This document shows positions 1-64,000 of a DNA stretch of 64,000 nt, in pieces. The stretch is from the NCBI GenBank assembly GCA_050250895.1, contig JBFWNU010000001.1, positions 3,076,891 to 3,140,890 on the forward strand. Direction: 5' to 3'. The translations under genes were made by a program, and so were the position numbers. Origin of the DNA: Vulcanimicrobiota bacterium. Its GTDB lineage: Bacteria > Vulcanimicrobiota > Xenobia > Xenobiales > JADMJV01. The notes under the pieces were generated by a model that saw nothing but the letters and a program-made list of their open reading frames with translations, did no database searches and was not told where the DNA came from. How positions within the stretch are numbered: position 1 is the stretch's first letter; every line of letters starts with the position of its first letter.

Positions 1-662
1 GGCGGCAGCAGGTGAACCAGGGCGTTGAAACCGATGGCCTGGATCGACACCCCTAGCAAAGCGTTGGTAAGACAGGGGTCGAGGGTGACATGCGAACCCA
101 TTTCGATGACGTCGCCGATGGCCTGAGCGGCGATTTCGGGGTGACCCTCGAGTAGTGCGTTCTCGGCCCAGGCGCACAGAGCCTGAGCCGTTTGACGCAG
201 AGCCACCAGGTCGATCATGTCGGTCCCAAAGGCCGGCCGTTCTATCGCAGCCGTGAACACCGGCCTGGTCAGGGCCTGATGGAGCGGTGGCCACAGTTCG
301 GCGAAGTCGGCCCGGGCCTGGATATACTCGGGAACGGTGGCCATGGCTTGGTGATCGATGGGCTGTCCGGTCTCGGAGGCCGAGGTGCTGAAGCCTCGCC
401 AGGTCTCGATGATCGTACCGGCCGGAGTCTTCGGCTTGGGATGAGAGCGCGAGCCCCAAAACGCCAGGAAAGGTTCGCTGAGATAGCCATTCTGTTTGGG
501 GTCGGTCGCTTTCACCATCAGGTTCGCTCGTCGCTGACGGGAGGTCTCGATGGCGGCCTTGACGTCTTCGGCCCGCTGATTGAGAGGGAACCGCAGGAAC
601 ATTACCAGGGCTAACAAGCTGACGACGGCCAGCACGGTGGCAACCTGGAGAAGGCTTCTCAT
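1..662 (-). CDS. hypothetical protein with N-terminal membrane anchor, 3' end runs off the window
   Basis: Manual translation: ATG at 662, MRSLLQVATVLAVVSLLALVMFLRFPLNQRAEDVKAAIE..., open to the window edge; absent from the ORF track because it has no stop. Confidence 0.7.
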   Translation of the reverse strand, partial: MRSLLQVATVLAVVSLLALVMFLRFPLNQRAEDVKAAIETSRQRRANLMVKATDPKQNGYLSEPFLAFWGSRSHPKPKTPAGTIIETWRGFSTSASETGQPIDHQAMATVPEYIQARADFAELWPPLHQALTRPVFTAAIERPAFGTDMIDLVALRQTAQALCAWAENALLEGHPEIAAQAIGDVIEMGSHVTLDPCLTNALLGVSIQAIGFNALVHLLP

Positions 663-700
663 GAAAGGATCGTTCGGGGAAAGGGGAGGTTTGCCCTGGA

Positions 701-1396
701 TCAGGGCAGGCGGGCTGACATCTCGCGTAAGATGTCGGTCTGGATCTGCTGAATCTCGACTAGATGTTGCCACTGTTGAGTGAGAAGCTGGTCGATCTTG
801 AGGGTCAGGCCGCGTACCTCCAGCTCGGCTTTGAGGTTGGTTACGTAATCTTGCTCGGAACGCAGACGGTCCTTGGCCTCCTGCCGGTTCTGACTCATCA
901 TGATGATGGGAGCCTGGATCGAGGCCAGACAAGAGAGCACCAGATTGAGCAGGATGTAGGGATAAGGGTCAAAGGCCGTCTGCCGCAGCAGTAAAGTATT
1001 GGTGAGCATCCAGGCCACCAGGGCCGCGAAGAACAGGATGATGAAGGTCCAACTGCCACCGAAGTCGGCCACTTTGTCGGCCAGCGCTTCGCCGAGGGTC
1101 TTGTCTGCCTCGAACTGCTTGTTGATGTCTTTGGTCAACAATTCTTGCTCTTCGAGGCTGTTGATGACCTGAAGGTCGAGCCGGGTCAACTGCCCCCGAT
1201 CTTCTTCGAGTTGCGTCCGCACATAGTCGGCTCGTTGAGCGTTGAGATCATCATGACAGATATAGCCCTCGTTGGGATTCCACTGGCTGTGCTCTCGCCC
1301 AATGAAGGCCGACACATTGTCACGCACGGCGCTGGCGGGATAGAGGTCGCGCAGGTCTTTGAGTTGACCACAAATCTGGCAGGCATGTCTTTCCAT
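701..1396 (-). CDS. DUF1003 family membrane protein
   Basis: ADKVADFGGSWTFI, FDPYPYILLNLVLSCLASIQAPIIMMSQNRQ; start set at MERHACQIC. Confidence 0.9.
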   Translation of the reverse strand: MERHACQICGQLKDLRDLYPASAVRDNVSAFIGREHSQWNPNEGYICHDDLNAQRADYVRTQLEEDRGQLTRLDLQVINSLEEQELLTKDINKQFEADKTLGEALADKVADFGGSWTFIILFFAALVAWMLTNTLLLRQTAFDPYPYILLNLVLSCLASIQAPIIMMSQNRQEAKDRLRSEQDYVTNLKAELEVRGLTLKIDQLLTQQWQHLVEIQQIQTDILREMSARLP

Positions 1397-1546
1397 TGGC
1401 GGGGTTTCGACCGCCGCGGGAGGATGCCCCGCTCCCAGACAGGCAGGTCTCGTTTGAAAATATGAGAAAAACGCAATAAACAGAGTAACTCGATCCGGGT
1501 ATCGAGGTTTCATCCATCATCATGGGATAAAGGGGATTGTTCTGAG

Positions 1547-2116
1547 ATGCGCTTTCTGTCTCACCTGGGGGTCCTGTTGCTATTGACCGCGCCCGTTTGG
1601 GCCAAGGACTACAAAGCTTATGCCAAGGATAGCAAAGTGGGGTTTTCGATCTCGCACTTTGCGGACCGAGCCGAAGGCAAGTTTGGCCAGTTTCACGGCA
1701 CATTACATTTCAATAGCCAGGATCCAGCCAGTTCTTCGGTGGAATTTCAAGTCGGCACCAACAGTATCGACACCCGCAACCAGGAGCGCGATTCTCACCT
1801 GCGCGGGACGGACTATTTCGATAGCGGGCGCTTTCCCGAGATGACCTTTCAAAGCAAGAGCTTTCGCAAGGTCGGTAGCAACAAGTATATGGTCACGGGG
1901 CCGCTCACCATCAAGGGCGTGAGTAAGCCTGTAACGGTCCCCGTCAAGTTGGTCGAGGACAAGATGCTGTGGGCCACCGGGGTCCAGGCCTTGCGGTTCG
2001 AGTCGACCTTCGAGATCAACCGGCTGGACTTCGGGGTGGGCGGCGAGAATGCGTTTCTCGGCAATGAAGTGCGCATCGAGTTAAGACTCGAGTTTCACGA
2101 TGAAGCCGGACACTAG
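1547..2116 (+). CDS. YceI family periplasmic lipid/polyisoprenoid-binding protein
   Basis: Signal peptide; SIDTRNQERDSHLR, GPLTIKGVSKPV, INRLDFGVG. Confidence 0.9.
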   Translation: MRFLSHLGVLLLLTAPVWAKDYKAYAKDSKVGFSISHFADRAEGKFGQFHGTLHFNSQDPASSSVEFQVGTNSIDTRNQERDSHLRGTDYFDSGRFPEMTFQSKSFRKVGSNKYMVTGPLTIKGVSKPVTVPVKLVEDKMLWATGVQALRFESTFEINRLDFGVGGENAFLGNEVRIELRLEFHDEAGH

Positions 2117-2846
2117 CCCTAACCGTAAGGGCCTGGCACTGGTCTACGCGGTAGCTTGTCACAGTCTCTTCGGTGCTGGCGTGGCGGCGATGATCTACTC
2201 GATGTATTTCGGACTCACGCGTGGGGCCGTGCACTTGAGCAGTCCTTGGAACTGGCTGTTGGATGTGGTTCTGCTGCTCCAGTTTCCGGTGATGCATAGC
2301 TTCCTGCTCAGTAATCCGGGCCGCAAGTGGCTGAATCGCCTGGCGCCCGAGGGTCTGGGCGGGGTTCTGGCCACCACCACCTACGTGGTCGTGGCCTCGC
2401 TGCAACTGCTGTGTCTATTTCTGCTGTGGAGTCCTAGCGGGCGGGTCTATTGGCAGGCCCACGGCTTGGTGCGGGGGCTGCTTTCACTGCTCTATGGGCT
2501 GTCCTGGCTGTTGGTAGCCCGGGCCATGCGTGACGCCGGACTAGGTATTCAGACGGGATGGCTGGGCTGGAAAGCCGTCTATGACGGCCAGTCACCGCGC
2601 TACGGTCAGATGCCTCGGCAGGGTCTGTTTCGCTACACGCGCCAGCCGATCTATCTGGCCTTCTGTCTGACCCTTTGGACGGTGCCCACCTGGACACCGG
2701 ACCAACTGGTGTTAGCCCTGTGGTTTAGCCTCTACTGCCTGGTCGGGCCGCTGTTCAAGGAAAGGCGTTACCGTCAGCGCTATGGCCAGCAATTCGAGGA
2801 TTACCAGGGAGAGGTGCCTTACTTCCTGCCACGCCCGGCCGGTTAG
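2100..2846 (+). CDS. isoprenylcysteine carboxyl methyltransferase (ICMT/MddA-like) family membrane protein
   Basis: Multiple TM helices; GLFRYTRQPIY...ERRYRQRYGQQFEDYQGEVPYFLP C-terminal signature. Confidence 0.7.
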   Translation: MKPDTSPNRKGLALVYAVACHSLFGAGVAAMIYSMYFGLTRGAVHLSSPWNWLLDVVLLLQFPVMHSFLLSNPGRKWLNRLAPEGLGGVLATTTYVVVASLQLLCLFLLWSPSGRVYWQAHGLVRGLLSLLYGLSWLLVARAMRDAGLGIQTGWLGWKAVYDGQSPRYGQMPRQGLFRYTRQPIYLAFCLTLWTVPTWTPDQLVLALWFSLYCLVGPLFKERRYRQRYGQQFEDYQGEVPYFLPRPAG

Positions 2847-2849
2847 AAG

Positions 2850-3035
2850 TTAGAATTGGGGAGGTCGGTTCTTTGTGAGGGTGCGACCACCTTGCCAACT
2901 GCCCAGTTCGGCCAGGCTGGTCACGAAGACCGCCAGAGCAGCGAAGAAGAAGAAGCTGTAAGTCCAGTCGGCCAGCGAGATCACAGCGAAGAAGAAGCAA
3001 GCCAGCAGGGATATGAAGCAAAATAGCGGGTTCAT
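2850..3035 (-). CDS. small two-TM hypothetical membrane protein
   Basis: Two hydrophobic helices; start uncertain (3035 or 3065). Confidence 0.5.
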   Translation of the reverse strand: MNPLFCFISLLACFFFAVISLADWTYSFFFFAALAVFVTSLAELGSWQGGRTLTKNRPPQF

Positions 3036-3210
3036 AGGCTCAGCATAGTCCCAGAGCGCCGTCAAACCGACACCCGGCCAAGTATTCCACCCCCATCCCG
3101 GAGGATGGATCCGCCTGGACCCACCCGCTGGGACGGGGGGTCTGGAGCCCGCCGAATCCCGTGCTGCGCTTGGAGTTGGCTTAGGCTAGTGAAGAACGGA
3201 GGTGGCCGAA

Positions 3211-3621
3211 ATGCCCGAACAACACGACTTCTTCGAACTGCTAGAACTGGCGGCCGAGTCATTCAATTACTCTGATGTGGACACGGCCTCGCTTGAACTC
3301 GGCAAGGCCCTGACACTGATCTCGCCCCGGGTCAACGAGGCCGCCTCGCCTGCCCCCAATGCGACCGACCCCTGGTCCGAAGCCCACAAAGCCCTGGACG
3401 CTCTGGCCATCAAAGATTTTCCGCTGGCCGCTTTGTTGTTCAGGAAGGCACTGGCCGAACAGAAGGCCACCCTGCCCGAGCAGCGAGCGGCGCTGGAGTC
3501 GGCCCGCCGCTTCGCTACCGCCATCGAGGGCGCAATGTTCACCTCGGCAGCTCTGCACTTGCGGGCTATCCGAGACAGCCTAGAAAAAGCCGGGCTTCGC
3601 GTCACGGCTGGATTGGTGTAA
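3211..3621 (+). CDS. hypothetical helical protein
   Basis: GGAGG SD upstream of ATG (MPEQHDFF); abuts the ankyrin gene. Confidence 0.6.
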   Translation: MPEQHDFFELLELAAESFNYSDVDTASLELGKALTLISPRVNEAASPAPNATDPWSEAHKALDALAIKDFPLAALLFRKALAEQKATLPEQRAALESARRFATAIEGAMFTSAALHLRAIRDSLEKAGLRVTAGLV

Positions 3622-3624
3622 ATC

Positions 3625-4458
3625 ATGGTCAGAACCCGCAGCCGCAAACTCTATTCCCCCTCGCCGAATCTGGCTCCCCGACGATGCCTGTCCCGGTGGC
3701 GCCGCTTTTATCCCGAGCTGCGCACCCTGGATGGACGTTCCGAAGAGTCGCGCACCGACGTGCCCCGCGGTGGTGAAACCCTGCTCTGCGCCCTGGCCCG
3801 CCGGGGTGATGTCCGAGCCTTGTGGCGTCTGTTGCGGCGCGGCTGGGATCCCGACTGCTGCAATCTCGACGGGCAGACGGCTCTAGCTCTGGCGGCGGCC
3901 CGCGGGCATGTCCGGGCCGTCGAGTTGTTGCTCGACCACGGCGCTGACCCGGGCGCTCACGGACTCGAGGCCGCCTCACCCCTGATCGCGGCTGCCGCCA
4001 ACGGTCATCTTCGCATTGTGGAGCTTCTGCTGGAGGCCGGGGCCCCCATCGACCAGTGTTCGAATCGGGCCGGCTTGACGGCTTTGATGGCGGCCGCTGG
4101 CACGGGCCGTCGCAAGATCGTGGACCTGCTGGTGGCCCGAGGGGCCAACCTGAACGCCCGCGATGGCCGCGGACGCACCGCCTTCCATCACGCCGTGTTC
4201 TGCTTGCACTTACCCACCATCGAGAGCTTGTGGGAGTTCGGGGCGGATCCCGAGGCCCGGGACCGTCAGGGCCGGACTGCCCTGGCCCAGTTGGTGGCCG
4301 GAGAAACCAAGCATGACGCCCATCGATACGGCTATCACTGCGGACAGGTGATGGACTTTCTGCTGGCTCTGCCCGGCTCGCAAGCCCAGGTCAGCGCCCT
4401 GCGTCTGGCCTGCGAGACCTCTCATCGCCACGACCTTTCCGACAAGCTGGCGAGCTAG
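3625..4458 (+). CDS. ankyrin repeat protein
   Basis: Repeated GxTAL..AA..GH..VELLL..GA motifs. Confidence 0.9.
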   Translation: MVRTRSRKLYSPSPNLAPRRCLSRWRRFYPELRTLDGRSEESRTDVPRGGETLLCALARRGDVRALWRLLRRGWDPDCCNLDGQTALALAAARGHVRAVELLLDHGADPGAHGLEAASPLIAAAANGHLRIVELLLEAGAPIDQCSNRAGLTALMAAAGTGRRKIVDLLVARGANLNARDGRGRTAFHHAVFCLHLPTIESLWEFGADPEARDRQGRTALAQLVAGETKHDAHRYGYHCGQVMDFLLALPGSQAQVSALRLACETSHRHDLSDKLAS

Positions 4459-4519
4459 CTTTTAAGGGTTCGTTCAGGCAACGAGCATAGCATCCGAGTG
4501 GGTCCTAGCCAGGCGAAGA

Positions 4520-5824
4520 ATGCCAGGTGGTGTCATGGTCGTTATCAATCCCCGTTCGGCCGCTCGGGGCGTGCAAGCGCATCCGGCTGCGGCCGTTCCA
4601 GGTCCTGCTGCTGAGGAAGTCACCGAATTTCGAGGCGACAAAACCCGAGTGCTGCGACTCGGCGAAGAGCCCCCGGTCGAGCAGACGGTCGCTCAGGACT
4701 GGTCTCGCCGCGTCCTGACCGGCATGCAGACGTTCTTTCTGCCGGCTAACCTGCCCCATTCGGTGAGCGCCGACTATCTGGCTACCCGCAAATGGTGGTT
4801 TGCGCGCGATGTGCTGTCGAACGCCGCCGGCTTCTGTGCCGGGGCTGCCATGGGCACGGCCCTGGGAGTGAGCCCGATATGGGGCGGAGCGGCCATGGCG
4901 ACCTTCAACATGATTCGTGATCGAGTGTCGCAGGGCGTGGGCTTTGCCGCCTCGTTCGCCACCCCCATCGCCGACAAGAACCCGCGACCCTGGATCGTCG
5001 CGGGGGAGACGCTCGAGCACATAGGCACTACCCTCGACAGTACGGTGGGACTATTTCCCCAACACATCTTGCCCATCGCCCTGACCGGGGCGGTGCTCAG
5101 GACCACGGCCGGGACCCTCAAAGGAGCGGCCATGGCCAACATCGGACCGCGCCAGGCCATCGCCGACAACCTGGGCGAGGTGGGAGCCAAGAACGGCAAC
5201 CAGGGCTTCGTGGCCAGCCTGCTGGGGACCACCATCGGACTGGTGGCCCACAGCGTGCTGGCCCATTCTTTGGGCCCGTCGGCGCCCCTCATCATTGCCG
5301 CCATCGGCTCGGCCGGGGCGGTGGCGGCCAATTCGATGATGGTGAACAACCTGGACATGTTCCCCATCAACGAGGCCACCCTGCGTTCGGTAGTCGAGCG
5401 TCAGGGTCAGGAGATCCCCTCGCCAGCGAGCAATGTCTGGACCGACACTCCCAGCCTGTGGACCAGCAACCACCACAAAGTAGGTCGCTCCATCGAGCCG
5501 CTCGTGGCCGATAAGCCTCGCTTCGAGCAATTGCGCTCGCTGTATGCCGGGCGCAAGTACTTGCTCGAGTTGATCGACGGTATGCCCTACGTCGTCATGC
5601 GCAAGGGCGCCGAAGCCGAGGATCGTTTTCTGGCTGGACTGCAATGTGTCACCATCGACAAACTGCAAAGAGAGAATCCGCAGGCTGATCGGGACGCTCT
5701 CATCAGCCAGAGCTTGCAGGCGACCCCTGATAACCCCACCGCCCTGCTCAAACAGCTGGGCCAGGCCGGCTGGAGCACCGACATGATCCGAGTCGCCGAC
5801 GACGGGCTGCGAGCCGAGTGGTAA
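4520..5824 (+). CDS. RUS1/DUF647 (root UV-B sensitive) family-like membrane protein
   Basis: FFLPANLPHSVSADYL and ADNLGEVGAKNGNQ resemble conserved RUS1-family motifs; start uncertain. Confidence 0.65.
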   Translation: MPGGVMVVINPRSAARGVQAHPAAAVPGPAAEEVTEFRGDKTRVLRLGEEPPVEQTVAQDWSRRVLTGMQTFFLPANLPHSVSADYLATRKWWFARDVLSNAAGFCAGAAMGTALGVSPIWGGAAMATFNMIRDRVSQGVGFAASFATPIADKNPRPWIVAGETLEHIGTTLDSTVGLFPQHILPIALTGAVLRTTAGTLKGAAMANIGPRQAIADNLGEVGAKNGNQGFVASLLGTTIGLVAHSVLAHSLGPSAPLIIAAIGSAGAVAANSMMVNNLDMFPINEATLRSVVERQGQEIPSPASNVWTDTPSLWTSNHHKVGRSIEPLVADKPRFEQLRSLYAGRKYLLELIDGMPYVVMRKGAEAEDRFLAGLQCVTIDKLQRENPQADRDALISQSLQATPDNPTALLKQLGQAGWSTDMIRVADDGLRAEW

Positions 5825-5825
5825 G

Positions 5826-6248
5826 TCAGGCGGCCGAGGCCAGACCGTAGAGTTTTTCGAGCAAAGTGCGCAGCTTGACGGCTGCCTCGGCGGGTTTGAA
5901 TGGCTTCACGATAAAGTACTTGGCGCCCGCATCAATGGCCTTCTTGACGATGTCCTGGTGACCCAGGGAGCTGGCCATCACGATATTCGAGGCGGGGTCG
6001 ATGGACTGCAGTGCCTGCACGACTTCCACGCCACCCATGTTGGGCATCACGATGTCACAGGTTACCAGATCCGGGCGCGTCTTTTTGTAGAGTTCCACGG
6101 CCTGGATTCCGTCGCTGGCTTCGCCGACGACCTCGCCTCCCAGTAGTTTCACGGTAACCCGAAGGGCTTTGAGAATAAAGTCCGAGTCGTCTACCAGCAG
6201 AAACCTGAATGCCGATCCGTCCTTTTTGCGAACCTCCAGGTTGGACAT
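5826..6248 (-). CDS. single-domain CheY-like response regulator
   Basis: LLVDDS, DLVTCDIVMP, FIVKPF; divergent from cheA. Confidence 0.85.
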   Translation of the reverse strand: MSNLEVRKKDGSAFRFLLVDDSDFILKALRVTVKLLGGEVVGEASDGIQAVELYKKTRPDLVTCDIVMPNMGGVEVVQALQSIDPASNIVMASSLGHQDIVKKAIDAGAKYFIVKPFKPAEAAVKLRTLLEKLYGLASAA

Positions 6249-6313
6249 GAGTGCGTTCCTCCTAGCTTGAATGCTGATGGCATCATCGGCGCAATTCGAT
6301 TTTCTTTAAGCCC

Positions 6314-6340
6314 TTAAGCCGTTCGAGGTCGTTCCGATGA
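6314..6340 (+). promoter_or_regulatory. possible sigma28-type promoter for the che operon
   Basis: TTAA-N15-TCCGATGA versus consensus TAAA-N15-GCCGATAA, about 40 bp upstream of cheA. Confidence 0.35.
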
Positions 6341-6378
6341 TAGCTTTGCCGGCCCGGCTGGTGTGAAGGGAGGACTTC

Positions 6379-8934
6379 GTGAACGAATTTGATTCCGAGA
6401 TGCTGACCGACTTTCTGTTGGAAGCTTGTGAACAGCTCGAGATTCTCGATCAGGAGCTGGTCAAACTCGAAGACGCGCCTGAGGACCGAGATTGTCTCAA
6501 TGTCATTTTTCGGGTGATGCACACTCTCAAGGGAGGCGCGGGCTTCCTGGGCCTGGATTGCCTCGAGGGGGTGGCCCACAAAGCCGAGACCGTACTTGAC
6601 ATGCTGCGCGACGGTCGGCTGCAGGTCGACCGCCATGTGATCGATGTCTTGCTCGAGTCGGCGGACGCCATCCGTCAGGTGGTGGCTAGCCTCGAGAACG
6701 ACCAAACCGAGGGAGAACTCGATGTTGGCTCCCTCAAAAGGCGGCTCGACGCGGTAGCAGCCCAGGAGGGTCCGCCCCCCGCGGCCGTGTTCGATGAGGC
6801 TGACGAGGCCGCCGTGGCCAAAGCCCTGGAAATGGCCCAGCTCGAGGACTTTCAGGCCTCGCTGATGGCGGCCCTCGAGGGGTCCCCAGCCTCGCTCCCG
6901 CCGACGCCGGCTGAGGTGGCTGCCGAGAAGTCGGCCAAGAAGGAGGGCGGCGGCAACCAGGTACGGGTGAAGGTCGAGTTGCTCGATAAGCTGATGAACC
7001 TGGTCGGCGAACTGGTGCTTTCTCGCAACCAGATTCTGCAGTTGGCCGGCGGCCTCGAGAGCGTCCAGCTCAACTCGGCCTGCCAGCGCATCAACCTGGT
7101 CACCAGCGAACTGCAAGAGCACATCATGCAAACCCGCATGCAGCCTATCGGAACCGTGCTCAAGCGCTTTCCACGCCTGGTCCGCGATCTGGCCGCCCAG
7201 ACCGGCAAAGAGGTCAGGCTGACTATTGAGGGCCAGGATACGGGACTTGATCGCACCGTGGTCGAGGCCATCAAGGATCCCTTGACCCACATCCTGCGCA
7301 ACTCGATCGACCACGGCCTCGAACCGCCCGAACAGCGAGTGGCAGCAGGCAAGCCACCCCAGGGTAACATCCACATCCGAGCCTATCACGAAGGCGGCCA
7401 GGTCACCATCGAGTTCATCGATGACGGTCGCGGCATCGATCCGGCCAACATTCGCGAGAAGGCCATCGCGCGGGGTGTGCTCACCCGCCAGGAAGCCGAC
7501 ACCATGTCAGACCGCGACCTGTTGAGCATCCTCTTCCGGCCGGGCTTTTCGACCGCGGCCGAAGTCACCAACCTCTCGGGTCGCGGGGTTGGCATGGACG
7601 TGGTCAAATCGTCCACCGAAAAAATTGGTGGTTCCATCGACCTGCAGTCTGCAGTCGGCCAGGGAACCACCGTCAAGATGCGGATCCCGCTCACACTGGC
7701 CATCATCCCAGCCTTGATCGTCGAGACCTCGGGCGAGCGCTACGCCATTCCCCAGGTCAACCTGCAAGAGCTGGTGCGGCTGGAGGGGACCCATACGATG
7801 GATCGGCTCTATGGGGCTGAGGTCTACCGTCTTCGGGGGCAGCTCCTGCCGCTGTTGAGACTGCGCGACCTGTTGGGGCTGTCGCCGGCCGAAGAGTCGA
7901 GCGAGACCAACATCGTCGTGCTCAATGCCGACACCCTGACCTTCGGACTCATCGTAGACGGAGTCTGCGACACCGAAGAGATCGTGGTCAAGCCGCTGGG
8001 CACCGACCTGAAACGACTGCAACTCTATGCCGGCGCCACCATCATGGGCGACGGTCGCATCGCCCTGATCCTGGACGTGGGTGGACTGGCCCGCGCGGCT
8101 GAGCTACGGGTAGACGATCAGCGCCAGACCGAGCGCGAGGCGGTCGAGCAGAAGGCCCGCCGGGCCACTCAGGCCCTGTTGATGTTCAACCTGGGTGACG
8201 ACGAGCGGTTCGTGATTCCCCTGGCACTGGTTTCGCGTCTCGAGGAGTTCGAACGCTCGCGCGTCGAGACCATCTCGGGCCAGCAAGTGGTCCAGTACCG
8301 GGGCAAGTTGCTGCCCTTGATCGACCTGGCCCGCCAGCTTGGATGCGCTGGCGGCATGCACCGAGACGTGCTCCACGTGCTGGTGTTCGAGCGCGAGGGT
8401 CGGGCCCTCGGCCTGATGGTCGAGCAGATCCTCGATGTCATCGAAGACGAGCTGGTCATCGGCCGTACCGGGGCCGAGGGTTTCGGAGTGTTGGGCTCAG
8501 GCATCTTGTGCGGCAAAGCCGTGTCGGTGGTGGATCTCGAGGCCGTGATCTCTTCGGTTCAACCCGATTGGCTGTCGTCTCGCAACGGCAACGGCAAGCG
8601 CTCGCGGCGCGTCCTGTTGGCGGCTGCTCCCAGCTTCACCAGCGCTTTGATTCGTTCCCACCTCGAGACCGACGGCCATCGGGTCTATCAGGTCGAGCAA
8701 CTCGAACTCGCCTTCTCTCGGGTCCAGGACGAGGCCTTCGATTGCTTGCTGTTGGACCCGGCTCTCAGTGGCAGCCGTCGCTACCTCGAGCGCCATCTCG
8801 AGCTGCCTTCGCGAGTGCCGGTGCTGGCGCTCGACAACGGGCAGCGCCTGCCAGGCGTCGAGATGGTGGCAGACACTTCTCGAGATGGGCTGCTGCGCCG
8901 CCTCGAGTCGATTTGTGAAGGAGTGCCGGCATGA
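6379..8934 (+). CDS. cheA: chemotaxis histidine kinase CheA with two CheW domains and a degenerate receiver
   Basis: Hpt FRVMHTLKG, HILRNSIDHGLE, SGRGVGMDVV, PLTLAII. Confidence 0.95.
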   Translation: MNEFDSEMLTDFLLEACEQLEILDQELVKLEDAPEDRDCLNVIFRVMHTLKGGAGFLGLDCLEGVAHKAETVLDMLRDGRLQVDRHVIDVLLESADAIRQVVASLENDQTEGELDVGSLKRRLDAVAAQEGPPPAAVFDEADEAAVAKALEMAQLEDFQASLMAALEGSPASLPPTPAEVAAEKSAKKEGGGNQVRVKVELLDKLMNLVGELVLSRNQILQLAGGLESVQLNSACQRINLVTSELQEHIMQTRMQPIGTVLKRFPRLVRDLAAQTGKEVRLTIEGQDTGLDRTVVEAIKDPLTHILRNSIDHGLEPPEQRVAAGKPPQGNIHIRAYHEGGQVTIEFIDDGRGIDPANIREKAIARGVLTRQEADTMSDRDLLSILFRPGFSTAAEVTNLSGRGVGMDVVKSSTEKIGGSIDLQSAVGQGTTVKMRIPLTLAIIPALIVETSGERYAIPQVNLQELVRLEGTHTMDRLYGAEVYRLRGQLLPLLRLRDLLGLSPAEESSETNIVVLNADTLTFGLIVDGVCDTEEIVVKPLGTDLKRLQLYAGATIMGDGRIALILDVGGLARAAELRVDDQRQTEREAVEQKARRATQALLMFNLGDDERFVIPLALVSRLEEFERSRVETISGQQVVQYRGKLLPLIDLARQLGCAGGMHRDVLHVLVFEREGRALGLMVEQILDVIEDELVIGRTGAEGFGVLGSGILCGKAVSVVDLEAVISSVQPDWLSSRNGNGKRSRRVLLAAAPSFTSALIRSHLETDGHRVYQVEQLELAFSRVQDEAFDCLLLDPALSGSRRYLERHLELPSRVPVLALDNGQRLPGVEMVADTSRDGLLRRLESICEGVPA

Positions 8935-9371
8935 GCAAGATTCAACAATATTGCACCTTCTATCTGGGCGGCAACTGTCTGGGCGTAGATGTCTTGCGGG
9001 TGCAAGAGGTCCTGCGCAGCCAGGAAATGACGCCGGTTCCCCGGGCTCCTGAGGACGTCTTGGGGCTGATCAACCTGCGCGGGCAGATCGTGACGGCCGT
9101 CGACCTCAAACGGCGACTGTCGATGGAAAGCAAGGTCGGTGAGCAGTCGATGAACGTCATCGTGCGCACCCCCGAGGGTCCCGTGAGCTTGTTGGTCGAT
9201 TCTATCGGCGACGTGATCGAGGTAGACTCGAGCACCCTCGAGTCGACTCCCGACACGGTGGCCGCCAGTGCCCGGCGATTTCTGGCCGGGGTCCACAAAC
9301 TCGACGGCGCCCTGCTGGCGGTGCTCGACGTCGACAAACTTTGCGCATCAACCAACGAGGTCGGCTGCTAA
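8931..9371 (+). CDS. cheW: chemotaxis coupling protein CheW
   Basis: VLGLINLRGQIVTAVDL; 4-bp overlap with cheA. Confidence 0.95.
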   Translation: MSKIQQYCTFYLGGNCLGVDVLRVQEVLRSQEMTPVPRAPEDVLGLINLRGQIVTAVDLKRRLSMESKVGEQSMNVIVRTPEGPVSLLVDSIGDVIEVDSSTLESTPDTVAASARRFLAGVHKLDGALLAVLDVDKLCASTNEVGC

Positions 9372-9404
9372 GGCGCCACCCGCATTATTCAACCAGGAGG
9401 AAAG

Positions 9405-11321
9405 ATGGCTACAAAAACAGCGAAAAGCAACGGGAGCCCGCAACACGGAATGCCGGTCGAGGCGGCTCTAGAGGAGGCCAAGGCCAATCAGGCTGCTCTG
9501 ATTCGCGTGGTGGAGAAGATTACCGAGGCTAGCAATCGTCGCGAGGTGATTCAGTTTGCGCTCGACGAAGTGCGGGAGGCTTACGGCTGGGCTTACGGGT
9601 CCTTCTGGGAACACGACCCCAACCGCGACGCCCTGGTGTTTTCTCAAGACTCGGGGACGGTCAACCGCGAGTTCAAGAAGGTGACCGAGTCGGCCTCGTT
9701 TCGTCGAGGCGAGGGGCTCTCGGGAAGAGCCTGGCAGAGCGAGGCTCTGGTCTTCGTGGAGGACATCGGTGAGGTCTCGGATTGCTGTCGGGCCCCTGTT
9801 GCTCGCGAGGCCGGCGTCGTCTCTGGTCTGTGCTTTCCCATCATCGTCAAGGGCCGGGTCATGGGGACGATGGACTTCTTCGTGACCCGGGGAATCGAGT
9901 TGTCGGCCCAAAGACGGGCTGCCCTCGATATGATCGGCCGCCTGGTCTCGACCACCGTCGAGCAGAGGGGTGCCTACGAGCGACTCCACGGGATGGTCGA
10001 AAATTCTCCCACCAACATCATGACGGTAGACCTCGACCTGACGGTAACCTACATGAATCCGGCCTCGATCCGGACCTTGACTCGGCTCGAATCCCATCTG
10101 CCCTGCAAGGCCAAGGCGATCTTGGGTCGCAGCATCGATATCTTTCACAAGCATCCCGAGCATCAACGCCGATTGCTGGCCAATCCCGACAACCTTCCAC
10201 ACAAGGCCCGAATTCGGGTTGGCCCTGAACATCTGGATCTGCTGGTCAGCGCCATGCGCAATGACCTGGGCGAGTATGTGGGCGCTATGCTCACCTGGGA
10301 ACTGATCACCGAGAAGGTCCAACTCGAGGAACGTGAGCGAGAACGCCAGGAGGCCGACCGTCGCACCGCCGAGGAGCTGCAACAAAAGGTGTCGTCCATC
10401 CTCGAGACGGTCCAAGCCTGCAGCCGCGGCGACCTGACTGTGGAAGTGCCCGTGCGGGGCAACGACCCTATCGGTCAGGTCGGTCAGGGGCTAGAAGACT
10501 TCCTTACCCAGCTGCGCAACAGCCTGCGCGAGATTGGCGGAAAGGCCACCATCCTGACCAGCTCGTCCTCCGACTTGAGCAATCTGGCCGGCAAGATGGC
10601 CACCTCGGCCGAAGACTCTTCGGTCCAGGCGACCTCGGCTTCGGCTGCCGGAGAACAGGTCAACCAGAACATCCACACGGTGGCCTCGGCCACTGAAGAG
10701 ATGGCCAGCTCCATTCGAGAGATCTCCAAGAATGCAGGCCAGGCCGCCCGAGTCGCGGCCAACGCCGTGGCCGTGGCCGAGTCGACCAACGACACCATCG
10801 CCAAACTGGGCGAGAGTTCGACCGAAATCGGCAAAGTTATCAAGGTCATCACCTCTATCGCCCAACAGACCAACCTGCTGGCCCTCAACGCCACCATCGA
10901 GGCGGCTCGGGCCGGCGAGGCCGGGCGCGGTTTTGCGGTGGTAGCCAACGAAGTCAAAGAGCTGGCCAAAGAAACGGCCCGGGCTACTGAGGACATCTCG
11001 CGCAAGATCGAGACGATCCAGGAAGACAGCTCGGGTGCTGTCCGGGCCATCGCCGAGATCACCGACATCATCAATCAAATCTCCGACATCGCCAACAGCA
11101 TCGCGGGAGCGGTCGAAGAACAATCCTCCACCACCTCCGAAATCAGTCGCAATGTGGCCGAAGCTGCACGCGGCAGTAACGAGATCACTTCCGCTTTGAG
11201 CCAGGTCGCCTCGGCGTCCGAGAACAGTCGTGCGGGTGCTACTGACACCCTCGCGGCCTCGCGGTCGCTGAGCCAGTTGGCCAACGAGCTCCAGGACCTG
11301 CTGGGGCAATTCCAGACCTAA
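9405..11321 (+). CDS. soluble methyl-accepting chemotaxis protein (GAF, PAS, HAMP, MA domains)
   Basis: [37 protein letters not shown]; GEGLSGRAW (GAF); [14 protein letters not shown] (PAS); no TM. Confidence 0.95.
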
Positions 11322-11327
11322 ACCCCC

Positions 11328-11358
11328 GCCGGGCCCGGGCCGGCGACCCGGGCCCGGC
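11328..11358 (+). other. intra-operon GC-rich stem-loop
   Basis: Perfect 12-bp stem gccgggcccggg/cccgggcccggc between the MCP gene and cheY; no adjacent U-tract. Confidence 0.5.
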
Positions 11359-11381
11359 ACAATTTTGGAAGGACCCCGACC

Positions 11382-11774
11382 ATGAAGATACTGGTAATCG
11401 ACGACTCCCGATTCGTTCGCAAACAGATCATCAAGTTTCTCGACGACTTCAGCGCCAGCATCTATGAAGCCGCCGACGGCCAGGAGGCCCTGGATGTCCA
11501 CAAAGTCCAGCAGGTCGACCTCATCCTGACCGACTGGAACATGCCGGTAAAGACCGGGCTGGAGCTGGTGCAGGAACTCAAAGAAGGTCACGTCGAGCGC
11601 GACCCGCCCATCTTGATGATTACCACCAACAATCAGCAGGATGCGATCGTGGCCGCCATCGAGGCGGGTTGCGACGACTTCCTCATGAAACCTTTTGACC
11701 GCGAAGACCTGCACCTGAAGCTTCGCTCGATGTTGGGTGATGACCACCCCATCTTTGGAGGGTGTCATGCCTAG
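11382..11774 (+). CDS. cheY: chemotaxis response regulator CheY
   Basis: ILVIDDS, DLILTDWNMP, FLMKPF; within che operon. Confidence 0.85.
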   Translation: MKILVIDDSRFVRKQIIKFLDDFSASIYEAADGQEALDVHKVQQVDLILTDWNMPVKTGLELVQELKEGHVERDPPILMITTNNQQDAIVAAIEAGCDDFLMKPFDREDLHLKLRSMLGDDHPIFGGCHA

Positions 11775-12819
11775 TGTTCGTGTGTTGATTGTGGATGACT
11801 CGTCGCTGTTTCGGCGCATCCTCACCACCGTCTTTCGCGCAATCCCCGGGGTCGAAGTGGTGGGCAGCGCGTCCAACGGAGCCGAGGCCTTGCGTCTGGT
11901 CGAGAGCTTGAAGCCCGAGCTGGTTTCCTTGGACCTCGAGATGCCCGAGATGGACGGTCTCGAGACCCTGCGCCGGCTGCGCCTTCTCGACACGCGCTCC
12001 AAGGTGCTGATGGTCAGCGCTCACACCACCCGGGGAGCACGCCGCACTATCGAAGCCCTTTGTTTGGGAGCCGAGGACTTCATCACCAAGCAAAATGCCC
12101 AGGGGGACGCCAGCACCAACCTGGAAGCCCTCAGGGCCCAGCTCGAGCCCAAGGTCGAACAGCTATTTCCTCGCCAGGCCGGTGTCCGGGCTCAGGTCGC
12201 GCGGCGCCCACCTCTCCCCGGTGCCCCCAAGAAGGCCGTGGTGATCGGCGTGTCGACGGGCGGACCAAACGCCCTCTCCGAGGTCTTCTCGACCCTTCCG
12301 GCCGGTCTACCGGTGCCCATCCTGATAGTCCAACACATGCCGCCGACTTTCACCCGCATGCTGGCCGAGCGCCTGTCGGCCAAAGGAAAGATTCCCGTCA
12401 GCGAGGCTCGCGAAGGCGAGCCGATTCTCAACGGACATGCCTACATCGCTCCCGGAGACTTCCACCTCGAGATAGCCGGCGACGCCCGTCGCCCACTGGT
12501 GGCGCTCAGCCAGGGCCCTCGTGAGAACAGTTGCCGTCCGGCCGCGGACGTGCTCTTTCGCTCGGCCGCCCGCGTCTACGGCCGGGACTGTCTGGGTGTG
12601 GTGATGACCGGAATGGGCTCGGACGGCTGTCTGGGAGCCCGCGAGATTCAACGGGTTGGCGGCGAGGTTCTGATTCAGAACGAGGCCACCTGCGTGGTCT
12701 ATGGCATGCCCCGGGCCGTCGCCGAGGCGGCCATTGTCCATGAAAGCTATCCCCTCGACGAGCTGGCCTCGGCCATTACCGAAAGAGCCACCAGGAGGAC
12801 CCAATGGCGCACAGCGTAA
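11767..12819 (+). CDS. cheB: chemotaxis methylesterase CheB
   Basis: REC domain plus IGVSTGGP, VQHMPP, MTGMGSDG, VYGMP. Confidence 0.95.
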   Translation: MPSVRVLIVDDSSLFRRILTTVFRAIPGVEVVGSASNGAEALRLVESLKPELVSLDLEMPEMDGLETLRRLRLLDTRSKVLMVSAHTTRGARRTIEALCLGAEDFITKQNAQGDASTNLEALRAQLEPKVEQLFPRQAGVRAQVARRPPLPGAPKKAVVIGVSTGGPNALSEVFSTLPAGLPVPILIVQHMPPTFTRMLAERLSAKGKIPVSEAREGEPILNGHAYIAPGDFHLEIAGDARRPLVALSQGPRENSCRPAADVLFRSAARVYGRDCLGVVMTGMGSDGCLGAREIQRVGGEVLIQNEATCVVYGMPRAVAEAAIVHESYPLDELASAITERATRRTQWRTA

Positions 12820-13631
12820 GACATGAAGACTATGGATTTCTGTGCCGGGTGCTCCACCGCGAGGCCGGCATCAGCCTGGGCGACGATAAGAAATACCTGG
12901 TGGAAGCCCGCCTGGGTGAACTGTGCCGCACCATGGGAGTGGGCAGCCTGGACCAACTAGTATCGCGAGTGCGTGAGGGCCAGGATCCGACCACCCTCAA
13001 GCTGGTGGTCGAGGCGATGACTACCAACGAGACCTCGTTCTTTCGCGACCAGGCTCCCTTCGAGGCTTTACGCGACCGCATCTTGCCTGGCTTGCTGGCG
13101 GCCCGCGCGGCCACCCGGCGGCTGCGGATCTGGTCGGCTGCCTGCTCGACCGGGCAAGAGCCGTATTCGCTAGCCATTACGTTGCTGGACCATTTTCCTC
13201 AACTCCAGGGCTGGGATGTCTCGATCCTGGCCACCGATCTGGCCGAGCAAAAGGTGCTCGAGCGGGCTCAACAAGGCCGCTTCACCCAGCACGAAGTGAA
13301 CCGCGGCCTGCCCGCTCGGATGTTGCTCAATCACTTTGAACAGCGCGATGACGCCTGGTTTGTCAAAGAGCCGACCCGACGGCTGGTCAAGTTCCAGAAA
13401 GTCAACCTTCTGAACATCCCTCGCTGGCTCGGCGAGTTCGACCTGGTCCTGTGTCGCAACGTCCTGATCTACTTCGATGTCGAGACCAAGCAGCAAGTCC
13501 TGGGCCGAATCCATAGTCATCTGGCCAAAGACGGCTATCTGATGATCGGAGCCTCCGAGATCCTCTTCGGAGTCACCGAAAGCTTCCGGCGCGAAACCTA
13601 CGGACGCACCAGCTACTACCTTCGCGACTGA
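12804..13631 (+). CDS. cheR: chemotaxis methyltransferase CheR
   Basis: TTNETSFFRD, IWSAACSTGQEPYS, CRNVLIYFD. Confidence 0.95.
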   Translation: MAHSVRHEDYGFLCRVLHREAGISLGDDKKYLVEARLGELCRTMGVGSLDQLVSRVREGQDPTTLKLVVEAMTTNETSFFRDQAPFEALRDRILPGLLAARAATRRLRIWSAACSTGQEPYSLAITLLDHFPQLQGWDVSILATDLAEQKVLERAQQGRFTQHEVNRGLPARMLLNHFEQRDDAWFVKEPTRRLVKFQKVNLLNIPRWLGEFDLVLCRNVLIYFDVETKQQVLGRIHSHLAKDGYLMIGASEILFGVTESFRRETYGRTSYYLRD

Positions 13632-13634
13632 CGT

Positions 13635-13975
13635 CTCGGCCTGGCGGCCGACAGGGAGCCTCGGCTTCGCCTCGGAGATTTCGGCCTGGCGGCCGACGGG
13701 GAGCGACGACTTCGTCGTCGGGAAAAGGTGCCGTGCGCTTCGCGCGGAGATTTCGGCCTGCGGCCGACGGGGAGCGCCGACTTCGTCGTCGGGAAAAGGA
13801 GCCGTGCGCTTCGCGCGGAGATTTCGGCCTGGCGGCCGACGGGGAGCGCCGACTTCGTCGTCGAGAGAGCCTGCCTCCCGGCCGAAGGCCGCTCCTTCTC
13901 CCGGCCCAAAGGGCCGCTCCTTCTCCCTCGAGCGCAGCAAGAGCTCCTTCTCCCTGCCCGAAGGGCCGCTCCTTA
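13635..13975. repeat. REP/BIME-like intergenic tandem repeats
   Basis: About 72-bp units starting at 13674, 13746 and 13817 plus a partial at 13635, each with short palindromes; then gctccttctccc x3-4 at 25-27 bp spacing. Confidence 0.8.
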
Positions 13976-14818
13976 CCGGTCGGGGGACGCTGCCTCGCGG
14001 AGGAGTTCGGCCTTGGTGACCTCGCCCATGGCCAGGGCTTTCACCTTGGGGTCTTTCCAGCTATTGGGCTCGGCGCCGGTGATTTTGTGGACGCCTTTCT
14101 CCATTTTGCGCCAGAAGTTGGTGCGGGTCAAAAGCGGGTTGAACTTGCCGTTGACGATGCAATAGTACTCGTCGAAGGGGTCGGTGTGGTGCTTGGCATG
14201 GTTGGCCGAAGTCTGCGAGATGCCGAGCTTTTGCAGCACCCTGGCCGTCGTCGGCGGATTGGACATGTGTGACCAACGATGAGAGGCCTGGGCCAGCACC
14301 GCGCCTCCGGTGAAGGCCAGTCCGGCGGCCGCCAGCATGGGGTGAGGAGTGAAGATGGCCAGAGCCGCCATCGGGCCCACCATGGCCGTGGCCGCGGGGG
14401 CCACGTTTTCCCAGACACTGACGTGATCCATGCTGGGTGTGTCGTGGTGGTTTTGGAATTCTTTAGCGATACCCCCTACCAACGGGGTGTTCTCGTTGGG
14501 ATAGTTGTCGATGGCCCAGTGGAAGACACCGCTGGTGAAGTCGGCGGCCATCAGGCCGGCGGCAGCGCTGGCCACCACTCCGGCTCCCAGGGCTACTTTC
14601 GCGGCTACCCCCGGGGCCGAGGCGACCTCGGCGGCGATGCGGGCGGCGGCGATGCCACCGGCCAGCACACAACCCGCGCCGGTGATCTTGGCCACGGTCG
14701 CTCGGCGCGAAGTCTGGCCCGGCGAGAAGGTCTCCTGGGGTTCGGCCGGCTGCTCGGGGCGAGCAGGAACGGCGGTCCGCGACGCGGGGGTCGCGCTGGT
14801 GAATTGTGAAATTCGCAT
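13973..14818 (-). CDS. CarF/TMEM189/FAD4 family fatty-acid (plasmanylethanolamine-type) desaturase
   Basis: ADFTSGVFHWAIDNY, FQNHH, SHRWSH, HAKHH...YYCIVNG histidine boxes; SD before MRISQF. Confidence 0.85.
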   Translation of the reverse strand: MRISQFTSATPASRTAVPARPEQPAEPQETFSPGQTSRRATVAKITGAGCVLAGGIAAARIAAEVASAPGVAAKVALGAGVVASAAAGLMAADFTSGVFHWAIDNYPNENTPLVGGIAKEFQNHHDTPSMDHVSVWENVAPAATAMVGPMAALAIFTPHPMLAAAGLAFTGGAVLAQASHRWSHMSNPPTTARVLQKLGISQTSANHAKHHTDPFDEYYCIVNGKFNPLLTRTNFWRKMEKGVHKITGAEPNSWKDPKVKALAMGEVTKAELLREAASPDR

Positions 14819-14994
14819 TGGTCTCTCTCCGTTGGACCTCTCGTGGAGGTCTCTATCTGTCACCAGAGTAGCCCTTCCCAGCTTAAGGAAGACTGAAAAC
14901 GATGCTGATGCGCCATTGTGTAACGAAAAGTCCACGAAAATTCAATCTTGGCAACGCAATGGCAAGATCTCGGGTGGCGTGGTATGGTGTGAGT

Positions 14995-15345
14995 ATGGCG
15001 ATCGTGACCGTTCCCGTAGTGGTAGCTTCTATTCTGGCGTATCGCTATCTCAGGAAGCGCCGCCGGCGAGGGCGAGCGCTCAAGAAAGAGCCGGGCCTGG
15101 CCCACGCTGCGCTAGCTTTGACGGCCTTTCCGCCCCACACCGCCGAACAGATCATGAAGCAGTTGCCACCACCGGTGGCCCGAGCCCTGGCGCTAGCTAC
15201 CACCGAGCTTCCGTCCATTCAAGAGACCAACCAGCGCAGGGCCCTGTGCGCCCTGCAGCAAGAACTCGGGGAGCAAGACCTGGATCGGCTCGACCCGGCC
15301 GCCCTGGCGGCGGGCATCATCCGGTTGATGCTCAAAGCGGGCTAA
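14995..15345 (+). CDS. hypothetical membrane-anchored protein, weakly FliG-N-like
   Basis: N-terminal TM followed by a basic cluster; helical domain. Confidence 0.5.
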   Translation: MAIVTVPVVVASILAYRYLRKRRRRGRALKKEPGLAHAALALTAFPPHTAEQIMKQLPPPVARALALATTELPSIQETNQRRALCALQQELGEQDLDRLDPAALAAGIIRLMLKAG

Positions 15346-15433
15346 GCCCCAAGCTCGGATAGTGGGGTCCGAGCCTATCGGATGTCGTAGTCGCACCCGT
15401 CCCTCCTCCACACTGAAAGTCGGAGGTGTCCCT

Positions 15434-16786
15434 ATGCGAGCTTTTCCCAAAGCCAAGACCAGAGCGGTGGTGATTGGAGCCGGTTTCGGCGGCCTGAGAG
15501 CTGCGCGCGAGTTGATGCGGGCTCGCCGCGACGACCTGGAGGTGGTGGTGATCGACAAGCATAACCATCACACCTTTACCCCGTTGCTCTATCAGGTGGC
15601 CACCAGCGGCCTGAGCCCCTCGGACATTTGCTTTCCCATCCGCGAGCTGGCCCGCGGACGCCGGGATGTCGAAGTGGTGATGGCCCGCCTGAGCGCGGTC
15701 GACTATGGCCAGCGCCGCCTGGTTCTTGACGATGGTCAACTGACCCTCGACTACGATTATCTGGTATTGGCCCTGGGGGGCAAGACGTCTTATTTTGGCC
15801 AGGACCAGTGGCGGGACCGGACTTTCGCTCTCAAGAGCGTGCCTGAGGCCGAGGCTTTGCGCGACCGAATTCTCTCGGCCTTCGAGCAGGCCGAGCAGCA
15901 CGACGACCCCGAGCAGCGAGCTCGTTTGCTGACCTTCGTCATTATCGGCGGGGGGCCGACCGGCGTCGAACTGGCCGGAGCCATCGCCGAGTTGCGCAGC
16001 CGGGTGCTCGATGACCAGTTTCGACGGTTTGACAGCGAGCAGGCCCGAGTGGTTTTGCTCGAAGGCGGCCAGCGCCTGCTCAAGTCGATGTCAGAGCGGG
16101 CCGGCAACTACGCCAGAGAGCGACTGCGGGCCATGGGAGTCGAGGTCCACCTGGGCGAACTCGCCCAGGAGGTAAGTCCCGGCCAGGTGGTCACGGCCGA
16201 GCGACGACTCGAGGCCGCCACCGTCATCTGGGCGGCCGGGGTGGGAGGCTGCGAGCTGGCGCCGCGCCTGGCCAGCGAGGATCAGCGAGACCGAGGGGAT
16301 CGCGTCAAGGTCGAGAGCGACTTGCGCCTGACCGGCCACAGCCGAGTCTATTGCGTTGGTGACATGGCCCATTTTGAGCACGATTGCACCTATGACGGCA
16401 AGCAGCTGCCCGGCCTGGCTCCGGTCGCCATGCAACAGGGCCGGCACGCGGCCCGCAACATCCTGCGCCAGCTCGATGGCCAGCCCACGCGCGACTTTCA
16501 CTATATCGACAAAGGCTCGATGGCCACGGTGGGACGCACCGCCGCCGCCGCCGATCTGCCGTCGGGCCGCAATCTGAGCGGTCCAGCCGCGTGGCTGGCC
16601 TGGCTCGGGGTCCACCTCTATTATCTGGCCGGCCTGCAGAATCGGGTGGTCGTGTCGATCCGATGGCTGTGGGCGTATCTCACCTGGCGCTGGGGCTCGA
16701 GGCTGATTCGGGCTTCCCAGGTTAGCCCCGCCCGTGGTCCTTCCCCCGGTGAATTGCCCAGCGAGCGGTCGGCCGCTGGCTTGTGA
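15434..16786 (+). CDS. ndh: type II NADH dehydrogenase family FAD oxidoreductase
   Basis: IGAGFGG, FTPLLYQVAT, IIGGGPTGVELAG, APVAMQQG, YIDKGSMATVGR. Confidence 0.9.
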   Translation: MRAFPKAKTRAVVIGAGFGGLRAARELMRARRDDLEVVVIDKHNHHTFTPLLYQVATSGLSPSDICFPIRELARGRRDVEVVMARLSAVDYGQRRLVLDDGQLTLDYDYLVLALGGKTSYFGQDQWRDRTFALKSVPEAEALRDRILSAFEQAEQHDDPEQRARLLTFVIIGGGPTGVELAGAIAELRSRVLDDQFRRFDSEQARVVLLEGGQRLLKSMSERAGNYARERLRAMGVEVHLGELAQEVSPGQVVTAERRLEAATVIWAAGVGGCELAPRLASEDQRDRGDRVKVESDLRLTGHSRVYCVGDMAHFEHDCTYDGKQLPGLAPVAMQQGRHAARNILRQLDGQPTRDFHYIDKGSMATVGRTAAAADLPSGRNLSGPAAWLAWLGVHLYYLAGLQNRVVVSIRWLWAYLTWRWGSRLIRASQVSPARGPSPGELPSERSAAGL

Positions 16787-16836
16787 CGATTTTTTGACGC
16801 AGCTTTGGCACAGTATGTCCAACGGAGGATTACCAA

Positions 16837-17151
16837 ATGAACATCAACGCATTCAAAGCTTTTCAATCGATCACGAATTCGCGAGCAGCCACCACGCCGG
16901 CCACTCCCGCAGAGCCTCAGGCCAACGCCCAGCCTCAGGATGGTTTCACCCCCAGCGAGCCCCAGGAGAAAGAGACCTTGCTTGGTCGCACCCTGAAAGG
17001 CGCTTGCATCGGTGGAGCCGTCGGCCTGATCGCGCCGGGTATCATCGTGCCGTTGGTTGGCTTTGCGGCTTCCCCCATCACCGGTCCGCTTGGCTTCGTG
17101 CTCGGCGCCTACGCCGGAGCCGTCAGCTACGAGCGCGGCGGGGCCGAATAG
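16837..17151 (+). CDS. hypothetical glycine-zipper membrane protein with disordered N-terminus
   Basis: GGAGG SD; P/Q/T-rich leader then Gly-rich hydrophobic helices. Confidence 0.7.
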   Translation: MNINAFKAFQSITNSRAATTPATPAEPQANAQPQDGFTPSEPQEKETLLGRTLKGACIGGAVGLIAPGIIVPLVGFAASPITGPLGFVLGAYAGAVSYERGGAE

Positions 17152-17169
17152 CCCGAACCGAGTCTTGTG

Positions 17170-17204
17170 AAAAAGACCGCTCTTGAGAAGAGCGGTCTTT
17201 TTTT
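17170..17204. terminator. bidirectional intrinsic terminator
   Basis: aaaaagaccgctctt-gag-aagagcggtctttttt between convergent genes. Confidence 0.85.
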
Positions 17205-17652
17205 ATTGCTCGAGCTCGAAGCGAACCACCCGAAAGACTCCGATCAGGTCGGTCCATTCAGCCTGACGGCTGCCGAACACGGCCATCAACATCCTGGTGG
17301 CCCAGGGATGGCGCCGAGCGTAGTCGTCAAGCTCGGCTCGTCCCTCGCTTGGTCCGAGCAGTTCGGCTCGGGCCCGATGTTTGCGACCTCCCACCTGGAT
17401 CAGTACCTCAGGAGCAGCCTCGATATTGCGATACCAGTCGGCCTTGACTCCAAAACCCGACACCACCACATAGACCCCCGGTGCGTGACGCACCACCTCG
17501 AGCACGACCTGGCGCAACTTGCCGCTCTCGCGCCCGCGGTGGTGTAGCAGCAAGAAGCGCTTTCCGAGCAGCCAGCCCAGGCCCCAGCGGTAGAACAAGA
17601 TGGGCAGACGGGCCAGCCAGCGCAGCACCCCACGAGGCGGTGAAAGACTCAT
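17203..17652 (-). CDS. deazaflavin (F420)-dependent nitroreductase family protein
   Basis: LLLHHRGRESGKLR, ADWYRNIEAAP. Confidence 0.85.
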   Translation of the reverse strand: MSLSPPRGVLRWLARLPILFYRWGLGWLLGKRFLLLHHRGRESGKLRQVVLEVVRHAPGVYVVVSGFGVKADWYRNIEAAPEVLIQVGGRKHRARAELLGPSEGRAELDDYARRHPWATRMLMAVFGSRQAEWTDLIGVFRVVRFELEQ

Positions 17653-18095
17653 TGGCGCGAGGTAGCCACCACTTCGGCGTGCAAGTGAATCGGACAACGG
17701 ATGGAATGGGCCACCAGACATCCTTTCTCGGCTCGCTCCATCAATGCTTGCATTTCGGCGGGATCGCCCTCGATGACCGCCCTGGGATAGAGGTCGACCT
17801 GGGTGAAGCGCATCTGCCCGTCTACTCGCTCGAGTACGCCGTCGGCTTTGCTTTCATACTCGACCAGCCGGACGTTCGAGCGTTTGAGTTCGAACACCAG
17901 GGTCAAGAAGAAGCACGTCTCGACGGCGCTGACGAAGAAATCTTCGGGGCTGAACATCCCTTCGGGACCCTTGAAAACGGGAGGGGGAGCCACTTCCAAC
18001 GCCGGTCGTCCTTCCAGGGCGACCTCGCCAAGATTGGACTCTTTCCAGCGATAATTGGTTTTGAAGTGAAGTTTCATAGTTTCAGTATATATCAA
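17649..18095 (-). CDS. OsmC family protein
   Basis: PPVFKG..SPEDFFVSAVETCF...AEKGCLVAHSI two-Cys motif. Confidence 0.85.
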   Translation of the reverse strand: MIYTETMKLHFKTNYRWKESNLGEVALEGRPALEVAPPPVFKGPEGMFSPEDFFVSAVETCFFLTLVFELKRSNVRLVEYESKADGVLERVDGQMRFTQVDLYPRAVIEGDPAEMQALMERAEKGCLVAHSIRCPIHLHAEVVATSRQ

Positions 18096-18120
18096 TCCAG
18101 TTGCACCGGAATGATCTGAA

Positions 18121-20556
18121 TCAGTCGCCCCGGACGGCCACGGTATGCTCGCCCACGCTCAAGTGCTCATCGTCGAGTTCGAAGTCCTTGACTACATCGG
18201 GCGAGCGATTGACGGTTTGGCGAGCCAGGATGGTCTGCCAGTCGTCGAGGGCTCCCATGGGGTCGGTGGCGATCCGAGCGTCGGAAATCTCGGGAGCCAA
18301 GAGGGCTTCGACCGCGTTGCGGGGCCGGTTCATCCGGCCCAGTTCGCTAAAAGCCAGCTGGACCACGCCGGGCTGGCTTTTTCGGGAACAGGCCTGAGCG
18401 GCGGCCCGAGCCATGGCCACCAGGGCCACCGGACCCGTCTGCTGTTCGCGCGCCCTCCAGGCGGCCAGGGCCGATTTCGCGGCCGACTCGTAATCGCCGG
18501 GAAACCGCAGGCGCCCCAGCCCGGCCAAAAAGCGCGCTTCGGCCGAGTCCGGACAGGCCTCGCCCACCAGGGCCAGCAGGCCGGAGGCGCTCTTGCTGCT
18601 GGCGGCAGCGCAGGCGCCCATCAGAAAGTCCACCCGGCGGTGGGCCGGCGACGAGTCTTTGCTTGCCTCGAGAGCGGCCCGGTAGGACTTGGTAAAGGAC
18701 TCGTAGTCCCCGGGAAAACGCTGGTTCGACAGCTGCTCGACCAGCTCCGGGAAGTCTTCGGCAGCCAGCATCCCCAGACCCGTGCGAGCCACCTCCGGGG
18801 CTCTTCTGCTGCTGACGGTGTCGAGCGCCTTCAGCAGCAGGTTCGAGCCCGTCAGGCCTTCTTGATAGAGGCCCGCCAACACCGTTCGAGCGGTCTTGGG
18901 GTGACTTTCGTAGTCGCCGGGCAGCTGAACCTGGGACAGGTCGGTGAGAAACTGGAGAACGGCCGTATTTTTCGGCGTCCTTTCGATGGTAGGCAAAGTC
19001 GCCTCGAGATAGGTTCGGGCCCGCCCCTTGTTCAGGGTTTCCAGTCCACCCAACAGGGCCCGCTCGGCGGCCGGAGTGGCGGCGTCTTCCTGATTTTCAA
19101 AGCCCGCGATCATGGCGCCCAGAGTCTTGGCGAGCGACTCGTAGTCGCCCGGATAGCTCAGGGGCAGGGCAGCTTCGAGCATGGCCTGGAGTTGGGGGTT
19201 GGCGTCGGGATTGGCCCGATCGAGTTCCAGCACCGTGGCCAGGACCTGGGCCTGTTCGCCTTTGCGCACGCTGTGGGCGGCCTGCAGACCCGCCTGCCAG
19301 AGGCTGACGTCTGGCTGGCAAAGGGCCTGCAGAGTTCTGCCGAGACTGCAGTAGTCACCCTGGTGGGGCACTCGAGCCAGGCTGCGGGCGGCTTTTGCCA
19401 GGGGATCATCCAGTCCCTCGGTCAGGGCCTCGATGACCTTCTTCTGGTCGGCTTTGCGCACCCTGGCCGCAGCTCCGGCCAGCCTGCTCAGAAAGTCTTG
19501 CTCCATCAAACTCTGGCTGGTCTGGAGCAGGTCGAGATAGTAACGGTCCTCGAGCTTGCCCGCCAGGGAACTCAGGCGGGTGAAGAACTCGGCCTCGGGA
19601 CCCTGCAGACCTTTGCAACGCTCCTGGGTGGCCTCGGCCAGCAGGGCCTGGCGGGCCGTCGCATCGGGAAGCTGTCGCTGCAGGCTGAAGGCCAGCGTCA
19701 AGGGGTCTATCTCGGGGTTTTGCAGGGCCTGGACCAGGTTTTGAGGAGTGGCCAGAGCGTGATTTTCGAGCAGCAACAGGCTCGGCGATTTTTGCTCTTG
19801 AGGCAGCTGCGCAAAGAGTAGCGGGACCAGCTCATGGGCAGCTGGGGTGCCGGCCGCCGCCTGCAGATTGGCGGCGTCGACGGTCGGGGTCAAGACGGCC
19901 AGACTGGTCAGCATGGCGGCCGGGCGCGAGGTCTTTTCCAACAGCGGGGCCAGTAACGGTCCGACCTGGTTGTCGGCCTGCTTGAGGTCGTCGACCACCT
20001 GGGGCCGGAGGGCCGTGGCGACCGGGTCGGCCAGAGAAAATCGGGCCGCCTCGGTCAGCATGGCCTGGGCCAGGGCCACCGAGGCGGCAGGCCCGGTCAA
20101 AGCCGGGGCGCTGGCTTCGAGGGTAGCCTTGGCGGCCTGCAGGCTACCATAGGGAACCGCCAGAGCGGCGCGCTTGAGGGGGTCGGCCTGAGCCGTCTGG
20201 ACTAACTGTTGGGCCTGGGCCAGCTCGCGGCGGGCCGACTCGATGGCTGAGGGGGCGGGATAGGCGGCCGGCCGAGGGCGGCCTTTGGGGTCGAAGGCCA
20301 GCTGCTGCTGACCATCGCTGGCCCAGACCGTGTCCTGGGTGAAACCGACCCAGCCCAGGAGCCCGGCCTGCTTGGCCGTGCCCTGTTGATAGCTCTGGCC
20401 GCTATCCTGGTTGAAGACGACCAGGTCGTCGCCGCGTTGGGCCAGCCACGTGCCCGGCTCGTCGGGCACTTCGACGGCAAAAGGAAGCTGTTGCAGCCGC
20501 GGGTCGCGACTGCTCTGGCTGAGCTGGCGAAAGCGCTCGAGCGAAAGCGGGTTCAC
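18121..20556 (-). CDS. large hypothetical helical protein with about 70-aa PGDYES repeats
   Basis: 811-aa ORF; five GDY[EC]S motifs spaced about 210 nt. Confidence 0.8.
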   Translation of the reverse strand: MNPLSLERFRQLSQSSRDPRLQQLPFAVEVPDEPGTWLAQRGDDLVVFNQDSGQSYQQGTAKQAGLLGWVGFTQDTVWASDGQQQLAFDPKGRPRPAAYPAPSAIESARRELAQAQQLVQTAQADPLKRAALAVPYGSLQAAKATLEASAPALTGPAASVALAQAMLTEAARFSLADPVATALRPQVVDDLKQADNQVGPLLAPLLEKTSRPAAMLTSLAVLTPTVDAANLQAAAGTPAAHELVPLLFAQLPQEQKSPSLLLLENHALATPQNLVQALQNPEIDPLTLAFSLQRQLPDATARQALLAEATQERCKGLQGPEAEFFTRLSSLAGKLEDRYYLDLLQTSQSLMEQDFLSRLAGAAARVRKADQKKVIEALTEGLDDPLAKAARSLARVPHQGDYCSLGRTLQALCQPDVSLWQAGLQAAHSVRKGEQAQVLATVLELDRANPDANPQLQAMLEAALPLSYPGDYESLAKTLGAMIAGFENQEDAATPAAERALLGGLETLNKGRARTYLEATLPTIERTPKNTAVLQFLTDLSQVQLPGDYESHPKTARTVLAGLYQEGLTGSNLLLKALDTVSSRRAPEVARTGLGMLAAEDFPELVEQLSNQRFPGDYESFTKSYRAALEASKDSSPAHRRVDFLMGACAAASSKSASGLLALVGEACPDSAEARFLAGLGRLRFPGDYESAAKSALAAWRAREQQTGPVALVAMARAAAQACSRKSQPGVVQLAFSELGRMNRPRNAVEALLAPEISDARIATDPMGALDDWQTILARQTVNRSPDVVKDFELDDEHLSVGEHTVAVRGD

Positions 20557-20598
20557 CCATCCAGGCTACTTCTCGCCCCTCAAAGGAAGCTGAACGGC

Positions 20599-22206
20599 CT
20601 AGGCCAGCTCGATTTCGAGGTCGCGATTGCGCATCATGCAGCGTCCCGAGCGCGCCAGCACCTTGCCGACGAACTGCTCGGGCACGTCGACCAGGGTGTA
20701 ACGCTGCTTGATCTGGATGGCTCCGACAGTGGGGCCGGGGATGCGGGCTTGCTTGGCCAGCGTGGCCACCACCTCGCCCGGACGCAACCCGTCGTTCTTG
20801 CCCACATTGAGCTTGAGCCGAACCATGCCGGCTTCGTGAGACTTCTTGGTGTGAGTTCGGAGGTGGCGGCTCGACCGCCTGGGTTCGGGCATTTTGACCT
20901 CAGAGATGGCCGCGATGGGACGCTGTTTCTCGCGCGCTCTCGAGAGTTTGAGGGCGGCCGCCGCGATCGCTTTGAGCTCGAAGCCCTCGGCCAGCAGTTC
21001 GTCGACCATCTCCAACTCGCGACGAAAGCGAGCACGCCGCACCCACATGGTGACACCCTCCATGACCTGCCGATCCCGGTGGGCCATGATCTCGTCGCGG
21101 CTGGGGACTTCGCAGCGTTGGGCTTTCTGCTTGGTGTAGCTCTCGATGCGGCGCAGCAGTCGCTCTTCGCGCGGCGTCAGCAGGGCGATGGCGATGCCGG
21201 TCCGACCGGCCCGCCCGGTGCGGCCGATGCGGTGGACGTAGCTCTCGGGCTGCTGGGGCAGATCGAAGTTGAAGACATGGGTGAGGTGGTCGATGTCGAG
21301 GCCGCGGGCCGCGATGTCGGTGGCTACCAGCACCTTGATCTTCTCGGCCTTGAAGCGTTCCAGCACCTGCTCACGCGCCTCCTGGCTGAGGTCTCCGTTA
21401 AGCACCTCGGCTGGGTAGCCGCGACTCATGAGTTCGTTGGCCAGGGTCGCCGTGCGGGCCCGGGTGCGGGCGAAGATCAGCGCGCTGGTGATGTCCTCGA
21501 CCTCGAAGATGCGGGTGAGGGCGGCCACCTTGTCCTGTTCGTTGACCACATAGCAACGTTGCTCGATGGCCGCCACCGCCGGTTGGGAAGGCGTGATCGA
21601 GACCGAGGCGGGTTGGCGCAGATAGCGACCGGCCAGCCCTCGGATCTCGTCGGGAAGGGTGGCCGAGAAGAGAGCCGTCTGGCGGTCCTGGGGCAGAGCG
21701 GCCAGAATCGTTTCGACCTCGTCGAGAAAGCCCATGCTGAGCATCTCGTCGGCCTCGTCGAGGACGACCGTTCGCACCCCCTCGAGTCGCAGTACCTGTT
21801 GCTGTAGCAGGTCCAGCAAACGACCGGGGGTGCCCACCACCACCCGGGCTCCGCGTTTGAGGGCCTTCACCTGGACCGGGTAGGGCTGACCGCCATAGAT
21901 GGTCACGGTGGGCACGTCGCCCCCCAGGGCCTCGAAGGCCTCGTTCACCTGCAAAGCAAGCTCTCGGGTCGGGGTCACCACCAGGGCCTGGACCCGGGCC
22001 ACCGCCTCGAGGCTCTGCAGGATGGGCAAAGCGAAGGCGGCCGTCTTCCCGGTGCCGGTCTGGGCTTGCCCGATGACGTCTTTTCCGGCTAGCATCAACG
22101 GGATGATGCCGGCCTGGATGGGCGTGGGTTCTTGATACTCTAGGCGCGCCACCGCCTCGATGAGGTTTGGGGCGAGGCCCAACTCTTCAAATTTCGACAA
22201 AGTCAT
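20599..22206 (-). CDS. deaD: DEAD-box RNA helicase DeaD/CsdA with DbpA RNA-binding domain
   Basis: AQTGTGKT, PTRELA, DEAD, SAT, HRIGRTGRAG; C-terminal DbpA-like region. Confidence 0.9.
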   Translation of the reverse strand: MTLSKFEELGLAPNLIEAVARLEYQEPTPIQAGIIPLMLAGKDVIGQAQTGTGKTAAFALPILQSLEAVARVQALVVTPTRELALQVNEAFEALGGDVPTVTIYGGQPYPVQVKALKRGARVVVGTPGRLLDLLQQQVLRLEGVRTVVLDEADEMLSMGFLDEVETILAALPQDRQTALFSATLPDEIRGLAGRYLRQPASVSITPSQPAVAAIEQRCYVVNEQDKVAALTRIFEVEDITSALIFARTRARTATLANELMSRGYPAEVLNGDLSQEAREQVLERFKAEKIKVLVATDIAARGLDIDHLTHVFNFDLPQQPESYVHRIGRTGRAGRTGIAIALLTPREERLLRRIESYTKQKAQRCEVPSRDEIMAHRDRQVMEGVTMWVRRARFRRELEMVDELLAEGFELKAIAAAALKLSRAREKQRPIAAISEVKMPEPRRSSRHLRTHTKKSHEAGMVRLKLNVGKNDGLRPGEVVATLAKQARIPGPTVGAIQIKQRYTLVDVPEQFVGKVLARSGRCMMRNRDLEIELA

Positions 22207-22274
22207 AACCTTTCCTAAAAGAGAGAACCCGGGATGGACCCCCGGGTTCCCCATTCGCCTGACGGCTCTCTGAT

Positions 22275-22751
22275 CTAGTTGACCAGTTCGAGCCCACGGT
22301 TAGAGAGCAGATAGCCGCTGTACGAGGCGGCCGCCCCCATGGCGGCGGCCGGCAAGAAGCCTGTATAGGTCAGTCCGGCCATCGTGCCGGCGGCGGCTCC
22401 GACCACTCCTGCGCCGACGGCCAGATAGGTCGAGTAGCTCAGGTTCTCGTTGCCGAGCACCCGGTCAAGCACGCGTCCAGCTACCATGCCGGCTGCGGCT
22501 CCGACGATTCCGCCTGCCATGGCGCCGGCTCCGGCCGCGGCCAGGCCATCGGCGGCTCCTGCATAGACACCGGCCCCCAGACCTGTCAGGATCCCGACCT
22601 GGCGCCAGACGAACCGCTGGGTGGCCTGGATCGAGTGGCAGTCACAGTTGGCCTCTTCAGCCTGCGGCTGGGGCGTCTCTTCGGCAGCAGCCTTGACGGC
22701 AGGGGGCGTGGAGGTGAGCGTGGGCGTAGCACGGTAGGCTGAAATCAGCAT
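22275..22751 (-). CDS. hypothetical glycine-zipper membrane protein with disordered N-terminus
   Basis: GAGGAG SD; T/P/A-rich leader then Gly/Ala-rich TM helices. Confidence 0.7.
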   Translation of the reverse strand: MLISAYRATPTLTSTPPAVKAAAEETPQPQAEEANCDCHSIQATQRFVWRQVGILTGLGAGVYAGAADGLAAAGAGAMAGGIVGAAAGMVAGRVLDRVLGNENLSYSTYLAVGAGVVGAAAGTMAGLTYTGFLPAAAMGAAASYSGYLLSNRGLELVN

Positions 22752-22907
22752 GGGAGTTCTCCTCTATGTTTGGGGATACCCGAACCTATTCGATCCAGGT
22801 GTCGGGTTTGTTGCCGGGGTGTTGCCGAATGGACCGACAGGGGGAGTGAAGCCTGGCGCGAACGGTGCTTCGTGCCCCTGGATTTCTTTGCCGGTCAGCG
22901 CCCCCTG

Positions 22908-23750
22908 ATGAACTGGGGAGCCCGTATTCGCCGATTTCTCGGCTCGTCGGTCTTTCGCCGGACCACCTCTTGCGTGCTGGGACTGACTGCCTACACGGCG
23001 GCTGGCAACTTTTTGCAGGATTATTATCAGAACGACATCCTGATGCCGGCCGGGGCCCAGGCCCTGTTCGGAGCCGCCCTGAGTATCTTGTTGGTCCTGC
23101 GCACCAACTCTGCTTACGACCGCTGGTGGGAGGGTCGCAAGTTGTGGGGCCAGCTCACCAACGAGTGCCGCAACCTGGCCGTCAAGCTCAAGGCCATGGC
23201 CGATGTCGAAGCGGCCGAACTGGCTCTGGCCCGCCGCTGGCTGACTGCCGTTCCGATCTGTCTGCGCGACCATCTGCGCCAGGGCGTCAGCGATGAAACT
23301 CTGAGCCGCCTGCCCGAGCCGGTGCCCCAGGGCCAGTCTCACGTGCCGGGATTCGTCAGTTCTCGTTTGTTCGCGCTGGTCCGCCGCTGGCGCGACCAGG
23401 GCAAGCTGCATCGTCTGGACCACCACCTGATCGACCGCCACATTGCGGCCCTGCTCGACATCTGCGGCGGTTGCGAGCGAATCCGCAACACACCCCTGCC
23501 GCTGTCTCATCGGGCTTTGATTCCGCAGTTGCTGGTGGTCTATCTGGTGTTGCTGCCGGTGGGCATGGATACCAACCCCTGGAACCTGGCTCTGGTGGCC
23601 GGGGTGGGCTACTTCCTGATCGGGCTGGAACTGGTGGCCGAAGATATCGAAGAGCCTTTCGGCCTGGATCTCGACGACCTTCCGCTGGACCGCCTCTGCG
23701 ACAATATCGGTCGCTTCGCCAGCGAGACCCTGCCCGAACACGAGGCGTAG
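22908..23750 (+). CDS. bestrophin family ion channel (YneE-like)
   Basis: RTNSAYDRWWEGRKLWG, GGCERIRNTPLP, IEEPFG. Confidence 0.9.
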   Translation: MNWGARIRRFLGSSVFRRTTSCVLGLTAYTAAGNFLQDYYQNDILMPAGAQALFGAALSILLVLRTNSAYDRWWEGRKLWGQLTNECRNLAVKLKAMADVEAAELALARRWLTAVPICLRDHLRQGVSDETLSRLPEPVPQGQSHVPGFVSSRLFALVRRWRDQGKLHRLDHHLIDRHIAALLDICGGCERIRNTPLPLSHRALIPQLLVVYLVLLPVGMDTNPWNLALVAGVGYFLIGLELVAEDIEEPFGLDLDDLPLDRLCDNIGRFASETLPEHEA

Positions 23751-23835
23751 TTCTACTACCGGCGCGAAGGGTAGCTTCCAGATTAGCTCGCCTCCCCGGC
23801 TTGTGGGAAGATAGGTGCGTAGAGGAGGCAAGCCG

Positions 23836-24261
23836 ATGAAACCCCGTAGTATCGCCCTGGTTTGTAATCTCAAAGATGACGAGCAGCCTCGCGCCACGCG
23901 TCTGTTAAGCTGGCTGGCCAGCCAGGAAGAGGTGGGCCAGATTCTCTTCATCGTCGACGAATCCCAATGCACGGCCGCCAATCTGGATGTCGATGTCGTC
24001 CTCTTTCAAGTGGGCAGCCGTCAGCAAGCGGTAGTGGCTGCCTTCGACCGCACCCGCCAAACCGACAACGTGCTGGCCTCTGGCCCCTGGTGTGAGCACT
24101 TCCGGGCCATCGCCCGGAGAGGTCTCGACAATGTTCCGCTCAGCGACGCCGCCCGCCTGGGTCGCCGGCTGAAGGGGAGGGCCGAAGCGCCCTGGCATCT
24201 GACCGTGGTGCCCGACGCCCTGAGCCAAGAGGCCCACCTCGAGGCGCTCTTTGTGGCCTGA
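23836..24261 (+). CDS. hypothetical protein
   Basis: GGAGG SD; fills gap between co-oriented genes. Confidence 0.55.
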   Translation: MKPRSIALVCNLKDDEQPRATRLLSWLASQEEVGQILFIVDESQCTAANLDVDVVLFQVGSRQQAVVAAFDRTRQTDNVLASGPWCEHFRAIARRGLDNVPLSDAARLGRRLKGRAEAPWHLTVVPDALSQEAHLEALFVA

Positions 24262-24314
24262 CCACGATCCCATTCGTCAGCATCTTTAGGAACCGGTCGG
24301 ATTGCCGAGGAGCA

Positions 24315-26411
24315 ATGCAAGATAGCATTCCTATGACTTTCGAGCAGTACCACTCTGACTACCTGCGCAGCACCCACCGGCCAGGCAGCATCGCCTGGGC
24401 GCTGGGTCTCTGGCTTTCGTTCGGCCTCGAGTTCTGGCTCGATTTCGCCCATGCCCCCTTGCCCCTGCGGGAACTTTTCCTCAATCGCGTCGGCATGACC
24501 CTCATTGTGATCCTGTTCTATCGGGCCCGAAGCGAGGCGACAGGCAACCGCCAGATGCTGTTTGTAGCGCTGAATTTTCTGGCTTTCGCCTCGTTTGCGG
24601 GTCTGGTCGGCGCGCGAGTCGATATGCTCGCCGGGGTGCCGGTGTTCGCCGCCATGGGGTTGGCCATCATGCCGGCCTGCGCTCTCTACCCCGCCCGCCT
24701 CAAGGGAGCGCTACTCTTGCCTCTGGTGGTGGGGCTCGATTTCTTCTTGGGCTATTGGCTCGGCTCCGGCCAGGTCTGGAGCCCGGGGCTGACCATCGCG
24801 CTTCTGACCCTCACGCTCAGCCCGGTTTTGGCCACCTACGGCTCGGTCCGCCTCTACCGCGCCCTGGAAGGAGCCTTCGAGCTCAACCAACGCCTACGGG
24901 ACACGGTGGCCCAACTGGCCGAGGCCAAGCAGCGACTCTCCGTCACTCTCGAGCATATGGGCGACGCGGTGGTGGCCGTCGACACCGAGCTGAGGGTCGA
25001 GCGATTCAACGCGGCCGCGGTCCGACTCACAGGCGTGCCCGCCAGCCAGGCTATCGGACGGCGACTGGAGCGGGTCCTATGCCTGGTCGACCGCGAGGGC
25101 AACACCGTTCAAGCTTGCCCTCAGCAGGCTCTTTCCCGGGCACAAGAGTGGCAAGCCCCTCCCGACACCAGACTGGCCAGCGCTCCCACCCAGCCCTGGG
25201 TGAAATTGGCCGGCTCGACCATCGTCGACGAGCAGCAGCAGCCTCACGGGGCCGTGCTCGTGCTCCACGATCTAACCTCGCTGAAGCGTCTGGATGAAGA
25301 GCGCTTACGGGCCTCCAAGCTCGAGTCGCTGGGTCGCCTGGCGGGAGGGATCGCCCACGATTTCAACAATGCCCTCACCAGCGTCCAGGGACATCTCTCC
25401 TTGCTCGAGGTCGAGCTGCAGAAGAACTCGGTCACCGAGTCGCTGTTCGAGGCGCGCCAGGGGGCCGTGCGGGCCCGCGAGCTGGCCAGCCAGTTGTTGA
25501 CCTTTTCGGCCGGAGGAGCTCCCATCAAGCGCACGATCGAGTTGGCGGAACTGGTGCGAAAGGAAGTTGCCGTGGCTCTCACCGGCACCAAGGTCGGGCT
25601 GGATTTTCGTGGTCAGGCGGGATTGCAGGCCGAGGTCGACCCAAATCAGCTGGCCCAGGCGCTGCAGAGCCTCACCCTCAACGCCGTGGAAGCTATGCCC
25701 GAAGGGGGTTGCCTGACGGTGAGCGTCGAGGAATCGGGCGACGGCTCTATGGTCCACCCCAACCTGCGGCCAGGTCCCTACCTGCGCGTCGTCTTCCAAG
25801 ACCACGGCAAAGGTATACCGCCCGAAGCCCTGGACCGGATCTTCGACCCCTACTACAGCACCAAGGGGGGCCACACCGGCCTGGGATTGACCACCGCCTT
25901 TTCCGTGGCGGTGCGCCATGGCGGTACGCTTACGGCCAGGACCTCGTCAGAAGGGGCGACTTTCGAACTGTATCTCCCTCGTTTGAAGACCGTCGCCGCC
26001 GAGCCGGATCCGGCCATTCTTGCCCCGACGCCCGGTCGGCGAATCCTGGTCATGGACGACGAGGCATCGGTGCGGACCGTCACCTTCAAGATGCTCAACC
26101 GGCTTGGCTTTGAGGCCGAGACTTGCAGCGACGGCAGCCAGGCTCTCGAACTCTATCAGCAGGCTGCCGAGGAGGCCCGGCCTTTCGGACTGGTCATCAT
26201 GGATCTGACCATACCGGGTGGAATGGGTGGCGAAGAAGCGGTTCGACGATTGCTCTCCATCGACCCCGAAGCGGTGGTCATGGTGGCTAGCGGTTATAGC
26301 AACGACCCGGTCATGAGCGAATTTGCCAGTTACGGTTTTCGGGCCTGTTTGACCAAGCCGTTCGGGCTCGAAGAGCTGCGCACGGCGCTTCGCGAACTGG
26401 GCTACAAATAG
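24315..26411 (+). CDS. hybrid membrane sensor histidine kinase (TM, PAS, HisKA, HATPase, REC)
   Basis: LAGGIAHDFNN, FDPYYSTK, GLGL, VIMDLTIPG. Confidence 0.9.
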   Translation: MQDSIPMTFEQYHSDYLRSTHRPGSIAWALGLWLSFGLEFWLDFAHAPLPLRELFLNRVGMTLIVILFYRARSEATGNRQMLFVALNFLAFASFAGLVGARVDMLAGVPVFAAMGLAIMPACALYPARLKGALLLPLVVGLDFFLGYWLGSGQVWSPGLTIALLTLTLSPVLATYGSVRLYRALEGAFELNQRLRDTVAQLAEAKQRLSVTLEHMGDAVVAVDTELRVERFNAAAVRLTGVPASQAIGRRLERVLCLVDREGNTVQACPQQALSRAQEWQAPPDTRLASAPTQPWVKLAGSTIVDEQQQPHGAVLVLHDLTSLKRLDEERLRASKLESLGRLAGGIAHDFNNALTSVQGHLSLLEVELQKNSVTESLFEARQGAVRARELASQLLTFSAGGAPIKRTIELAELVRKEVAVALTGTKVGLDFRGQAGLQAEVDPNQLAQALQSLTLNAVEAMPEGGCLTVSVEESGDGSMVHPNLRPGPYLRVVFQDHGKGIPPEALDRIFDPYYSTKGGHTGLGLTTAFSVAVRHGGTLTARTSSEGATFELYLPRLKTVAAEPDPAILAPTPGRRILVMDDEASVRTVTFKMLNRLGFEAETCSDGSQALELYQQAAEEARPFGLVIMDLTIPGGMGGEEAVRRLLSIDPEAVVMVASGYSNDPVMSEFASYGFRACLTKPFGLEELRTALRELGYK

Positions 26412-27178
26412 CCCTCGGACTTGAGAATGGCCCTGGCTACAGATTGGCGCAATCCCAACTGATCGGCGCTCGCGATATCGAGGTTCAGGGCGAAGAAGAC
26501 CACCTCGGTGTCGCGCTCGACCCAGCCGACCCACCAGCCCACTCCGGGACGCTCGGGATGTCCGTACCCCTCGACGCCGTTCTCGTAGCCGGTCTTGGCC
26601 CGGATTACGTATTCGGGGGTGGCCTCGACCAGCATGGCCGTCTTGACGAGCAGCTGGTTCTCGGGCCTAAACGGCAATTCGTCGGCATAGAGGTGCTGGA
26701 GGAATTCGACCTGCTGGCGGGCTGAAATGCGCAGCTTGCCGTCGAGCCAGAAACGGTCGATGCCGCCGTCGATGTCGGCGTTGCCATAGTGGATTTTCTC
26801 GAGATAGGTTCGCATTCTCTCTTCGCCGATAGCCCGGGCGAAGCGCTGATAAATCGGCACCACCGAGTATTTCATGGCGGTCCTGAGTACATGATCACGG
26901 TTCCAGGTGGCATACTGCCGTTCGACCCCATCCCAGCGGAGTTGCTCATGCCCATCGCGCAGCACGCCCGTCTCGAGCGCGATCAGAGAGTGGGGAACTT
27001 TGTAGGTCGAGGCGGGAACAAAGCCCCGGTCGGCTCGGGCAGGGCTGTAGACGTCGGTCTCGCCCTGGTGGACCACCACCATGGTCCCCGGCACTCCCTC
27101 AAAAAAGCTCTCCCAGTCGGGGCGTTCTTTGGCCGCCGCGGCCAGGCTCAATAGCAGCAATAGGATCAGACATCGCAT
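26402..27178 (-). CDS. class D (OXA-type) beta-lactamase
   Basis: Signal peptide; STYK, SVV, YGN, FWLDG, KTG, GWWVGWVE. Confidence 0.85.
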   Translation of the reverse strand: MRCLILLLLLSLAAAAKERPDWESFFEGVPGTMVVVHQGETDVYSPARADRGFVPASTYKVPHSLIALETGVLRDGHEQLRWDGVERQYATWNRDHVLRTAMKYSVVPIYQRFARAIGEERMRTYLEKIHYGNADIDGGIDRFWLDGKLRISARQQVEFLQHLYADELPFRPENQLLVKTAMLVEATPEYVIRAKTGYENGVEGYGHPERPGVGWWVGWVERDTEVVFFALNLDIASADQLGLRQSVARAILKSEGYL

Positions 27179-27214
27179 GGCCGGCTGTTCTCGGCCGGAC
27201 CCAGACCGACCTGG

Positions 27215-27871
27215 CTAGACGGTCTCGGTTTGGACCTGAGCCAGGGCTTGCCCGATCAGGTGACCCATGGCCACCTGAGCATAGAGAGCCACAAAAACGA
27301 CCAGTAACCCGCCCACCAGGGTGAACATCAAGGCCAGACTGACGATGCACATCAGGACGTTGATGACCAGGCACAGCCAGGTCAAGCGAAAGATGGCCGA
27401 CCAGCCGAGCCGGGCGACATCGTCGCGCCAGGCCGAGAGCTTGAACAGACAGCCGAACGTCTCGGCCCGGGTGCCCCGAATCATCACCAGGGTGACGATG
27501 ATGAATCCGAAGGGTAGGGCCGGCAGAAGCAGCGCCACCGCTGTCAGGCCCCCCAGATTCTGGTCGATCTGGGCGAGCCCGAACCCGGCCGCCATGGCCA
27601 GAGCCAGGTAGACAAAGGTAGGCACCAGCAAGAGAAAGACACCCACGATGAAATAGAGGGTGCGCATCACGATCGGCTCGATGGCGTTCCATTCGGGCAT
27701 CAGTTCAGAGTCGTCGAGGCCACGGGCCCGGTTGCGGGCCACTTCGAGCATGTAGCCGTTGTTGAGAACGCCGCCGCTGACGAAGGCCAGGGCGCCCCCG
27801 ATCAGGAGCTTGCGGGCCATCTCGGGGTCGCGTCGGGGAAAGGCAAGAGCTTGGCTAAGATCAAGATTCAT
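27215..27871 (-). CDS. DUF4013-like membrane protein
   Basis: KLLIGG...GYMLEV...MPEW pattern; multiple TMs. Confidence 0.65.
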   Translation of the reverse strand: MNLDLSQALAFPRRDPEMARKLLIGGALAFVSGGVLNNGYMLEVARNRARGLDDSELMPEWNAIEPIVMRTLYFIVGVFLLLVPTFVYLALAMAAGFGLAQIDQNLGGLTAVALLLPALPFGFIIVTLVMIRGTRAETFGCLFKLSAWRDDVARLGWSAIFRLTWLCLVINVLMCIVSLALMFTLVGGLLVVFVALYAQVAMGHLIGQALAQVQTETV

Positions 27872-27908
27872 ACCCTGAAATTATAGGGGCAAATTGGCCC
27901 GCCTGCAA

Positions 27909-28496
27909 TCAGGTAGGTGCCGAGACTTCGGCCAGGCTCACCTGGCTACACAGGATGGGAGAAGCCCAAGGGTTATCGAGGAAGTGGGCATAGAAGTAAC
28001 CGCCTGCTCCGTACGGATGCTGGTCGAGAAACTTGATGTCGGCCGGGGTGAAGGTCTCGGCCTTCAGGCCTGCCTGGGCCAGGGCCGGCATCAGATTCTG
28101 ACCGATCACCTCGACCCGAGTGGGAAGATAGGCCGATGGCGAGGCGTCGAAGTCGGCTTCGTTGCCGGGGGTCTGGGCCACCGCCTTGCCGAGGGCGGTC
28201 AGCACCTGCTGCAGCTTTTCGATGGGCACCTCGCCCACCAGGATGAGCTCGGGGGTGAAATAGTTGTACCAGTAGCCTATCGAATAGGCCATGTTGGGTT
28301 CACCGGTGACGCCCACGGCGGCAAAGCCGTTCTTGATGATGGCCGGAACGAAGTCGAGATTGGACTTGGCGCATTCGGCATCCTGGGCCACGAAAAAGGC
28401 GTGGCGCTGCTCGAGGTTCTGCTGACGATCGAGGTCGTGGAACTTCTGCATGTCGAGAGGGGAGGCAGTGAAGTCGGTAAAGGGCTCAAAACTCAT
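27909..28496 (-). CDS. DUF4262-like hypothetical protein
   Basis: AYSIGYWYNYFTPELILVG. Confidence 0.55.
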   Translation of the reverse strand: MSFEPFTDFTASPLDMQKFHDLDRQQNLEQRHAFFVAQDAECAKSNLDFVPAIIKNGFAAVGVTGEPNMAYSIGYWYNYFTPELILVGEVPIEKLQQVLTALGKAVAQTPGNEADFDASPSAYLPTRVEVIGQNLMPALAQAGLKAETFTPADIKFLDQHPYGAGGYFYAHFLDNPWASPILCSQVSLAEVSAPT

Positions 28497-28569
28497 CTGC
28501 CCCTGTTCGTGGTGGGATGGCCAACGCCTTTTGCGGGGGATGGGTCCCTCCGAGGCGAATTGGCGGGCT

Positions 28570-31500
28570 ATGCGTAGATTCGAGTTCGTAGAGGGTAACT
28601 CCAGGAAATTCTGGATGATCGAGCGAGACGGCCAGACCTTGCATCTAGAGTGGGGCCGAATCGGGACGGCGGGTCAGCGCAAGAGCAAGGACTATGCCAG
28701 CGAAGCGGCTGCCCAGGCCGACTACGACAAGCAGGTCGCGGGCAAGGTCAAGAAGGGGTATGAAGAGGTTGGCGCCGCGGTCTCGGCGCGACCCCAGCCT
28801 ACCGCTGCCGCCGCCCAGGCCGAGTCGGCCGTGGCCGTGCTCGAACCTCCGCCCGCCCCGGTTGCCCCACCGCCGCCGGCCTCAGCTGACTTGCCCGACG
28901 AGGAGAGGTTCGAGTTTCCCGCAGCCTGGAGCAAGAAGCTGATTCCCTGGCCGGGTCGCGATGAGTGCAAGCCGGTTCGAGGCACCTTAGACAAAGTGAC
29001 CCGGCATTTGTCGGCCGATTCTTTCTGGGTCTTCCCCGATTTCTCGGATCGGGGCCCCCTGGAAGCGCGCCTTAAGACCTGGCTGGCCAACGGCGACCTC
29101 AGCCAACGACCCCAGGACGAAGCGACCTTTTTTCCCTATATCTGCTTCCACGATAAGGCCACGAGCGCGATGGTCGACTGGGTGGTGGCCAGCCGTGGTC
29201 TGGTCTATGCGGTCGAGCTGGCCCTGGGGGCCAACTGGCCGGCCGCCTGTCTGGGCGGCTACCGGTCCGAGGTGCGCGAGACCGTCTTGGTACGGCTGCG
29301 CCATCACCTGGCCGCCGCCTCCCCGGAGCAACGGCAGGCCGCCGAGCAAGTGGCCGAACGGCTGCGCCAGACCAGCCACGAACCCACCCGCCTGGCGGTG
29401 GGACCCGCCAGTTCGTTTCTCTTCCCTTTGCGCCAGGACTGGGTCCGCTACGACGCCGCCCGCGACACCCTGCGCGGCGACGCCGTCTTGCTGTTCTACT
29501 CGGTCACCGAACTCGAGTCGGCCCAGCAGGTGGCGGCCAAGAACACGGCTCCGGGCGACGAACTTTACTCGCTGCTTTACAATCTGGGGGTCGAGGCCCT
29601 GCCGATCTTGCTCGAGTATCTAAGCAAGCCTTATCTCAGCGAGCGGTTGGGAATGCTCGCGAGCATGCTGGCAACCCTGCCCAGCGACGAAGCCCTCGAG
29701 GCCATCTTCGCTCGCTTCCACGAACGTCATTGCAAGCAGGCTTGCTCGGAGGCGGCGGTGCGCTTTCCCCAGCGGACTGTTCGGCTTTGCCTGGGCCATC
29801 GCCAGCGGGCCTCGCTGGTGGAGCTGGCCCTGGCTCGCTGGCCCCAGGTGGCGAGCGTGTGCGAGGGGGTCGAGGCCCCCGAGCTCCTGCCCCTGGCTCC
29901 GCCCGAGAGCTGGCCCAGCGTGCTGGCCGACCCTCCCTGGCTGGGGGTGGCCCGCTCGCGCCCCAAGCCGGTAGCCCTCGAGCCCCTGCCGCACCAGGCC
30001 GAGTTCGTTTGGGAGCCGGGCCAGCAAGAGCAGTGGCGAGCCCGGCGCGGCTTTCATTGGCAGGGCAACAAAACCTTCGAGCAGCAGTGGGCCGAGCGGC
30101 GTAAGGGCCACATCTCCTCGAGCTTCCTGGCGCTGGCTCCCGACCAGCTGGCTGCCCAGGCCCTGGCCGAGTGGAACCCTCGCGACGAGTACGGAATGGC
30201 TGATTGGTTTCCGGCGATCCTGGCTCGTTTCGAGCAGCGGGCCTTGCGGCATCTGGTCGACCTGCTCAACTCTTCCGTGACCCAGGGGCTACCGCTGTTG
30301 GGGCCGATTCGATGGGCTCAGCTGGCCCCGGGGGTGGCGGCGGCACTGAGCAGCAAGACGGTTCGCCACGAGGCGCGGCAGTGGCTGCTGCGCCACCCCG
30401 AGGCGGCCGCCATCGGCCTTATGCCCGACCTTTTGGGAAAAGCCAAGCAGCCTCGGGAGCGGGCCGAAGAGGCTATTCGGCTATTGGCTGCCGAGGGACA
30501 CCGACCGATTGTCGAGCAGGTGGCCGAGCGCTACGGCGTCGCCGAGGCCGTGGCGCAGACCCTGGAAGTCACCCCTCTCGATCTCTTCCCGGCCAAACGA
30601 CCCGACGTGACCCAGTGCGCCTGTTACGACCCCAACCTGTTGCCGCAACTGGTCCTGGCCAACGGGGCCGGGGCTCTGCCGCCCGAGGCGGTCGAGCGCT
30701 TCGCCACCATGCTGGCCTTTTCGGTTCCCGACGATCCCTACGCGGGAGTCGAACTGGTGGCCGAGGCGCTCACCCCGGCCTCGCGGGCCCGTTTTGCCTG
30801 GGCGCTCTTCGAGAACTGGCAGAACACCGGGGGGTCGTCTAAAGAGAACTGGGCCTTTCTGGCTCTGGGCTGGTTGGGCGATGACGAGTGCGCTCGCAAC
30901 CTCTATCCGCTCATTCGCGAGTGGCCCGGCCAGGCTCTCCATGCCCGAGCCGTGCAGGGTCTGGACGTGCTGGCCATGATCGGTAGCGACGAGGCGCTGA
31001 TGTGGCTCTATCGCCTGTCCGTCAAGTCCAAGTTCAAGGGCCTCAAACGCAAGGCCGAGGAGAAGATCGACGAAGTGGCCGAGCGCCGCGGCCTGACCCC
31101 CACGCAGCTGGCCGATCGGCTGGTGCCGGATCTCGGGCTCGACGAGCGGGGAACCATGCTGCTCGACTATGGGCCGCGCCAGTTCACGGTGGGCTTCGAC
31201 GAAGAGCTCAAGCCGTACGTGCTCGACAGCCAGGGCAAGCGCCTCAAGAATCTGCCCAAGCCCGGCAAGAGCGACGACGAATCCCGAGGCCAGGCTGCTT
31301 ACGAGGCTTTCAAAGACCTCAAGAAAGGCGTTCGCGACATCGCCTCGCTCCAGATTCTGCGCCTGGAGCTGGCTATGTGTGGCCAGCGCCGCTGGACCGG
31401 TGATGATTTCCAACGCTTGCTGGTGAAGCATCCTTTGATGATTCACCTGGTTCGACGCCTGATCTGGGGCGTTTTCGAAGGGTCGCAACTCAAAGCGACC

Positions 31501-32040
31501 TTCCGGGTGGCCGAGGACGGCAGCCTGGCCGACCGTAATGAAGACGACTTCGAATTGGAGCCCCTGGCCGAGGTGGGCCTGCTCCATCGTCTCGAGCTGC
31601 CCGACGAGGTGGCCGCGGGTTGGGGAGAGGTGCTGGCCGACTATCAGATCCTGCAACCCTTCGAGCAACTCGGCCGCCAGGTCTTCACCCGCACGCCGGC
31701 CCAGGCCCGCGCTGCCAAGCTCGAGGATTTTAGCGGTGCGGTGGTCCCCACCGGCCGCATTTTGGGCCTGACCAGCCGCGACTGGCAGCGGGGCGAGGCC
31801 CAGGACAACGGGGTCATCTGGTGGGTCAACAAGCTGCTGGGTCCGGGCCACGTCGTCGCCCTGGTTTTCGAGCCAGGCATGATCGTCGGCATGGTGAACG
31901 AAGAACCCGAGCAGCGCCTCGGCTCTATCTACTACATGCAGAATCCTCACCATTGGCCCGAGGAGGATCGCACCTTCGGCGAGATGTCGGCCGTGGCTTT
32001 CAGCGAACTCATGCGAGACCTGGAGACGTTGCGCAGCTGA
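28570..32040 (+). CDS. WGR plus DUF4132 domain protein (YehI/MolR-like)
   Basis: SRKFW...WGRIGTAGQ (WGR); LADRLVPDLGLD, QPFEQLGR (DUF4132). Confidence 0.9.
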   Translation: MRRFEFVEGNSRKFWMIERDGQTLHLEWGRIGTAGQRKSKDYASEAAAQADYDKQVAGKVKKGYEEVGAAVSARPQPTAAAAQAESAVAVLEPPPAPVAPPPPASADLPDEERFEFPAAWSKKLIPWPGRDECKPVRGTLDKVTRHLSADSFWVFPDFSDRGPLEARLKTWLANGDLSQRPQDEATFFPYICFHDKATSAMVDWVVASRGLVYAVELALGANWPAACLGGYRSEVRETVLVRLRHHLAAASPEQRQAAEQVAERLRQTSHEPTRLAVGPASSFLFPLRQDWVRYDAARDTLRGDAVLLFYSVTELESAQQVAAKNTAPGDELYSLLYNLGVEALPILLEYLSKPYLSERLGMLASMLATLPSDEALEAIFARFHERHCKQACSEAAVRFPQRTVRLCLGHRQRASLVELALARWPQVASVCEGVEAPELLPLAPPESWPSVLADPPWLGVARSRPKPVALEPLPHQAEFVWEPGQQEQWRARRGFHWQGNKTFEQQWAERRKGHISSSFLALAPDQLAAQALAEWNPRDEYGMADWFPAILARFEQRALRHLVDLLNSSVTQGLPLLGPIRWAQLAPGVAAALSSKTVRHEARQWLLRHPEAAAIGLMPDLLGKAKQPRERAEEAIRLLAAEGHRPIVEQVAERYGVAEAVAQTLEVTPLDLFPAKRPDVTQCACYDPNLLPQLVLANGAGALPPEAVERFATMLAFSVPDDPYAGVELVAEALTPASRARFAWALFENWQNTGGSSKENWAFLALGWLGDDECARNLYPLIREWPGQALHARAVQGLDVLAMIGSDEALMWLYRLSVKSKFKGLKRKAEEKIDEVAERRGLTPTQLADRLVPDLGLDERGTMLLDYGPRQFTVGFDEELKPYVLDSQGKRLKNLPKPGKSDDESRGQAAYEAFKDLKKGVRDIASLQILRLELAMCGQRRWTGDDFQRLLVKHPLMIHLVRRLIWGVFEGSQLKATFRVAEDGSLADRNEDDFELEPLAEVGLLHRLELPDEVAAGWGEVLADYQILQPFEQLGRQVFTRTPAQARAAKLEDFSGAVVPTGRILGLTSRDWQRGEAQDNGVIWWVNKLLGPGHVVALVFEPGMIVGMVNEEPEQRLGSIYYMQNPHHWPEEDRTFGEMSAVAFSELMRDLETLRS

Positions 32041-33116
32041 TGCAGGTCCAACGTCCGCCCGCCGAGCTACTCTACGCCGACGAACTGGCTCGCCTGGCCA
32101 AGAAAGACAAGCACCCCCGCCCGCCGGGCTGGCGGTTGTCGCTGCCGGCGGTGCGTACTTTCATCATGGGTGACGACAAGCTCAAGGTTCGGCGCAAATT
32201 CGTGGGCAATCCGTCGCTGGTGGATCGCGCCATGGTGACGCTGGCCACCGAGCGCGGGCTGATGCTGGTGGGTGAGCCGGGCACGGCCAAGTCATTGTTG
32301 TCAGAGCTTTTGGCGGCCGCCATCTCAGGGCGCTCGACCCTGACGATCCAGGGGGGCGCCTCGATCACCGAAGACCAGATTAAATACTCCTGGAACTACG
32401 CCCTGCTGGTGGCCGAGGGCCCCAGCCCCCGAGCCCTGGTGCCGGCCCCGGTCTATGAGGCCATGCGTGAGGGAATGCTGGTGCGCTTTGAAGAGATCAC
32501 GCGTTGCCCCCTGGAGGTTCAAGACAGTCTGCTGTCGGTGATGTCGGACCGGGTGTTGGCCGTGCCCGAACTCGCGGGCAAGGACGGCATGGTTTTCGCG
32601 GCCGAAGGCTTCAACCTGATTGCCACCGCCAACACCCGCGACCGCGGCGTCAACGAGATGAGCGCGGCGCTCAAGCGGCGCTTCAACTTCGAGACCGTCT
32701 TTCCCATCCCTGATTTCGACACCGAACTGGCCCTGGTGCGGGAAGAGTCCTCGCGCCTGTTGGAACGCTCGGGCGTGCCCAAAGCTTGCCCCGACGACGT
32801 GCTCGACCTGCTGGTCACGACCTTTCGCGAACTGCGCAGCGGGGTGACGGTGGAGGGTCAGGCCATGGAGCGGCTCAGCACCGTCATGTCCACCGCCGAG
32901 GCGGTGGCCGTGGCTCACGCGGTGGGCGTGCGCGGTTGGTACACCCGCGGAGAACCCGGCAACCCGGCCGACCTGGTCGAATGCCTGGCCGGCACCGCCG
33001 CCAAGGACGACGCCGAAGACCTCAAGCGTCTGCGCACCTATCTAGAACAGCGAGTGCGCCGGCGCGGTGAAGCCCACTGGAAGGCTTTCTACGAGGCCCG
33101 CCATCGACTAGGGTGA
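32040..33116 (+). CDS. yehL: MoxR-type AAA+ ATPase (YehL family)
   Basis: GEPGTAKS, FEEITRC, ATANTRDRGVNEMSAALKRRFNF; TGATG coupling. Confidence 0.85.
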   Translation: MQVQRPPAELLYADELARLAKKDKHPRPPGWRLSLPAVRTFIMGDDKLKVRRKFVGNPSLVDRAMVTLATERGLMLVGEPGTAKSLLSELLAAAISGRSTLTIQGGASITEDQIKYSWNYALLVAEGPSPRALVPAPVYEAMREGMLVRFEEITRCPLEVQDSLLSVMSDRVLAVPELAGKDGMVFAAEGFNLIATANTRDRGVNEMSAALKRRFNFETVFPIPDFDTELALVREESSRLLERSGVPKACPDDVLDLLVTTFRELRSGVTVEGQAMERLSTVMSTAEAVAVAHAVGVRGWYTRGEPGNPADLVECLAGTAAKDDAEDLKRLRTYLEQRVRRRGEAHWKAFYEARHRLG

Positions 33117-34136
33117 GCGCGAAGGCGCGCCCAGTAGCCCCGGCAACGCAAAAATTTGATGGGTGGCTTTGGACTGTTGGGCCTCGAGTTCATGTAGCCC
33201 GCCCTCGTAGTACTCTTTCATGCGCTGATAATACACCAGGTCGGTCTGACCGTCAGAGATCCAGACATAGTAGTAGCGGTGGACCTTGAGGTCGCCCTCG
33301 ACTTCTTTCTCGTCGAGGTCGGCTCGCACCAGCGAGTCGAAGGGCAGCTCGGCGTAGCCGCCGCGGTGCGGCCCGCTAATCACCCGCCGGACGCAGTCGA
33401 TCACCAGGGGCCGACTGTTGTAGATAGGGTACTCGATTCGCCCTTGCCCCGTCTGGGGTGAGCCGAAGCTGACCTCGATGGCCTGCTCGCGCAGGGCCAA
33501 CGGCACGATGCGCTCATTGCCCGCGACATCGTCTTCAAACTGCTCGAGACCCGCCCACTCCAGACCGTAGGCCGAGAACACCGCCGCTACCTGGGGGGTG
33601 TGGCGCAGTAGCCGGGTGTCGTCGGGCCGCTGGCGCGAGAGCAGCTCGCGATCGAAATAGATGGGCAGCAGATAGACCCTGCACTGGCGCAACTCTTCCA
33701 GGCTGTGGCGCCGATAGCCGGTGTGATCTTCAAAAAGGGGAGCCTGCTCGAGGGCGGCCCGAAATTCGCTCGGGCCCTGGAGTTGGGCCAGCCAGGCCTG
33801 GGCCGTTTGCAGGTTGCTCATGGCATGCACCTCATCGGCCAGGCAGCCCAGCACGGCGGCCTGATAAACCCGCCGTAAGATGCCCCCCGGTCGGTCGGGC
33901 ATTTCGGCCACGAACAGGTGGGCGTCAAAGCCTGGCAAGTCGGGGCAGTTCTGGACCGGCCCGACCACCCCGCGCACCACCCAGTGCACCTTGCCGGGGC
34001 GGGCAAAGGCCAGCCGACCGACCACGGTGCCACCGGGCAGCAAAGCCTCATCGAGAACCACCGGTTCGAAGGCGTGCTCGAGAGGCAGGTTGGGGCGAAG
34101 CGACAGGCCCAGGTGAAAGTCGGCGTAAAGCGGCAT
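33108..34136 (-). CDS. hypothetical protein antisense within the yeh-like cluster
   Basis: About 340-aa ORF with globular composition filling the yehL-yehM gap; start uncertain. Confidence 0.65.
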   Translation of the reverse strand: MPLYADFHLGLSLRPNLPLEHAFEPVVLDEALLPGGTVVGRLAFARPGKVHWVVRGVVGPVQNCPDLPGFDAHLFVAEMPDRPGGILRRVYQAAVLGCLADEVHAMSNLQTAQAWLAQLQGPSEFRAALEQAPLFEDHTGYRRHSLEELRQCRVYLLPIYFDRELLSRQRPDDTRLLRHTPQVAAVFSAYGLEWAGLEQFEDDVAGNERIVPLALREQAIEVSFGSPQTGQGRIEYPIYNSRPLVIDCVRRVISGPHRGGYAELPFDSLVRADLDEKEVEGDLKVHRYYYVWISDGQTDLVYYQRMKEYYEGGLHELEAQQSKATHQIFALPGLLGAPSRSP

Positions 34137-34174
34137 GAGAATGAATACCACCGTCCCGTCGGGAAGCCTCCCCG

Positions 34175-36373
34175 ATGCAGCTGCGGGTAGTGGGAGTGCG
34201 TCATCACAGTCCGGCCTGCGCCCGTTTGACCGAGGGGGTGATTCGTCAATTGCGTCCGGCGGTGGTGCTCATCGAGGGGCCGGCCGACATGAACGACCGC
34301 CTCGACGAGTTCCTGTTGGGACACGAGCTGCCCATCGCCCTCTTTAGCTATCATCACGCCGAGCCTTTCAGCTCGAGCTGCTGGGCTCCGTTCTGCGATT
34401 ATTCGCCCGAGTGGCGAGCCCTGGTGGCCGGCCGCGAGGTGGGGGCCGAGGTGCGCTTCATGGACCTGCCGGGCTGGTCGCGTTGCTTCTGGGAGCGCCG
34501 CAATCGCTTCGCCGACGGCGACCGCTTTCGGGCCGACTTCACCGCCGAACTCTGCCGTCGCCTCAATCTTGACGGGCCGGATGCCCTCTGGGACCACCTC
34601 TTCGAACTCGACGACGAGCAACTGGGCGAGCGCCTCGACAGCTACTTCGCCAAATTGCGCTCGGCCGACGAGGAGAGCCCCGAAGACCACGACCGCGAAC
34701 AGTTCATGGCCGCCTGCGTGGCCTGGGCCATGCGGCAAGGCGGGCCGGTGGTGGTGGTGTGCGGCGGCTTTCACAAGCCCTATCTCGAAGTGGCCTGGAA
34801 AGACCATTCGGGTGAATGGCCCGAGTTGCCCGAGAGCCCGGGCCGCCAGGGCAGCTATCTGGTCCCTTATTCTTTCAAGCGGCTCGACAGCTTCGTGGGC
34901 TATGAGTCAGGAATGCCTTCGCCGGCCTACTATCAGGCCGTTTGGGAGGTGGGCGTCGAGGGCGCGGGAGACCACTTGCTCCGGTTGGTCAGCCAACGGC
35001 TACGAGCCAGGAAGCAAGCCGTTTCGGCCGCCGACCTGGTGGCCGCCATGACCATGGCCCGAGGGTTGATGCAGCTGCGCGGTCACGCCGTGATGGGCCG
35101 CTGCGATCTGCTCGACGGGCTGGCTTCGGCCCTGCTCAAACAGGCCCAGGACAGTCCTTTGCCCTGGACCGGCCGGGAGCGGCTGCGAGCCGGAACCGAC
35201 CCGGTGGTGGTCGAGGTTCTGGCCGCCCTCTCGGGCGAACGGGTGGGCCGGCTGGCCGAGGCCACTCCTCAGCCTCCGCTGGTGGCCGACGCTTTCGCCC
35301 AAATTGCACAGGCCGGGCTCGAATTGCCTCAAGAGGTGACCTTGCAGCTCGAGAGCCAGGCCCGGGCCAGTCAGGTGCTGCACCGGTTAGCGGTGTTGGC
35401 GGTGCCGGGGTTCGAACGGGTGAGTGGCCCAAACCTGGCCGTCGAAGCCACTTTGACCGAGCGTTGGAGCCTGGCCGAGTTGCCCACCACCCGCACCGGT
35501 CTCATCGAGGCCGCCGCCTATGGCGGAACCCTCGAAGATGCCGCCCGAAGCCGTCTAGAGGAGTTGCTCCGGGGCTGCCAGGACAGTCAGGCTCTGGTGG
35601 CGGTGCTGACCAAAGCCTATTTCTGCGGGCTGTTCGAGTTTCAGGAGCGGGTGCTGCAGCTACTCTCGCAGTGCCTGGCGGCCGAGTCTTCGCTGGGCCG
35701 GTTGGGCGGTGGCCTGGCCGCCCTCATCGACCTCTGGCGCTATGGCGGCGGGCGCTTTTTGAGCTTTGTCGAGGCCATGTTCGAGCGCGGGTTGTGGCTG
35801 CTCGAGACCGTCGCCGGCGCCGGCTCGGGCCAGGATGGCGAATTGGTGGTGGCGGTGGCGGCCCTACGCGACGCGGTCTTGCATGTCGGGTCGCCGGTCC
35901 TGGCGTTGCAAGGGGTGCTGGCTCGCAAACAACACGACGCCCAGGCTCCGCCAGCCCTGCGGGGCGCCTGTCTGGGTGCTCTCTGGTCGCTGGGTCTGGC
36001 CGACCAGCGAGAGGCGGCCGCCGCGGTGAGGCGCACCGCGCTGCCCGAGCAGCTGGGAGATTTTCTAGCCGGACTCTTCGGTCTGGCCCGCGAGCAGGTC
36101 GTGGGCCAGCCCGGGCTGGTGGCCGTGATCGACGAGCTGGTGCGGGGGTTGTCGCGTCACGACTTCTTTCTGGCCTTGCCGGCGCTGCGGCTAGCCTTTA
36201 CCTACTTTCCGCCCCGCCAGCGCGACCAGCTGGCCCGACTGGTGCTCGAGTTGCACGGCGCTCCGCAGCAGAATCTGCGGTCTCGCCTCAAGGTGGCTCC
36301 CGCCGAGTTGGCCAGGGGCATGGAAGCCGATGCCCGCCTGCTCGAGCTAATGCAGCGATTCGGACTGGCCTAG
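34175..36373 (+). CDS. yehM: DUF5682 family protein (YehM-like)
   Basis: GVRHHSPACA, VLIEGP, YSPEW, VCGGFH, GYESGMPSP. Confidence 0.85.
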   Translation: MQLRVVGVRHHSPACARLTEGVIRQLRPAVVLIEGPADMNDRLDEFLLGHELPIALFSYHHAEPFSSSCWAPFCDYSPEWRALVAGREVGAEVRFMDLPGWSRCFWERRNRFADGDRFRADFTAELCRRLNLDGPDALWDHLFELDDEQLGERLDSYFAKLRSADEESPEDHDREQFMAACVAWAMRQGGPVVVVCGGFHKPYLEVAWKDHSGEWPELPESPGRQGSYLVPYSFKRLDSFVGYESGMPSPAYYQAVWEVGVEGAGDHLLRLVSQRLRARKQAVSAADLVAAMTMARGLMQLRGHAVMGRCDLLDGLASALLKQAQDSPLPWTGRERLRAGTDPVVVEVLAALSGERVGRLAEATPQPPLVADAFAQIAQAGLELPQEVTLQLESQARASQVLHRLAVLAVPGFERVSGPNLAVEATLTERWSLAELPTTRTGLIEAAAYGGTLEDAARSRLEELLRGCQDSQALVAVLTKAYFCGLFEFQERVLQLLSQCLAAESSLGRLGGGLAALIDLWRYGGGRFLSFVEAMFERGLWLLETVAGAGSGQDGELVVAVAALRDAVLHVGSPVLALQGVLARKQHDAQAPPALRGACLGALWSLGLADQREAAAAVRRTALPEQLGDFLAGLFGLAREQVVGQPGLVAVIDELVRGLSRHDFFLALPALRLAFTYFPPRQRDQLARLVLELHGAPQQNLRSRLKVAPAELARGMEADARLLELMQRFGLA

Positions 36374-36843
36374 TCACCCCAGCGGGCCCGGCGTCGCCGT
36401 TCGGTGGCCGTTAGTTCGGCCAGCCTTCGGGCCGCCGGGGTAGACAGAAAGGCTGGGTCGGGGTCGAGGCCGACCCGGTCGAGATCGAGGCGGTCTGAAT
36501 CCCAGCAGGTGGCGATGGTGGGGTCGTGGCTAAAAACCAGATCGGTGTGCCCAGCGCAGGCCTGAAAGAGCGTCTCGAAGGCCTCGTCATCGAGTTCGAG
36601 GCGGGTCCGCAACTGGCGGGCCCGCTCGCCTCCGCGCAAGCCGTGGCCGGGGTCGTGGTCTTCATTCTGGCGCTGGCAGTCGTGAAAATAGGCAAAGCAG
36701 CGGACGACCACCGGATCGGCCCCGGTCTGGCGGGCCAGATAGAGCCCGTAGCACTCGACTCGCTGCCAGTGCTGATAGCCGTGGACAGAGTCCTCGCCGA
36801 GTCGATACTCGCGACGCAATAGCTCGACCAGTTCAGGATCCAT
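36370..36843 (-). CDS. HD-domain metal-dependent phosphohydrolase
   Basis: HGYQHWQRV, YFHDC, HG, HT, CWDSDRLDL. Confidence 0.8.
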   Translation of the reverse strand: MDPELVELLRREYRLGEDSVHGYQHWQRVECYGLYLARQTGADPVVVRCFAYFHDCQRQNEDHDPGHGLRGGERARQLRTRLELDDEAFETLFQACAGHTDLVFSHDPTIATCWDSDRLDLDRVGLDPDPAFLSTPAARRLAELTATERRRRARWGD

Positions 36844-36892
36844 GCTGGTGGGTTCGCAGGCGGCACGGGGCCCCCTTTCGAAGTTGGGCCAG

Positions 36893-38011
36893 ATGGAATT
36901 GGACCCTCTCCAACGTTGGCGATTGGTGCTGGGTGAGGCCGCGGCCGACCAGTTGGGCGGCTGTCAGGGACGATTGGCCGAGTGCGACGCGGCCCTGAGC
37001 TGGCTTTACGGACGCGAAGGCCAGGGCGAAGGACGCGAAGAGCGGCGCAGCGGTGGCAGCGACGACTCGCGGCTGACCACTGTCGACTGGCTCGATTCGG
37101 TCCACCAGCTCTTTCCCAAAGAGACCATCGAGCGGCTCGAGCGCGATGCCGTCGAACGCTATGAGTTAGAAGACCTGGTTACCAATCCGGCCGTGCTCGA
37201 GCGGGCCGAGCCCAATCAGACTCTGTTGCGGGCCGTGCTGCGCACCAAGCATCTGATGAATCCCGAGGTGCTGGCCATGGCTCGCAAGCTGGTGGCCGAA
37301 GTGGTCCGCCAGCTGATGGAGAAGTTTCGCACCAGCCTGCGCTCGGCTTTCCTGGGCACTCTCGACCGGCGCCGTTCCAGCCCCGTCAAGGTGGCCCGCA
37401 ACTTCGATTTTCGCCGCACTCTGATCGCCAACCTCAAGCACTACGACCCGGCCACCCGCCGGCTGGGGCTGGAACGGCCGTTCTTCCACGCTCGCACGCG
37501 ACGCCACACCGAGCGCTGGCAGTTGATCCTGCTCGTCGATCAAAGCGGCAGTATGCTCGATTCGACCATCCACGCGGCCGTGACCGCGTCCTGCTTATGG
37601 GGTTTGCCGGGCATGAAAGTGCACCTGTGTGCCTTTGATACCAACATCGTCGACCTCACCGATCATATCACCGACCCGGTCGAGACCTTGATGAAGGTCC
37701 AGCTGGGTGGAGGCACCGACATTGCCAGGGCGGTGGAGTATGCCACCAGCCTGATCGAGAACCCGCGCAAGGCCATGGTGGTGGTAGTGAGCGACTTTTA
37801 CGAGGGGGGGCAGGTGAGCTGGCTGGTGGCTCGGGTGCGAGCCCTGTGCGCTCAGGGCAGCCTGGTGCTGGGTCTGGCGGCCCTGGATTCTGAGGCCAAT
37901 CCCAGCTATGATCGCGAGATGGCCGCCCGGCTGGTGGCGGTGGGCGCACAGGTGGCCGCCATGACCCCCGGCCAGTTGGCCGAGTGGATCGCCGAGAAGG
38001 TGCGCCGGTGA
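36893..38011 (+). CDS. yehP: VWA domain protein (YehP/CoxE-like)
   Basis: RWRLVLG; MIDAS DQSGSM, GGGTDI, VSDFYEG. Confidence 0.85.
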   Translation: MELDPLQRWRLVLGEAAADQLGGCQGRLAECDAALSWLYGREGQGEGREERRSGGSDDSRLTTVDWLDSVHQLFPKETIERLERDAVERYELEDLVTNPAVLERAEPNQTLLRAVLRTKHLMNPEVLAMARKLVAEVVRQLMEKFRTSLRSAFLGTLDRRRSSPVKVARNFDFRRTLIANLKHYDPATRRLGLERPFFHARTRRHTERWQLILLVDQSGSMLDSTIHAAVTASCLWGLPGMKVHLCAFDTNIVDLTDHITDPVETLMKVQLGGGTDIARAVEYATSLIENPRKAMVVVVSDFYEGGQVSWLVARVRALCAQGSLVLGLAALDSEANPSYDREMAARLVAVGAQVAAMTPGQLAEWIAEKVRR

Positions 38012-39882
38012 GACGGGATCTGCTGGCCTTGACCCCCGACAAGCTGGCCGCTCTGGCCAATCGCGGGCTGGTCAAGCGGGCCCAGAAGATGGTGGCCGAG
38101 GCCCCGCCCAGCCTGGAGATGCTTGAGGACGGCACCCTGGTGGCCCGCGACGGCGAGGTCGAGACGCGTCTGCCGGCCGGGGTTGCTCTGACCGAGACCA
38201 GTTGCAGTTGCCAGGCCAGAATGTGCCGTCACCGGCTGGCCGCGGTGCTGGCCTATGCGGCCCTGGGCCAGACGCGCGCCGACCAGACCCTGTGGTCGCC
38301 CGGCGAGTTTAGTGATGACCAACTCGAGCAGTTGCTGGGCAGTCGCGGGCTAAGCCGCGCCAGAAGCCTGGCTAGCCAGGGGCTGGTGGGGGAGATTTGC
38401 CACGAGGAGGTTCCCACCGTCCGGCTGGCCACCACCACCGTCCGTTTTCTGGTCGAGGGACACCCCGAGCACGCTCGTTGCGATTGTCAGCAGCGGACAG
38501 CCTGCCCCCACGTGGCCCTGGCCGTGTGGTTGTGGCGCGCCGCCGAGGGCCGGCCCGGCAAGGCTTCGCTGGGTTCCGAGACCATCGAGGCCGAGGGGTG
38601 GGGGCCAGCCCTGGAAGCGGTCCACCAGCTGCTTGGCGAGGGGGTCGCGCAGGCCGGACCGGGTCTTTTGGCCAGGCTCGAGCGCCAGGCTGCCAACTTC
38701 GGGCGCTGCGGCTGGGTCTGGCCCGGCGACCTGGTGAGCGAGTTGGCTGAGCATTTGCGCCTTTACCAGGGCCGCAGCGCGGCCTACTCGGCCGATGGTC
38801 TGTGTCTGCTCTTGACCGAGGTCGAAGCCCGGGCTCGGGCCTCGAGCAGCCAGGGGGCCTGCCCGGCTCGGGTGGTCCTGGGTCTGGAGGAGGCTCAGGA
38901 GACGAGCCTGGACCACCTTGACCTGGTAGGCCTGGGGGCTCGCTTGCGACCGGGCAGTCAGGGCGTGCTGGCCGAGGTCTATCTGGCCGACCCGGCCAGT
39001 GCCACCGTGCTGGTCATGAAAAAGGAGTTTCAAGGCAGCACCGCCCCCGAGGTGGCCAACCTGCGTCTGGCCCCCGAGGCTCGACTGGCCGCTCTCGCTG
39101 CCGGCCGCCTGGTAACCGGCCAGGCCCGGCGCCGACCCAATCGGCAGTTGATGCTGGGCCGTTCACGGTTAGGCAAGACCACGGTCACGCCCCAGGCCGG
39201 CCACTGGCATGTCTTGCCGCCACCTTTGTTGGTCGAGGACTTCTCGCTCTTTCGGCGCGAGCTCGACAGCCATCCGCCGGCCTTGATTCGGGCCCGGCTG
39301 CTGGCCGAAGGGGTGCGCGTGGTGCGGGTGGCGGCGGTAGGCTCGCTGGGCTATGCGCGGGCCACCCAGACCCTGTCGGCGGAGTTGCTGGATCATCAGG
39401 GGGTCAGCCTGTTGCTACGCCGCGAGCATCGGGCTGTGGTGCCCGGGGCGCTGGATGCGCTGGCAGCGGCCCTGGAGCAGGGGCCGGCCTACGTCAGCGG
39501 GCGGGTCGATTATCAGGGGGGCCTGCACCTGGACCCGCTGGCTCTGGTCACCGACCGGGTGGTGGTGCCCGATCTGTGCGAACCCGGCCAGGCCGAGGTG
39601 GCTGCCTGGGCTGGACCACCGCCCGACCCCCTCGAGGCGGCCTTGACCGCCAGCCAGCAGCTGCTGGTGGAAGCCAGCCAGCGGGGCCTTCGCCAGTTGG
39701 GTGAGGAGTGGTCTCAGCGGGCAGAAGCCCAGTCAGTAGTCCTGGGCGAGTTCGGTCTGGCCTCCCTGGCCGAGTCACTGGCCAGACTTTCCCGCTCGCG
39801 GACCGCCGTGGATTGGCTTGATTGTGCGCTTAGAGCCGAATTGACCGGCCTTTGTCTGGCCGGATGTCACAACCCGTCATGA
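38008..39882 (+). CDS. yehQ: SWIM zinc-finger protein (YehQ-like)
   Basis: LANRGLVKRAQK; CSC..MCRH and CDC..ACPH; GTGA overlap. Confidence 0.8.
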   Translation: MRRDLLALTPDKLAALANRGLVKRAQKMVAEAPPSLEMLEDGTLVARDGEVETRLPAGVALTETSCSCQARMCRHRLAAVLAYAALGQTRADQTLWSPGEFSDDQLEQLLGSRGLSRARSLASQGLVGEICHEEVPTVRLATTTVRFLVEGHPEHARCDCQQRTACPHVALAVWLWRAAEGRPGKASLGSETIEAEGWGPALEAVHQLLGEGVAQAGPGLLARLERQAANFGRCGWVWPGDLVSELAEHLRLYQGRSAAYSADGLCLLLTEVEARARASSSQGACPARVVLGLEEAQETSLDHLDLVGLGARLRPGSQGVLAEVYLADPASATVLVMKKEFQGSTAPEVANLRLAPEARLAALAAGRLVTGQARRRPNRQLMLGRSRLGKTTVTPQAGHWHVLPPPLLVEDFSLFRRELDSHPPALIRARLLAEGVRVVRVAAVGSLGYARATQTLSAELLDHQGVSLLLRREHRAVVPGALDALAAALEQGPAYVSGRVDYQGGLHLDPLALVTDRVVVPDLCEPGQAEVAAWAGPPPDPLEAALTASQQLLVEASQRGLRQLGEEWSQRAEAQSVVLGEFGLASLAESLARLSRSRTAVDWLDCALRAELTGLCLAGCHNPS

Positions 39883-39917
39883 CAAATCGGGCTTGGGTGT
39901 TGTATTCTAGCAACGTG

Positions 39918-40190
39918 ATGAAACCGAAAATGTTGGTCCTCAGTCTGGTCGCGCTGCTCTCGACGGTTCTGGCTCCCGCCCTGGCCCACGAGCAAACGCA
40001 AGGGAAACACGAAGACCACCCCCATCACCACCAGGTGGTCGTGGTCGAGGTGGCCCAGGCTCGATACTATATCGCGACCTGCTCGCAGAATGACCTGTAT
40101 CAGCGCTTCGCCTCTCGCGAGGCCGCTTATCAGGCGGCTCAGGCCCACGCCCGTCAGACCGGGCACAAGACCGGAGTCATCAAAGAGTAG
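39918..40190 (+). CDS. small secreted His-rich protein
   Basis: Signal peptide ending ALA; HEDHPHHH. Confidence 0.65.
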   Translation: MKPKMLVLSLVALLSTVLAPALAHEQTQGKHEDHPHHHQVVVVEVAQARYYIATCSQNDLYQRFASREAAYQAAQAHARQTGHKTGVIKE

Positions 40191-40718
40191 TTACTGGCCG
40201 AGGATAATTCCCAGGCCCAATCCGAACAAGAAACCGGCCGCGGCATCGTTACCATCCTGATGATGACCGTGGCCGTGTCGATGATGGCCGTTACCATGAC
40301 CATAGCCGTGCTGGTGTCCCACCCTCGGGTTGTCGAAGTGGTGGTTGACGATGTAGCCGTCGCGGGCCACCGTGTGTTCGCCGGTACAAGAGTTGTAGCT
40401 TTCCTGGTAGCTGTGGGCGTTGCCCCAGTTGTCGTATTGGATGCTGGACTGGGTCTGCCAGCCACAGCGGTTCCAGCCGTGGGCTTCGGCCGGGGCGGCC
40501 GTGCCCAGGGTCAGGCCGGCGGCCACGACACCCAGACCGAGCACCGCGGCGGCTTTGCCAAATCCGCTGCTCTTGGGAGGGTCCCCTGCGCTCGACAGGT
40601 CGGCTACATCGGCGGGCAAGCCGGGGTCGGCGATTTCCTGGCCTTTGCTGGCCGAGGCCGAAGGGGGCGCCGTCTTGGCGGTGATGGTTCCGGCGTTGGC
40701 GCGATGGTTGACGAACAT
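40191..40718 (-). CDS. hypothetical His/Gly-rich protein
   Basis: GGAGG SD; disordered leader, internal signal-like segment, His/Gly tract, C-terminal hydrophobic tail. Confidence 0.7.
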   Translation of the reverse strand: MFVNHRANAGTITAKTAPPSASASKGQEIADPGLPADVADLSSAGDPPKSSGFGKAAAVLGLGVVAAGLTLGTAAPAEAHGWNRCGWQTQSSIQYDNWGNAHSYQESYNSCTGEHTVARDGYIVNHHFDNPRVGHQHGYGHGNGHHRHGHGHHQDGNDAAAGFLFGLGLGIILGQ

Positions 40719-40773
40719 GATATTCCTCCCAGAATTGCTGAGACCAGGTTAATTCGGCTGCGTTAAGAGATCG

Positions 40774-41811
40774 TCATCCGACCAGGCGCTGACAGAACCA
40801 GTAGAAGCCGGCCAGAGCAACCAGGATCGAACCGAGCCGAACGCAGGCGGTCCGCCACACTTGCTTGTGAACCCACAGGATGATGGGAAAGGCGATCAGA
40901 GTGATGATCAGCTGGCCCAGTTCGACGCCGACGTTGAACGATACCAGGGGAACGGCCGCTCCCCAGCCGTGGAGATGCATTTCTTGCAGGACGCTGGCAA
41001 AGCCCAGACCGTGGAGCAGTCCGAACCCTCCGGCCACCAGGGGGCGCCGATCGTGCTCGTCGGTCTCGAGCTGGGGCCAGAAGTTCAAAGCGGCCGCCAG
41101 CACGATCGAGAGGGCGATGGCGCACTCGACCAACTGACCGGGCAGACTGACCAGGTCGAAAACCGCCAGAGCCAGGCTCAAAGAGTGGGCGATGGTGAAA
41201 GCGGTGACCACCTTGACCAGCGTCCACAGCCGGCCGCCAGCCAGCAGCAGACAGAGCAGAAAGAGGATGTGGTCGTAGCCCGTCAAGATGTGGACGACGC
41301 CCAGCCCGATGAATTCCCGGATGGACTGGCGGGGTGCCTCGAGAGCCACCACCGTCTCAGGGTGTTCTTTAGTAAAGAGCAGACTGGTCGAACTCTCGCC
41401 GTTGTGGAGGACGGCCAGGGTGCGCCCGGTAGGGTCGTCGGGAGGAAATAGATCGTAGAAGATCCGCAAACCGGCCAGGGGCTGGTCAAAGCTCACTTTG
41501 AACTCGAGTCGATAGTGGCTGGGCGAGGTTTCGAGCCAGCGTGGCTCAGACGGACTGCCCTTGGTCTGGTTGGAAAACAGTTCGAAGTGGCCCTCGAGCA
41601 GAGCGGCCAGATCGACCCCGCTGAGCTCGCCTGGAGCCACTTCTCCGTCGCCGTCGCGGTCGGCGGTGGCCAGCATGGCCCGCGGCACTTTCCAGTCCAC
41701 CGTGACCATCTGGCCCTCGACCCGAAACTCGATGTACGCGTCGTTTAGGGGGTGAGCTCCAGCAGGCAGGCTCAGCCACACCAGCAGTATGACCCAGAGG
41801 TGGCGCATCAA
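40774..41811 (-). CDS. HupE/UreJ family membrane protein with N-terminal periplasmic domain
   Basis: HILTGYDHILF, TAFTIAHS, GLLHGLGFA, FNVGVELGQ. Confidence 0.9.
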   Translation of the reverse strand: MMRHLWVILLVWLSLPAGAHPLNDAYIEFRVEGQMVTVDWKVPRAMLATADRDGDGEVAPGELSGVDLAALLEGHFELFSNQTKGSPSEPRWLETSPSHYRLEFKVSFDQPLAGLRIFYDLFPPDDPTGRTLAVLHNGESSTSLLFTKEHPETVVALEAPRQSIREFIGLGVVHILTGYDHILFLLCLLLAGGRLWTLVKVVTAFTIAHSLSLALAVFDLVSLPGQLVECAIALSIVLAAALNFWPQLETDEHDRRPLVAGGFGLLHGLGFASVLQEMHLHGWGAAVPLVSFNVGVELGQLIITLIAFPIILWVHKQVWRTACVRLGSILVALAGFYWFCQRLVG

Positions 41812-41884
41812 GGGCTGCGTTCTGGTCCCTTGGGCCGATCCCCTGGAAGGAAAGACGGGTCAAAGCTGGAAGCAGGGGGCCGTC

Positions 41885-43429
41885 ATGGGGTCGGGGATTT
41901 TCCGCATACTCGCTTTGATCGGACTCTTGAGTTTGGTTGCCTTTGGGCAGCCGGCCGGCAGCCCCGGTCTGATCGATCGCGAGCCGCGCCTTACCGTTGA
42001 CAATTTTGTGTTCGAAGGCAACCACCTGGCTTCGGAGGCCGAGCTCCAGGGGGTGGTGGCCCCCTTCGTGGGCGAGTCGCTCTCGCTCGAGGAGCTGCGT
42101 CAGGTCGCCGAGCGGGTTACCGAGTACCACCTCGAGCACGGCTACAAGCTGGCCCGTGCCTATCTGCCCGAGCAAGACTTCGCCAACGGCACGGTCAGGA
42201 TACTGGTCCACGAAGGCAAGATCGATCGCATTGAAGTGGCCGGCGCGAAGTATCACTCCCCCGAGTTGATCCGGTCCTACTTTGGCGAGACCGAAGGTGG
42301 CGACTACGTCGACGGCGAGGTCATTCGGCCCTTGCTGCTCATTAACGAGTTGCCGGATGTCAAAGCCAATGTCCAGATGCAGCCGGGCAGCCAGGAGGGC
42401 ACTTCGACCATGGTCGTGACCCTCAAAGAGCGCAATCCCTTCGAGGTTTCGCTGGGTTACAACAACTACGGCACCCCCTCGACCGGCGAGAATCGGGCCG
42501 GCTTGACCCTTGCCCACAACAATCTTTCCGGGGTCGGCGACCGGCTGGCCGTCAATGGCACCTTCGGCTTTCCCGCCCGCAGCACCGCCTATCTCACCGC
42601 CGGCTACCAGCGCCCTCTCAACACCGACGGTCTATCCTTTGGCGTCAGCTACTCCAACAGCGCCTACGTGCTCGGCGGCGCTCTCGAAGTGCTCGATGTG
42701 CGCGGCGATGCCGATATCTACACGGTGTCACTGGGCCAGGCTCTGTGCCGTGCGTTGTCCCACCAGTCCGACGTCGGCCTCGATGTCACCCACGCCCGAG
42801 TGGACACCACCATTTTGGGCGGGGCCTTCTCGCGAGATGAATACACCAAGGCCCGAGTCTTCTACCAGGGCCGCTGGCTCAATCCCGAAAACCAGACCTA
42901 CCTGCGGGCCGGCTTCACCCAGGGGTTTGTCGAGCCATCGATCATTCCCAGCCGGGTAGGCGTGGGGCAGAGCTTCAGCAAGCTCAATCTGGACCTGCTG
43001 CAGATGCACCGCCTCGGGCCTCAGTGGCGCCTGGCCTTGCGGGCCAGCGGGCAGTTGGCGGACTCGCTGGTGGCGGCCGAGCAATATTCGGTGGGCGGCC
43101 CGTATACCGTGCGCGGCTATCCCCAGGGAGAACTGTTGGGCGACTCGGCCTATACCCTCGGCGGTGAACTACTGTGGTCGGTCCTGCGCGACGACCCCGA
43201 TCTGGTGAACCTGGCCCTTTTCGTCGACCACGGCGGCGCCATCCTGAGCCAGCCGCAACCGGGCGAAACCCAATCGCGCCAGTTGACCGGGGCCGGAGTG
43301 GGCGTGCGGCTCCGTTTCAACGAGGACACGCAGGCGCGACTGGACCTCGGTTTCCCGTTGTCGCCCAGCACGAATTCTCGCGGCAATTCACCGGTGATCT
43401 ATGGGGGGTTCTCGACCAGACTATGGTAA
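41885..43429 (+). CDS. two-partner secretion TpsB (ShlB/FhaC/HecB) outer-membrane transporter
   Basis: POTRA (GYKLARAYLPEQ), NNYG, VRGY motif, beta-barrel pattern. Confidence 0.9.
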   Translation: MGSGIFRILALIGLLSLVAFGQPAGSPGLIDREPRLTVDNFVFEGNHLASEAELQGVVAPFVGESLSLEELRQVAERVTEYHLEHGYKLARAYLPEQDFANGTVRILVHEGKIDRIEVAGAKYHSPELIRSYFGETEGGDYVDGEVIRPLLLINELPDVKANVQMQPGSQEGTSTMVVTLKERNPFEVSLGYNNYGTPSTGENRAGLTLAHNNLSGVGDRLAVNGTFGFPARSTAYLTAGYQRPLNTDGLSFGVSYSNSAYVLGGALEVLDVRGDADIYTVSLGQALCRALSHQSDVGLDVTHARVDTTILGGAFSRDEYTKARVFYQGRWLNPENQTYLRAGFTQGFVEPSIIPSRVGVGQSFSKLNLDLLQMHRLGPQWRLALRASGQLADSLVAAEQYSVGGPYTVRGYPQGELLGDSAYTLGGELLWSVLRDDPDLVNLALFVDHGGAILSQPQPGETQSRQLTGAGVGVRLRFNEDTQARLDLGFPLSPSTNSRGNSPVIYGGFSTRLW

Positions 43430-46400
43430 GACGCGGTTTAATCACTTTCTTGTTGCTGGCCTGGATGGGCTGGGCCTGGGCTGCCCCCGACGGGCCCGAG
43501 GTGGTCCACGGTCAGGTGCAGATCCATGGGTCCGGGGCCAACACCATCATCACCCAGGGCACCGATCGGGCCATCATCAACTGGAACGGCTTTAGCATCG
43601 ATGTTCACGAGCTGGTGCGGTTCATCCAACCCAATCAGCTTTCGGTCATCCTCAACCGGGTCGTCGGCCAGGACCCATCGGCCATCCTGGGGCAGCTGCA
43701 GGCCAACGGCCGCGTCTTTCTCATCAACCCCAACGGCATTCTCTTCGGACCCGAGTCGCGTGTCGACGTGGCCGGCTTCATGGCCAGCACCCTCGACATG
43801 CGCGATGAGGACTTCCTCAACGACCGCTACCTGCTGACGCAGAACGCCGACAAAGTGCTGGCCTCGGTGATCAACCAGGGCGAGATCCGGGTCACCGAAG
43901 GCGGCTTCGTGGTGCTGGTGGCGCCTCTGGTCTCGAACCAGGGCCTGATCGTGGCCGAGCTGGGTCAGGTGGCCCTGGGGGCCGGTCGTCAAGCCACCGT
44001 CAACTTTGACGGCCAGGGTTTGATCAATTTCCTGGTGGAGACCCCCGAAGGCCTCGAGCCCGGCACGGTGATGCTCGACCCGCAGGCGGCCGCGGGCCTG
44101 CTCTCGTCGGTGGTCAAGGACCCCGGCATCGTCGAAGCCTCGGCCCTGCCCACCGAGCTCCCCGAAGGTACCCTCATTGCCGGCGGCACCATCGATGTCA
44201 GCGGGGCCAACGGTGGCCGCGTGCTGCTCGATTCGACCCACACCACGGTAGCCAGCGGCGAGATTAACGCCAGTGGCCAGGCGAACGGGGGAGAGGTTCG
44301 CATCCTCTCCCACGGCACCTCGGTGCTCAGCGGTCAGGTCCAGGCCACCGGCCACGACGGCGGAACGGTCGAACTCAGCGGCGAGAACTTTGCCTTGCTC
44401 GGGGCGGTCGACGTGACGGGCCTGGGTGGGGTGGCCGGGCTGTTCTATCTCGACCCGGCCACCATCACCATCGTGGACGGAGCCGGGGGCTCGCTCGATG
44501 GCCTCTTTCTCAGTAATATGGGCGTCTTCTTCGCCGACGACATGCCTCCCAACACGATTTCCAAAGCTGCCCTCGAATCGGTCTCGGCGGGAGCCTCGGT
44601 GCGACTCGAGGCCACCGACCAGATCACCGTCAACGACATCGCCGGCGACCAGATCAATCTTCAAGACGGGGTCACCCTCGAGTTGGTGGTGGCCAACGGA
44701 AACGTCGTCTTCGAAGACGTCAACGACACGATTTCCACCGGTAGCGGCGGCAATCTCTTTGTGGATGTGAGCAACGGCGGGGCTACCCTGGGGCGCCTGT
44801 TTGCTCCGGACGGAAAGATCGGCATCCAGGCCCGCGACGATGTCGTTTTTCAGGACCTGGGCACGCTGGGGTTGGTGAATAATGGGTCGGTCGCCATCAG
44901 CAGTACCGATGGCGACATTTTTGGGCACAATATCGGGACCGGCTCGCTGGTGCTCATCGGCACCAACATCGGGAATAGCGATGCGCCCATCACCATCGAC
45001 GCGACCTCTCTGGCGGCCCAGGCTAGCAACGAGATCGCCCTGCACGAGACGGACGCCGACACCCTGGACGGGTTGGTCCTGCGGGCGGCGGTAGGGCAGT
45101 TCACTTCGAGCAACTTTCTCTCGGTCGACTATGGCCTCAAAGGCGACAACATCAGCCTGGTGGTCGATTCTGGCGACCTGACCATGGCTCGCAACGATCT
45201 TCAAGATCCGCTCGAGGCCACGGTGGTGGGCAACAATATCTCTTTGCAGGCCAACGGCGGTGATATCCAGGGCCTGACCAACCCCGCGCCTCCGGCCAAC
45301 GATGTCGATCTCGACATTTCCGGCGGCACTCTCAGCTTGAGCGCCGACGGCATCGCGCCGTTGACCACGCTCAATACCTCGGTCAATCAGCTTTCGGCCA
45401 CCTCTTCGACCGGCGACATTGCCATCAGCAACCGGATCGACCTGATTCTGGCCTTCCTGGACGCCGGCGATGACGCCTTCATCGACGCTCCCAACCTGAC
45501 CGTGTCAGGCGATCTCATGGCCGCGTTCGATCTCGATCTCGAGGCCACTAGCGGCTCGATCAACGGCAACACCTCGGTGCTGTCGGCGAATCGCCTCTTC
45601 TTGACGGCCAACGACAACATCGGCGCCATGTCTGCCCCCCTCCATGTCGACAGCAACATCTTCCGAGCCGATGCCGCCCATGGGATGATCAACGTGGTTG
45701 GCGAAGGCTCGCTGTTTGGGATCGATCAGGCCACGGCCGGCACCTCGGTGTCGCTGCACGCCGCCAATGGCGACTTACAGATCTTCGGCCCGGTCGAGGC
45801 CGATAGCGGACCCATCGCCCTGACCGCCACCGGTGATGTGTTGATGGCCGCGAGCGGCAGCGTCGACGGCTCCTCGATCTTTCTCGAAGGAGCGTCGGTG
45901 GGCACCGCCTCGAACCCTATCGAGATCGACGCCACCACTCTGGCCGGTCGAGCCACCAACGGTGGGTTCTTCGTTCAGGAACTCGACAGTTTCACCCAGG
46001 ACGGACTGACCATCGGAATGGTCTCGACCGACCTGGGCAGCGCCTCGGGCGTCTCGGCCACGGGGGATGTGATCCTCGAACTCCTCGACGGCGACCTGAT
46101 CTTCAACGATGGGGTCACGGCTGGCGACTTTCTCGGTATTTCGGTTAGTTTTGGCTCTGTGGCCAACAATTTCTCGGGCAACGACCTGACCGCCCACCAC
46201 GTCTCGATCAGCGCCTTTGGCATCGGCACCTCGGATGCCCCGGTGACGGTGAGCGCAGCCAATTTGGCCGCCAGCACCAGCGGTTCGATGAACCTGGCCG
46301 TCGATGGCGTGACCATCGCCGAGGTCACACCCCCCTCCGGGTCGAGCCTCTCGACCCTTTCCGGGCTGTCGGCCGGTGGCGACATCAGCCTGATGTCGAG

Positions 46401-48684
46401 CGACGAGGTGGCCCTGGCCGCCCCGGTCGCCGCCGGCATGATGGTCGAGCTGAAAGTGGCCCAGGGTGACCTGATTCTGGGTGACCTGATCAGCGCCGGC
46501 ACCACCGTCTGCCTGGCCGCTGACAACGGCTCGATTCTCGACGACAACGGCGATAGTCTCAACGTGCAGGCTCCGGCAGCCTCGTTCGACGCCCCCAACG
46601 GCACGGTCGGCACCAGCGAAGATAGCCTCGAGACAGCCATTTCGACCGTTTCGGGCCGAGCCCGCGAGTTCAACTTTCATCACACCATGGCCGTGACCGA
46701 GGGGCTGGTGTGCGGTATCGATGGATTGATCCTCACCGCTCTTGCCCCGGCGGAGCAAGTTGAAGAGGTGCCGATCGATAGCTCGATCTATCCGCCCGTG
46801 CCAGGCTATAACGAGAATGTCGGCCAGAACAACCCCGACATCTATCAGGACATTCAACTGCTCAACGAGCTGATCTCCAACGGCGCCGACGGGCCCATCC
46901 GCGACATGGTGGGCTGGGTCTTTCTGCTCGACGGAGTCACCGTCGACTCCGAACAACGGGTGCCCGACTACAACCAGTTTGGCCTCACCGGGGGCGACCT
47001 GGGTGACATCGCCCAGGGCCTGCGCGAGCGCGGCTGGCAGGTCAATCTCAACGGCAATCAACTGACGGCTACCCGGCCGGGCTTTTCGCTGGGCGCCATC
47101 CAGAACGGCAACCAGATCACTCTGGCCATCGGCGAGATGGGCGCTCAGACCAGCCCCGGTCCTGCTCAGGCGGGCCAGGGCCAGCAGACCGATCAGAACC
47201 TGCAGACCGCGGTCGACTTCTTGCTCGATGGCCCGGGGGTCAAAGTCGACGCGACCCAGCGGGTGCCCGACTATGACGAATACCACCTGTCCGGTGACCC
47301 CGATCAGCTGTGGGACGACGCCCTCAAGGGACTGGAAGAGAACGGTTGGCGCCTGCTGACCAACAGCAAAGAGCAGATTGTGGCCGTGCGCGACGGTCTC
47401 AAGGTCGAGCTGACCCGCGAGGGCAACCGGGTCGTCATGAGCGTGAGCGAGTCGGGTCTCGACGACGATCAGGGCATGCGTTCGGCCGTCTCGTTCTTGC
47501 TCGACGCCCCCGGGGTGCAGCTGCTAAGCTGGCAGAGAGTCCCCGACTACAACAGTTTTCAACTAGCCACCGGCAAGAGTCTTCAGGACGTGACCGGCGA
47601 CCTGCGCCAGCAGGGCTTCACCATCACCTCTCAGGACGGCAACTCGGTGACCGCCACCCGAGGTGACTTCGAGGTCACCGTTACCCGCAACCAGGCCGGC
47701 CAGTTGACTCTGGAGGTCGTCGCGGCAGCTACCGGCCAGGGCCAGCCGACGGCCGGTGGCGAGCAGCTCGACACCCAGTTGCGCAACGAGATCGCGTGGC
47801 TCTTCGAGTCGCCTCGACTGCATCTGGCGTCCGAGGTGCGTGTTCCCGATTACAACCTTTCCAACGTCGAAGTCTTGGGCTCGCTGTCGGAAATGCTCGA
47901 CTGGCTGGCGGCGGGGTTCACCCAGCGCGGCTGGAAAGTCGAACGTCGCGGCAACGGGCTGGTCGGCACTCGCGGCAACCTGACTTTGAACGTGACCCCT
48001 CGCCAGGGCGGCCTGGCTATCGAGATCGTCACCAGCGAAGGCGGCCCGACGGGCAACGGCCAGGATGCCGACGCCGACCTCCTGGCTCCGCTGGCCAGCC
48101 TGCTGAGCGACCAACGCCTGCAGCTGACCGAGCAGGTGCGGGTGCCCGACTTCGGCCAGCTCGAGTTCGTCTCGGACCGCCCGTATCAAGAGTGGTTGGG
48201 CGAGATCGGCCGTATGCTCGGACAGAACGGCTGGACCGTCGAGCGCACTGGCCAGGAGCTGCGGGCCACCCGCGGCAACCAGGTTTTGCAGGTCAGTCCG
48301 GGCCGTTCGGGCTTCGTGGTCGAAGCTCGCCAGTTTGACTCGCTACCCCAGTCGGCCGACAGCGGCCTCCATCAACAGCTGAGCTGGCTCTACGACATCC
48401 CGGGCCTGGGCTTCGAGTCGACCGTGCGGGTGCCCGACTACAACGCTTATCGCCTCACCAGCTCGCTGCCCTTTGCCGAGCTGCGCACCAGCGTCAGCAA
48501 CCAGTTGCAGGGCCAGGGTTGGAAGGTGTCGGTCGAGGGCGAAGCCCTGATCGCGACCCGTGGTAGCCTGCGTCTAGAGTTGCGCCAGCAGGCCGACGGT
48601 CCCACCCTGGACGTGACCGACACGGCCGCATCCGAAGTTTCTTACAGCCAAACCAGTACAACGAAAGAGACGGTTACACCATGA
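43423..48684 (+). CDS. TpsA filamentous haemagglutinin-like exoprotein with six C-terminal repeat domains
   Basis: Signal peptide; TPS domain (LNRVVGQDPSAILG, FLINPNGILFG); beta-helix repeats; RVPD[YF] x6. Confidence 0.9.
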   Translation: MVRRGLITFLLLAWMGWAWAAPDGPEVVHGQVQIHGSGANTIITQGTDRAIINWNGFSIDVHELVRFIQPNQLSVILNRVVGQDPSAILGQLQANGRVFLINPNGILFGPESRVDVAGFMASTLDMRDEDFLNDRYLLTQNADKVLASVINQGEIRVTEGGFVVLVAPLVSNQGLIVAELGQVALGAGRQATVNFDGQGLINFLVETPEGLEPGTVMLDPQAAAGLLSSVVKDPGIVEASALPTELPEGTLIAGGTIDVSGANGGRVLLDSTHTTVASGEINASGQANGGEVRILSHGTSVLSGQVQATGHDGGTVELSGENFALLGAVDVTGLGGVAGLFYLDPATITIVDGAGGSLDGLFLSNMGVFFADDMPPNTISKAALESVSAGASVRLEATDQITVNDIAGDQINLQDGVTLELVVANGNVVFEDVNDTISTGSGGNLFVDVSNGGATLGRLFAPDGKIGIQARDDVVFQDLGTLGLVNNGSVAISSTDGDIFGHNIGTGSLVLIGTNIGNSDAPITIDATSLAAQASNEIALHETDADTLDGLVLRAAVGQFTSSNFLSVDYGLKGDNISLVVDSGDLTMARNDLQDPLEATVVGNNISLQANGGDIQGLTNPAPPANDVDLDISGGTLSLSADGIAPLTTLNTSVNQLSATSSTGDIAISNRIDLILAFLDAGDDAFIDAPNLTVSGDLMAAFDLDLEATSGSINGNTSVLSANRLFLTANDNIGAMSAPLHVDSNIFRADAAHGMINVVGEGSLFGIDQATAGTSVSLHAANGDLQIFGPVEADSGPIALTATGDVLMAASGSVDGSSIFLEGASVGTASNPIEIDATTLAGRATNGGFFVQELDSFTQDGLTIGMVSTDLGSASGVSATGDVILELLDGDLIFNDGVTAGDFLGISVSFGSVANNFSGNDLTAHHVSISAFGIGTSDAPVTVSAANLAASTSGSMNLAVDGVTIAEVTPPSGSSLSTLSGLSAGGDISLMSSDEVALAAPVAAGMMVELKVAQGDLILGDLISAGTTVCLAADNGSILDDNGDSLNVQAPAASFDAPNGTVGTSEDSLETAISTVSGRAREFNFHHTMAVTEGLVCGIDGLILTALAPAEQVEEVPIDSSIYPPVPGYNENVGQNNPDIYQDIQLLNELISNGADGPIRDMVGWVFLLDGVTVDSEQRVPDYNQFGLTGGDLGDIAQGLRERGWQVNLNGNQLTATRPGFSLGAIQNGNQITLAIGEMGAQTSPGPAQAGQGQQTDQNLQTAVDFLLDGPGVKVDATQRVPDYDEYHLSGDPDQLWDDALKGLEENGWRLLTNSKEQIVAVRDGLKVELTREGNRVVMSVSESGLDDDQGMRSAVSFLLDAPGVQLLSWQRVPDYNSFQLATGKSLQDVTGDLRQQGFTITSQDGNSVTATRGDFEVTVTRNQAGQLTLEVVAAATGQGQPTAGGEQLDTQLRNEIAWLFESPRLHLASEVRVPDYNLSNVEVLGSLSEMLDWLAAGFTQRGWKVERRGNGLVGTRGNLTLNVTPRQGGLAIEIVTSEGGPTGNGQDADADLLAPLASLLSDQRLQLTEQVRVPDFGQLEFVSDRPYQEWLGEIGRMLGQNGWTVERTGQELRATRGNQVLQVSPGRSGFVVEARQFDSLPQSADSGLHQQLSWLYDIPGLGFESTVRVPDYNAYRLTSSLPFAELRTSVSNQLQGQGWKVSVEGEALIATRGSLRLELRQQADGPTLDVTDTAASEVSYSQTSTTKETVTP

Positions 48685-49454
48685 CCTATCGAACCATCCT
48701 GACTCTCGCCCTGGTCGGCCTGCTGGCAGGCTCGGCATCCGCCCAGGCCGAGCGTCCAGGAACGAGCATTCCCCCGGCCCTCGAGGCGCTGGCCGCCCAG
48801 GTGGTCGAATTGGCCGTCAAGGCTCGGGTGGACAACGGCGTGTCGCAGACCGGGCGCCTGGACTATCTGGCCCGAGCCGGCCGTGGCCACGCCCAGGAGA
48901 TGCTCGACCTCAACTACTTCAGCCACACCTCTCCTACGCCGGGGCGCGAGCGACCCAAGCAGCGCATCGAATTGGCTGGTGGTTGGGACCTGGCCATGGC
49001 CGAGAACATTTACCGCTCCAACGGGATACCGGCTAACGAAGTGGCCGAGGCGGTGGTGGCAGCCTGGCTGAAAAGCCCGACTCACCGCCATAACCTGCTC
49101 AACCCGAAGTACAACCGCATGGATGTGGGCATCGCTCTGACCGGAGAAGACAGCTACGCCATCGTGCAGATGTTTGCGTTCCAGGCCATTTCTATCGAGA
49201 GCTTGACGGCCACTCCCTCGGGCTCGGGCTACAAAATCACCCTCAAGGGCAAAGTGGTGGACGGGCCGAGCAACAAAGGCGCTATCGCCATCGGCAACAG
49301 CATCGGCAGCAAGTTCGAGGCCGACTCTGCGGGTCTGTTCGAGGTCAGCTTCGAGGCGCCGGCCGACGCCATGATCGCGGTGGGCCTGCAGAAACCCGAT
49401 GGCCGCTACGCCATCGATCTGGAATTTCCGGCTTCTTTCGCGGCCAACCGTTAA
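48681..49454 (+). CDS. secreted CAP (SCP) domain protein
   Basis: HAQEM..YFSH, AENI, WLKSPTHRHNLL; ATGA overlap with tpsA. Confidence 0.9.
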   Translation: MTYRTILTLALVGLLAGSASAQAERPGTSIPPALEALAAQVVELAVKARVDNGVSQTGRLDYLARAGRGHAQEMLDLNYFSHTSPTPGRERPKQRIELAGGWDLAMAENIYRSNGIPANEVAEAVVAAWLKSPTHRHNLLNPKYNRMDVGIALTGEDSYAIVQMFAFQAISIESLTATPSGSGYKITLKGKVVDGPSNKGAIAIGNSIGSKFEADSAGLFEVSFEAPADAMIAVGLQKPDGRYAIDLEFPASFAANR

Positions 49455-49483
49455 AAAGAAGAACCCCGGTGGGGAGCCGGGGT
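49453..49483 (-). terminator. probable intrinsic terminator
   Basis: accccggt/gccggggt stem followed by TCTTCTTTTT on the minus strand, between convergent genes. Confidence 0.5.
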
Positions 49484-49554
49484 GGGGGATTGGGTTGTCT
49501 TGGGGTTTGTGAGGTCATCTTACCCCAGGGCAGCCCTTCCGTCTGTGTGCTGGT

Positions 49555-50214
49555 TCACAATTTGGGCGTCTCGAGTTCGGCCTCGAGAAATGCGGCGAAC
49601 TTTCGGTCGGTCGACAAGAAGAACTCGGGGATCTTCTCGAGCAGAGCGGGCTTGAGGGTGTACTGTTCGCAAACCAGGCTCATGCGAGGCTTGCCTTCGG
49701 GACTGTGCTCGACCTTGCGCACCGAGTGCCGCAGCGAACCGAGAAACTCGACCAGGGTGTTGGCCTGAGGCCGCACGCGGGCGAAGGGGACAATGAAATA
49801 GAGTACCAGCTCTCCACCCACCAGCCCCGCCGGGACATCGACGTAGAGCACCGAGGTTTTGAGGGGATAGGGCACCATCTCGGGGAGGGTAAAGGTCAGC
49901 AAGGTCCGGTCGGCGTGAGCTGCCACGCCCGCCCCCTGGTGAATCACCAGCGGATTGATATAGAACGCGTTGCAGCGGTCGTCGAGCACGGCCTCGAGAT
50001 AGGGCCGCATGGCGGGCAGGGCGGCCAGCACCCGGGATAGACCCGAGCGCTGAAAGACTACCGAGAAGCCGTACGTACCTTCAAATCGATTGCTGAGATC
50101 GCTACCGGCCATGTAGGGTGAATTGCTCAGGTCATCGAGCAGAGCTTTTAGATCGCCGGGGTCGAGCAGCCCGGGAGCCACTCGATAAGGGAACAATCGT
50201 TGGTACCATCTCAC
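49555..50214 (-). CDS. 2OG-Fe(II) oxygenase family protein
   Basis: HAD...H...R(MS) facial triad and 2OG-binding pattern; GGEL. Confidence 0.75.
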   Translation of the reverse strand: MRWYQRLFPYRVAPGLLDPGDLKALLDDLSNSPYMAGSDLSNRFEGTYGFSVVFQRSGLSRVLAALPAMRPYLEAVLDDRCNAFYINPLVIHQGAGVAAHADRTLLTFTLPEMVPYPLKTSVLYVDVPAGLVGGELVLYFIVPFARVRPQANTLVEFLGSLRHSVRKVEHSPEGKPRMSLVCEQYTLKPALLEKIPEFFLSTDRKFAAFLEAELETPKL

Positions 50215-50256
50215 TGCCAGTCAACTAGCGTCTATCGTCTACCGGCTACCGTCTGA

Positions 50257-50946
50257 CTAGAGCGCGATCATGAAGTCAGCCAAACCCTGATCGTCGTCAC
50301 CGAGCACCTCGCGGGCGGGGACGTAGGCTTTGGCGCGGATAGAGTCGCCTGGAGTAAGCAAGCTGACCCGTTCTGGGGACTCTTCACTCTCATCGGCAGC
50401 CTGGCTGCTGGCCGGTTCGCGGCTTTCTTCGCTGCGGTTGACCTTGACCGGCCGAGCCACCTGGCTGATGGCGGCGGCGGCGGGTTGGGCGGGTAATTCT
50501 TCGGGGCGAGTCACCTCGGCGGCCAGGCTGGTGGCGGCCGGTTGGCTGGCTTCGTGGCGGACCACCTCGGCCTGCTGTTGGACCGGGACAGGCGGAGGAG
50601 CCGGTTCGGCGGCGGCGGGGGCGGCCGTCACGGGCTTGGCCTTGATGGTGCGGGCGGCCGCCTGCATCTTGCTGATGGTGGCCGTCTCCTCAGAGGGGGT
50701 CACGGACTCGACCCTGTCATCGGTGTTGACCTTGCTGGTCTCGGCCACCTTTTGGGTCTGCTTGGGTCCGTCCACGCGGTTGAGCAGCTCCTTGCGAAAG
50801 GTGCTACCGCCGGTGCCAAGTTGATTATCCTGGCCCGGACCGGCTCCCCGGCGAGCCTCGTTGGCATAGATGGCGGCGGCCCACATCTCGAGAGCCGTCT
50901 CGCGACGTTCGTTCTTTGAGGAGATTTCTTCTATCGGTGAGGACAT
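50257..50946 (-). CDS. hypothetical low-complexity protein
   Basis: 229-aa ORF, A/P/E/S-rich. Confidence 0.6.
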   Translation of the reverse strand: MSSPIEEISSKNERRETALEMWAAAIYANEARRGAGPGQDNQLGTGGSTFRKELLNRVDGPKQTQKVAETSKVNTDDRVESVTPSEETATISKMQAAARTIKAKPVTAAPAAAEPAPPPVPVQQQAEVVRHEASQPAATSLAAEVTRPEELPAQPAAAAISQVARPVKVNRSEESREPASSQAADESEESPERVSLLTPGDSIRAKAYVPAREVLGDDDQGLADFMIAL

Positions 50947-51056
50947 ATCCTGATTTTAGCCCGGGTGGGGCCCCCAGCTGTGAACAGTGCTTTAACTCCG
51001 ATGGCTTCGGAAAAACGGTAACAATTCTGTAACAGTTTTCGCGCCCGCGCGGCCGG

Positions 51057-52436
51057 TCAAGGCTGCTCGACTAGAGGCAGGTCAAACTCGAAGGACTTCC
51101 AGCCCGACCCTTCCTCCAGACGGATCTTGCTGCCATGGGCTCGCAAGATCTCGCCCACGATGGAAAGCCCCAGGCCGGCTCCTTTGCGGCTGCGGGCCCG
51201 GTCCACTTTGTAGAAACGCTCGAAGATGGCCTCCCGGTCCCGGGGGGGGATCGGTGGCCCGTTGTCTTTGACTCGAAACACCACTCGATCGCCCTCGCGC
51301 TGGCATGACGCCACCACACGGGTTCCGGGAGGATTGTGGTCGATGGCGTTGGCAACCAGGTTCTTCATCACTTGCATGATGCGACGCTCGTCGCCGCGAA
51401 CGGCAGCCTCGACCACCTCGGTCGAGAGTTCGATCTGGCCGGCCAGGGCCAGTGCCTGGGCCGGCACGACCGCTTCCTGGACGGGGACGGCGGCCTCGAA
51501 GAGTTCATGGCGCATAGAGATTTCGCCCGTCTCGAAGCGAGCCAGATCGGTGATGTCGTCGACTAGATAGGACAGATGCTCGACTTGTCTTAGCATCGAC
51601 TCGAGCCGGGACCGGCGTTGCTGGTCCGGGACCACCCCGTCAAGCAAGGCCTCGATGGTAGCCCGGAGGGTCGTCACCGGCGTGGACAACTCGTGAGAGA
51701 CGTCGTTGAGCAGCCGGCTGCGGGTAGTGATGTCTCTCTCCAGGCTGGCGGCCATCTCGTCAAAGGCGCGGGACAGGCCACCCAGTTCGTCGGAACGTTT
51801 GAGTTCTACCCGGGTCGAGAGGTCTCCGTCGGCCATGCGGCGGGCCGCGGTCTCCAGGCGAGTGATAGGGTTGACCAGATGGCGGGTCAGGATCCAGGCT
51901 ACCAAACCGGCCGGGAGCAGGGCCAGGAGGATGTTGCGGAGCATCCAACCTCCCGGCCCGCTTCGGCTGAGCGGAGGCAGGCGCCGGGTGAAGGCCACCA
52001 CCGCCCCGGGGACGGCCCCATCGAGTGGGATGGGAATGGCGGTAAAGTGGCCCCGGCTATCTCCGCTGCGCGCCTGGTCGTAACCTCCGCCGACGGTGTG
52101 GTTCCTTTGCAGTTTTTCGATCTCGTCAGCGGTCAGCTCGAACGTAGGTAACTTGGGGCACCAGTTTTCCTCTCCGAAAGGCACCACCGTGAGGAAGTAG
52201 GGGGTGCCCTGGTTTTTCAGCAGCAGAGCGGTTTGCAGCTCGTCGTAGTGACCTTTTTGAAGAGCCTCTACGACCATCGAGACCGCATCCCGCGCCTGAT
52301 GTTCGGTGTTGGCCAGGAGCCGAGGTACGAAGGCGCGGTGGAATTGGAGATAGTTGCCGACAGCCACGATTGCGGCGGCGCTGAGGATGACCAGAAAGTA
52401 GGTGGCAAAGACCTTGCTGAAGAGCCTAGTCGCCAA
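51057..52436 (-). CDS. HAMP sensor histidine kinase
   Basis: Two TMs, HAMP, DVSHELSTP, FERFYKVD, GAGLGL; likely TTG start overlapping the regulator. Confidence 0.9.
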   Translation of the reverse strand: MATRLFSKVFATYFLVILSAAAIVAVGNYLQFHRAFVPRLLANTEHQARDAVSMVVEALQKGHYDELQTALLLKNQGTPYFLTVVPFGEENWCPKLPTFELTADEIEKLQRNHTVGGGYDQARSGDSRGHFTAIPIPLDGAVPGAVVAFTRRLPPLSRSGPGGWMLRNILLALLPAGLVAWILTRHLVNPITRLETAARRMADGDLSTRVELKRSDELGGLSRAFDEMAASLERDITTRSRLLNDVSHELSTPVTTLRATIEALLDGVVPDQQRRSRLESMLRQVEHLSYLVDDITDLARFETGEISMRHELFEAAVPVQEAVVPAQALALAGQIELSTEVVEAAVRGDERRIMQVMKNLVANAIDHNPPGTRVVASCQREGDRVVFRVKDNGPPIPPRDREAIFERFYKVDRARSRKGAGLGLSIVGEILRAHGSKIRLEEGSGWKSFEFDLPLVEQP

Positions 52437-53097
52437 ATCGATAGCCCACTCCGCGGATCGAGTGTAGGGCATGGTTGGTGCCGAGATCGCGCATCTTCCG
52501 GCGCAAATTGGTGATGTGCATGTCCACAGCGCGAGAGTCGGTGGCCCGGTCGAGCAGCTCATCCCGGCTGAAAACTTTGCCTGGGGTCGCCATCATGCGT
52601 CGCAGCATCTCGAACTCCGAGAGCGTCAGTTCGACCCGACCTTCGCCCAGGGCCAGGGTCTGGCGTTCGAGGTCGAGTTGCAACGGCCCCCACTCGAGGA
52701 CCCGGGTGGGTGTCGCCGAAGGGGCCTTTTCTCGCTCGGTGCGGCGCAATACCGCTTTGATCCGGGCCACTAACTCGCGGGCCGAAAACGGCTTGGGGAG
52801 ATAGTCGTCGGCCCCTAACTCAATGCCCAGAACGCGGTCGAATTCGGTCTTGCGGGCCGAGATGAGGATAATCGGCAGGCGACTCTTTTGACGCACATGC
52901 TTGAGCACCTCGAGGCCGTCAAGCCCCGGCAGCATGATGTCGAGAATGGCCAGATCGGGGGGCGCATCGACCAGGGCCGAAAGGGCTTCGTCGCCTCGAC
53001 CGAACCGGGTTACCGAGTAGCCCGCTCCCTCAAGATGACAAACGAGTATCTCACCCAGGTCGGCTTCGTCTTCGACCAGGTAGATTTGCCGCCTCAC
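52426..53097 (-). CDS. OmpR/PhoB family response regulator
   Basis: LDIMLP, GADDYLPKPF, VDMHITNLRRK, RGVGYRF. Confidence 0.95.
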   Translation of the reverse strand: MRRQIYLVEDEADLGEILVCHLEGAGYSVTRFGRGDEALSALVDAPPDLAILDIMLPGLDGLEVLKHVRQKSRLPIILISARKTEFDRVLGIELGADDYLPKPFSARELVARIKAVLRRTEREKAPSATPTRVLEWGPLQLDLERQTLALGEGRVELTLSEFEMLRRMMATPGKVFSRDELLDRATDSRAVDMHITNLRRKMRDLGTNHALHSIRGVGYRFGD

Positions 53098-53106
53098 CGG
53101 CTAGAC

Positions 53107-54096
53107 TCAGAGGGCTACGTTGTCGTAGGCGTTGAGATCGAGGGCGAACCGTCCGGTTTGGACGTAGTCGATGACCGTCGCATAGCGGTTGAGGTCACTG
53201 ATGGTTCCGCTATTAATGATGTCTTGCAACGACAACTGACCGCGATCGATGGCTTTGGCCACCGCGCCGATGGTTTGAACATCGGTTTGGCCCACTCCGC
53301 CCAGGCTGGCCAGATCGCCTGCGCCTTTTTGAATCAAAAGATTCTTGAGACCGGCGTTGTCATAGAAGCCGGGCCCGTTGAAGTTGTTGCCTTTGAAGAC
53401 CGAGGCGACCTGCATGAACAAGCGCGACTCGGGATTCATCTGGTGGAAAGCATTCACCCCGCCTTGCAGACCGCCGACGCTGAGCGGGTCATAACCCCCG
53501 GCGAAGGCCGCGAACTGGTAGGCGTAGTTGCGGGCCACATCGGCGTGCCACAGTTGCGGGCTCTGGACGCGAGCAAAGCGACTGCCCTGAATGGCGTCGG
53601 CCTGCGAGATGCTGGTGCCGCCGGAGAGGGTGCCGCCGGCTAACTGCGCCTGCAGATAGCTGGCGAAATCTTGACTGTCACGCGAGGGCGGAAGCTGGGT
53701 GTAGAGGTCGGGCGAGGCGGTGGTGCCGGCCCCGATGGTGCCGCCGTAGCTTCCGCCGCCGGTGCCACCGGTGTAAGCGCCGGGGGTGGCTTGGCCCGAG
53801 CCGTAAGCCCCGGCCACCGAGAACGAATCGTTCGGGTTGTAGCCGCCGAAGGACTGTTGCGGGTTGTAGGGTGCGAAAGGCTGATTGCCGCCGAACTGCT
53901 GCGGGTTGTAGCCGCCGCCGCCGAAGGAGTTCCAACCCTGGCCGAGCTGCGTGATGGCCCCGAGCAAAGCCTGGAGCAACCCGATGAGCCCCTGTTGGCC
54001 CTGGGGAGCGCCGACCCCTCCGAAATTGGCGATGGAGCTACCGAACGTGGGGGTGGGAACTCCACCTAGATTGAACGAGGAAATAAAATTGGCCAA
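53107..54096 (-). CDS. Gly/Gln/Asn-rich Cys-free hypothetical protein
   Basis: GGAGG SD before TTG start; YNPQQ repeats; ordered C-terminal half. Confidence 0.75.
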   Translation of the reverse strand: MANFISSFNLGGVPTPTFGSSIANFGGVGAPQGQQGLIGLLQALLGAITQLGQGWNSFGGGGYNPQQFGGNQPFAPYNPQQSFGGYNPNDSFSVAGAYGSGQATPGAYTGGTGGGSYGGTIGAGTTASPDLYTQLPPSRDSQDFASYLQAQLAGGTLSGGTSISQADAIQGSRFARVQSPQLWHADVARNYAYQFAAFAGGYDPLSVGGLQGGVNAFHQMNPESRLFMQVASVFKGNNFNGPGFYDNAGLKNLLIQKGAGDLASLGGVGQTDVQTIGAVAKAIDRGQLSLQDIINSGTISDLNRYATVIDYVQTGRFALDLNAYDNVAL

Positions 54097-54509
54097 AATA
54101 CCCTCCGGAGTCTATAGTTCGCGCTGGCGTGGCTGACAGCCTTTCTTGCTATTAGAATACGACCTGGTCGTAAAGAAGCCTGGAGGTTTTGTCAGCTGGA
54201 TGTTTCGTTACTGTTGCCGATTTGTAAACTCGCGCACTACTTCGAAGAGCATAAATGGGCGGCCAAACCCCAGGCATCCCCCGAGCGAGGACCTCTCACC
54301 GCTACCACAGTAGCGCTGACCACCGAGAACAGGTGAATCGGTTGCGCCTGGATGGGCATGTCGCCCGCTGAAATGATTGTCTTGTCGTTTGCCGCCATAG
54401 TTTTACTCTCCGCTACTACTCCTGACCTCAGTCTAAGTCAGCGGCGGCCGGTGACCAATCGGGGCTTTGTTACAGGCGTTCAGGAATTGTTGCGAGATTG
54501 TTGCCGTTC

Positions 54510-56357
54510 CTACAGGATCAGGCGCACGCCGCCGAGCTCGGCGATGTTGTGGGGGAACCGATCGCCCGGCGTTCCGATGAACATGTAGTTCTTGGGCACA
54601 TTCATTCTCTGGCTGAGGCTCTCGATGAGGGCGGGGCCGAAGGCGCCTTGAACCAGGATCAAGTCGACCTTGAGCTGAGGATACTCGTGGTCGATGATGC
54701 TCACGTGCTCTTCTAGAGTGGGGGGGATCTCTTCTTTGTCACGATAGACGTGGACCACCTCGAGCCGGCGCGTCTGCTCGTTTTGCAATACGTAGAGCGC
54801 GGCTCGATTGAGGTTGGAGAGGTGGTCGCCCTTGGAGAAGTAGATGACCGTCAGGCTGTTGATCTGCTCGATGTGGTTGTTCACGTTTTCGAGCAGGTTC
54901 TGGTTGAACTCGTTGACCGAGGCCGCTGCCGACTGGGATACGAAGAGGATGCCTCGCAGAATGCGGATGCGCAGGAACATCAGGGCCACCACCACTCCGG
55001 TGCTGACGAAGTAGATGAAGAAGAACCAGACGTACTGCGGGTTGAGGACGACGTTGCCGAAGATCCCCAGCACCACGGCCGCAAAGGCCGTACAGACTCC
55101 GGGCCAACTGGCTTTGACGTCGCGGGGAAGCCGCGAGCGTTTGACCTTGAGCATCATGTTGCCCAGCGCGAACAGGGCCATCACTCCCAAAAACGAGATG
55201 GTGTAGACCCCGGCCAGGGTTTTGACCTCGCCCTGGGTGACCAGCAAGATAGAGGTGCACAGGCCGAAGAAGAGCAGCAGGATATAGTGGTTGGTCCGGC
55301 GCCACTTGTTCTCGAGTAGAAGCCACTGGGGCAGACAGCGGTCCAGGCTCATTCGACGCACCAGGCCGCTCACCCCCACAAACGAGGTCAGGACCGCGCC
55401 CGAGAGCACCAGCACGGCGTCGATGCTGACCATGTGACCAAGCCAGGGCAAGATGCTCAGGCGGCCCATTTCGGTTAGCAGGGTCTCTTTGTTGGCTTCG
55501 AAGTCGGCCAGACGCACCAGGCCGAGTGACAGAAAGCTGATGACGGGGTTGAAGAAGGCCACCGCCAGCCACATATTGCGCAAGGTCTTGACGAAGACGC
55601 CGCGGGCCTGCTCTTCGATGAAGTTGGCCGAACTCTCGAACCCGCTCACCCCCAGCAGGGCGGCGGCAAAGCCAAAGAAGATGGCGCGGCCGGCCCCCTG
55701 GGGCGGGATTACAGCCAGGTTCTCATAGAGAATGGCGGGATTTTGGGCCACTGAGTATCCGCAAGCCAATACCAGCAGAGACAGGGTCGAGATGTGAAAG
55801 ATGAAGATCGCGGTGGCCACCGCGGCGGACTCGGTGATGCCGATAATATTGAGAAAGGCGAAAATGGCCAGGAGCACGATGGTGGCCATCATCACGTTGA
55901 GAGAGTGATACATTTCGCCCGCATAGCTCATGGCCTCGAAGGCGCTGATCACGGCGGTGGCGACATACGACAGAATGGTCAAGCAAGCGGCCACCGACGC
56001 CCAGGCTTTACTGGTGGTGTTGAGCAGCACGTTATATGCCCCGCCGTTGAGGGGGAGGGCGGTGCCGACCTCGCCGTAGATCTTGCGAAAGAGATAGAGG
56101 ATGGCCGCCACGATGAGCAAGCTCAAAGGAGCGTAGGGACCGGCGAAGATGGCGCAGATGGCCGAGACGTACAGGCAACTCGAGCTGATGTCGTTACCAC
56201 AAATGGCGGTGGCTCGCAGTTCGCCAAGCTGAGGATGACCCGGCCCGTGTTGTTCGGGCGGAGTATCGTCGAGGCCCTCGAGGGTGATGACGGCGCCGTA
56301 GCCTGCGAAGTCGTCGCGTTGTTCGTCTGTGAATTCTTCGATCTGCAAGTCAGCCAT
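54510..56357 (-). CDS. APC family amino-acid permease
   Basis: AICGNDISSSCLY, NGGAYN, GFESSANF; about 12 TMs. Confidence 0.9.
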   Translation of the reverse strand: MADLQIEEFTDEQRDDFAGYGAVITLEGLDDTPPEQHGPGHPQLGELRATAICGNDISSSCLYVSAICAIFAGPYAPLSLLIVAAILYLFRKIYGEVGTALPLNGGAYNVLLNTTSKAWASVAACLTILSYVATAVISAFEAMSYAGEMYHSLNVMMATIVLLAIFAFLNIIGITESAAVATAIFIFHISTLSLLVLACGYSVAQNPAILYENLAVIPPQGAGRAIFFGFAAALLGVSGFESSANFIEEQARGVFVKTLRNMWLAVAFFNPVISFLSLGLVRLADFEANKETLLTEMGRLSILPWLGHMVSIDAVLVLSGAVLTSFVGVSGLVRRMSLDRCLPQWLLLENKWRRTNHYILLLFFGLCTSILLVTQGEVKTLAGVYTISFLGVMALFALGNMMLKVKRSRLPRDVKASWPGVCTAFAAVVLGIFGNVVLNPQYVWFFFIYFVSTGVVVALMFLRIRILRGILFVSQSAAASVNEFNQNLLENVNNHIEQINSLTVIYFSKGDHLSNLNRAALYVLQNEQTRRLEVVHVYRDKEEIPPTLEEHVSIIDHEYPQLKVDLILVQGAFGPALIESLSQRMNVPKNYMFIGTPGDRFPHNIAELGGVRLIL

Positions 56358-56392
56358 GGATTACTCCAATATGGGTTAGGGACGCGGGAGGG

Positions 56393-56692
56393 TCAGCAGT
56401 TGTTCCAAGCGGAAGCCGGCCCCGGGGGGGCGCGGGAAGGACCGCGCTGCTCTGGCACCGGGGGGCTGTCGTTGTGCTTTTCGACGGCCACCCGGCCATA
56501 GAAAACGAACTCGGCGGGGGAGTTCGGAGCCGGCTGCGCCGGCGAGACGGATACCCCGGCAACGGGGTCGCGCGCCTTGTATTCAAGCAATGACAAACCG
56601 GACTCAGTCCCGGTCGGCTCGATGGCCGTGGAGGTTCTGAGTCCGGTCGCCAGCAGCAGCAGCACCATTGCCAGGAGGTGCGTCAGGCGCAT
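56393..56692 (-). CDS. putative leader peptide with signal sequence and RAPP motif
   Basis: Hydrophobic N-terminus; ...QRGPSRAPPGPASAWNNC; ends 35 bp upstream of the permease; start 56692 or 56716. Confidence 0.55.
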   Translation of the reverse strand: MRLTHLLAMVLLLLATGLRTSTAIEPTGTESGLSLLEYKARDPVAGVSVSPAQPAPNSPAEFVFYGRVAVEKHNDSPPVPEQRGPSRAPPGPASAWNNC

Positions 56693-56820
56693 ACGGCGGA
56701 GGGCTCCATTTCTCACTCAGCATAGCGAGGAAGAGGGCGACGGTCAAGTCGGGTTACTCGGCCCCGCGCCAGGCCTGGGAGTGAGCGCCCCGGGCCGACG
56801 CCCCCCAGGGTTGGGCCAGC

Positions 56821-57462
56821 TCAGTAGCGTCCGGCCATCACCACGAACCAGCGGTGGTTGGTGTCGCTCAGCTTGCCTTCGGCATCGGTGCGCAGCGTCT
56901 TTTTGGTCACCGAATCCGAGACGTTGCCGCCGATGACGTCGATTTCGCCCGGGCGCACTGCCACCACCAGGTCGGTGTGGGACTTGTAGACCTGGCGCTG
57001 GTGGTCATAGTCGATGTCGTCCTGGCGGGCGTAGCCTACCAAATCGCCCACTTGAGGCGCGCGTTCGCTGAGCCGATAGCCCCAGAAGGCAAAGCTCTGA
57101 TCGCCGTCGCGACGGGCCTGAATCGAGCGCCGGATATAGTGGGCGTGCCATTCGGAGTAGTGAAAGCGCGGACCCAGGCCGGCCTGGCGCATCAGCCACG
57201 ACATGAAGGCGGCCGACCAGGCTTCGTCACGGTTGCGGCCGTCGATGTCTAGATGAACCCCCTGGCGCCAGTAGTCGCCTACCCGCTGCCAGTAGCCCTC
57301 GTCGTTCTCCTGGGCGCCCTGATGGGTCAGTTGACCGTCGATACCGATCGTCTGGCGTCCGAACAGTTCCCATTCCTGGTTGGCGATGGCTACTGCCCGG
57401 TCGAGAGAGGTCTCGGCCGCGGCCGGAGCCAGCAAGAACAGCAAGATGAGGAGTTTTTTCAT
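56821..57462 (-). CDS. DUF2272 domain secreted protein (amidase/CHAP-like)
   Basis: Signal peptide; AWSAAFMSW, PQVGDLV, SHTDLVV, IGGNVSDSV. Confidence 0.8.
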   Translation of the reverse strand: MKKLLILLFLLAPAAAETSLDRAVAIANQEWELFGRQTIGIDGQLTHQGAQENDEGYWQRVGDYWRQGVHLDIDGRNRDEAWSAAFMSWLMRQAGLGPRFHYSEWHAHYIRRSIQARRDGDQSFAFWGYRLSERAPQVGDLVGYARQDDIDYDHQRQVYKSHTDLVVAVRPGEIDVIGGNVSDSVTKKTLRTDAEGKLSDTNHRWFVVMAGRY

Positions 57463-57512
57463 CCTTGCACCTCCTTCGGGGGAATTGCACAGTCGGTGTT
57501 AAACTCTCGACC

Positions 57513-59642
57513 ATGCCGAGGCTGTTCCTTCTTTTATTGATAGCGATTTCTTTCTTGCCGTGCGCCGCCGATGAGCGGATCGACAAGCTCCTGTCCGAGA
57601 TGACCTGGGCCGAGAAGCTGGGTCAACTGACTCAGTATGCGGGGTCATCTACCGGGCCGGTCCCCCTCAAAGCCGAGATGCAAGAGCGGGTCGGCCGGGG
57701 AGAAGTGGGCTCGGTGCTCAGCATCGCTGGCGTGGCCCGAGTGCGCCAGCTTCAGCAAGAGGCGGTCGAGAAGACCAGGCTGGGGATTCCCCTGGTGTTC
57801 GCCTACGACGTCATCCACGGTTACCGCACCGTCTTTCCCATCCCGTTGGCCGAGGCCGCCAGCTTCGACCCCGAGCTGGCCGAACAATCGGCTCGCATCG
57901 CCGCCCGTGAGGCCACTGCGGCCGGTATCGCCTGGAACTTTGCGCCCATGGTCGACATCGCCCGCGACCCGCGTTGGGGGCGCTGCATCGAAGGCTCGGG
58001 CGAAGACCCTTACCTCGGCTCGGTGATGGCGGCCGCCCGGGTGCGCGGTTTTCAGGGCAAAAACCTCAAGGCTGCCGACACCATGGCCGCCTGCGCCAAG
58101 CACTTCGCCGGCTACGGCGCGGCCGAGGGGGGCCGCGATTACGATGCGGCCGAGATTTCCGAGCGCACCCTCCGGCAGGTTTATCTGCCCCCCTTCCAGG
58201 CCGCCGTCGAGGCCGGAGCCATCACCATCATGGCTGGCTTCCAGGAGGTTTCGGGGGTGCCCGCTCACGCCAACCCCTTTCTGCTCGAGCAGGTGCTGCG
58301 CCAGGAGTGGGGCTTTGATGGTCTGGTGGTCAGCGATTACAACGCCATCCGCGAATTGATGGCCCACCGCATCGCGGCCACGCCCCATCAGGCCGGCGAA
58401 CTGGCTCTGCAGGCCGGAGTCGACATGGACATGATGGGCGACATTTATCGCGACCTGCCCGAAACGCCCGAAACGCGAGCCCTGGTGGACCGCTCGGTGC
58501 GCCGGGTGCTCGAACTCAAAGAGCGGCTGGGTCTGTTCGACGATCCTTATCGCTACCTCGATGAAGAGGCCGAGAAACGCTATATTCTGGCTCCCGAGCA
58601 TCGACAGGCAGCCAGGCGGGCCGCCCAGCGCTCGGCCGTGCTGCTCAAGAACGACGGTGGCGTTCTGCCCCTGGCCAAGCCCAGGAGGTTGGCCTTGCTG
58701 GGCAGTCTGGCCACCGACTCGACCAGCCTGCTGGGGGCCTGGAACACGGCCGGTAAGCCCGAAGAGACCACCAATTTATTGGAAGGTTTTCGCCAGGCTC
58801 TACCCGGCGCCGAGGTGGTGCATGCCGACGAGACCGATCTCGCCTCTGCTCTCGCGGCGGCCCGCGGGGCCGAGTCGGTGGTGCTGGTGCTGGGAGAGAT
58901 CGCGGACTGGTCGGGGGAATCGCGCAATCGCACCCGCCTCGGACTGCCCCCCGAACAGCTGGCCATGGCTCTCGAGGTGGCCAGGCTGGGCAAACCGACG
59001 GTGGTCTTATTGATGCACGGACGGCCCCTGGCCATTCCCGAGTTGGCCGACAAGCTGCCCGCTATCCTGGACATCTGGCATCCCGGCAGCATGGGAGCGG
59101 CGGCCGCCACCGACCTGGTCTTCGGTCAGGCCGCGCCAGGTGGCAAGCTGCCCATGACCTTTCCTCGAGCGGTGGGTCAGGTGCCCATCTACTACAATCA
59201 CAAGACTTCGGGACGGCCGGCTCAAGCGGGGGTCGAGCGCTACACCATCGATTATGTCGACGAGTCGCTCGAGCCGCTTTTTCCTTTCGGACATGGACTG
59301 AGTTATACCACCTTTGCCTATTCTGACCTCAGGCTCGAAGGCAAGCTGCCCCTGCGGGTGGCGGTCACGGTCAAGAACACCGGCCGTCGCGCCGGTGACG
59401 AGGTCGTGCAGGTTTACGTGCGCGACGAAGCGCGCAGCATCACCCCCCCCGAGCGCGAGTTGAAGGGCTTTCGGCGGGTAACCCTGGCTCCCGGCGAGGC
59501 CCGCCAGTTGACCTTTGACCTGGACCGGTCGGCCTTCTCGTTTATCGGCCAGGATCTCAAAGAGACCTTCGAACCGGGCCAGTTTACCATTTTCGTGGGA
59601 GGCGATTCACGGGCCACCCTGTCCGCCGAGGTGACCCTCTAA
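57513..59642 (+). CDS. bglX: glycoside hydrolase family 3 beta-glucosidase (BglX-like)
   Basis: DVIHG, RDPRWGR, KHFAGYG, VSDY, LLKN, FGHGLSYT. Confidence 0.9.
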   Translation: MPRLFLLLLIAISFLPCAADERIDKLLSEMTWAEKLGQLTQYAGSSTGPVPLKAEMQERVGRGEVGSVLSIAGVARVRQLQQEAVEKTRLGIPLVFAYDVIHGYRTVFPIPLAEAASFDPELAEQSARIAAREATAAGIAWNFAPMVDIARDPRWGRCIEGSGEDPYLGSVMAAARVRGFQGKNLKAADTMAACAKHFAGYGAAEGGRDYDAAEISERTLRQVYLPPFQAAVEAGAITIMAGFQEVSGVPAHANPFLLEQVLRQEWGFDGLVVSDYNAIRELMAHRIAATPHQAGELALQAGVDMDMMGDIYRDLPETPETRALVDRSVRRVLELKERLGLFDDPYRYLDEEAEKRYILAPEHRQAARRAAQRSAVLLKNDGGVLPLAKPRRLALLGSLATDSTSLLGAWNTAGKPEETTNLLEGFRQALPGAEVVHADETDLASALAAARGAESVVLVLGEIADWSGESRNRTRLGLPPEQLAMALEVARLGKPTVVLLMHGRPLAIPELADKLPAILDIWHPGSMGAAAATDLVFGQAAPGGKLPMTFPRAVGQVPIYYNHKTSGRPAQAGVERYTIDYVDESLEPLFPFGHGLSYTTFAYSDLRLEGKLPLRVAVTVKNTGRRAGDEVVQVYVRDEARSITPPERELKGFRRVTLAPGEARQLTFDLDRSAFSFIGQDLKETFEPGQFTIFVGGDSRATLSAEVTL

Positions 59643-60781
59643 CCGCGGAGAGGTTGGTCGGGCAGAATCCCGGCTCCCAGTTCGCTCTCGGCGCCGGGTT
59701 GGGCGATCGTTTGTTGCAATACCCGAGCAAGGGCCTCTTCGCGGGTCAAGGCGGGGTCGCGACGTAGCAGCTTGTCGAAGGCCCGCGAGCCCTGGGGGGC
59801 GGCATACGACGAGCCCGAATGGTGACCAGAGTGGCCGTCGACACAAAGGGGGCGGTCGACTGCGTCGGCGGCCAGCACTGCTCCCGCCATGGGTGAAGCC
59901 AGGGCCGCCGGGCCGTTGGCGTCGTCGGCAGCCCCCACCAGCACGGTCGTCTCGGTGGCCAGGTCGTTGCGGAAGAATTCCGGGGCGACTTCCAGGCCCA
60001 GCCCGGTAACGGTACGGTAGAGCTGTCCCTGATTGCCGGCCGACATCACACGAATGATGCCCAGTTCGTCGGCCCGGGCAGAGGCGGCTTCGAGTCGCTG
60101 ACGAGCAGCCGCCACCGAGGGATCGTGGGCGTGGACCGTGGCGACACGCTCGAGTAAGCCGGCCATCAGATCGTGGTCCGAGACGCCCGCGTCGAGGCCC
60201 AGTTGTTCGCTCAGACGCACCCGGAAAGCCGGCTCGTGGGTGCGGCCCCAGAGAGCCTCGACCACCCGCGACTCGGAGGCCCCCTGCGACTGGTTGATGA
60301 CCAGACGAAAGCCGCGCGCGGTTTGCTCTTGCAGGCCACGAGTGGTGTTGTCCATTCGGCCCGCGAAATGCTCGCGCACATAACCGTCGAGCGAGCCGGG
60401 AAGGCCCTGCTCGAGGGGCTGCATGGACTGGCCGATGCTCACCTGTTGGCGGGCTGAGGTGGGCACCACTTCGCACACCGAGCCCCGGCCGGTCAGCTCT
60501 TTTTCGACCAGTTCGCCGTGGGTAGTACCGCTGTCGGCGTTGGTGAAATCGTCGAACACCACCAGGCCGGCATAGCTCGGCTGGGGGGGAGGGCTGGCGC
60601 AGCAACCGGCCAGGCCGGCCGCGGCGGCGCCTAGCGCGAGCACGACGGCCCAACGCGACCCATGGGCTGAACTGCCCTCGAAGCTCTCGCGCGGACCCGG
60701 AAGGTCGGCCGGCTGGGGGTTAGACTGCTGTTTGGCGTGAGGTGGCACCAGGCGGTGGTCGGTCCGCCCGCGGATGTTCAC
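59639..60781 (-). CDS. S8 subtilase-like serine peptidase
   Basis: Asp (FDD), His (THG), oxyanion SAGN, Ser (SGSSYAAP). Confidence 0.7.
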   Translation of the reverse strand: MNIRGRTDHRLVPPHAKQQSNPQPADLPGPRESFEGSSAHGSRWAVVLALGAAAAGLAGCCASPPPQPSYAGLVVFDDFTNADSGTTHGELVEKELTGRGSVCEVVPTSARQQVSIGQSMQPLEQGLPGSLDGYVREHFAGRMDNTTRGLQEQTARGFRLVINQSQGASESRVVEALWGRTHEPAFRVRLSEQLGLDAGVSDHDLMAGLLERVATVHAHDPSVAAARQRLEAASARADELGIIRVMSAGNQGQLYRTVTGLGLEVAPEFFRNDLATETTVLVGAADDANGPAALASPMAGAVLAADAVDRPLCVDGHSGHHSGSSYAAPQGSRAFDKLLRRDPALTREEALARVLQQTIAQPGAESELGAGILPDQPLRG

Positions 60782-60809
60782 CCCCTGACTCTAGGCCGGA
60801 ACTCTGAAA

Positions 60810-62123
60810 CTAGTCTGAATCTCGCAGCCGGGCTCGAACGGCCAGCACCACCACCAGCAGCGGCAATCCCAGCAACACCACGAAGCTCATGACGATGTGC
60901 AGGACCTGACCGGCCGAGAGGGCATAGCCAGCTCGGACCACGTTGCGCCAGGCCCAGGCGGCCCCGCCCAGACAGAGCAACAGCGTCCCGATTTGAGCCG
61001 GGGTCGGCCGTTCGACCGAGAAGTGAAACTGACGCACTTTCTGCGTGAGCCTGGTCAAACGACGGCCGGCGGCCTCGAACAGCCAGCCGGGCCGGCGCCA
61101 CTCGAGCAGCCCCAACCCGACCGGGATGGCCGCCCCCAGGGGAGCGGTCAGCTTGACGAAGGTGGTCAAAGCGAAGCTCACCACCGCCAGCGGCAATCCC
61201 AGCAAAGCGGCCGGCTGCTCGAGCACGCTCTGATAGCAATGGATCGCCCAGGAAAGGGCCACCGCCGAAGCCACGAGGCCAAGCCAGCCCAGAGCTCTGG
61301 CGAGCCATCCAGGGGGAGGATTGGCGCTCACCACCACCTGGGCGATGGCCGTGCCCATGGCCAGGGCCCAGACCAGCTCTGAGCCCGACACCAAACCCGC
61401 CAGGGCCAGCCCTACCACCAGGGGGAGCCAGCCGCGTCCCAGTCCGATGAGCAGTCCCGCCACCCCGACCACCAGCAGGCCCTGGGCCAGCACGCGGTTG
61501 AGCGGCCAGGGCCGTCCCGAACCGCCGAAGAAGGCGATGGCCCGGCCTAGCAAATAGGGATCGAGGGTCTCGCCCGAGTGGTCGCAATAGGGTGAGAGCA
61601 CGACCGGGCCGGCTTGCTGGAGTTCGTTTAAAGAGTGGACCTGATCCCAGGCTCCCGCCCCCGCCAGGAAGTTCTCGGTGCCGGGCTCGACCGGAAAGCC
61701 GAAGGCCACCACCTTGCCAAAACCAGGACGTTGAGCCAGATTGAGCACGAGGTCCGCCCCCATGGAATGTCCTAGCAAGTGGCGGGGCGGCTCGAAGCTC
61801 AAGCCTATCTGCTCGAGCTGCTCGACATAGGTGTAGAAATCCTCGCCCGGGGCCAGATGCACGGCCACCCCGCGAAAGCCCCCCTCGGCCATGGCTCGGG
61901 CCGCCGGCAGGGCCGTGTCTCTGCCTTGAAAGACGGAATGGACGCACAGAATCGTCCCCCGAGGCGGACCGGCCGGCTCGAAGACCGTGACCGGAACCCC
62001 GGCCAGGCTGGCCTCGTGCCCGGCCGGACCGGGCCGCAGCAGGCCGGCCAGGCCAAGCAAGATCAGCAGGCCGAACCCAAGATGCTGCCAGCGCATAAAA
62101 AAAAATTGCTCGTCAGTGAACAT
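60810..62123 (-). CDS. alpha/beta hydrolase domain fused to a multi-TM membrane domain
   Basis: GHSMG nucleophile elbow; many C-terminal TMs; start 62123 or about 62096. Confidence 0.7.
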   Translation of the reverse strand: MFTDEQFFFMRWQHLGFGLLILLGLAGLLRPGPAGHEASLAGVPVTVFEPAGPPRGTILCVHSVFQGRDTALPAARAMAEGGFRGVAVHLAPGEDFYTYVEQLEQIGLSFEPPRHLLGHSMGADLVLNLAQRPGFGKVVAFGFPVEPGTENFLAGAGAWDQVHSLNELQQAGPVVLSPYCDHSGETLDPYLLGRAIAFFGGSGRPWPLNRVLAQGLLVVGVAGLLIGLGRGWLPLVVGLALAGLVSGSELVWALAMGTAIAQVVVSANPPPGWLARALGWLGLVASAVALSWAIHCYQSVLEQPAALLGLPLAVVSFALTTFVKLTAPLGAAIPVGLGLLEWRRPGWLFEAAGRRLTRLTQKVRQFHFSVERPTPAQIGTLLLCLGGAAWAWRNVVRAGYALSAGQVLHIVMSFVVLLGLPLLVVVLAVRARLRDSD

Positions 62124-62164
62124 TTTGCCTGCCTGAGTGGTCTATAATCTGGAGGCCGAGCACG

Positions 62165-62446
62165 ATGACCAACGAGACATATCAGCAGCTTCAACTTCTA
62201 GCTGACCAGGTGGTGGTTGGTCTCGACCAGACCTTCAGAATGCCCGGGCGCCGCAAGCGCCCCCTGGGCCTCGCTGTGCTGGCCCGGCTCGCCGTGGACC
62301 ACGACCTGGCCGCTTCACCTTCGGAACTCGAGCAAGCCCTCGACCGGGCCGCGCGCCGTCGCCATCGTCCCCATACTCGCTTGCTGGCCTGGGTTAGCCG
62401 GGCGGCGGCTGCCCTCTCGTTGTCTTTCTGGGCGCTCAGTCGCTAA
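62165..62446 (+). CDS. hypothetical protein
   Basis: GGAGG SD; ends just before the terminator hairpin. Confidence 0.55.
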   Translation: MTNETYQQLQLLADQVVVGLDQTFRMPGRRKRPLGLAVLARLAVDHDLAASPSELEQALDRAARRRHRPHTRLLAWVSRAAAALSLSFWALSR

Positions 62447-62479
62447 TAAGGAAAGAGGCACCCAGCTTGGGGTGCCTCT
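62445..62479 (-). terminator. intrinsic terminator closing the putative ncRNA (possibly bidirectional)
   Basis: 10-bp stem agaggcaccc/gggtgcctct followed by TTCCTTATT on the minus strand. Confidence 0.7.
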
Positions 62480-63575
62480 CGTTCCCGGCCGCCTCCACTC
62501 CAGCACCGGGATCCCGATATCGCTTGCGCGTCGGGCCACGTCCCTCTTTTATCGCAGTAGAGACTCTGCGGTCTACTTCTTTTGGCGTTGTGGACGCCGC
62601 GGCATCTCAGTAGTTCCGCTGCTTGGCCGCCATCCTCTCCTGCACCAAGCTCCCGTGGTCCGCCTTGCCGGCATCGCTGAGTTGCCTCATCGACCTTTCC
62701 CCTCGCGGGTCCGGCAAGTGCGTCGGGCCTCGCTTCGAATGTCCTCAGACGAAGCGCTGCGCATTGCTCAGGTGTGTATGCTACCCCTGTCATCTTTTGG
62801 CTGTCGCCGCGGCCTTTTGACAGTTCCGCTCTCGCCTTTCGACGCTCTCGCGCCCGGTGCGAGCTTCCAACCCTCGAGTTCCGCGCTCGTCGGTGTGATC
62901 GATGCCTCGATCCCGTTTGTCCAGTCGGCTCTGGGCGCTCTCAGGTCTGAACGCAACCCCTGCTCCTATATGCGGCTGAGCAGTTCCGTCCCTGGCCGCC
63001 ATCCACTCCTGCACCAGGATCCCCGTGTTCCGCCTTACCCGGCTGCGCTTCGAGGTTTCGTTGCGCTCTTTCTCCTCGCGGTTCCGACTGTTGGCTTTGG
63101 GGCCTCGTCCCGACACCTGATCGGGACTTCGTACACTCTTAGGGTGGGTGTTCCCCTGTTCTCTTTCGGCGCTTAGCTTCGCCACGGCGTTCGAACAGTT
63201 CCGCTGCCTTTGGGTTAACCCGTCAGGCTGCATCTGGTCACCGATACATCTCGACTGCCGGTCGAGTCGGGCGTTCTAGGTCTGAACGCAACCCCGCTCA
63301 GCATTTGACGTCGCGGAACGTCACGGCGTCTGAGCGATCCGTTGCCTGGCTTTCGCACCAAGCTCACCAACACACTAACCTCGGCGCAGCTCAAAGTTAC
63401 CTTTGCGCGTCTTTATCCTCGCGGCTCCGAGAGAGATGTTGGTCTTGCCTCGCATGTCCACCCGAGGCGGTGGAGGCACCTGGTCTGTGCCCTGCCCTGA
63501 CATTTGCTCTTTCCGAGCGGGTTGCCAGCCCCTCCGAGTCTCACGCTCCTCGGGGCGGCTCCGTGACCGGAACAT
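62450..63575 (-). ncRNA. putative large (about 1.1 kb) structured non-coding RNA with internal tandem modules, family not recognised
   Basis: Consensus promoter and terminator boundaries; many GNRA hairpins on the minus strand; repeated modules with compensatory pairing; no credible ORF. Confidence 0.65.
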
Positions 63576-63580
63576 TAATT

Positions 63581-63608
63581 ATTATACCCACGATGACGTT
63601 CCTGTCAA
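63581..63608 (-). promoter_or_regulatory. perfect-consensus sigma70 promoter
   Basis: Minus strand TTGACA (63608-63603), N16, TATAAT (63586-63581) in a GC-rich genome. Confidence 0.85.

Positions 63609-64000: not shown

What the first reader, a model, noticed from the sequence alone, without database searches (positions are those of the whole stretch)
62450..63608. Candidate undescribed large (about 1.1 kb) non-coding RNA with its own consensus promoter and terminator
Seen: on the minus strand a perfect TTGACA-N16-TATAAT (63608-63581) points into about 1,120 nt that ends at a 10-bp hairpin plus U-rich tail (62479-62445). The minus strand is dense in hairpins with GNRA loops (cc-GCGA-gg x3, aag-GTAA-ctt, gag-GCAA-ctc, gc-GCAA-gc, gtc-GAAA-ggc) joined by purine-rich linkers, and the overlapping ORFs look like shadows. 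Established: consensus promoters with 16-bp spacers are typical of stable-RNA genes. I see no RNase P (GAGGAAAGUCC), tmRNA, rRNA or group II intron domain V signature. Inference: a standalone, highly expressed structured RNA in the size class of GOLLD/ROOL/OLE, but with no family I recognise.
Basis: partly seen in the sequence, partly recalled or inferred. Interest (0 to 1): 0.92.

Follow-up and report, generated by a model that had tools for sequence, protein, structure and literature searches.

The report
New multi-module RNA of Xenobia bacteria
This stretch encodes a 1.1-kb non-coding RNA built from six tandem copies of one folded module; it belongs to an RNA family, absent from the Rfam library, that was found only in a little-studied group of environmental bacteria.

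Summary
A perfect TTGACA-N16-TATAAT promoter (63608-63581, minus strand) and a hairpin terminator (62480-62445) bracket a roughly 1,130-nt gene. It is non-coding: mismatches show no codon periodicity, indels are mostly 1 nt, and no reading frame is shared among paralogues. No Rfam 15 family matches. The genome holds six paralogues of 1,081-1,158 nt, each with its own promoter and terminator and no shared neighbour gene. The RNA is a string of six collinear copies of one module of about 110-180 nt. The module has a pseudoknotted hairpin, a second hairpin, a multi-helix junction with a GNRA-capped arm and a closing hairpin. Covariation is strong: in 90 modules, 34 of 34 pairs show double changes and 93.5% of cells are paired, against 27-43% when partners are slid. 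A covariance model finds the module in 21 of 151 genomes of the phylum, all in three families of one class (record titles: Candidatus Xenobia, Vulcanimicrobiota). Arrays hold 3-6 modules in genomes and up to 13 in metagenome contigs. RNA-library contigs about 95% identical cover the gene in one piece. Function is unknown. My best guess is a trans-acting multivalent platform or sponge; an RNA-only architecture is the main rival. A CsrA sponge is disfavoured.

The parts
63581..63608 (-). Sigma-70-type promoter: -35 TTGACA (63608-63603), 16-nt spacer, -10 TATAAT (63586-63581)
   Evidence: 12 of 12 matches; unique in the window at up to 1 mismatch, 0 of 100 shuffles. All five other paralogues have TTGAC(A/G)-N16/17-TAnnnT at the same distance from the conserved 5' end. 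7 of 9 full-length homologues of relatives have a TTGACA promoter motif starting 37-42 nt before the start of homology; one other locus lacks upstream sequence.
62445..63574 (-). Predicted transcript, about 1,130 nt. The start is inferred about 7 nt after the -10 box; the end is inferred after the terminator tail.
   Evidence: Sequence conservation among 15 homologues starts 1-2 nt from the inferred start and ends at the terminator. RNA-library contigs lie on 62471-63456 (988 nt), 62493-63557 (1,066 nt) and 63273-63560. The ends are not mapped experimentally.
63558..63573 (-). 5'-terminal hairpin (5 bp, loop GGUCAC)
   Evidence: A3 columns 2-6 pair with 13-17. The outer pair is G-C in 2 sequences and A-U in 11; 13-15 of 15 sequences are canonical at each pair.
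63529..63557 (-). Second 5' hairpin (GCCCCGAG...CUCGGAGGGGC)
   Evidence: the four inner pairs are canonical in 14-15 of 15 sequences, with G-C/A-U/C-G/U-A exchanges.
63339..63504 (-). Module 1 (full-type, diverged)
   Evidence: Covariance model R1: 38.2 bits, E 1.9e-11.
63201..63305 (-). Module 2 (short, degenerate; keeps GGGGUUGCG..CAGACC hairpin)
   Evidence: R1: 8.3 bits, E 0.006 in the 1.25-kb search. Exact 18-nt repeat with module 4 (family D4). Weakest of the six.
62985..63165 (-). Module 3 (full-type)
   Evidence: R1: 70.2 bits, E 1.5e-20.
62854..62969 (-). Module 4 (short type)
   Evidence: R1: 28.3 bits, E 1.2e-08. Its sequence is conserved in all 15 full-length homologues.
62616..62796 (-). 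Module 5, the canonical and best conserved module. It has a P1 hairpin (62781-62778 with 62764-62761). Loop bases C25 C26 (62772, 62771) pair with G12 G11 (62785, 62786) to form a pseudoknot. It also has a P2 hairpin, a junction with a GCGA-capped arm, and a P4 hairpin.
   Evidence: R1: 174.8 bits, E 2.7e-50. Structure and covariation. Pseudoknot pair: G-C in 75 modules, A-U in 10, A-C in 2.
62478..62588 (-). Module 6 (lacks P1; runs into the terminator)
   Evidence: R1: 49.0 bits, E 1.6e-14.
62445..62480 (-). Intrinsic terminator: 11-bp stem (62480-62453) plus a T-rich tail
   Evidence: A homologous hairpin plus T-rich tail ends all six paralogues, and a T-run lies at the end of homology in 5 of 9 full-length homologues of relatives.

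Best explanation
Identity (about 0.95 sure): window 63574-62445 (-) is a gene for a roughly 1.13-kb non-coding, highly structured RNA. It is transcribed from its own consensus sigma-70 promoter and ended by its own terminator. It is one of six paralogues in this 9.5-Mb genome, and it belongs to a family not in Rfam that was found only in three families of one class (record titles: Candidatus Xenobia, phylum Vulcanimicrobiota/Eremiobacterota).

Anatomy (shown): after two 5' hairpins the RNA is a head-to-tail string of six copies of one module. A full module begins with CAGGGGUAGC. A hairpin follows whose conserved loop (CAnACCnnAG) pairs back to the GG just upstream, forming a pseudoknot. Then come a second hairpin, a long-range helix closing a junction that carries a GNRA-capped arm and a variable arm, and a last hairpin. 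Short purine-rich linkers (..GCGGAACUG..) join the modules.

Mechanism (inferred, about 0.4): the RNA acts in trans as a multivalent platform. Each module folds on its own and presents the same conserved pseudoknot surface. One transcript can therefore hold several copies of a partner (a protein, or possibly a small ligand) and so sequester, concentrate or assemble it. In logic this resembles repeat-motif sponge RNAs, but each unit is far larger and more elaborate. The partner is unknown.
For: Not coding. Mismatches between paralogues are flat over the three phases (69/71/64; 42/44/50). Indels are mostly 1 nt. The longest open frames differ in strand, frame and place among the six copies.

Not a known family. 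The window gives 0 Rfam hits at gathering score. Six sub-threshold chance hits appear at E up to 10. 14 related loci give 0 hits. ARAGORN finds nothing.

Six paralogues. They are 1,081-1,158 nt long, each with a promoter and a terminator.

Structure. In a MAFFT-only alignment of 20 modules, 97.2% of cells are paired against 29-47% when partners are slid. 13 pairs have double changes against 4.6 +/- 1.4 in shuffles (0 of 500). In 90 modules aligned to the model, 34 of 34 pairs have double changes, 93.5% of cells are paired against 27-43% slid, and the covariation score is 0.508 against 0.18 (0 of 500). That alignment is model-fitted and so leans towards the structure. The whole-RNA consensus fold of 15 homologues has 254 pairs, 136 of them with a compensatory change.

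Modularity. The window holds six collinear hits. Other genera have 3-6 contiguous modules with 10-13-nt linkers. In metagenome contigs 60 of 80 stretches hold modules, up to 12-13 per contig, with a median period of 247.5 nt, and 59 of 60 have all modules on one strand.

The part conserved in all 90 modules is the 5' pseudoknot hairpin plus GGCC and GGAG. This fits a repeated binding surface.

Trans-acting. There is no shared neighbour at the six loci. At 45 loci in 14 genomes the only widely recurrent flanking family is the ubiquitous response-regulator receiver domain.

Sponge-like traits. These are several paralogues per genome, a variable repeat number between lineages, strong promoters and own terminators; that these are typical of CsrB/RsmZ/CrcZ-type RNAs is recalled knowledge.

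Expression. In runs filed as metatranscriptomes, one 988-nt contig (depth 888.5) lies wholly on 62471-63456, and a 1,066-nt contig of a run whose RNA nature is only guessed lies on 62493-63557, both at about 95% identity.
Against: No partner was identified. TROVE/Ro was not found in the genome. CsrA is present in only 6 of the 20 RNA-bearing genomes of the order.

The modules are not interchangeable copies. Identity within an array has a median of 58%. A module's nearest relative lies in another genome (66 of 90) or another locus of the same genome (20 of 90), and in its own array in only 4 of 90. Three of the six window modules are truncated. Position-specific conservation of this kind fits a fixed architecture at least as well as a sponge.

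Near-invariant junction and loop bases with covarying stems are more typical of ligand-binding or catalytic RNAs than of simple protein sponges (recalled knowledge).

The expression data are assembled contigs from relatives, so they give no strand, ends, level or processing state.
Confidence: 0.4

Rival explanations
1. RNA-only architecture. The tandem modules pack against each other, for example through the conserved GNRA tetraloops, into one large quasi-symmetric particle. This would be a covalently linked counterpart of the homo-oligomeric assemblies reported for ROOL, GOLLD and OLE. The particle itself, not bound partners, would be the functional unit.
For: A hairpin of at least 3 bp capped by GNRA lies inside the junction in 63 of 87 modules, against 7.2 +/- 2.7 in shuffles. 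Module positions are individually conserved across genomes rather than homogenised. The size class and richness of structure are similar: 254 predicted pairs. The abstract listed (PMC12286853; I saw only the listing and the start of the abstract) says that GOLLD, ROOL and OLE form homo-oligomeric complexes.
Against: No tetraloop receptor or inter-module pairing was demonstrated. The module number varies from 3 to at least 13, which is hard to square with one fixed closed shape. There are six paralogues per genome, whereas as far as I recall those RNAs are usually single-copy and often phage-linked. No phage context was seen here.
Confidence: 0.27
2. Polycistronic precursor. The array is cut at the conserved linkers into unit-length RNAs of about 110-250 nt that each act alone, as tRNA or small-RNA arrays do.
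For: Short conserved linkers punctuate the modules; CGGAAC is enriched 10-40-fold over genome background, with 7 copies in the window RNA. Each module has a self-contained fold. The variable arm differs between modules.
Against: RNA-library contigs bridge all modules in one piece (988 and 1,066 nt), although assemblies would also bridge a processed precursor. No ribozyme or RNase P-type signal was found. Truncated modules (M2, M4, M6) would give odd products.
Confidence: 0.15
3. CsrA-type sponge. The purine-rich GGA-bearing loops titrate the translational regulator CsrA, as CsrB and RsmZ do.
For: G000 encodes one CsrA. GGA is 1.5-2.6-fold over background in the six RNAs. The P4 loop reads AGGAGAGG in many modules.
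Against: CsrA was found in only 6 of 40 genomes of the order, so in only 6 of the 20 that carry the RNA. Those lacking it include genomes 94-97% complete. The GGA excess is explained by the 60% purine content. GGA-loop positions are not among the bases conserved in all 90 modules.
Confidence: 0.03
4. Not an RNA gene at all: a protein-coding gene, a cis-regulatory leader or antisense element for a neighbour, or a tandem DNA repeat or mobile element.
For: Open frames of 116-319 aa overlap the region. Direct repeats are present.
Against: There is no codon periodicity and no conserved frame. An own terminator precedes the next gene, and neighbours differ at all six loci. Compensatory changes are massive. 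Repeats are only about 58% alike and are positionally orthologous. None of the 8 stretches from the viral collection holds a convincing module.
Confidence: 0.02

Closest known systems
Large ornate bacterial ncRNAs of unknown function (OLE, GOLLD, ROOL)
   Same: Kilobase size class, dense conserved secondary structure with GNRA loops and pseudoknots, own promoter and terminator, abundant in environmental RNA data, unknown biochemical role.
   Different: No sequence or structure match to any Rfam model. This RNA is built from tandem copies of one module rather than one non-repetitive fold. It has six paralogues per genome and no phage or tRNA neighbourhood. It is restricted to one class of Vulcanimicrobiota/Eremiobacterota.
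Repeat-motif sponge RNAs (CsrB/CsrC, RsmX/Y/Z, CrcZ)
   Same: Trans-acting, with strong own promoter and terminator. Several paralogues per genome. The same element is repeated many times along the RNA, with a repeat number that varies between lineages.
   Different: In those RNAs the repeated element is a short hairpin or an A-rich motif of about 10-20 nt. Here it is a 110-250-nt multi-helix, pseudoknotted domain. CsrA is not co-distributed with the RNA.
Tandem riboswitch aptamers (e.g. glycine riboswitch)
   Same: Two or more copies of one complex, covarying, junction-conserved domain in series on one RNA.
   Different: Riboswitches sit in 5' leaders and control the downstream gene. These arrays hold 3 to at least 13 units, end in a terminator and have no conserved downstream gene.
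Type III antitoxin RNA arrays (ToxI and relatives)
   Same: A non-coding tandem array transcribed as one RNA.
   Different: As far as I recall, those repeats are about 34-40 nt, nearly identical and directly followed by the toxin gene. Here the period is 143-394 nt, units are about 58% alike, and no conserved adjacent gene exists.
NORAD-type eukaryotic repeat-unit lncRNAs
   Same: A long RNA made of diverged repeat units, each a binding platform; works as a multivalent sink.
   Different: Eukaryotic, with units defined by short protein-binding motifs rather than a covarying tertiary fold. This is an analogy only.

Membership tests
Any family of Rfam release 15 (4,227 models; as far as I recall these include RNase P, tmRNA, 6S, SRP, group I/II introns, OLE, GOLLD, ROOL, raiA, HEARO, riboswitches and ribozymes) | Score at or above the family's gathering threshold | tested here: not met
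   The 64-kb window gives 0 hits. In 62300-63750 with permissive filters, 6 hits appear at E 1.8-9.9, all far below gathering (best 20.3 against 80 bits). 14 homologous loci give 0 hits.
tRNA / tmRNA | Cloverleaf or tmRNA architecture detectable by ARAGORN | tested here: not met
   0 genes in 62300-63750.
CsrB/RsmZ-type CsrA sponge | CsrA present wherever the RNA is present | tested here: not met
   CsrA was found in 6 of 40 genomes of the order, and the RNA in 20 of 40. 14 RNA-bearing genomes have no CsrA match.
CsrB/RsmZ-type CsrA sponge | Many GGA motifs exposed in hairpin loops | tested here: inconclusive
   GGA runs at 19-34 per kb against 12.9 per kb background, but the strand is 60% purine, and GGA loop positions are not universally conserved.
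Riboswitch / cis-regulatory leader | Lies in the 5' UTR of a gene class it controls, with no terminator-bounded independent unit | tested here: not met
   It has its own terminator. Downstream genes differ at all six loci. No functionally specific recurrent neighbour was found at 45 loci.
Type III toxin-antitoxin RNA array | Short near-identical repeats immediately upstream of a toxin gene | tested here: not met
   Period 143-394 nt. Within-array identity has a median of 0.58. A terminator and varied neighbours follow.
Protein-coding gene | A conserved reading frame with third-position bias of substitutions and in-frame indels | tested here: not met
   phase counts are flat, 1-nt indels dominate, and the longest frames are not shared.
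OLE / GOLLD / ROOL class ('large ornate RNA'), as a way of working rather than homology | Self-assembly into defined RNA-only multimers | not testable with these tools
   Needs cryo-EM or biophysics. The only indirect hint is the conserved GNRA-capped arm in 63 of 87 modules.
Tandem DNA satellite / mobile repeat | Homogenised near-identical units, no selection on RNA pairing | tested here: not met
   Units are diverged and positionally orthologous. Compensatory changes occur in 34 of 34 pairs.

The most novel reading that the evidence does not exclude
Each module is an autonomous aptamer- or ribozyme-grade domain: invariant junction and loop bases, covarying stems and a pseudoknot. The family would then be a natural multi-domain RNA in which 3 to at least 13 such domains are strung on one abundant transcript. 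That would be a new functional class of bacterial RNA. It could act as a high-capacity buffer or sensor for a small molecule or ion, or as a self-assembling RNA scaffold, in a barely studied bacterial class with large genomes.
Probability: 0.3. Interest if true: 0.95.

Novelty: categorically new. Interest (0 to 1): 0.82.

Why it matters
Very few classes of large, complex-folded bacterial RNA are known, and each has opened a line of structural and functional work. This one is well supported and has an architecture I could not find described: tandem arrays of a roughly 200-nt pseudoknotted multi-helix module, with several paralogous genes per genome. The support consists of six paralogues, dozens of homologues, strong covariation and cover by RNA-library contigs. 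The family appears confined to Candidatus Xenobia, large-genome members of a phylum with almost no cultured representatives, so it may mark a lineage-specific piece of biology. The single best-conserved module (module 5, about 180 nt) and the 1.1-kb full RNA are both tractable targets for chemical probing, ligand screens and cryo-EM without needing to culture the organism.

Tried and rejected
Known families. The Rfam scans and ARAGORN found nothing usable. The sub-threshold hits (mir-346, F6, HIV-1 SL4 and others) are chance hits.

Coding: rejected.

Neighbour-based function. Pfam was run on 20 flanking proteins at the six own loci. 563 flanking ORFs at 45 loci were then clustered. The only cluster that recurs widely is the response-regulator receiver domain (11 loci, 8 genomes), a very common family. 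The other recurrent clusters are synteny of one orthologous locus within one genus. GGDEF proteins lie near 2 of 6 own loci; I take this as chance.

Partner candidates. TROVE/Ro is absent from G000. Hfq is present once and was not pursued. CsrA is not co-distributed.

Phage link. The pattern scan of the viral collection gave 8 stretches. None has an R1 hit at E up to 0.001 with default filters. One (L064) gives a 16-bit hit with filters off and with nhmmer. It lies in what looks like coding sequence next to a start codon on the other strand. I read it as a chance hit pre-selected by the pattern.

Close orthologues of the window gene among the 80 metagenome stretches: none. The best is 70-76% identity over module 5, so those contigs say nothing about this gene's ends.

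Reads. In one search the flanks 60001-62412 and 63619-64000 have no cover apart from pieces of about 20 nt from long unrelated contigs. Contigs of two studies stop near the same places (62493; 63557 and 63560), which is at most a weak hint of transcript ends. Strand, start, end and level cannot be read from contigs. Only four of the 16 listed runs (X1, X4, X10, X5) were laid.

Literature. Six full-text searches gave no paper describing this RNA. I saw only listings and the starts of abstracts and read no paper. Supplements are closed and were not consulted, so a description in a supplement or in a subscription journal cannot be excluded. One search was badly posed (37,299 hits) and is uninformative.

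Full report
**1. The observation**

The minus strand carries a perfect TTGACA-N16-TATAAT at 63608-63581. This is the only promoter-like site in 61500-64000 (12 of 12 matches; shuffles give 0.2 +/- 0.4). It is also the only match with up to one mismatch in the whole window, and 0 of 100 shuffles give any match.

A hairpin of 11 bp (62480-62453) followed by a T-rich tail closes the unit. Terminator-like sites as such are not above chance in this region (2 found, 2.3 expected). This one is backed by conservation, described below.

**2. It is not coding and not a known RNA**

Rfam 15 gives no hit at gathering score in the window. With permissive filters on 62300-63750 it gives only six chance-level hits, and it gives none on 14 homologous loci. 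ARAGORN finds nothing.

Between paralogues, mismatches are spread evenly over the three codon phases (69/71/64, 42/44/50, 81/66/76). Indels are mostly single bases. The longest open frames differ in strand, frame and position from copy to copy.

**3. A gene family**

The window lies in a 9.5-Mb, 63% G+C genome of 17 contigs. BLAST and nhmmer find five more copies.

All six copies are collinear from a conserved 5' end to a hairpin plus T-rich tail. They are 1,081-1,158 nt long. Each has TTGAC(A/G)-N16/17-TAnnnT placed so that conservation begins 1-2 nt from the expected start.

Four copies are close to one another (82-97% identity by the counts). The window copy and one other are more distant.

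Flanking genes differ at every locus:
- an S8-like peptidase with an unknown membrane protein
- an esterase
- GGDEF proteins
- a mechanosensitive channel
- a menaquinone-biosynthesis protein
- an S1/P1 nuclease
- a WD40 protein
- a Ser/Thr kinase
- rplJ-rplL
- thioredoxin

**4. Relatives**

BLAST finds matches in 11 of 41 related genomes, all in the same family. nhmmer shows full-length homologues of 1.0-1.5 kb in them.

An alignment of 15 full-length sequences is collinear throughout. The 5'-terminal hairpin covaries: the outer pair is G-C in 2 sequences and A-U in 11. A consensus fold has 254 pairs, 136 of them with a compensatory change.

In relatives, a TTGACA promoter motif starts 37-42 nt before the start of homology in 7 of 9 full-length homologues, and one other locus lacks upstream sequence. 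A T-run lies at the end of homology in 5 of the 9.

**5. The module**

Internal repeats and the best-conserved stretch led to a core of about 180 nt. I aligned it from 20 sequences (A1).

RNAalifold predicts 34 pairs. On this MAFFT-only alignment 97.2% of cells pair, against 29-47% with partners slid. 13 pairs show double changes, against 4.6 +/- 1.4 in shuffles (0 of 500).

A covariance model (R1) finds six collinear modules in the window RNA:

| Module | Window coordinates | R1 score (bits) |
|---|---|---|
| M1 | 63504-63339 | 38 |
| M2 | 63305-63201 | 8 (weak) |
| M3 | 63165-62985 | 70 |
| M4 | 62969-62854 | 28 |
| M5 | 62796-62616 | 175 |
| M6 | 62588-62478 | 49 |

M1, M3 and M5 are full modules. 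M2, M4 and M6 are shortened.

On 90 modules from 33 loci aligned to the model, 34 of 34 pairs have double changes, and 93.5% of cells pair against 27-43% slid. The covariation score is 0.508 against 0.18 in shuffles. That alignment is fitted to the model and so leans towards it.

What is conserved in all 90 modules is the 5' element CAGGGGUAGC-N3-CAnACCnnAG, plus GGCC and GGAG.

One loop base pairs with a base just upstream of the hairpin. The pair is G-C in 75 modules, A-U in 10 and A-C in 2, and the neighbouring pair is G-C in 88. This is a small pseudoknot. The A-U cases all come from one genus, so they may represent few independent events.

A GNRA-capped hairpin sits inside the junction in 63 of 87 modules, against 7.2 +/- 2.7 in shuffles.

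The RNA strand is 60% purine and only 13% U. The linker word CGGAAC is 10-40-fold enriched.

**6. Distribution**

With R1, 20 of 40 genomes of the order have modules: family f1 14 of 15, f2 5 of 5, and f3 (small genomes) 0 of 19.

In a sample of 151 genomes of the phylum, 21 have modules. These are f1, f2 and one genome of f5 in the same class. None was found in the 129 genomes of the 18 other families searched. The one f1 genome without a hit is 75% complete.

A strict pattern scan of one genome per species for all prokaryotes gave 14 stretches. Their record titles say Candidatus Xenobia or Vulcanimicrobiota, apart from a few that are generic or probably mislabelled.

In other genera the RNAs are runs of 3-6 directly abutting modules. 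There are up to 12-13 per contig, sometimes filling contigs of 3.0-3.5 kb from end to end. The median period is 247.5 nt, and 59 of 60 have all modules on one strand.

None of the 8 stretches from the viral collection holds a convincing module.

**7. Age of the arrays**

Modules of one array are only 43-77% alike (median 58%). The nearest relative of a module is in another genome (66 of 90) or another locus of the same genome (20 of 90), and in the same array in only 4 of 90.

The arrays are therefore old. Each position is kept by selection, and the modules are not a recently expanded or homogenised repeat.

**8. Expression**

Sixteen public runs from six studies hold part of the stretch, with a best word share of 0.22. 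Four runs were laid.

- In one run filed as a wastewater metatranscriptome, a 988-nt contig (depth 888.5) lies wholly on 62471-63456, with 47 other letters and 5 gaps.
- A 1,066-nt contig of another run, whose RNA nature is only guessed, lies on 62493-63557.
- Two further metatranscriptome runs give pieces of 677, 557, 289 and 162 nt within 62493-63560.

These are assemblies from relatives about 95% identical. They show that such an RNA-library product exists in one piece across all six modules. They do not show strand, exact ends or level.

**9. What it does**

Nothing here fixes the function. No conserved neighbour exists at the 6 own loci or at 45 loci in 14 genomes.

A CsrA sponge is disfavoured: CsrA is found in only 6 of the 20 RNA-bearing genomes of the order. 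Ro/TROVE is absent from the genome.

I favour a trans-acting multivalent platform or sponge, at about 0.4. The grounds are several paralogues, own strong promoters and terminators, a variable number of repeats, and one conserved surface per module.

The main rival, at about 0.27, is an RNA-only architecture in which the modules pack together. Position-specific conservation and the conserved GNRA arm fit it. The variable module number does not.

A precursor cut into unit RNAs remains possible, at about 0.15.

**10. Novelty**

No Rfam family matches, and six literature searches turned up no description (listings only). As far as I recall, no described bacterial RNA is built as a tandem array of large complex-fold modules.

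I file it as a new class, with the caveat that subscription journals and supplements were not searchable.

Noticed in passing
window 63618-63702: A G+C-rich inverted repeat (GGCAGCCCC...GGGGCTGCC) and a second small hairpin lie just upstream of the -35 box. Their only hit is a chance-level mir-346 match (20.3 bits against a gathering score of 80). They may terminate or insulate transcription coming from the next gene upstream.
   Followed up: no
window 62165-62446 (+): A 93-aa open frame on the plus strand ends exactly at the RNA's terminator hairpin, so the hairpin could serve both directions. Whether it is a real gene was not tested.
   Followed up: no
window 59639-62123 (-): Downstream on the same strand lie a 437-aa protein with no Pfam family, which looks membrane-bound by its sequence, and a 380-aa protein with a weak subtilase (S8) match at E 1.7e-5. 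S8 peptidases also lie 191-621 nt upstream of arrays at one syntenic locus in three genomes of another genus.
   Followed up: partly
G000 contig C2, 138086-144238 (L051): Two paralogues (96-97% alike) lie 5 kb apart on the same strand. Between them are a WD40-repeat protein, a protein with weak YhgA-like transposase similarity and an unknown 498-aa protein. This looks like a recent segmental duplication.
   Followed up: no
G000 contig C1, 112077-116007 (L053): One paralogue sits about 1.8 kb downstream of rplJ-rplL, where many bacteria have rpoB; thioredoxin and a GGDEF protein follow it.
   Followed up: no
L203, L208, L216, L220 (one orthologous locus in four genomes of another genus): The RNA array lies within about 330 nt of, and divergent from, a gene with FlhA/FlhB-type flagellar export domains.
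   Followed up: no
record titles (L035, L044, L046, L048): Some public records that carry this class-specific RNA are titled 'uncultured Burkholderiales' or 'Selenomonadaceae', while the others say Xenobia or Vulcanimicrobiota. The odd titles are probably wrong taxonomic labels.
   Followed up: no
L096, L093, L095, L116 (metagenome contigs): Contigs of 2.9-3.5 kb consist of 10-13 modules from one end to the other, so some members of the family are longer than 3.4 kb.
   Followed up: partly
window 62640-62600 and 63010-62970 (-): In two window modules the P4 loop reads AGGAG(A/U)GGAUGG, a Shine-Dalgarno-like box plus AUG opening a frame of 8-12 codons. The AUG is missing in the other paralogues, so I take it as fortuitous.
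   Followed up: partly

What the first reader, a model, noticed from the sequence alone, without database searches (positions are those of the whole stretch)
62484..63500. The putative RNA is built from 3-4 tandem modules whose stems covary between copies
Seen (minus strand): (i) YCGGANCCGCGAGG-RN-AAAG followed by a branched stem, at 63424-63417, 63081-63074 and 62708-62701 (spacing 343 and 373 nt). (ii) A GGUGC-containing helix four times, with paired arms changing together: cttgg/ccagg (63362-63345), cctgg/ccagg (63018-62991), cttgg/ccaag (62649-62622), cccgg/ccggg (62510-62484). (iii) CGGA[AT]C-stem-GGGG followed by a hairpin with a CCU[GA]-containing loop whose arms differ but still pair (gcgtt/aacgc, acac/gtgt, gcgttc/gagcgc, gcat/atgc), with an identical 18-mer at 63295-63278 and 62960-62943. 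Inference: structure, not sequence, was conserved after internal duplication. This could be a multivalent protein-binding scaffold or sponge, a self-assembling RNA, or an array processed into unit RNAs; the CCU loops may pair with nearby GAGG/AAGG segments.
Basis: partly seen in the sequence, partly recalled or inferred. Interest (0 to 1): 0.85.

Follow-up and report, generated by a model that had tools for sequence, protein, structure and literature searches.

The report
Large modular noncoding RNA of Xenobia
This is a stand-alone gene for an abundant, roughly 1.1-kb noncoding RNA built from two kinds of folded blocks repeated in the order A-B-A three times, belonging to an undescribed RNA family in large-genome Xenobia bacteria, with an unknown function.

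Summary
Window 63574-62447 (minus strand) is a stand-alone RNA gene with a 12/12 sigma-70 promoter and an intrinsic terminator. It has no conserved ORF and no Rfam 15 match.

Two covariance models were trained only on orthologues of the third module. They tile the whole RNA as A-B-A | A-B-A | A-B-A | B, giving 6 A blocks and 4 B blocks, and find nothing convincing elsewhere in the 64 kb. B1, A1 and A6 are the weak matches.

All helices covary strongly: 93-98% of cells are paired, against 27-49% with slid partners. This holds on 88 metagenome copies not used for training.

The genome has six full-length paralogues. All model hits in its 9.5 Mb fall within those six loci, so this is not a MITE.

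The family occurs only in large-genome Xenobia (Eremiobacterota) families. One family carries shorter versions of 600-740 nt with three A blocks.

Metatranscriptome contigs cover only the RNA, and 60 of 80 metagenome contigs are essentially the RNA alone. This argues for an abundant, discrete transcript.

Function is unknown. My best guess is a self-docking architectural or scaffold RNA. A CsrA sponge, a riboswitch leader and a mobile repeat are not supported.

The parts
63581..63608 (-). Sigma-70-type promoter: TTGACA, 16-nt spacer, TATAAT. The -35 is at 63608-63603 and the -10 at 63586-63581. The predicted start is near 63574.
   Evidence: 12 of 12 consensus matches, the only promoter-like site in 61800-64000 (shuffles give a mean of 0.3). 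A -35/-10 pair sits at the same aligned place in all six paralogues.
62447..63574 (-). Whole transcript, about 1.13 kb, noncoding.
   Evidence: Bounded by the promoter and terminator. RNA-library contigs of 988 and 1033 nt cover 62471-63456 and 62471-63502 and nothing outside 62466-63575. There is no Rfam match, no conserved ORF and no Pfam hit for the overlapping ORFs.
63534..63553 (-). 5' hairpin CCGAG-(GAGCGUGAGA)-CUCGG with a conserved purine-rich loop.
   Evidence: Read. The stem is GAG/CUC here, GCC/GGC in paralogues P3-P6, and ACG/GUG or similar in relatives. The loop AGCG(A/U)GAGA is conserved. No formal pair count was made.
63445..63536 (-). Block A1 (leader-type A block).
   Evidence: R1 match, 21.2 bits, E 0.0036 over the whole window.
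63344..63445 (-). Block B1, degenerate: it has the CGGAGCCGCGAGG GNRA hairpin and a short GGUGC helix capped by GAAA.
Evidence: R2 match, 16.9 bits, E 0.37, weak on its own. Its ends abut A1 and A2 exactly.
63246..63344 (-). Block A2.
   Evidence: R1 match, 28.0 bits, E 1.2e-4.
63105..63206 (-). Block A3.
   Evidence: R1 match, 29.9 bits, E 4.6e-5.
62990..63104 (-). Block B2.
   Evidence: R2 match, 47.4 bits, E 1.5e-6.
62902..62991 (-). Block A4. It lacks the inner GNRA hairpin H2.
   Evidence: R1 match, 33.9 bits, E 6.1e-6.
62730..62831 (-). Block A5, the best-conserved A block. It has pseudoknot GCGG/CCGC, helix H1, hairpin H2, GGGG, hairpin H3 with an ACC loop, and hairpin H4.
   Evidence: R1 match, 95.3 bits; this row was in the training set. 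Covariation on alignment A1: 97.9% of cells paired, and 15 of 36 pairs changed on both sides against 5.6 in shuffles.
62621..62729 (-). Block B3. Helices H5a, H5b and H6 enclose a GNRA hairpin (H8) and a variable hairpin (H9), followed by GGUGC helix H7.
   Evidence: R2 match, 106.8 bits; this row was in the training set. Covariation is shown.
62538..62621 (-). Block A6, partial: it lacks the H3 hairpin.
   Evidence: R1 match, 18.5 bits, E 0.014; row L001:1599-1682.
62483..62537 (-). Block B4, truncated: outer helices and the GGUGC helix only.
   Evidence: R2 match, 41.8 bits, E 1.5e-5, with 51 model positions skipped.
62453..62480 (-). Intrinsic terminator hairpin (11 pairs) followed by UCCUUAUU.
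   Evidence: All six paralogues carry a GC-rich hairpin plus a T run at the matching place.

Best explanation
**What is shown.** Window 63574-62447 (minus strand) is a stand-alone gene for a roughly 1.13-kb structured noncoding RNA. It belongs to an undescribed family of Xenobia (Eremiobacterota/Vulcanimicrobiota). The RNA is a concatenation of two kinds of folded block.

- Block A is about 90-105 nt. It has an H-type pseudoknot, GCGG...CCGC(G) across helix H1, and an inner, often GNRA-capped hairpin. Then come GGGG and a hairpin whose ACC/CCU loop can pair back to the GG(G)U. A further hairpin usually follows.
- Block B is about 100-115 nt. Long-range helices enclose a GNRA-capped hairpin and a variable hairpin. 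A GGUGC...GGCGGCC helix follows.
- The order is A-B-A | A-B-A | A-B-A | B, then the terminator.

The blocks arose by internal duplication before the six paralogues and the orthologues in other genera diverged. They have since been kept by compensatory substitutions.

**What is inferred.** I put about 0.35 on the RNA folding into a compact architecture in which the repeated blocks dock on one another. The docking would use GNRA loops, A-rich linkers and pseudoknots. On this reading the RNA acts as a multivalent scaffold: each repeat presents the same conserved loop and junction nucleotides to several copies of a partner, or to other copies of the RNA. It would not act by base-pairing to mRNAs or by controlling a downstream gene. 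The confidence figure below is for the shown part.
For: **Gene.** The promoter matches 12 of 12 and a terminator follows. Both are conserved in all six paralogues.

**Noncoding.** There is no Rfam match at gathering score, and only six rows of E 1.8-9.9 at E<=10. The longest open frames differ in strand, frame and place among 21 homologues. The four overlapping ORFs have no Pfam hit.

**Blocks.** R1 and R2 tile the RNA.
- In 21 non-redundant homologues, R1 gives 67 matches, of which 21 are training rows.
- R2 gives 31 matches: 10 training rows, 11 orthologues not used in training, and 10 internal copies.

**Covariation.**

| Alignment | Cells paired | Pairs changed on both sides | Slid-partner control |
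|---|---|---|---|
| A1 | 97.9% | 15 of 36 (5.6 in shuffles) | 30-47% |
| A4 | 94.0% | 21 of 21 | 28-46% |
| A5 | 93.4% | 23 of 26 | 27-47% |
| A6, independent metagenome set | 93.1% | 18 of 26 | 27-47% |

**Pseudoknot PK1.** Pair 4/22 reads CG 44, GC 8, GU 3.

**GNRA loops.** H8 is GNRA in 62 of 67 and 23 of 28 copies. H2 is GNRA in 29 of 55.

**Old duplication.** For 35 of 45 non-training A blocks, the nearest neighbour lies at the same position in another RNA.

**Expression.** Contigs from RNA libraries of two studies cover 62471-63563 only, while a DNA run continues into the flanks. Of 80 metagenome contigs, 60 are at least 93% RNA, 52 begin at its 5' end, and 18 both begin and end with it.

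**Distribution.** R1 matches 18 of 44 genomes of the class, in families f1, f2 and f5. In the phylum sample it matches 19 of 151 genomes, all within those same three families.
Against: - No experiment bears on function, and no partner is known.
- Neighbouring genes are not conserved, so context gives no hint.
- Alignments A4, A5 and A6 were fitted to the models, which inflates pairing percentages. A1 is a plain MAFFT alignment, but I drew its structure from these same sequences.
- B1 is a weak match (E 0.37). A1 and A6 are modest (E 0.0036 and 0.014).
- Pseudoknot PK2 rests mostly on invariant bases. In one search it is 76.5% paired, and one of its pairs is unpaired in 42 of 67 rows.
- The expression evidence is from assembled contigs, not raw reads. 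It shows neither strand nor exact ends nor level.
- The RNA-only contigs start about 10 nt downstream of the start predicted from the -10 box. This is unexplained: it could be technical loss or processing.
- The searches for tertiary contacts found nothing (see Tried and rejected).
Confidence: 0.85

Rival explanations
1. Aptamer array. Each A block, a double-pseudoknot fold with invariant junction nucleotides, would be a ligand-binding pocket. The RNA would then be a multi-site sensor or buffer for a metabolite or ion.
For: The A-block core (GCGG/CCGC, GGU/ACC, A-rich joiners) is nearly invariant over 67 copies while the stems vary. That pattern is typical of riboswitch aptamers. Tandem aptamers are known, for example glycine riboswitches (recalled). 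In family f2 the RNAs carry three A blocks and at most a weak B-like match.
Against: There is no expression platform and no regulated gene. The RNA ends in its own terminator. In five of six paralogues the next gene is convergent. There is no Rfam riboswitch match. Six unlinked paralogues in unrelated contexts do not fit cis-regulation.
Confidence: 0.12
2. Protein sponge of the CsrB/RsmZ type. The repeated units would titrate a global RNA-binding protein, CsrA or an unknown one.
For: It is a stand-alone, strongly promoted and apparently abundant RNA. It has repeated units and several paralogues per genome, as with CsrB/CsrC and RsmX/Y/Z (recalled). There are many GGA-containing motifs.
Against: CsrA (PF02599) was found in only 7 of 44 genomes of the class. 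Thirteen of the 18 RNA-positive genomes lack a hit, and two CsrA-positive genomes lack the RNA. The units are roughly 100-nt pseudoknotted folds with GNRA loops, not simple GGA hairpins. The conserved apical motif is AGG-N-G-N-G, not GGA. A sponge for some other, unknown protein is not excluded and overlaps with the scaffold reading.
Confidence: 0.08
3. Precursor array. The 1.1-kb transcript would be cut into unit RNAs of about 100-350 nt, which would be the active species.
For: The architecture is tandem and repetitive, with short linkers between triads (63245-63207 and 62901-62832). RNA-only contigs begin about 10 nt downstream of the predicted start, which could reflect 5' processing.
Against: RNA-library contigs of 988 and 1033 nt span all modules. 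Eighteen metagenome contigs of 1273-1476 nt begin and end with the RNA. Contigs cannot exclude processing, so this evidence is weak.
Confidence: 0.07
4. Large ribozyme. The complex conserved fold would serve a catalytic role.
For: The size, pseudoknots, GNRA loops and invariant junction nucleotides resemble large self-folding catalytic RNAs. This is general knowledge, recalled, and rests on no call here.
Against: There is no match to any ribozyme or intron family in Rfam. Internal triplication of the same blocks is not a feature of known ribozymes. No substrate or flanking exons are evident.
Confidence: 0.05
5. Mobile or selfish repeat (MITE/REP-like), or a mis-read protein-coding gene.
For: The sequence is multi-copy in the genome. 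Long ORFs overlap the region on both strands.
Against: All 12 R1 and all 8 R2 matches at E<=0.05 in the 9.5-Mb genome lie inside the six full-length loci. Each locus has its own promoter and terminator. The paralogues are 73-77% identical, not recent copies. The ORFs are not conserved and have no Pfam hit. None were found in viral contigs.
Confidence: 0.01

Closest known systems
OLE, GOLLD and ROOL (large ornate bacterial noncoding RNAs)
   Same: It is a large, stand-alone, lineage-restricted noncoding RNA with a many-helix structure supported by covariation. It has pseudoknots and many A-rich and GNRA elements, appears abundant, and has no known function. According to the abstract of Kretsch et al. 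2025 (PMC12286853, abstract and outline read), those three RNAs build protein-free homo-oligomeric assemblies held by A-minor contacts and kissing loops.
   Different: - There is no sequence or structure match to any Rfam family.
- This RNA is made of internally repeated blocks (three A-B-A triads). I do not recall that feature being described for those RNAs, and I did not check it.
- It has six dispersed paralogues per genome.
- It was not found in viral contigs.
- Its oligomeric state is untested.
CsrB/CsrC and RsmX/Y/Z sponge RNAs
   Same: It is a stand-alone gene with its own promoter and terminator. The same unit is repeated many times in one transcript, and there are several paralogues per genome. 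The comparison is recalled.
   Different: The units here are roughly 100-nt pseudoknotted domains, not short GGA hairpins. The RNA is three to four times longer. CsrA does not co-occur with it.
tmRNA pseudoknot string (PK1-PK4)
   Same: It has several H-type pseudoknots in series within one RNA (recalled).
   Different: There is no tRNA-like domain or tag reading frame. There is no RF00023 match here. The genome has an ordinary tmRNA elsewhere.
Tandem riboswitch aptamers (e.g. glycine riboswitch)
   Same: Homologous structured domains of about 100 nt are repeated head to tail, with conserved cores and covarying stems (recalled).
   Different: There is no downstream regulated gene or expression platform. 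There are ten blocks of two kinds rather than two aptamers. There is no Rfam match.

Membership tests
Any Rfam 15 family (including OLE, GOLLD, ROOL, HEARO, tmRNA, RNase P, riboswitches) | A match to the family covariance model at its gathering score. | tested here: not met
   There were 0 matches at gathering score in the whole window. At E<=10 over 62300-63750 there were six rows, of 11.6-20.3 bits against gathering scores of 31-80.
Large ornate bacterial ncRNA (a descriptive class, not a homology family) | A noncoding transcript over about 500 nt with its own promoter and terminator. | tested here: met
Large ornate bacterial ncRNA (a descriptive class, not a homology family) | A multi-helix structure supported by covariation across homologues. 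| tested here: met
   93-98% of cells paired against 27-47% with slid partners, and 15 of 36 up to 21 of 21 pairs changed on both sides.
Large ornate bacterial ncRNA (a descriptive class, not a homology family) | Protein-free higher-order assembly, as shown for OLE, GOLLD and ROOL. | not testable with these tools
   This needs in vitro transcription with mass photometry or cryo-EM.
CsrB/Rsm-type sponge | Co-occurrence with CsrA/RsmA. | tested here: not met
   PF02599 was found in 7 of 44 genomes of the class. Only 5 of the 18 RNA-positive genomes have it.
CsrB/Rsm-type sponge | Repeated GGA motifs presented in the loops of short hairpins. | tested here: inconclusive
   GGA is frequent. However, the conserved repeated loops read AGG-N-G-N-G, ACC or GNRA. 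No formal enrichment test was run.
MITE/REP-like dispersed repeat | Single units dispersed over the genome, with terminal inverted repeats or target-site duplications. | tested here: not met
   All 12 R1 and all 8 R2 matches at E<=0.05 in the own genome lie in the six full-length loci. Only two inverted repeats were found, neither terminal.
Cis-regulatory leader or tandem riboswitch | Location directly upstream of, and co-oriented with, the gene it controls, with an expression platform. | tested here: not met
   It has its own terminator. The next gene is convergent in five of six paralogues. No neighbour family is conserved.
tmRNA | A tRNA-like domain plus a tag reading frame. | tested here: not met
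   There is no RF00023 match in the window. A bona fide tmRNA lies at G000:C3:741155-741536, scoring 180.6 bits.

The most novel reading that the evidence does not exclude
The RNA could be a natural tandem-repeat RNA. Its three covalently linked A-B-A triads would fold into a pseudo-symmetric, protein-free nano-architecture, in effect an oligomer written into one chain. That would be the single-chain counterpart of the homo-oligomeric cages of ROOL and GOLLD. The six paralogues might also co-assemble into mixed particles. It would be the first case of a bacterial RNA that reached a large ordered architecture by internal domain duplication, as repeat proteins do.
Probability: 0.2. Interest if true: 0.9.

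Novelty: new variant of a known kind. Interest (0 to 1): 0.8.

Why it matters
Very few bacterial noncoding RNAs above 500 nt with elaborate conserved structure are known. Each one found so far has opened new structural biology, most recently the RNA-only cages and dimers of GOLLD, ROOL and OLE (PMC12286853, abstract).

This family adds three things:

- a size class of 1.0-1.6 kb;
- a clearly modular design built by ancient internal duplication, with block number varying between lineages (three A blocks in 600-740 nt, against six A plus four B in 1.13 kb);
- six expressed-looking paralogues per genome, in an uncultivated lineage.

The repeats offer a natural experiment on how large RNAs grow and fold. 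They also provide short (about 100 nt), well-defined pseudoknotted domains that could be studied alone. The apparent abundance in environmental RNA libraries suggests an important cellular role.

Tried and rejected
**Searches and tests that found nothing or were dropped**

- Tandem Repeats Finder gave 0 rows. The copies are too diverged.
I split it into R1 and R2.
- RNAalifold on the six-paralogue alignment gave a messy global fold. I used only the local helices that I could check by pair counts.
- Kissing between the H3 loop (CAGAC) and the H4 loop (GUCUG): the H4 loop is invariant while the H3 loop varies without compensation (read). Rejected.
- Pairing of the H3 loop with the apical loop of the GGUGC helix: position 67 and the variable loop base show no joint pattern over the 21 rows. 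Rejected. That variable base instead pairs locally with the base just before GGCGG.
- A 5'-3' closing helix: it is suggested by CCGGUC/GGCCGG, CCGACC/GGUCGG and CCAGUC/GACUGG in paralogues P1-P3. A crude duplex search scored 16.1 for own tails against 15.6 for other RNAs' tails. Not supported as a general feature.
- CsrA co-occurrence: not supported.
- Conserved neighbours: of 235 flanking ORFs, the largest cluster (6 ORFs) comes mostly from copies of one region. Nothing found.
- Viral contigs: 0 hits with the 34-letter pattern. A looser 17-base pattern gave 87 hits, which I take as chance, because R2 confirmed 0 of the 80 loci returned.
- Replacement of a housekeeping RNA: the genome has ordinary RNase P RNA and tmRNA.
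- Sequencing runs: all shares were at most 0.22. I name no habitat beyond the run labels of the four runs I laid.

**Literature**

- No paper held both 'Eremiobacterota' and 'noncoding RNA' in a relevant sense (2 papers, listing only).
- Searches on Xenobia/WPS-2, on modular pseudoknotted bacterial RNAs and on large structured RNAs in metatranscriptomes listed nothing describing this RNA. Only listings and the starts of abstracts were seen.
- Supplements were not consulted. Motif lists in the supplements of the Breaker and Weinberg discovery papers listed could conceivably hold a fragment of this RNA.

- Protein and structure tools, complex prediction and the atlas were not used, because no protein is involved.
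Full report
**1. The observation**

- The repeat finder recovers them independently as families D2 to D5, with spacings of 343/373, 369 and 335 nt. This includes the identical 18-mer.
- blastn of the RNA against itself gives off-diagonal hits at offsets of 334-373 nt, with E = 4e-15, 2e-6 and 9e-5, and one at offset 508 with E = 6e-7.
- Tandem Repeats Finder sees nothing, so the copies are old and diverged.

**2. The gene**

- The only sigma-70-like site in 61800-64000 is a 12/12 match, TTGACA-16-TATAAT, at 63608-63581 on the minus strand.
- An 11-pair terminator hairpin lies at 62480-62453.
- The transcript therefore runs from about 63574 to about 62447, roughly 1.13 kb.
- Rfam 15 gives no match at gathering score in the whole window, and only six rows of 11.6-20.3 bits at E<=10.
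- The ORFs that overlap the region have no Pfam hit.
- Among 21 homologues, the longest open frames differ in strand, frame and position.
- I conclude the gene is noncoding.

**3. Paralogues and relatives**

The window lies in a 9.5-Mb, 63% GC genome.

- The genome holds six copies of the RNA that align end to end. Each has a -35/-10 pair and a terminator at the same aligned places.
- They are 73-77% identical where blastn aligns them.
- They sit in unrelated neighbourhoods. In five of six the next gene is convergent.
- blastn finds relatives in 10 of 15 other genomes of the same GTDB family.
- An exact-pattern scan of species genomes returns 16 stretches, mostly in records titled Vulcanimicrobiota or Candidatus Xenobia.
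- After removing duplicates I had 21 full-length homologues of 985-1564 nt, out of 32 extracted.

**4. Structure of the best-conserved unit**

I worked on a MAFFT alignment of the core unit from the 21 homologues (A1). I drew 36 nested pairs in seven helices.

- 97.9% of cells pair, against 30-47% with slid partners.
- 15 pairs change on both sides, against 5.6 +/- 1.4 in shuffles.
- I derived the structure from these same sequences, which favours it over the slid controls. The number of compensatory changes is still large.

**5. Independent test of the modules**

- R1 is block A, from 21 sequences.
- R2 is block B, from 10 sequences of one subgroup.
- Both were trained only on the third-module copy.

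I scanned both strands of the whole 64-kb window with filters off.

| Model | Minus-strand matches in the window (E-value) |
|---|---|
| R1 | 63536-63445 (0.0036), 63344-63246 (1.2e-4), 63206-63105 (4.6e-5), 62991-62902 (6.1e-6), 62831-62730 (training row), 62621-62538 (0.014) |
| R2 | 63445-63344 (0.37, weak), 63104-62990 (1.5e-6), 62729-62621 (training row), 62537-62483 (1.5e-5) |

- The matches abut one another and tile the RNA as A-B-A | A-B-A | A-B-A | B.
- The triads are 291, 305 and 294 nt, separated by linkers of 39 and 70 nt.
- Outside the RNA, the best rows are E 0.49-0.82.
The repeat consists of two block types.

**6. Covariation between copies**

- In the 21 homologues, R1 finds 67 matches (21 training rows). 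R2 finds 31: 10 training rows, 11 orthologues not used in training, and 10 internal copies.
- On the 67 A blocks, all 21 modelled pairs show changes on both sides, with up to five pair types per position. 94.0% of cells pair, against 28-46% slid.
- On the 31 B blocks, 23 of 26 pairs show such changes and 93.4% of cells pair.
- These alignments are fitted to the models, which favours pairing.
- As an independent set I used 74 of the 80 metagenome loci. R2 gave 88 matches there, 82 of them distinct, none used in model building. 93.1% of cells pair and 18 of 26 pairs change on both sides, against 27-47% slid.
- One pair inside the GGUGC...GGCGGCC helix reads GC 63, AU 10.

**7. Pseudoknots and GNRA loops**

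The 67-row view shows the following.

- The GCGG before helix H1 and the CCGC(G) inside its loop change together. Examples are GGGG/CCCC and GAGGG/CCCUC in the leader-type blocks.
- The formal count for pair 4/22 is CG 44, GC 8, GU 3.
- This makes block A an H-type pseudoknot.
- A second pseudoknot, GG(G)U with the ACC of the next hairpin's loop, is mostly invariant. It has some support from A-U (11 rows) and G-U (9 rows) at the flanking pair, but many rows are unpaired there.
- The small hairpin in block B is GNRA-capped in 62 of 67 metagenome copies and 23 of 28 genome copies.
- The inner hairpin of block A is GNRA-capped in 29 of 55 copies.

**8. Age and variation of the repeats**

- For 35 of 45 non-training A blocks, the most similar block in another RNA sits at the same relative position (the position classes are my own thresholds).
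- The duplications therefore predate the paralogues and the genera sampled.
- In family f2 the RNAs are shorter. There is a promoter and a terminator about 600 nt apart in L060, and about 740 nt apart in L059. Each has three A blocks, and L059 also has a weak B-like block.
- Block number therefore differs between lineages.

**9. Distribution**

- In the class, R1 at E<=1e-5 matches 18 of 44 genomes, counting the window's own. Excluding it, the split is f1 11/15, f2 5/5, f5 1/1, f3 0/19 and f4 0/3.
- In the phylum sample, 19 of 151 genomes match at E<=1e-4. All are in f1, f2 and f5.
- The matching genomes are 5-9.5 Mb. The 19 genomes of f3 are 1.9-4.7 Mb and have no match.
- Absence is only 'not found in those searched', and stricter filters applied in those runs.

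**10. Not a dispersed repeat**

In the window's own genome, all 12 R1 and all 8 R2 matches at E<=0.05 fall within the six loci. The tool scored only 150 first-look candidates in each run.

**11. Expression**

- I laid contigs from three RNA libraries (two studies) and one DNA run on 61800-64000.
- The RNA-library contigs are about 95% identical to the window. They cover 62471-63563 and nothing else.
- Two of them, 988 and 1033 nt long, consist of the RNA alone.
- The DNA run continues into both flanks.
- Contigs show neither strand nor level, and DNA can be present in RNA libraries, so this is a hint rather than proof.
- A pattern scan of metagenome contigs found 117 stretches, of which 80 were returned as loci.
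- Of these 80, 60 are at least 93% covered by the RNA. 52 begin within 10 nt of a contig end at profile positions 1-25, with 21 at position 8. 18 both begin and end with the RNA, at 1273-1476 nt.
- DNA assemblies would not break at both ends of one gene so often. Many of these records are therefore probably assembled transcripts.
- Their 5' ends correspond to 63563 in the window, about 10 nt downstream of the start predicted from the -10 box. I cannot tell technical loss from processing.

**12. Function**

- Neighbours give no clue.
- CsrA does not co-occur with the RNA.
- The genome has normal RNase P RNA and tmRNA.
- No copy was found in viral contigs.
- What the sequence shows is a set of repeated, compact, pseudoknotted domains. 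They carry conserved GNRA loops, A-rich joiners and invariant loop or junction bases. Those are the hallmarks of RNAs that fold by tertiary docking.
- I therefore favour a self-docking architectural or scaffold RNA that presents the same surface several times, at about 0.35.
- Ahead of the rest I rank an aptamer array (0.12), a protein sponge (0.08), a processed array (0.07) and a ribozyme (0.05).

**13. Comparison with known RNAs**

- By kind, the closest are OLE, GOLLD and ROOL, which form RNA-only oligomers (PMC12286853; abstract and outline read).
- This RNA shares their size class, ornate covarying structure and unknown function, but matches none of them.
- It differs in its internal A-B-A triplication and its six paralogues.
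- Literature searches found no description of it (listings only).

**14. Verdict**

The finding is real and is a new family. The boldest reading still open is a single-chain, pseudo-symmetric RNA assembly.

Noticed in passing
window 62165-62446 (+): A 93-aa ORF converges on the RNA's terminator, with its stop codon at 62446. It has no Pfam hit, and whether it is a real gene is unknown. The next minus-strand gene (62123-60810, 437 aa, several hydrophobic stretches) also has no Pfam hit.
   Followed up: partly
window 63640-63702: A GC-rich hairpin (GGCAGCCCC...GGGGCUGCC) sits just upstream of the RNA promoter. It is what the chance Rfam rows mir-346 and F6 latched on to. It may be the terminator of a neighbouring gene.
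   Followed up: no
G000:C2:138090-144190 (loci L003, L004): Two paralogues (P5 and P6) lie 5 kb apart in the same orientation, with three ORFs between them.
   Followed up: no
L020 2746-3070, L046 3008-3711, L062 1364-2067, L107 5867-6570: In relatives, a second copy of the RNA gene, complete or partial, lies head to head with the first. Their starts are only about 100 nt apart.
   Followed up: no
G000:C1:113938-114720, just upstream of paralogue P4: An open frame here contains three near-identical tandem repeats of about 55 residues. It is probably a DNA tandem repeat of about 165 bp rather than a gene.
   Followed up: no
L034, L044, L047, L049 (genome contigs records): Records titled 'uncultured Burkholderiales' and 'Selenomonadaceae' carry RNA genes 100% identical to loci from genomes that the genome search places in the window's own family. 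Those taxon labels look wrong.
   Followed up: partly
window 62690-62789 in RNA run X3: A different contig (432 nt, depth 3907) matches only the conserved A5/B3 core. Another family member therefore seems more abundant in that library than the window's close relative, whose contig has depth 888.
   Followed up: no
paralogues P3-P6, first 20 nt after the -10 box: There is a short direct repeat, GCAGTCAC / TCCAGTCAC, at the predicted start. The motif GUCACGG at the 5' end is also complementary to the CCGUGAC motif of the last A block. The meaning of both is unknown.
   Followed up: partly
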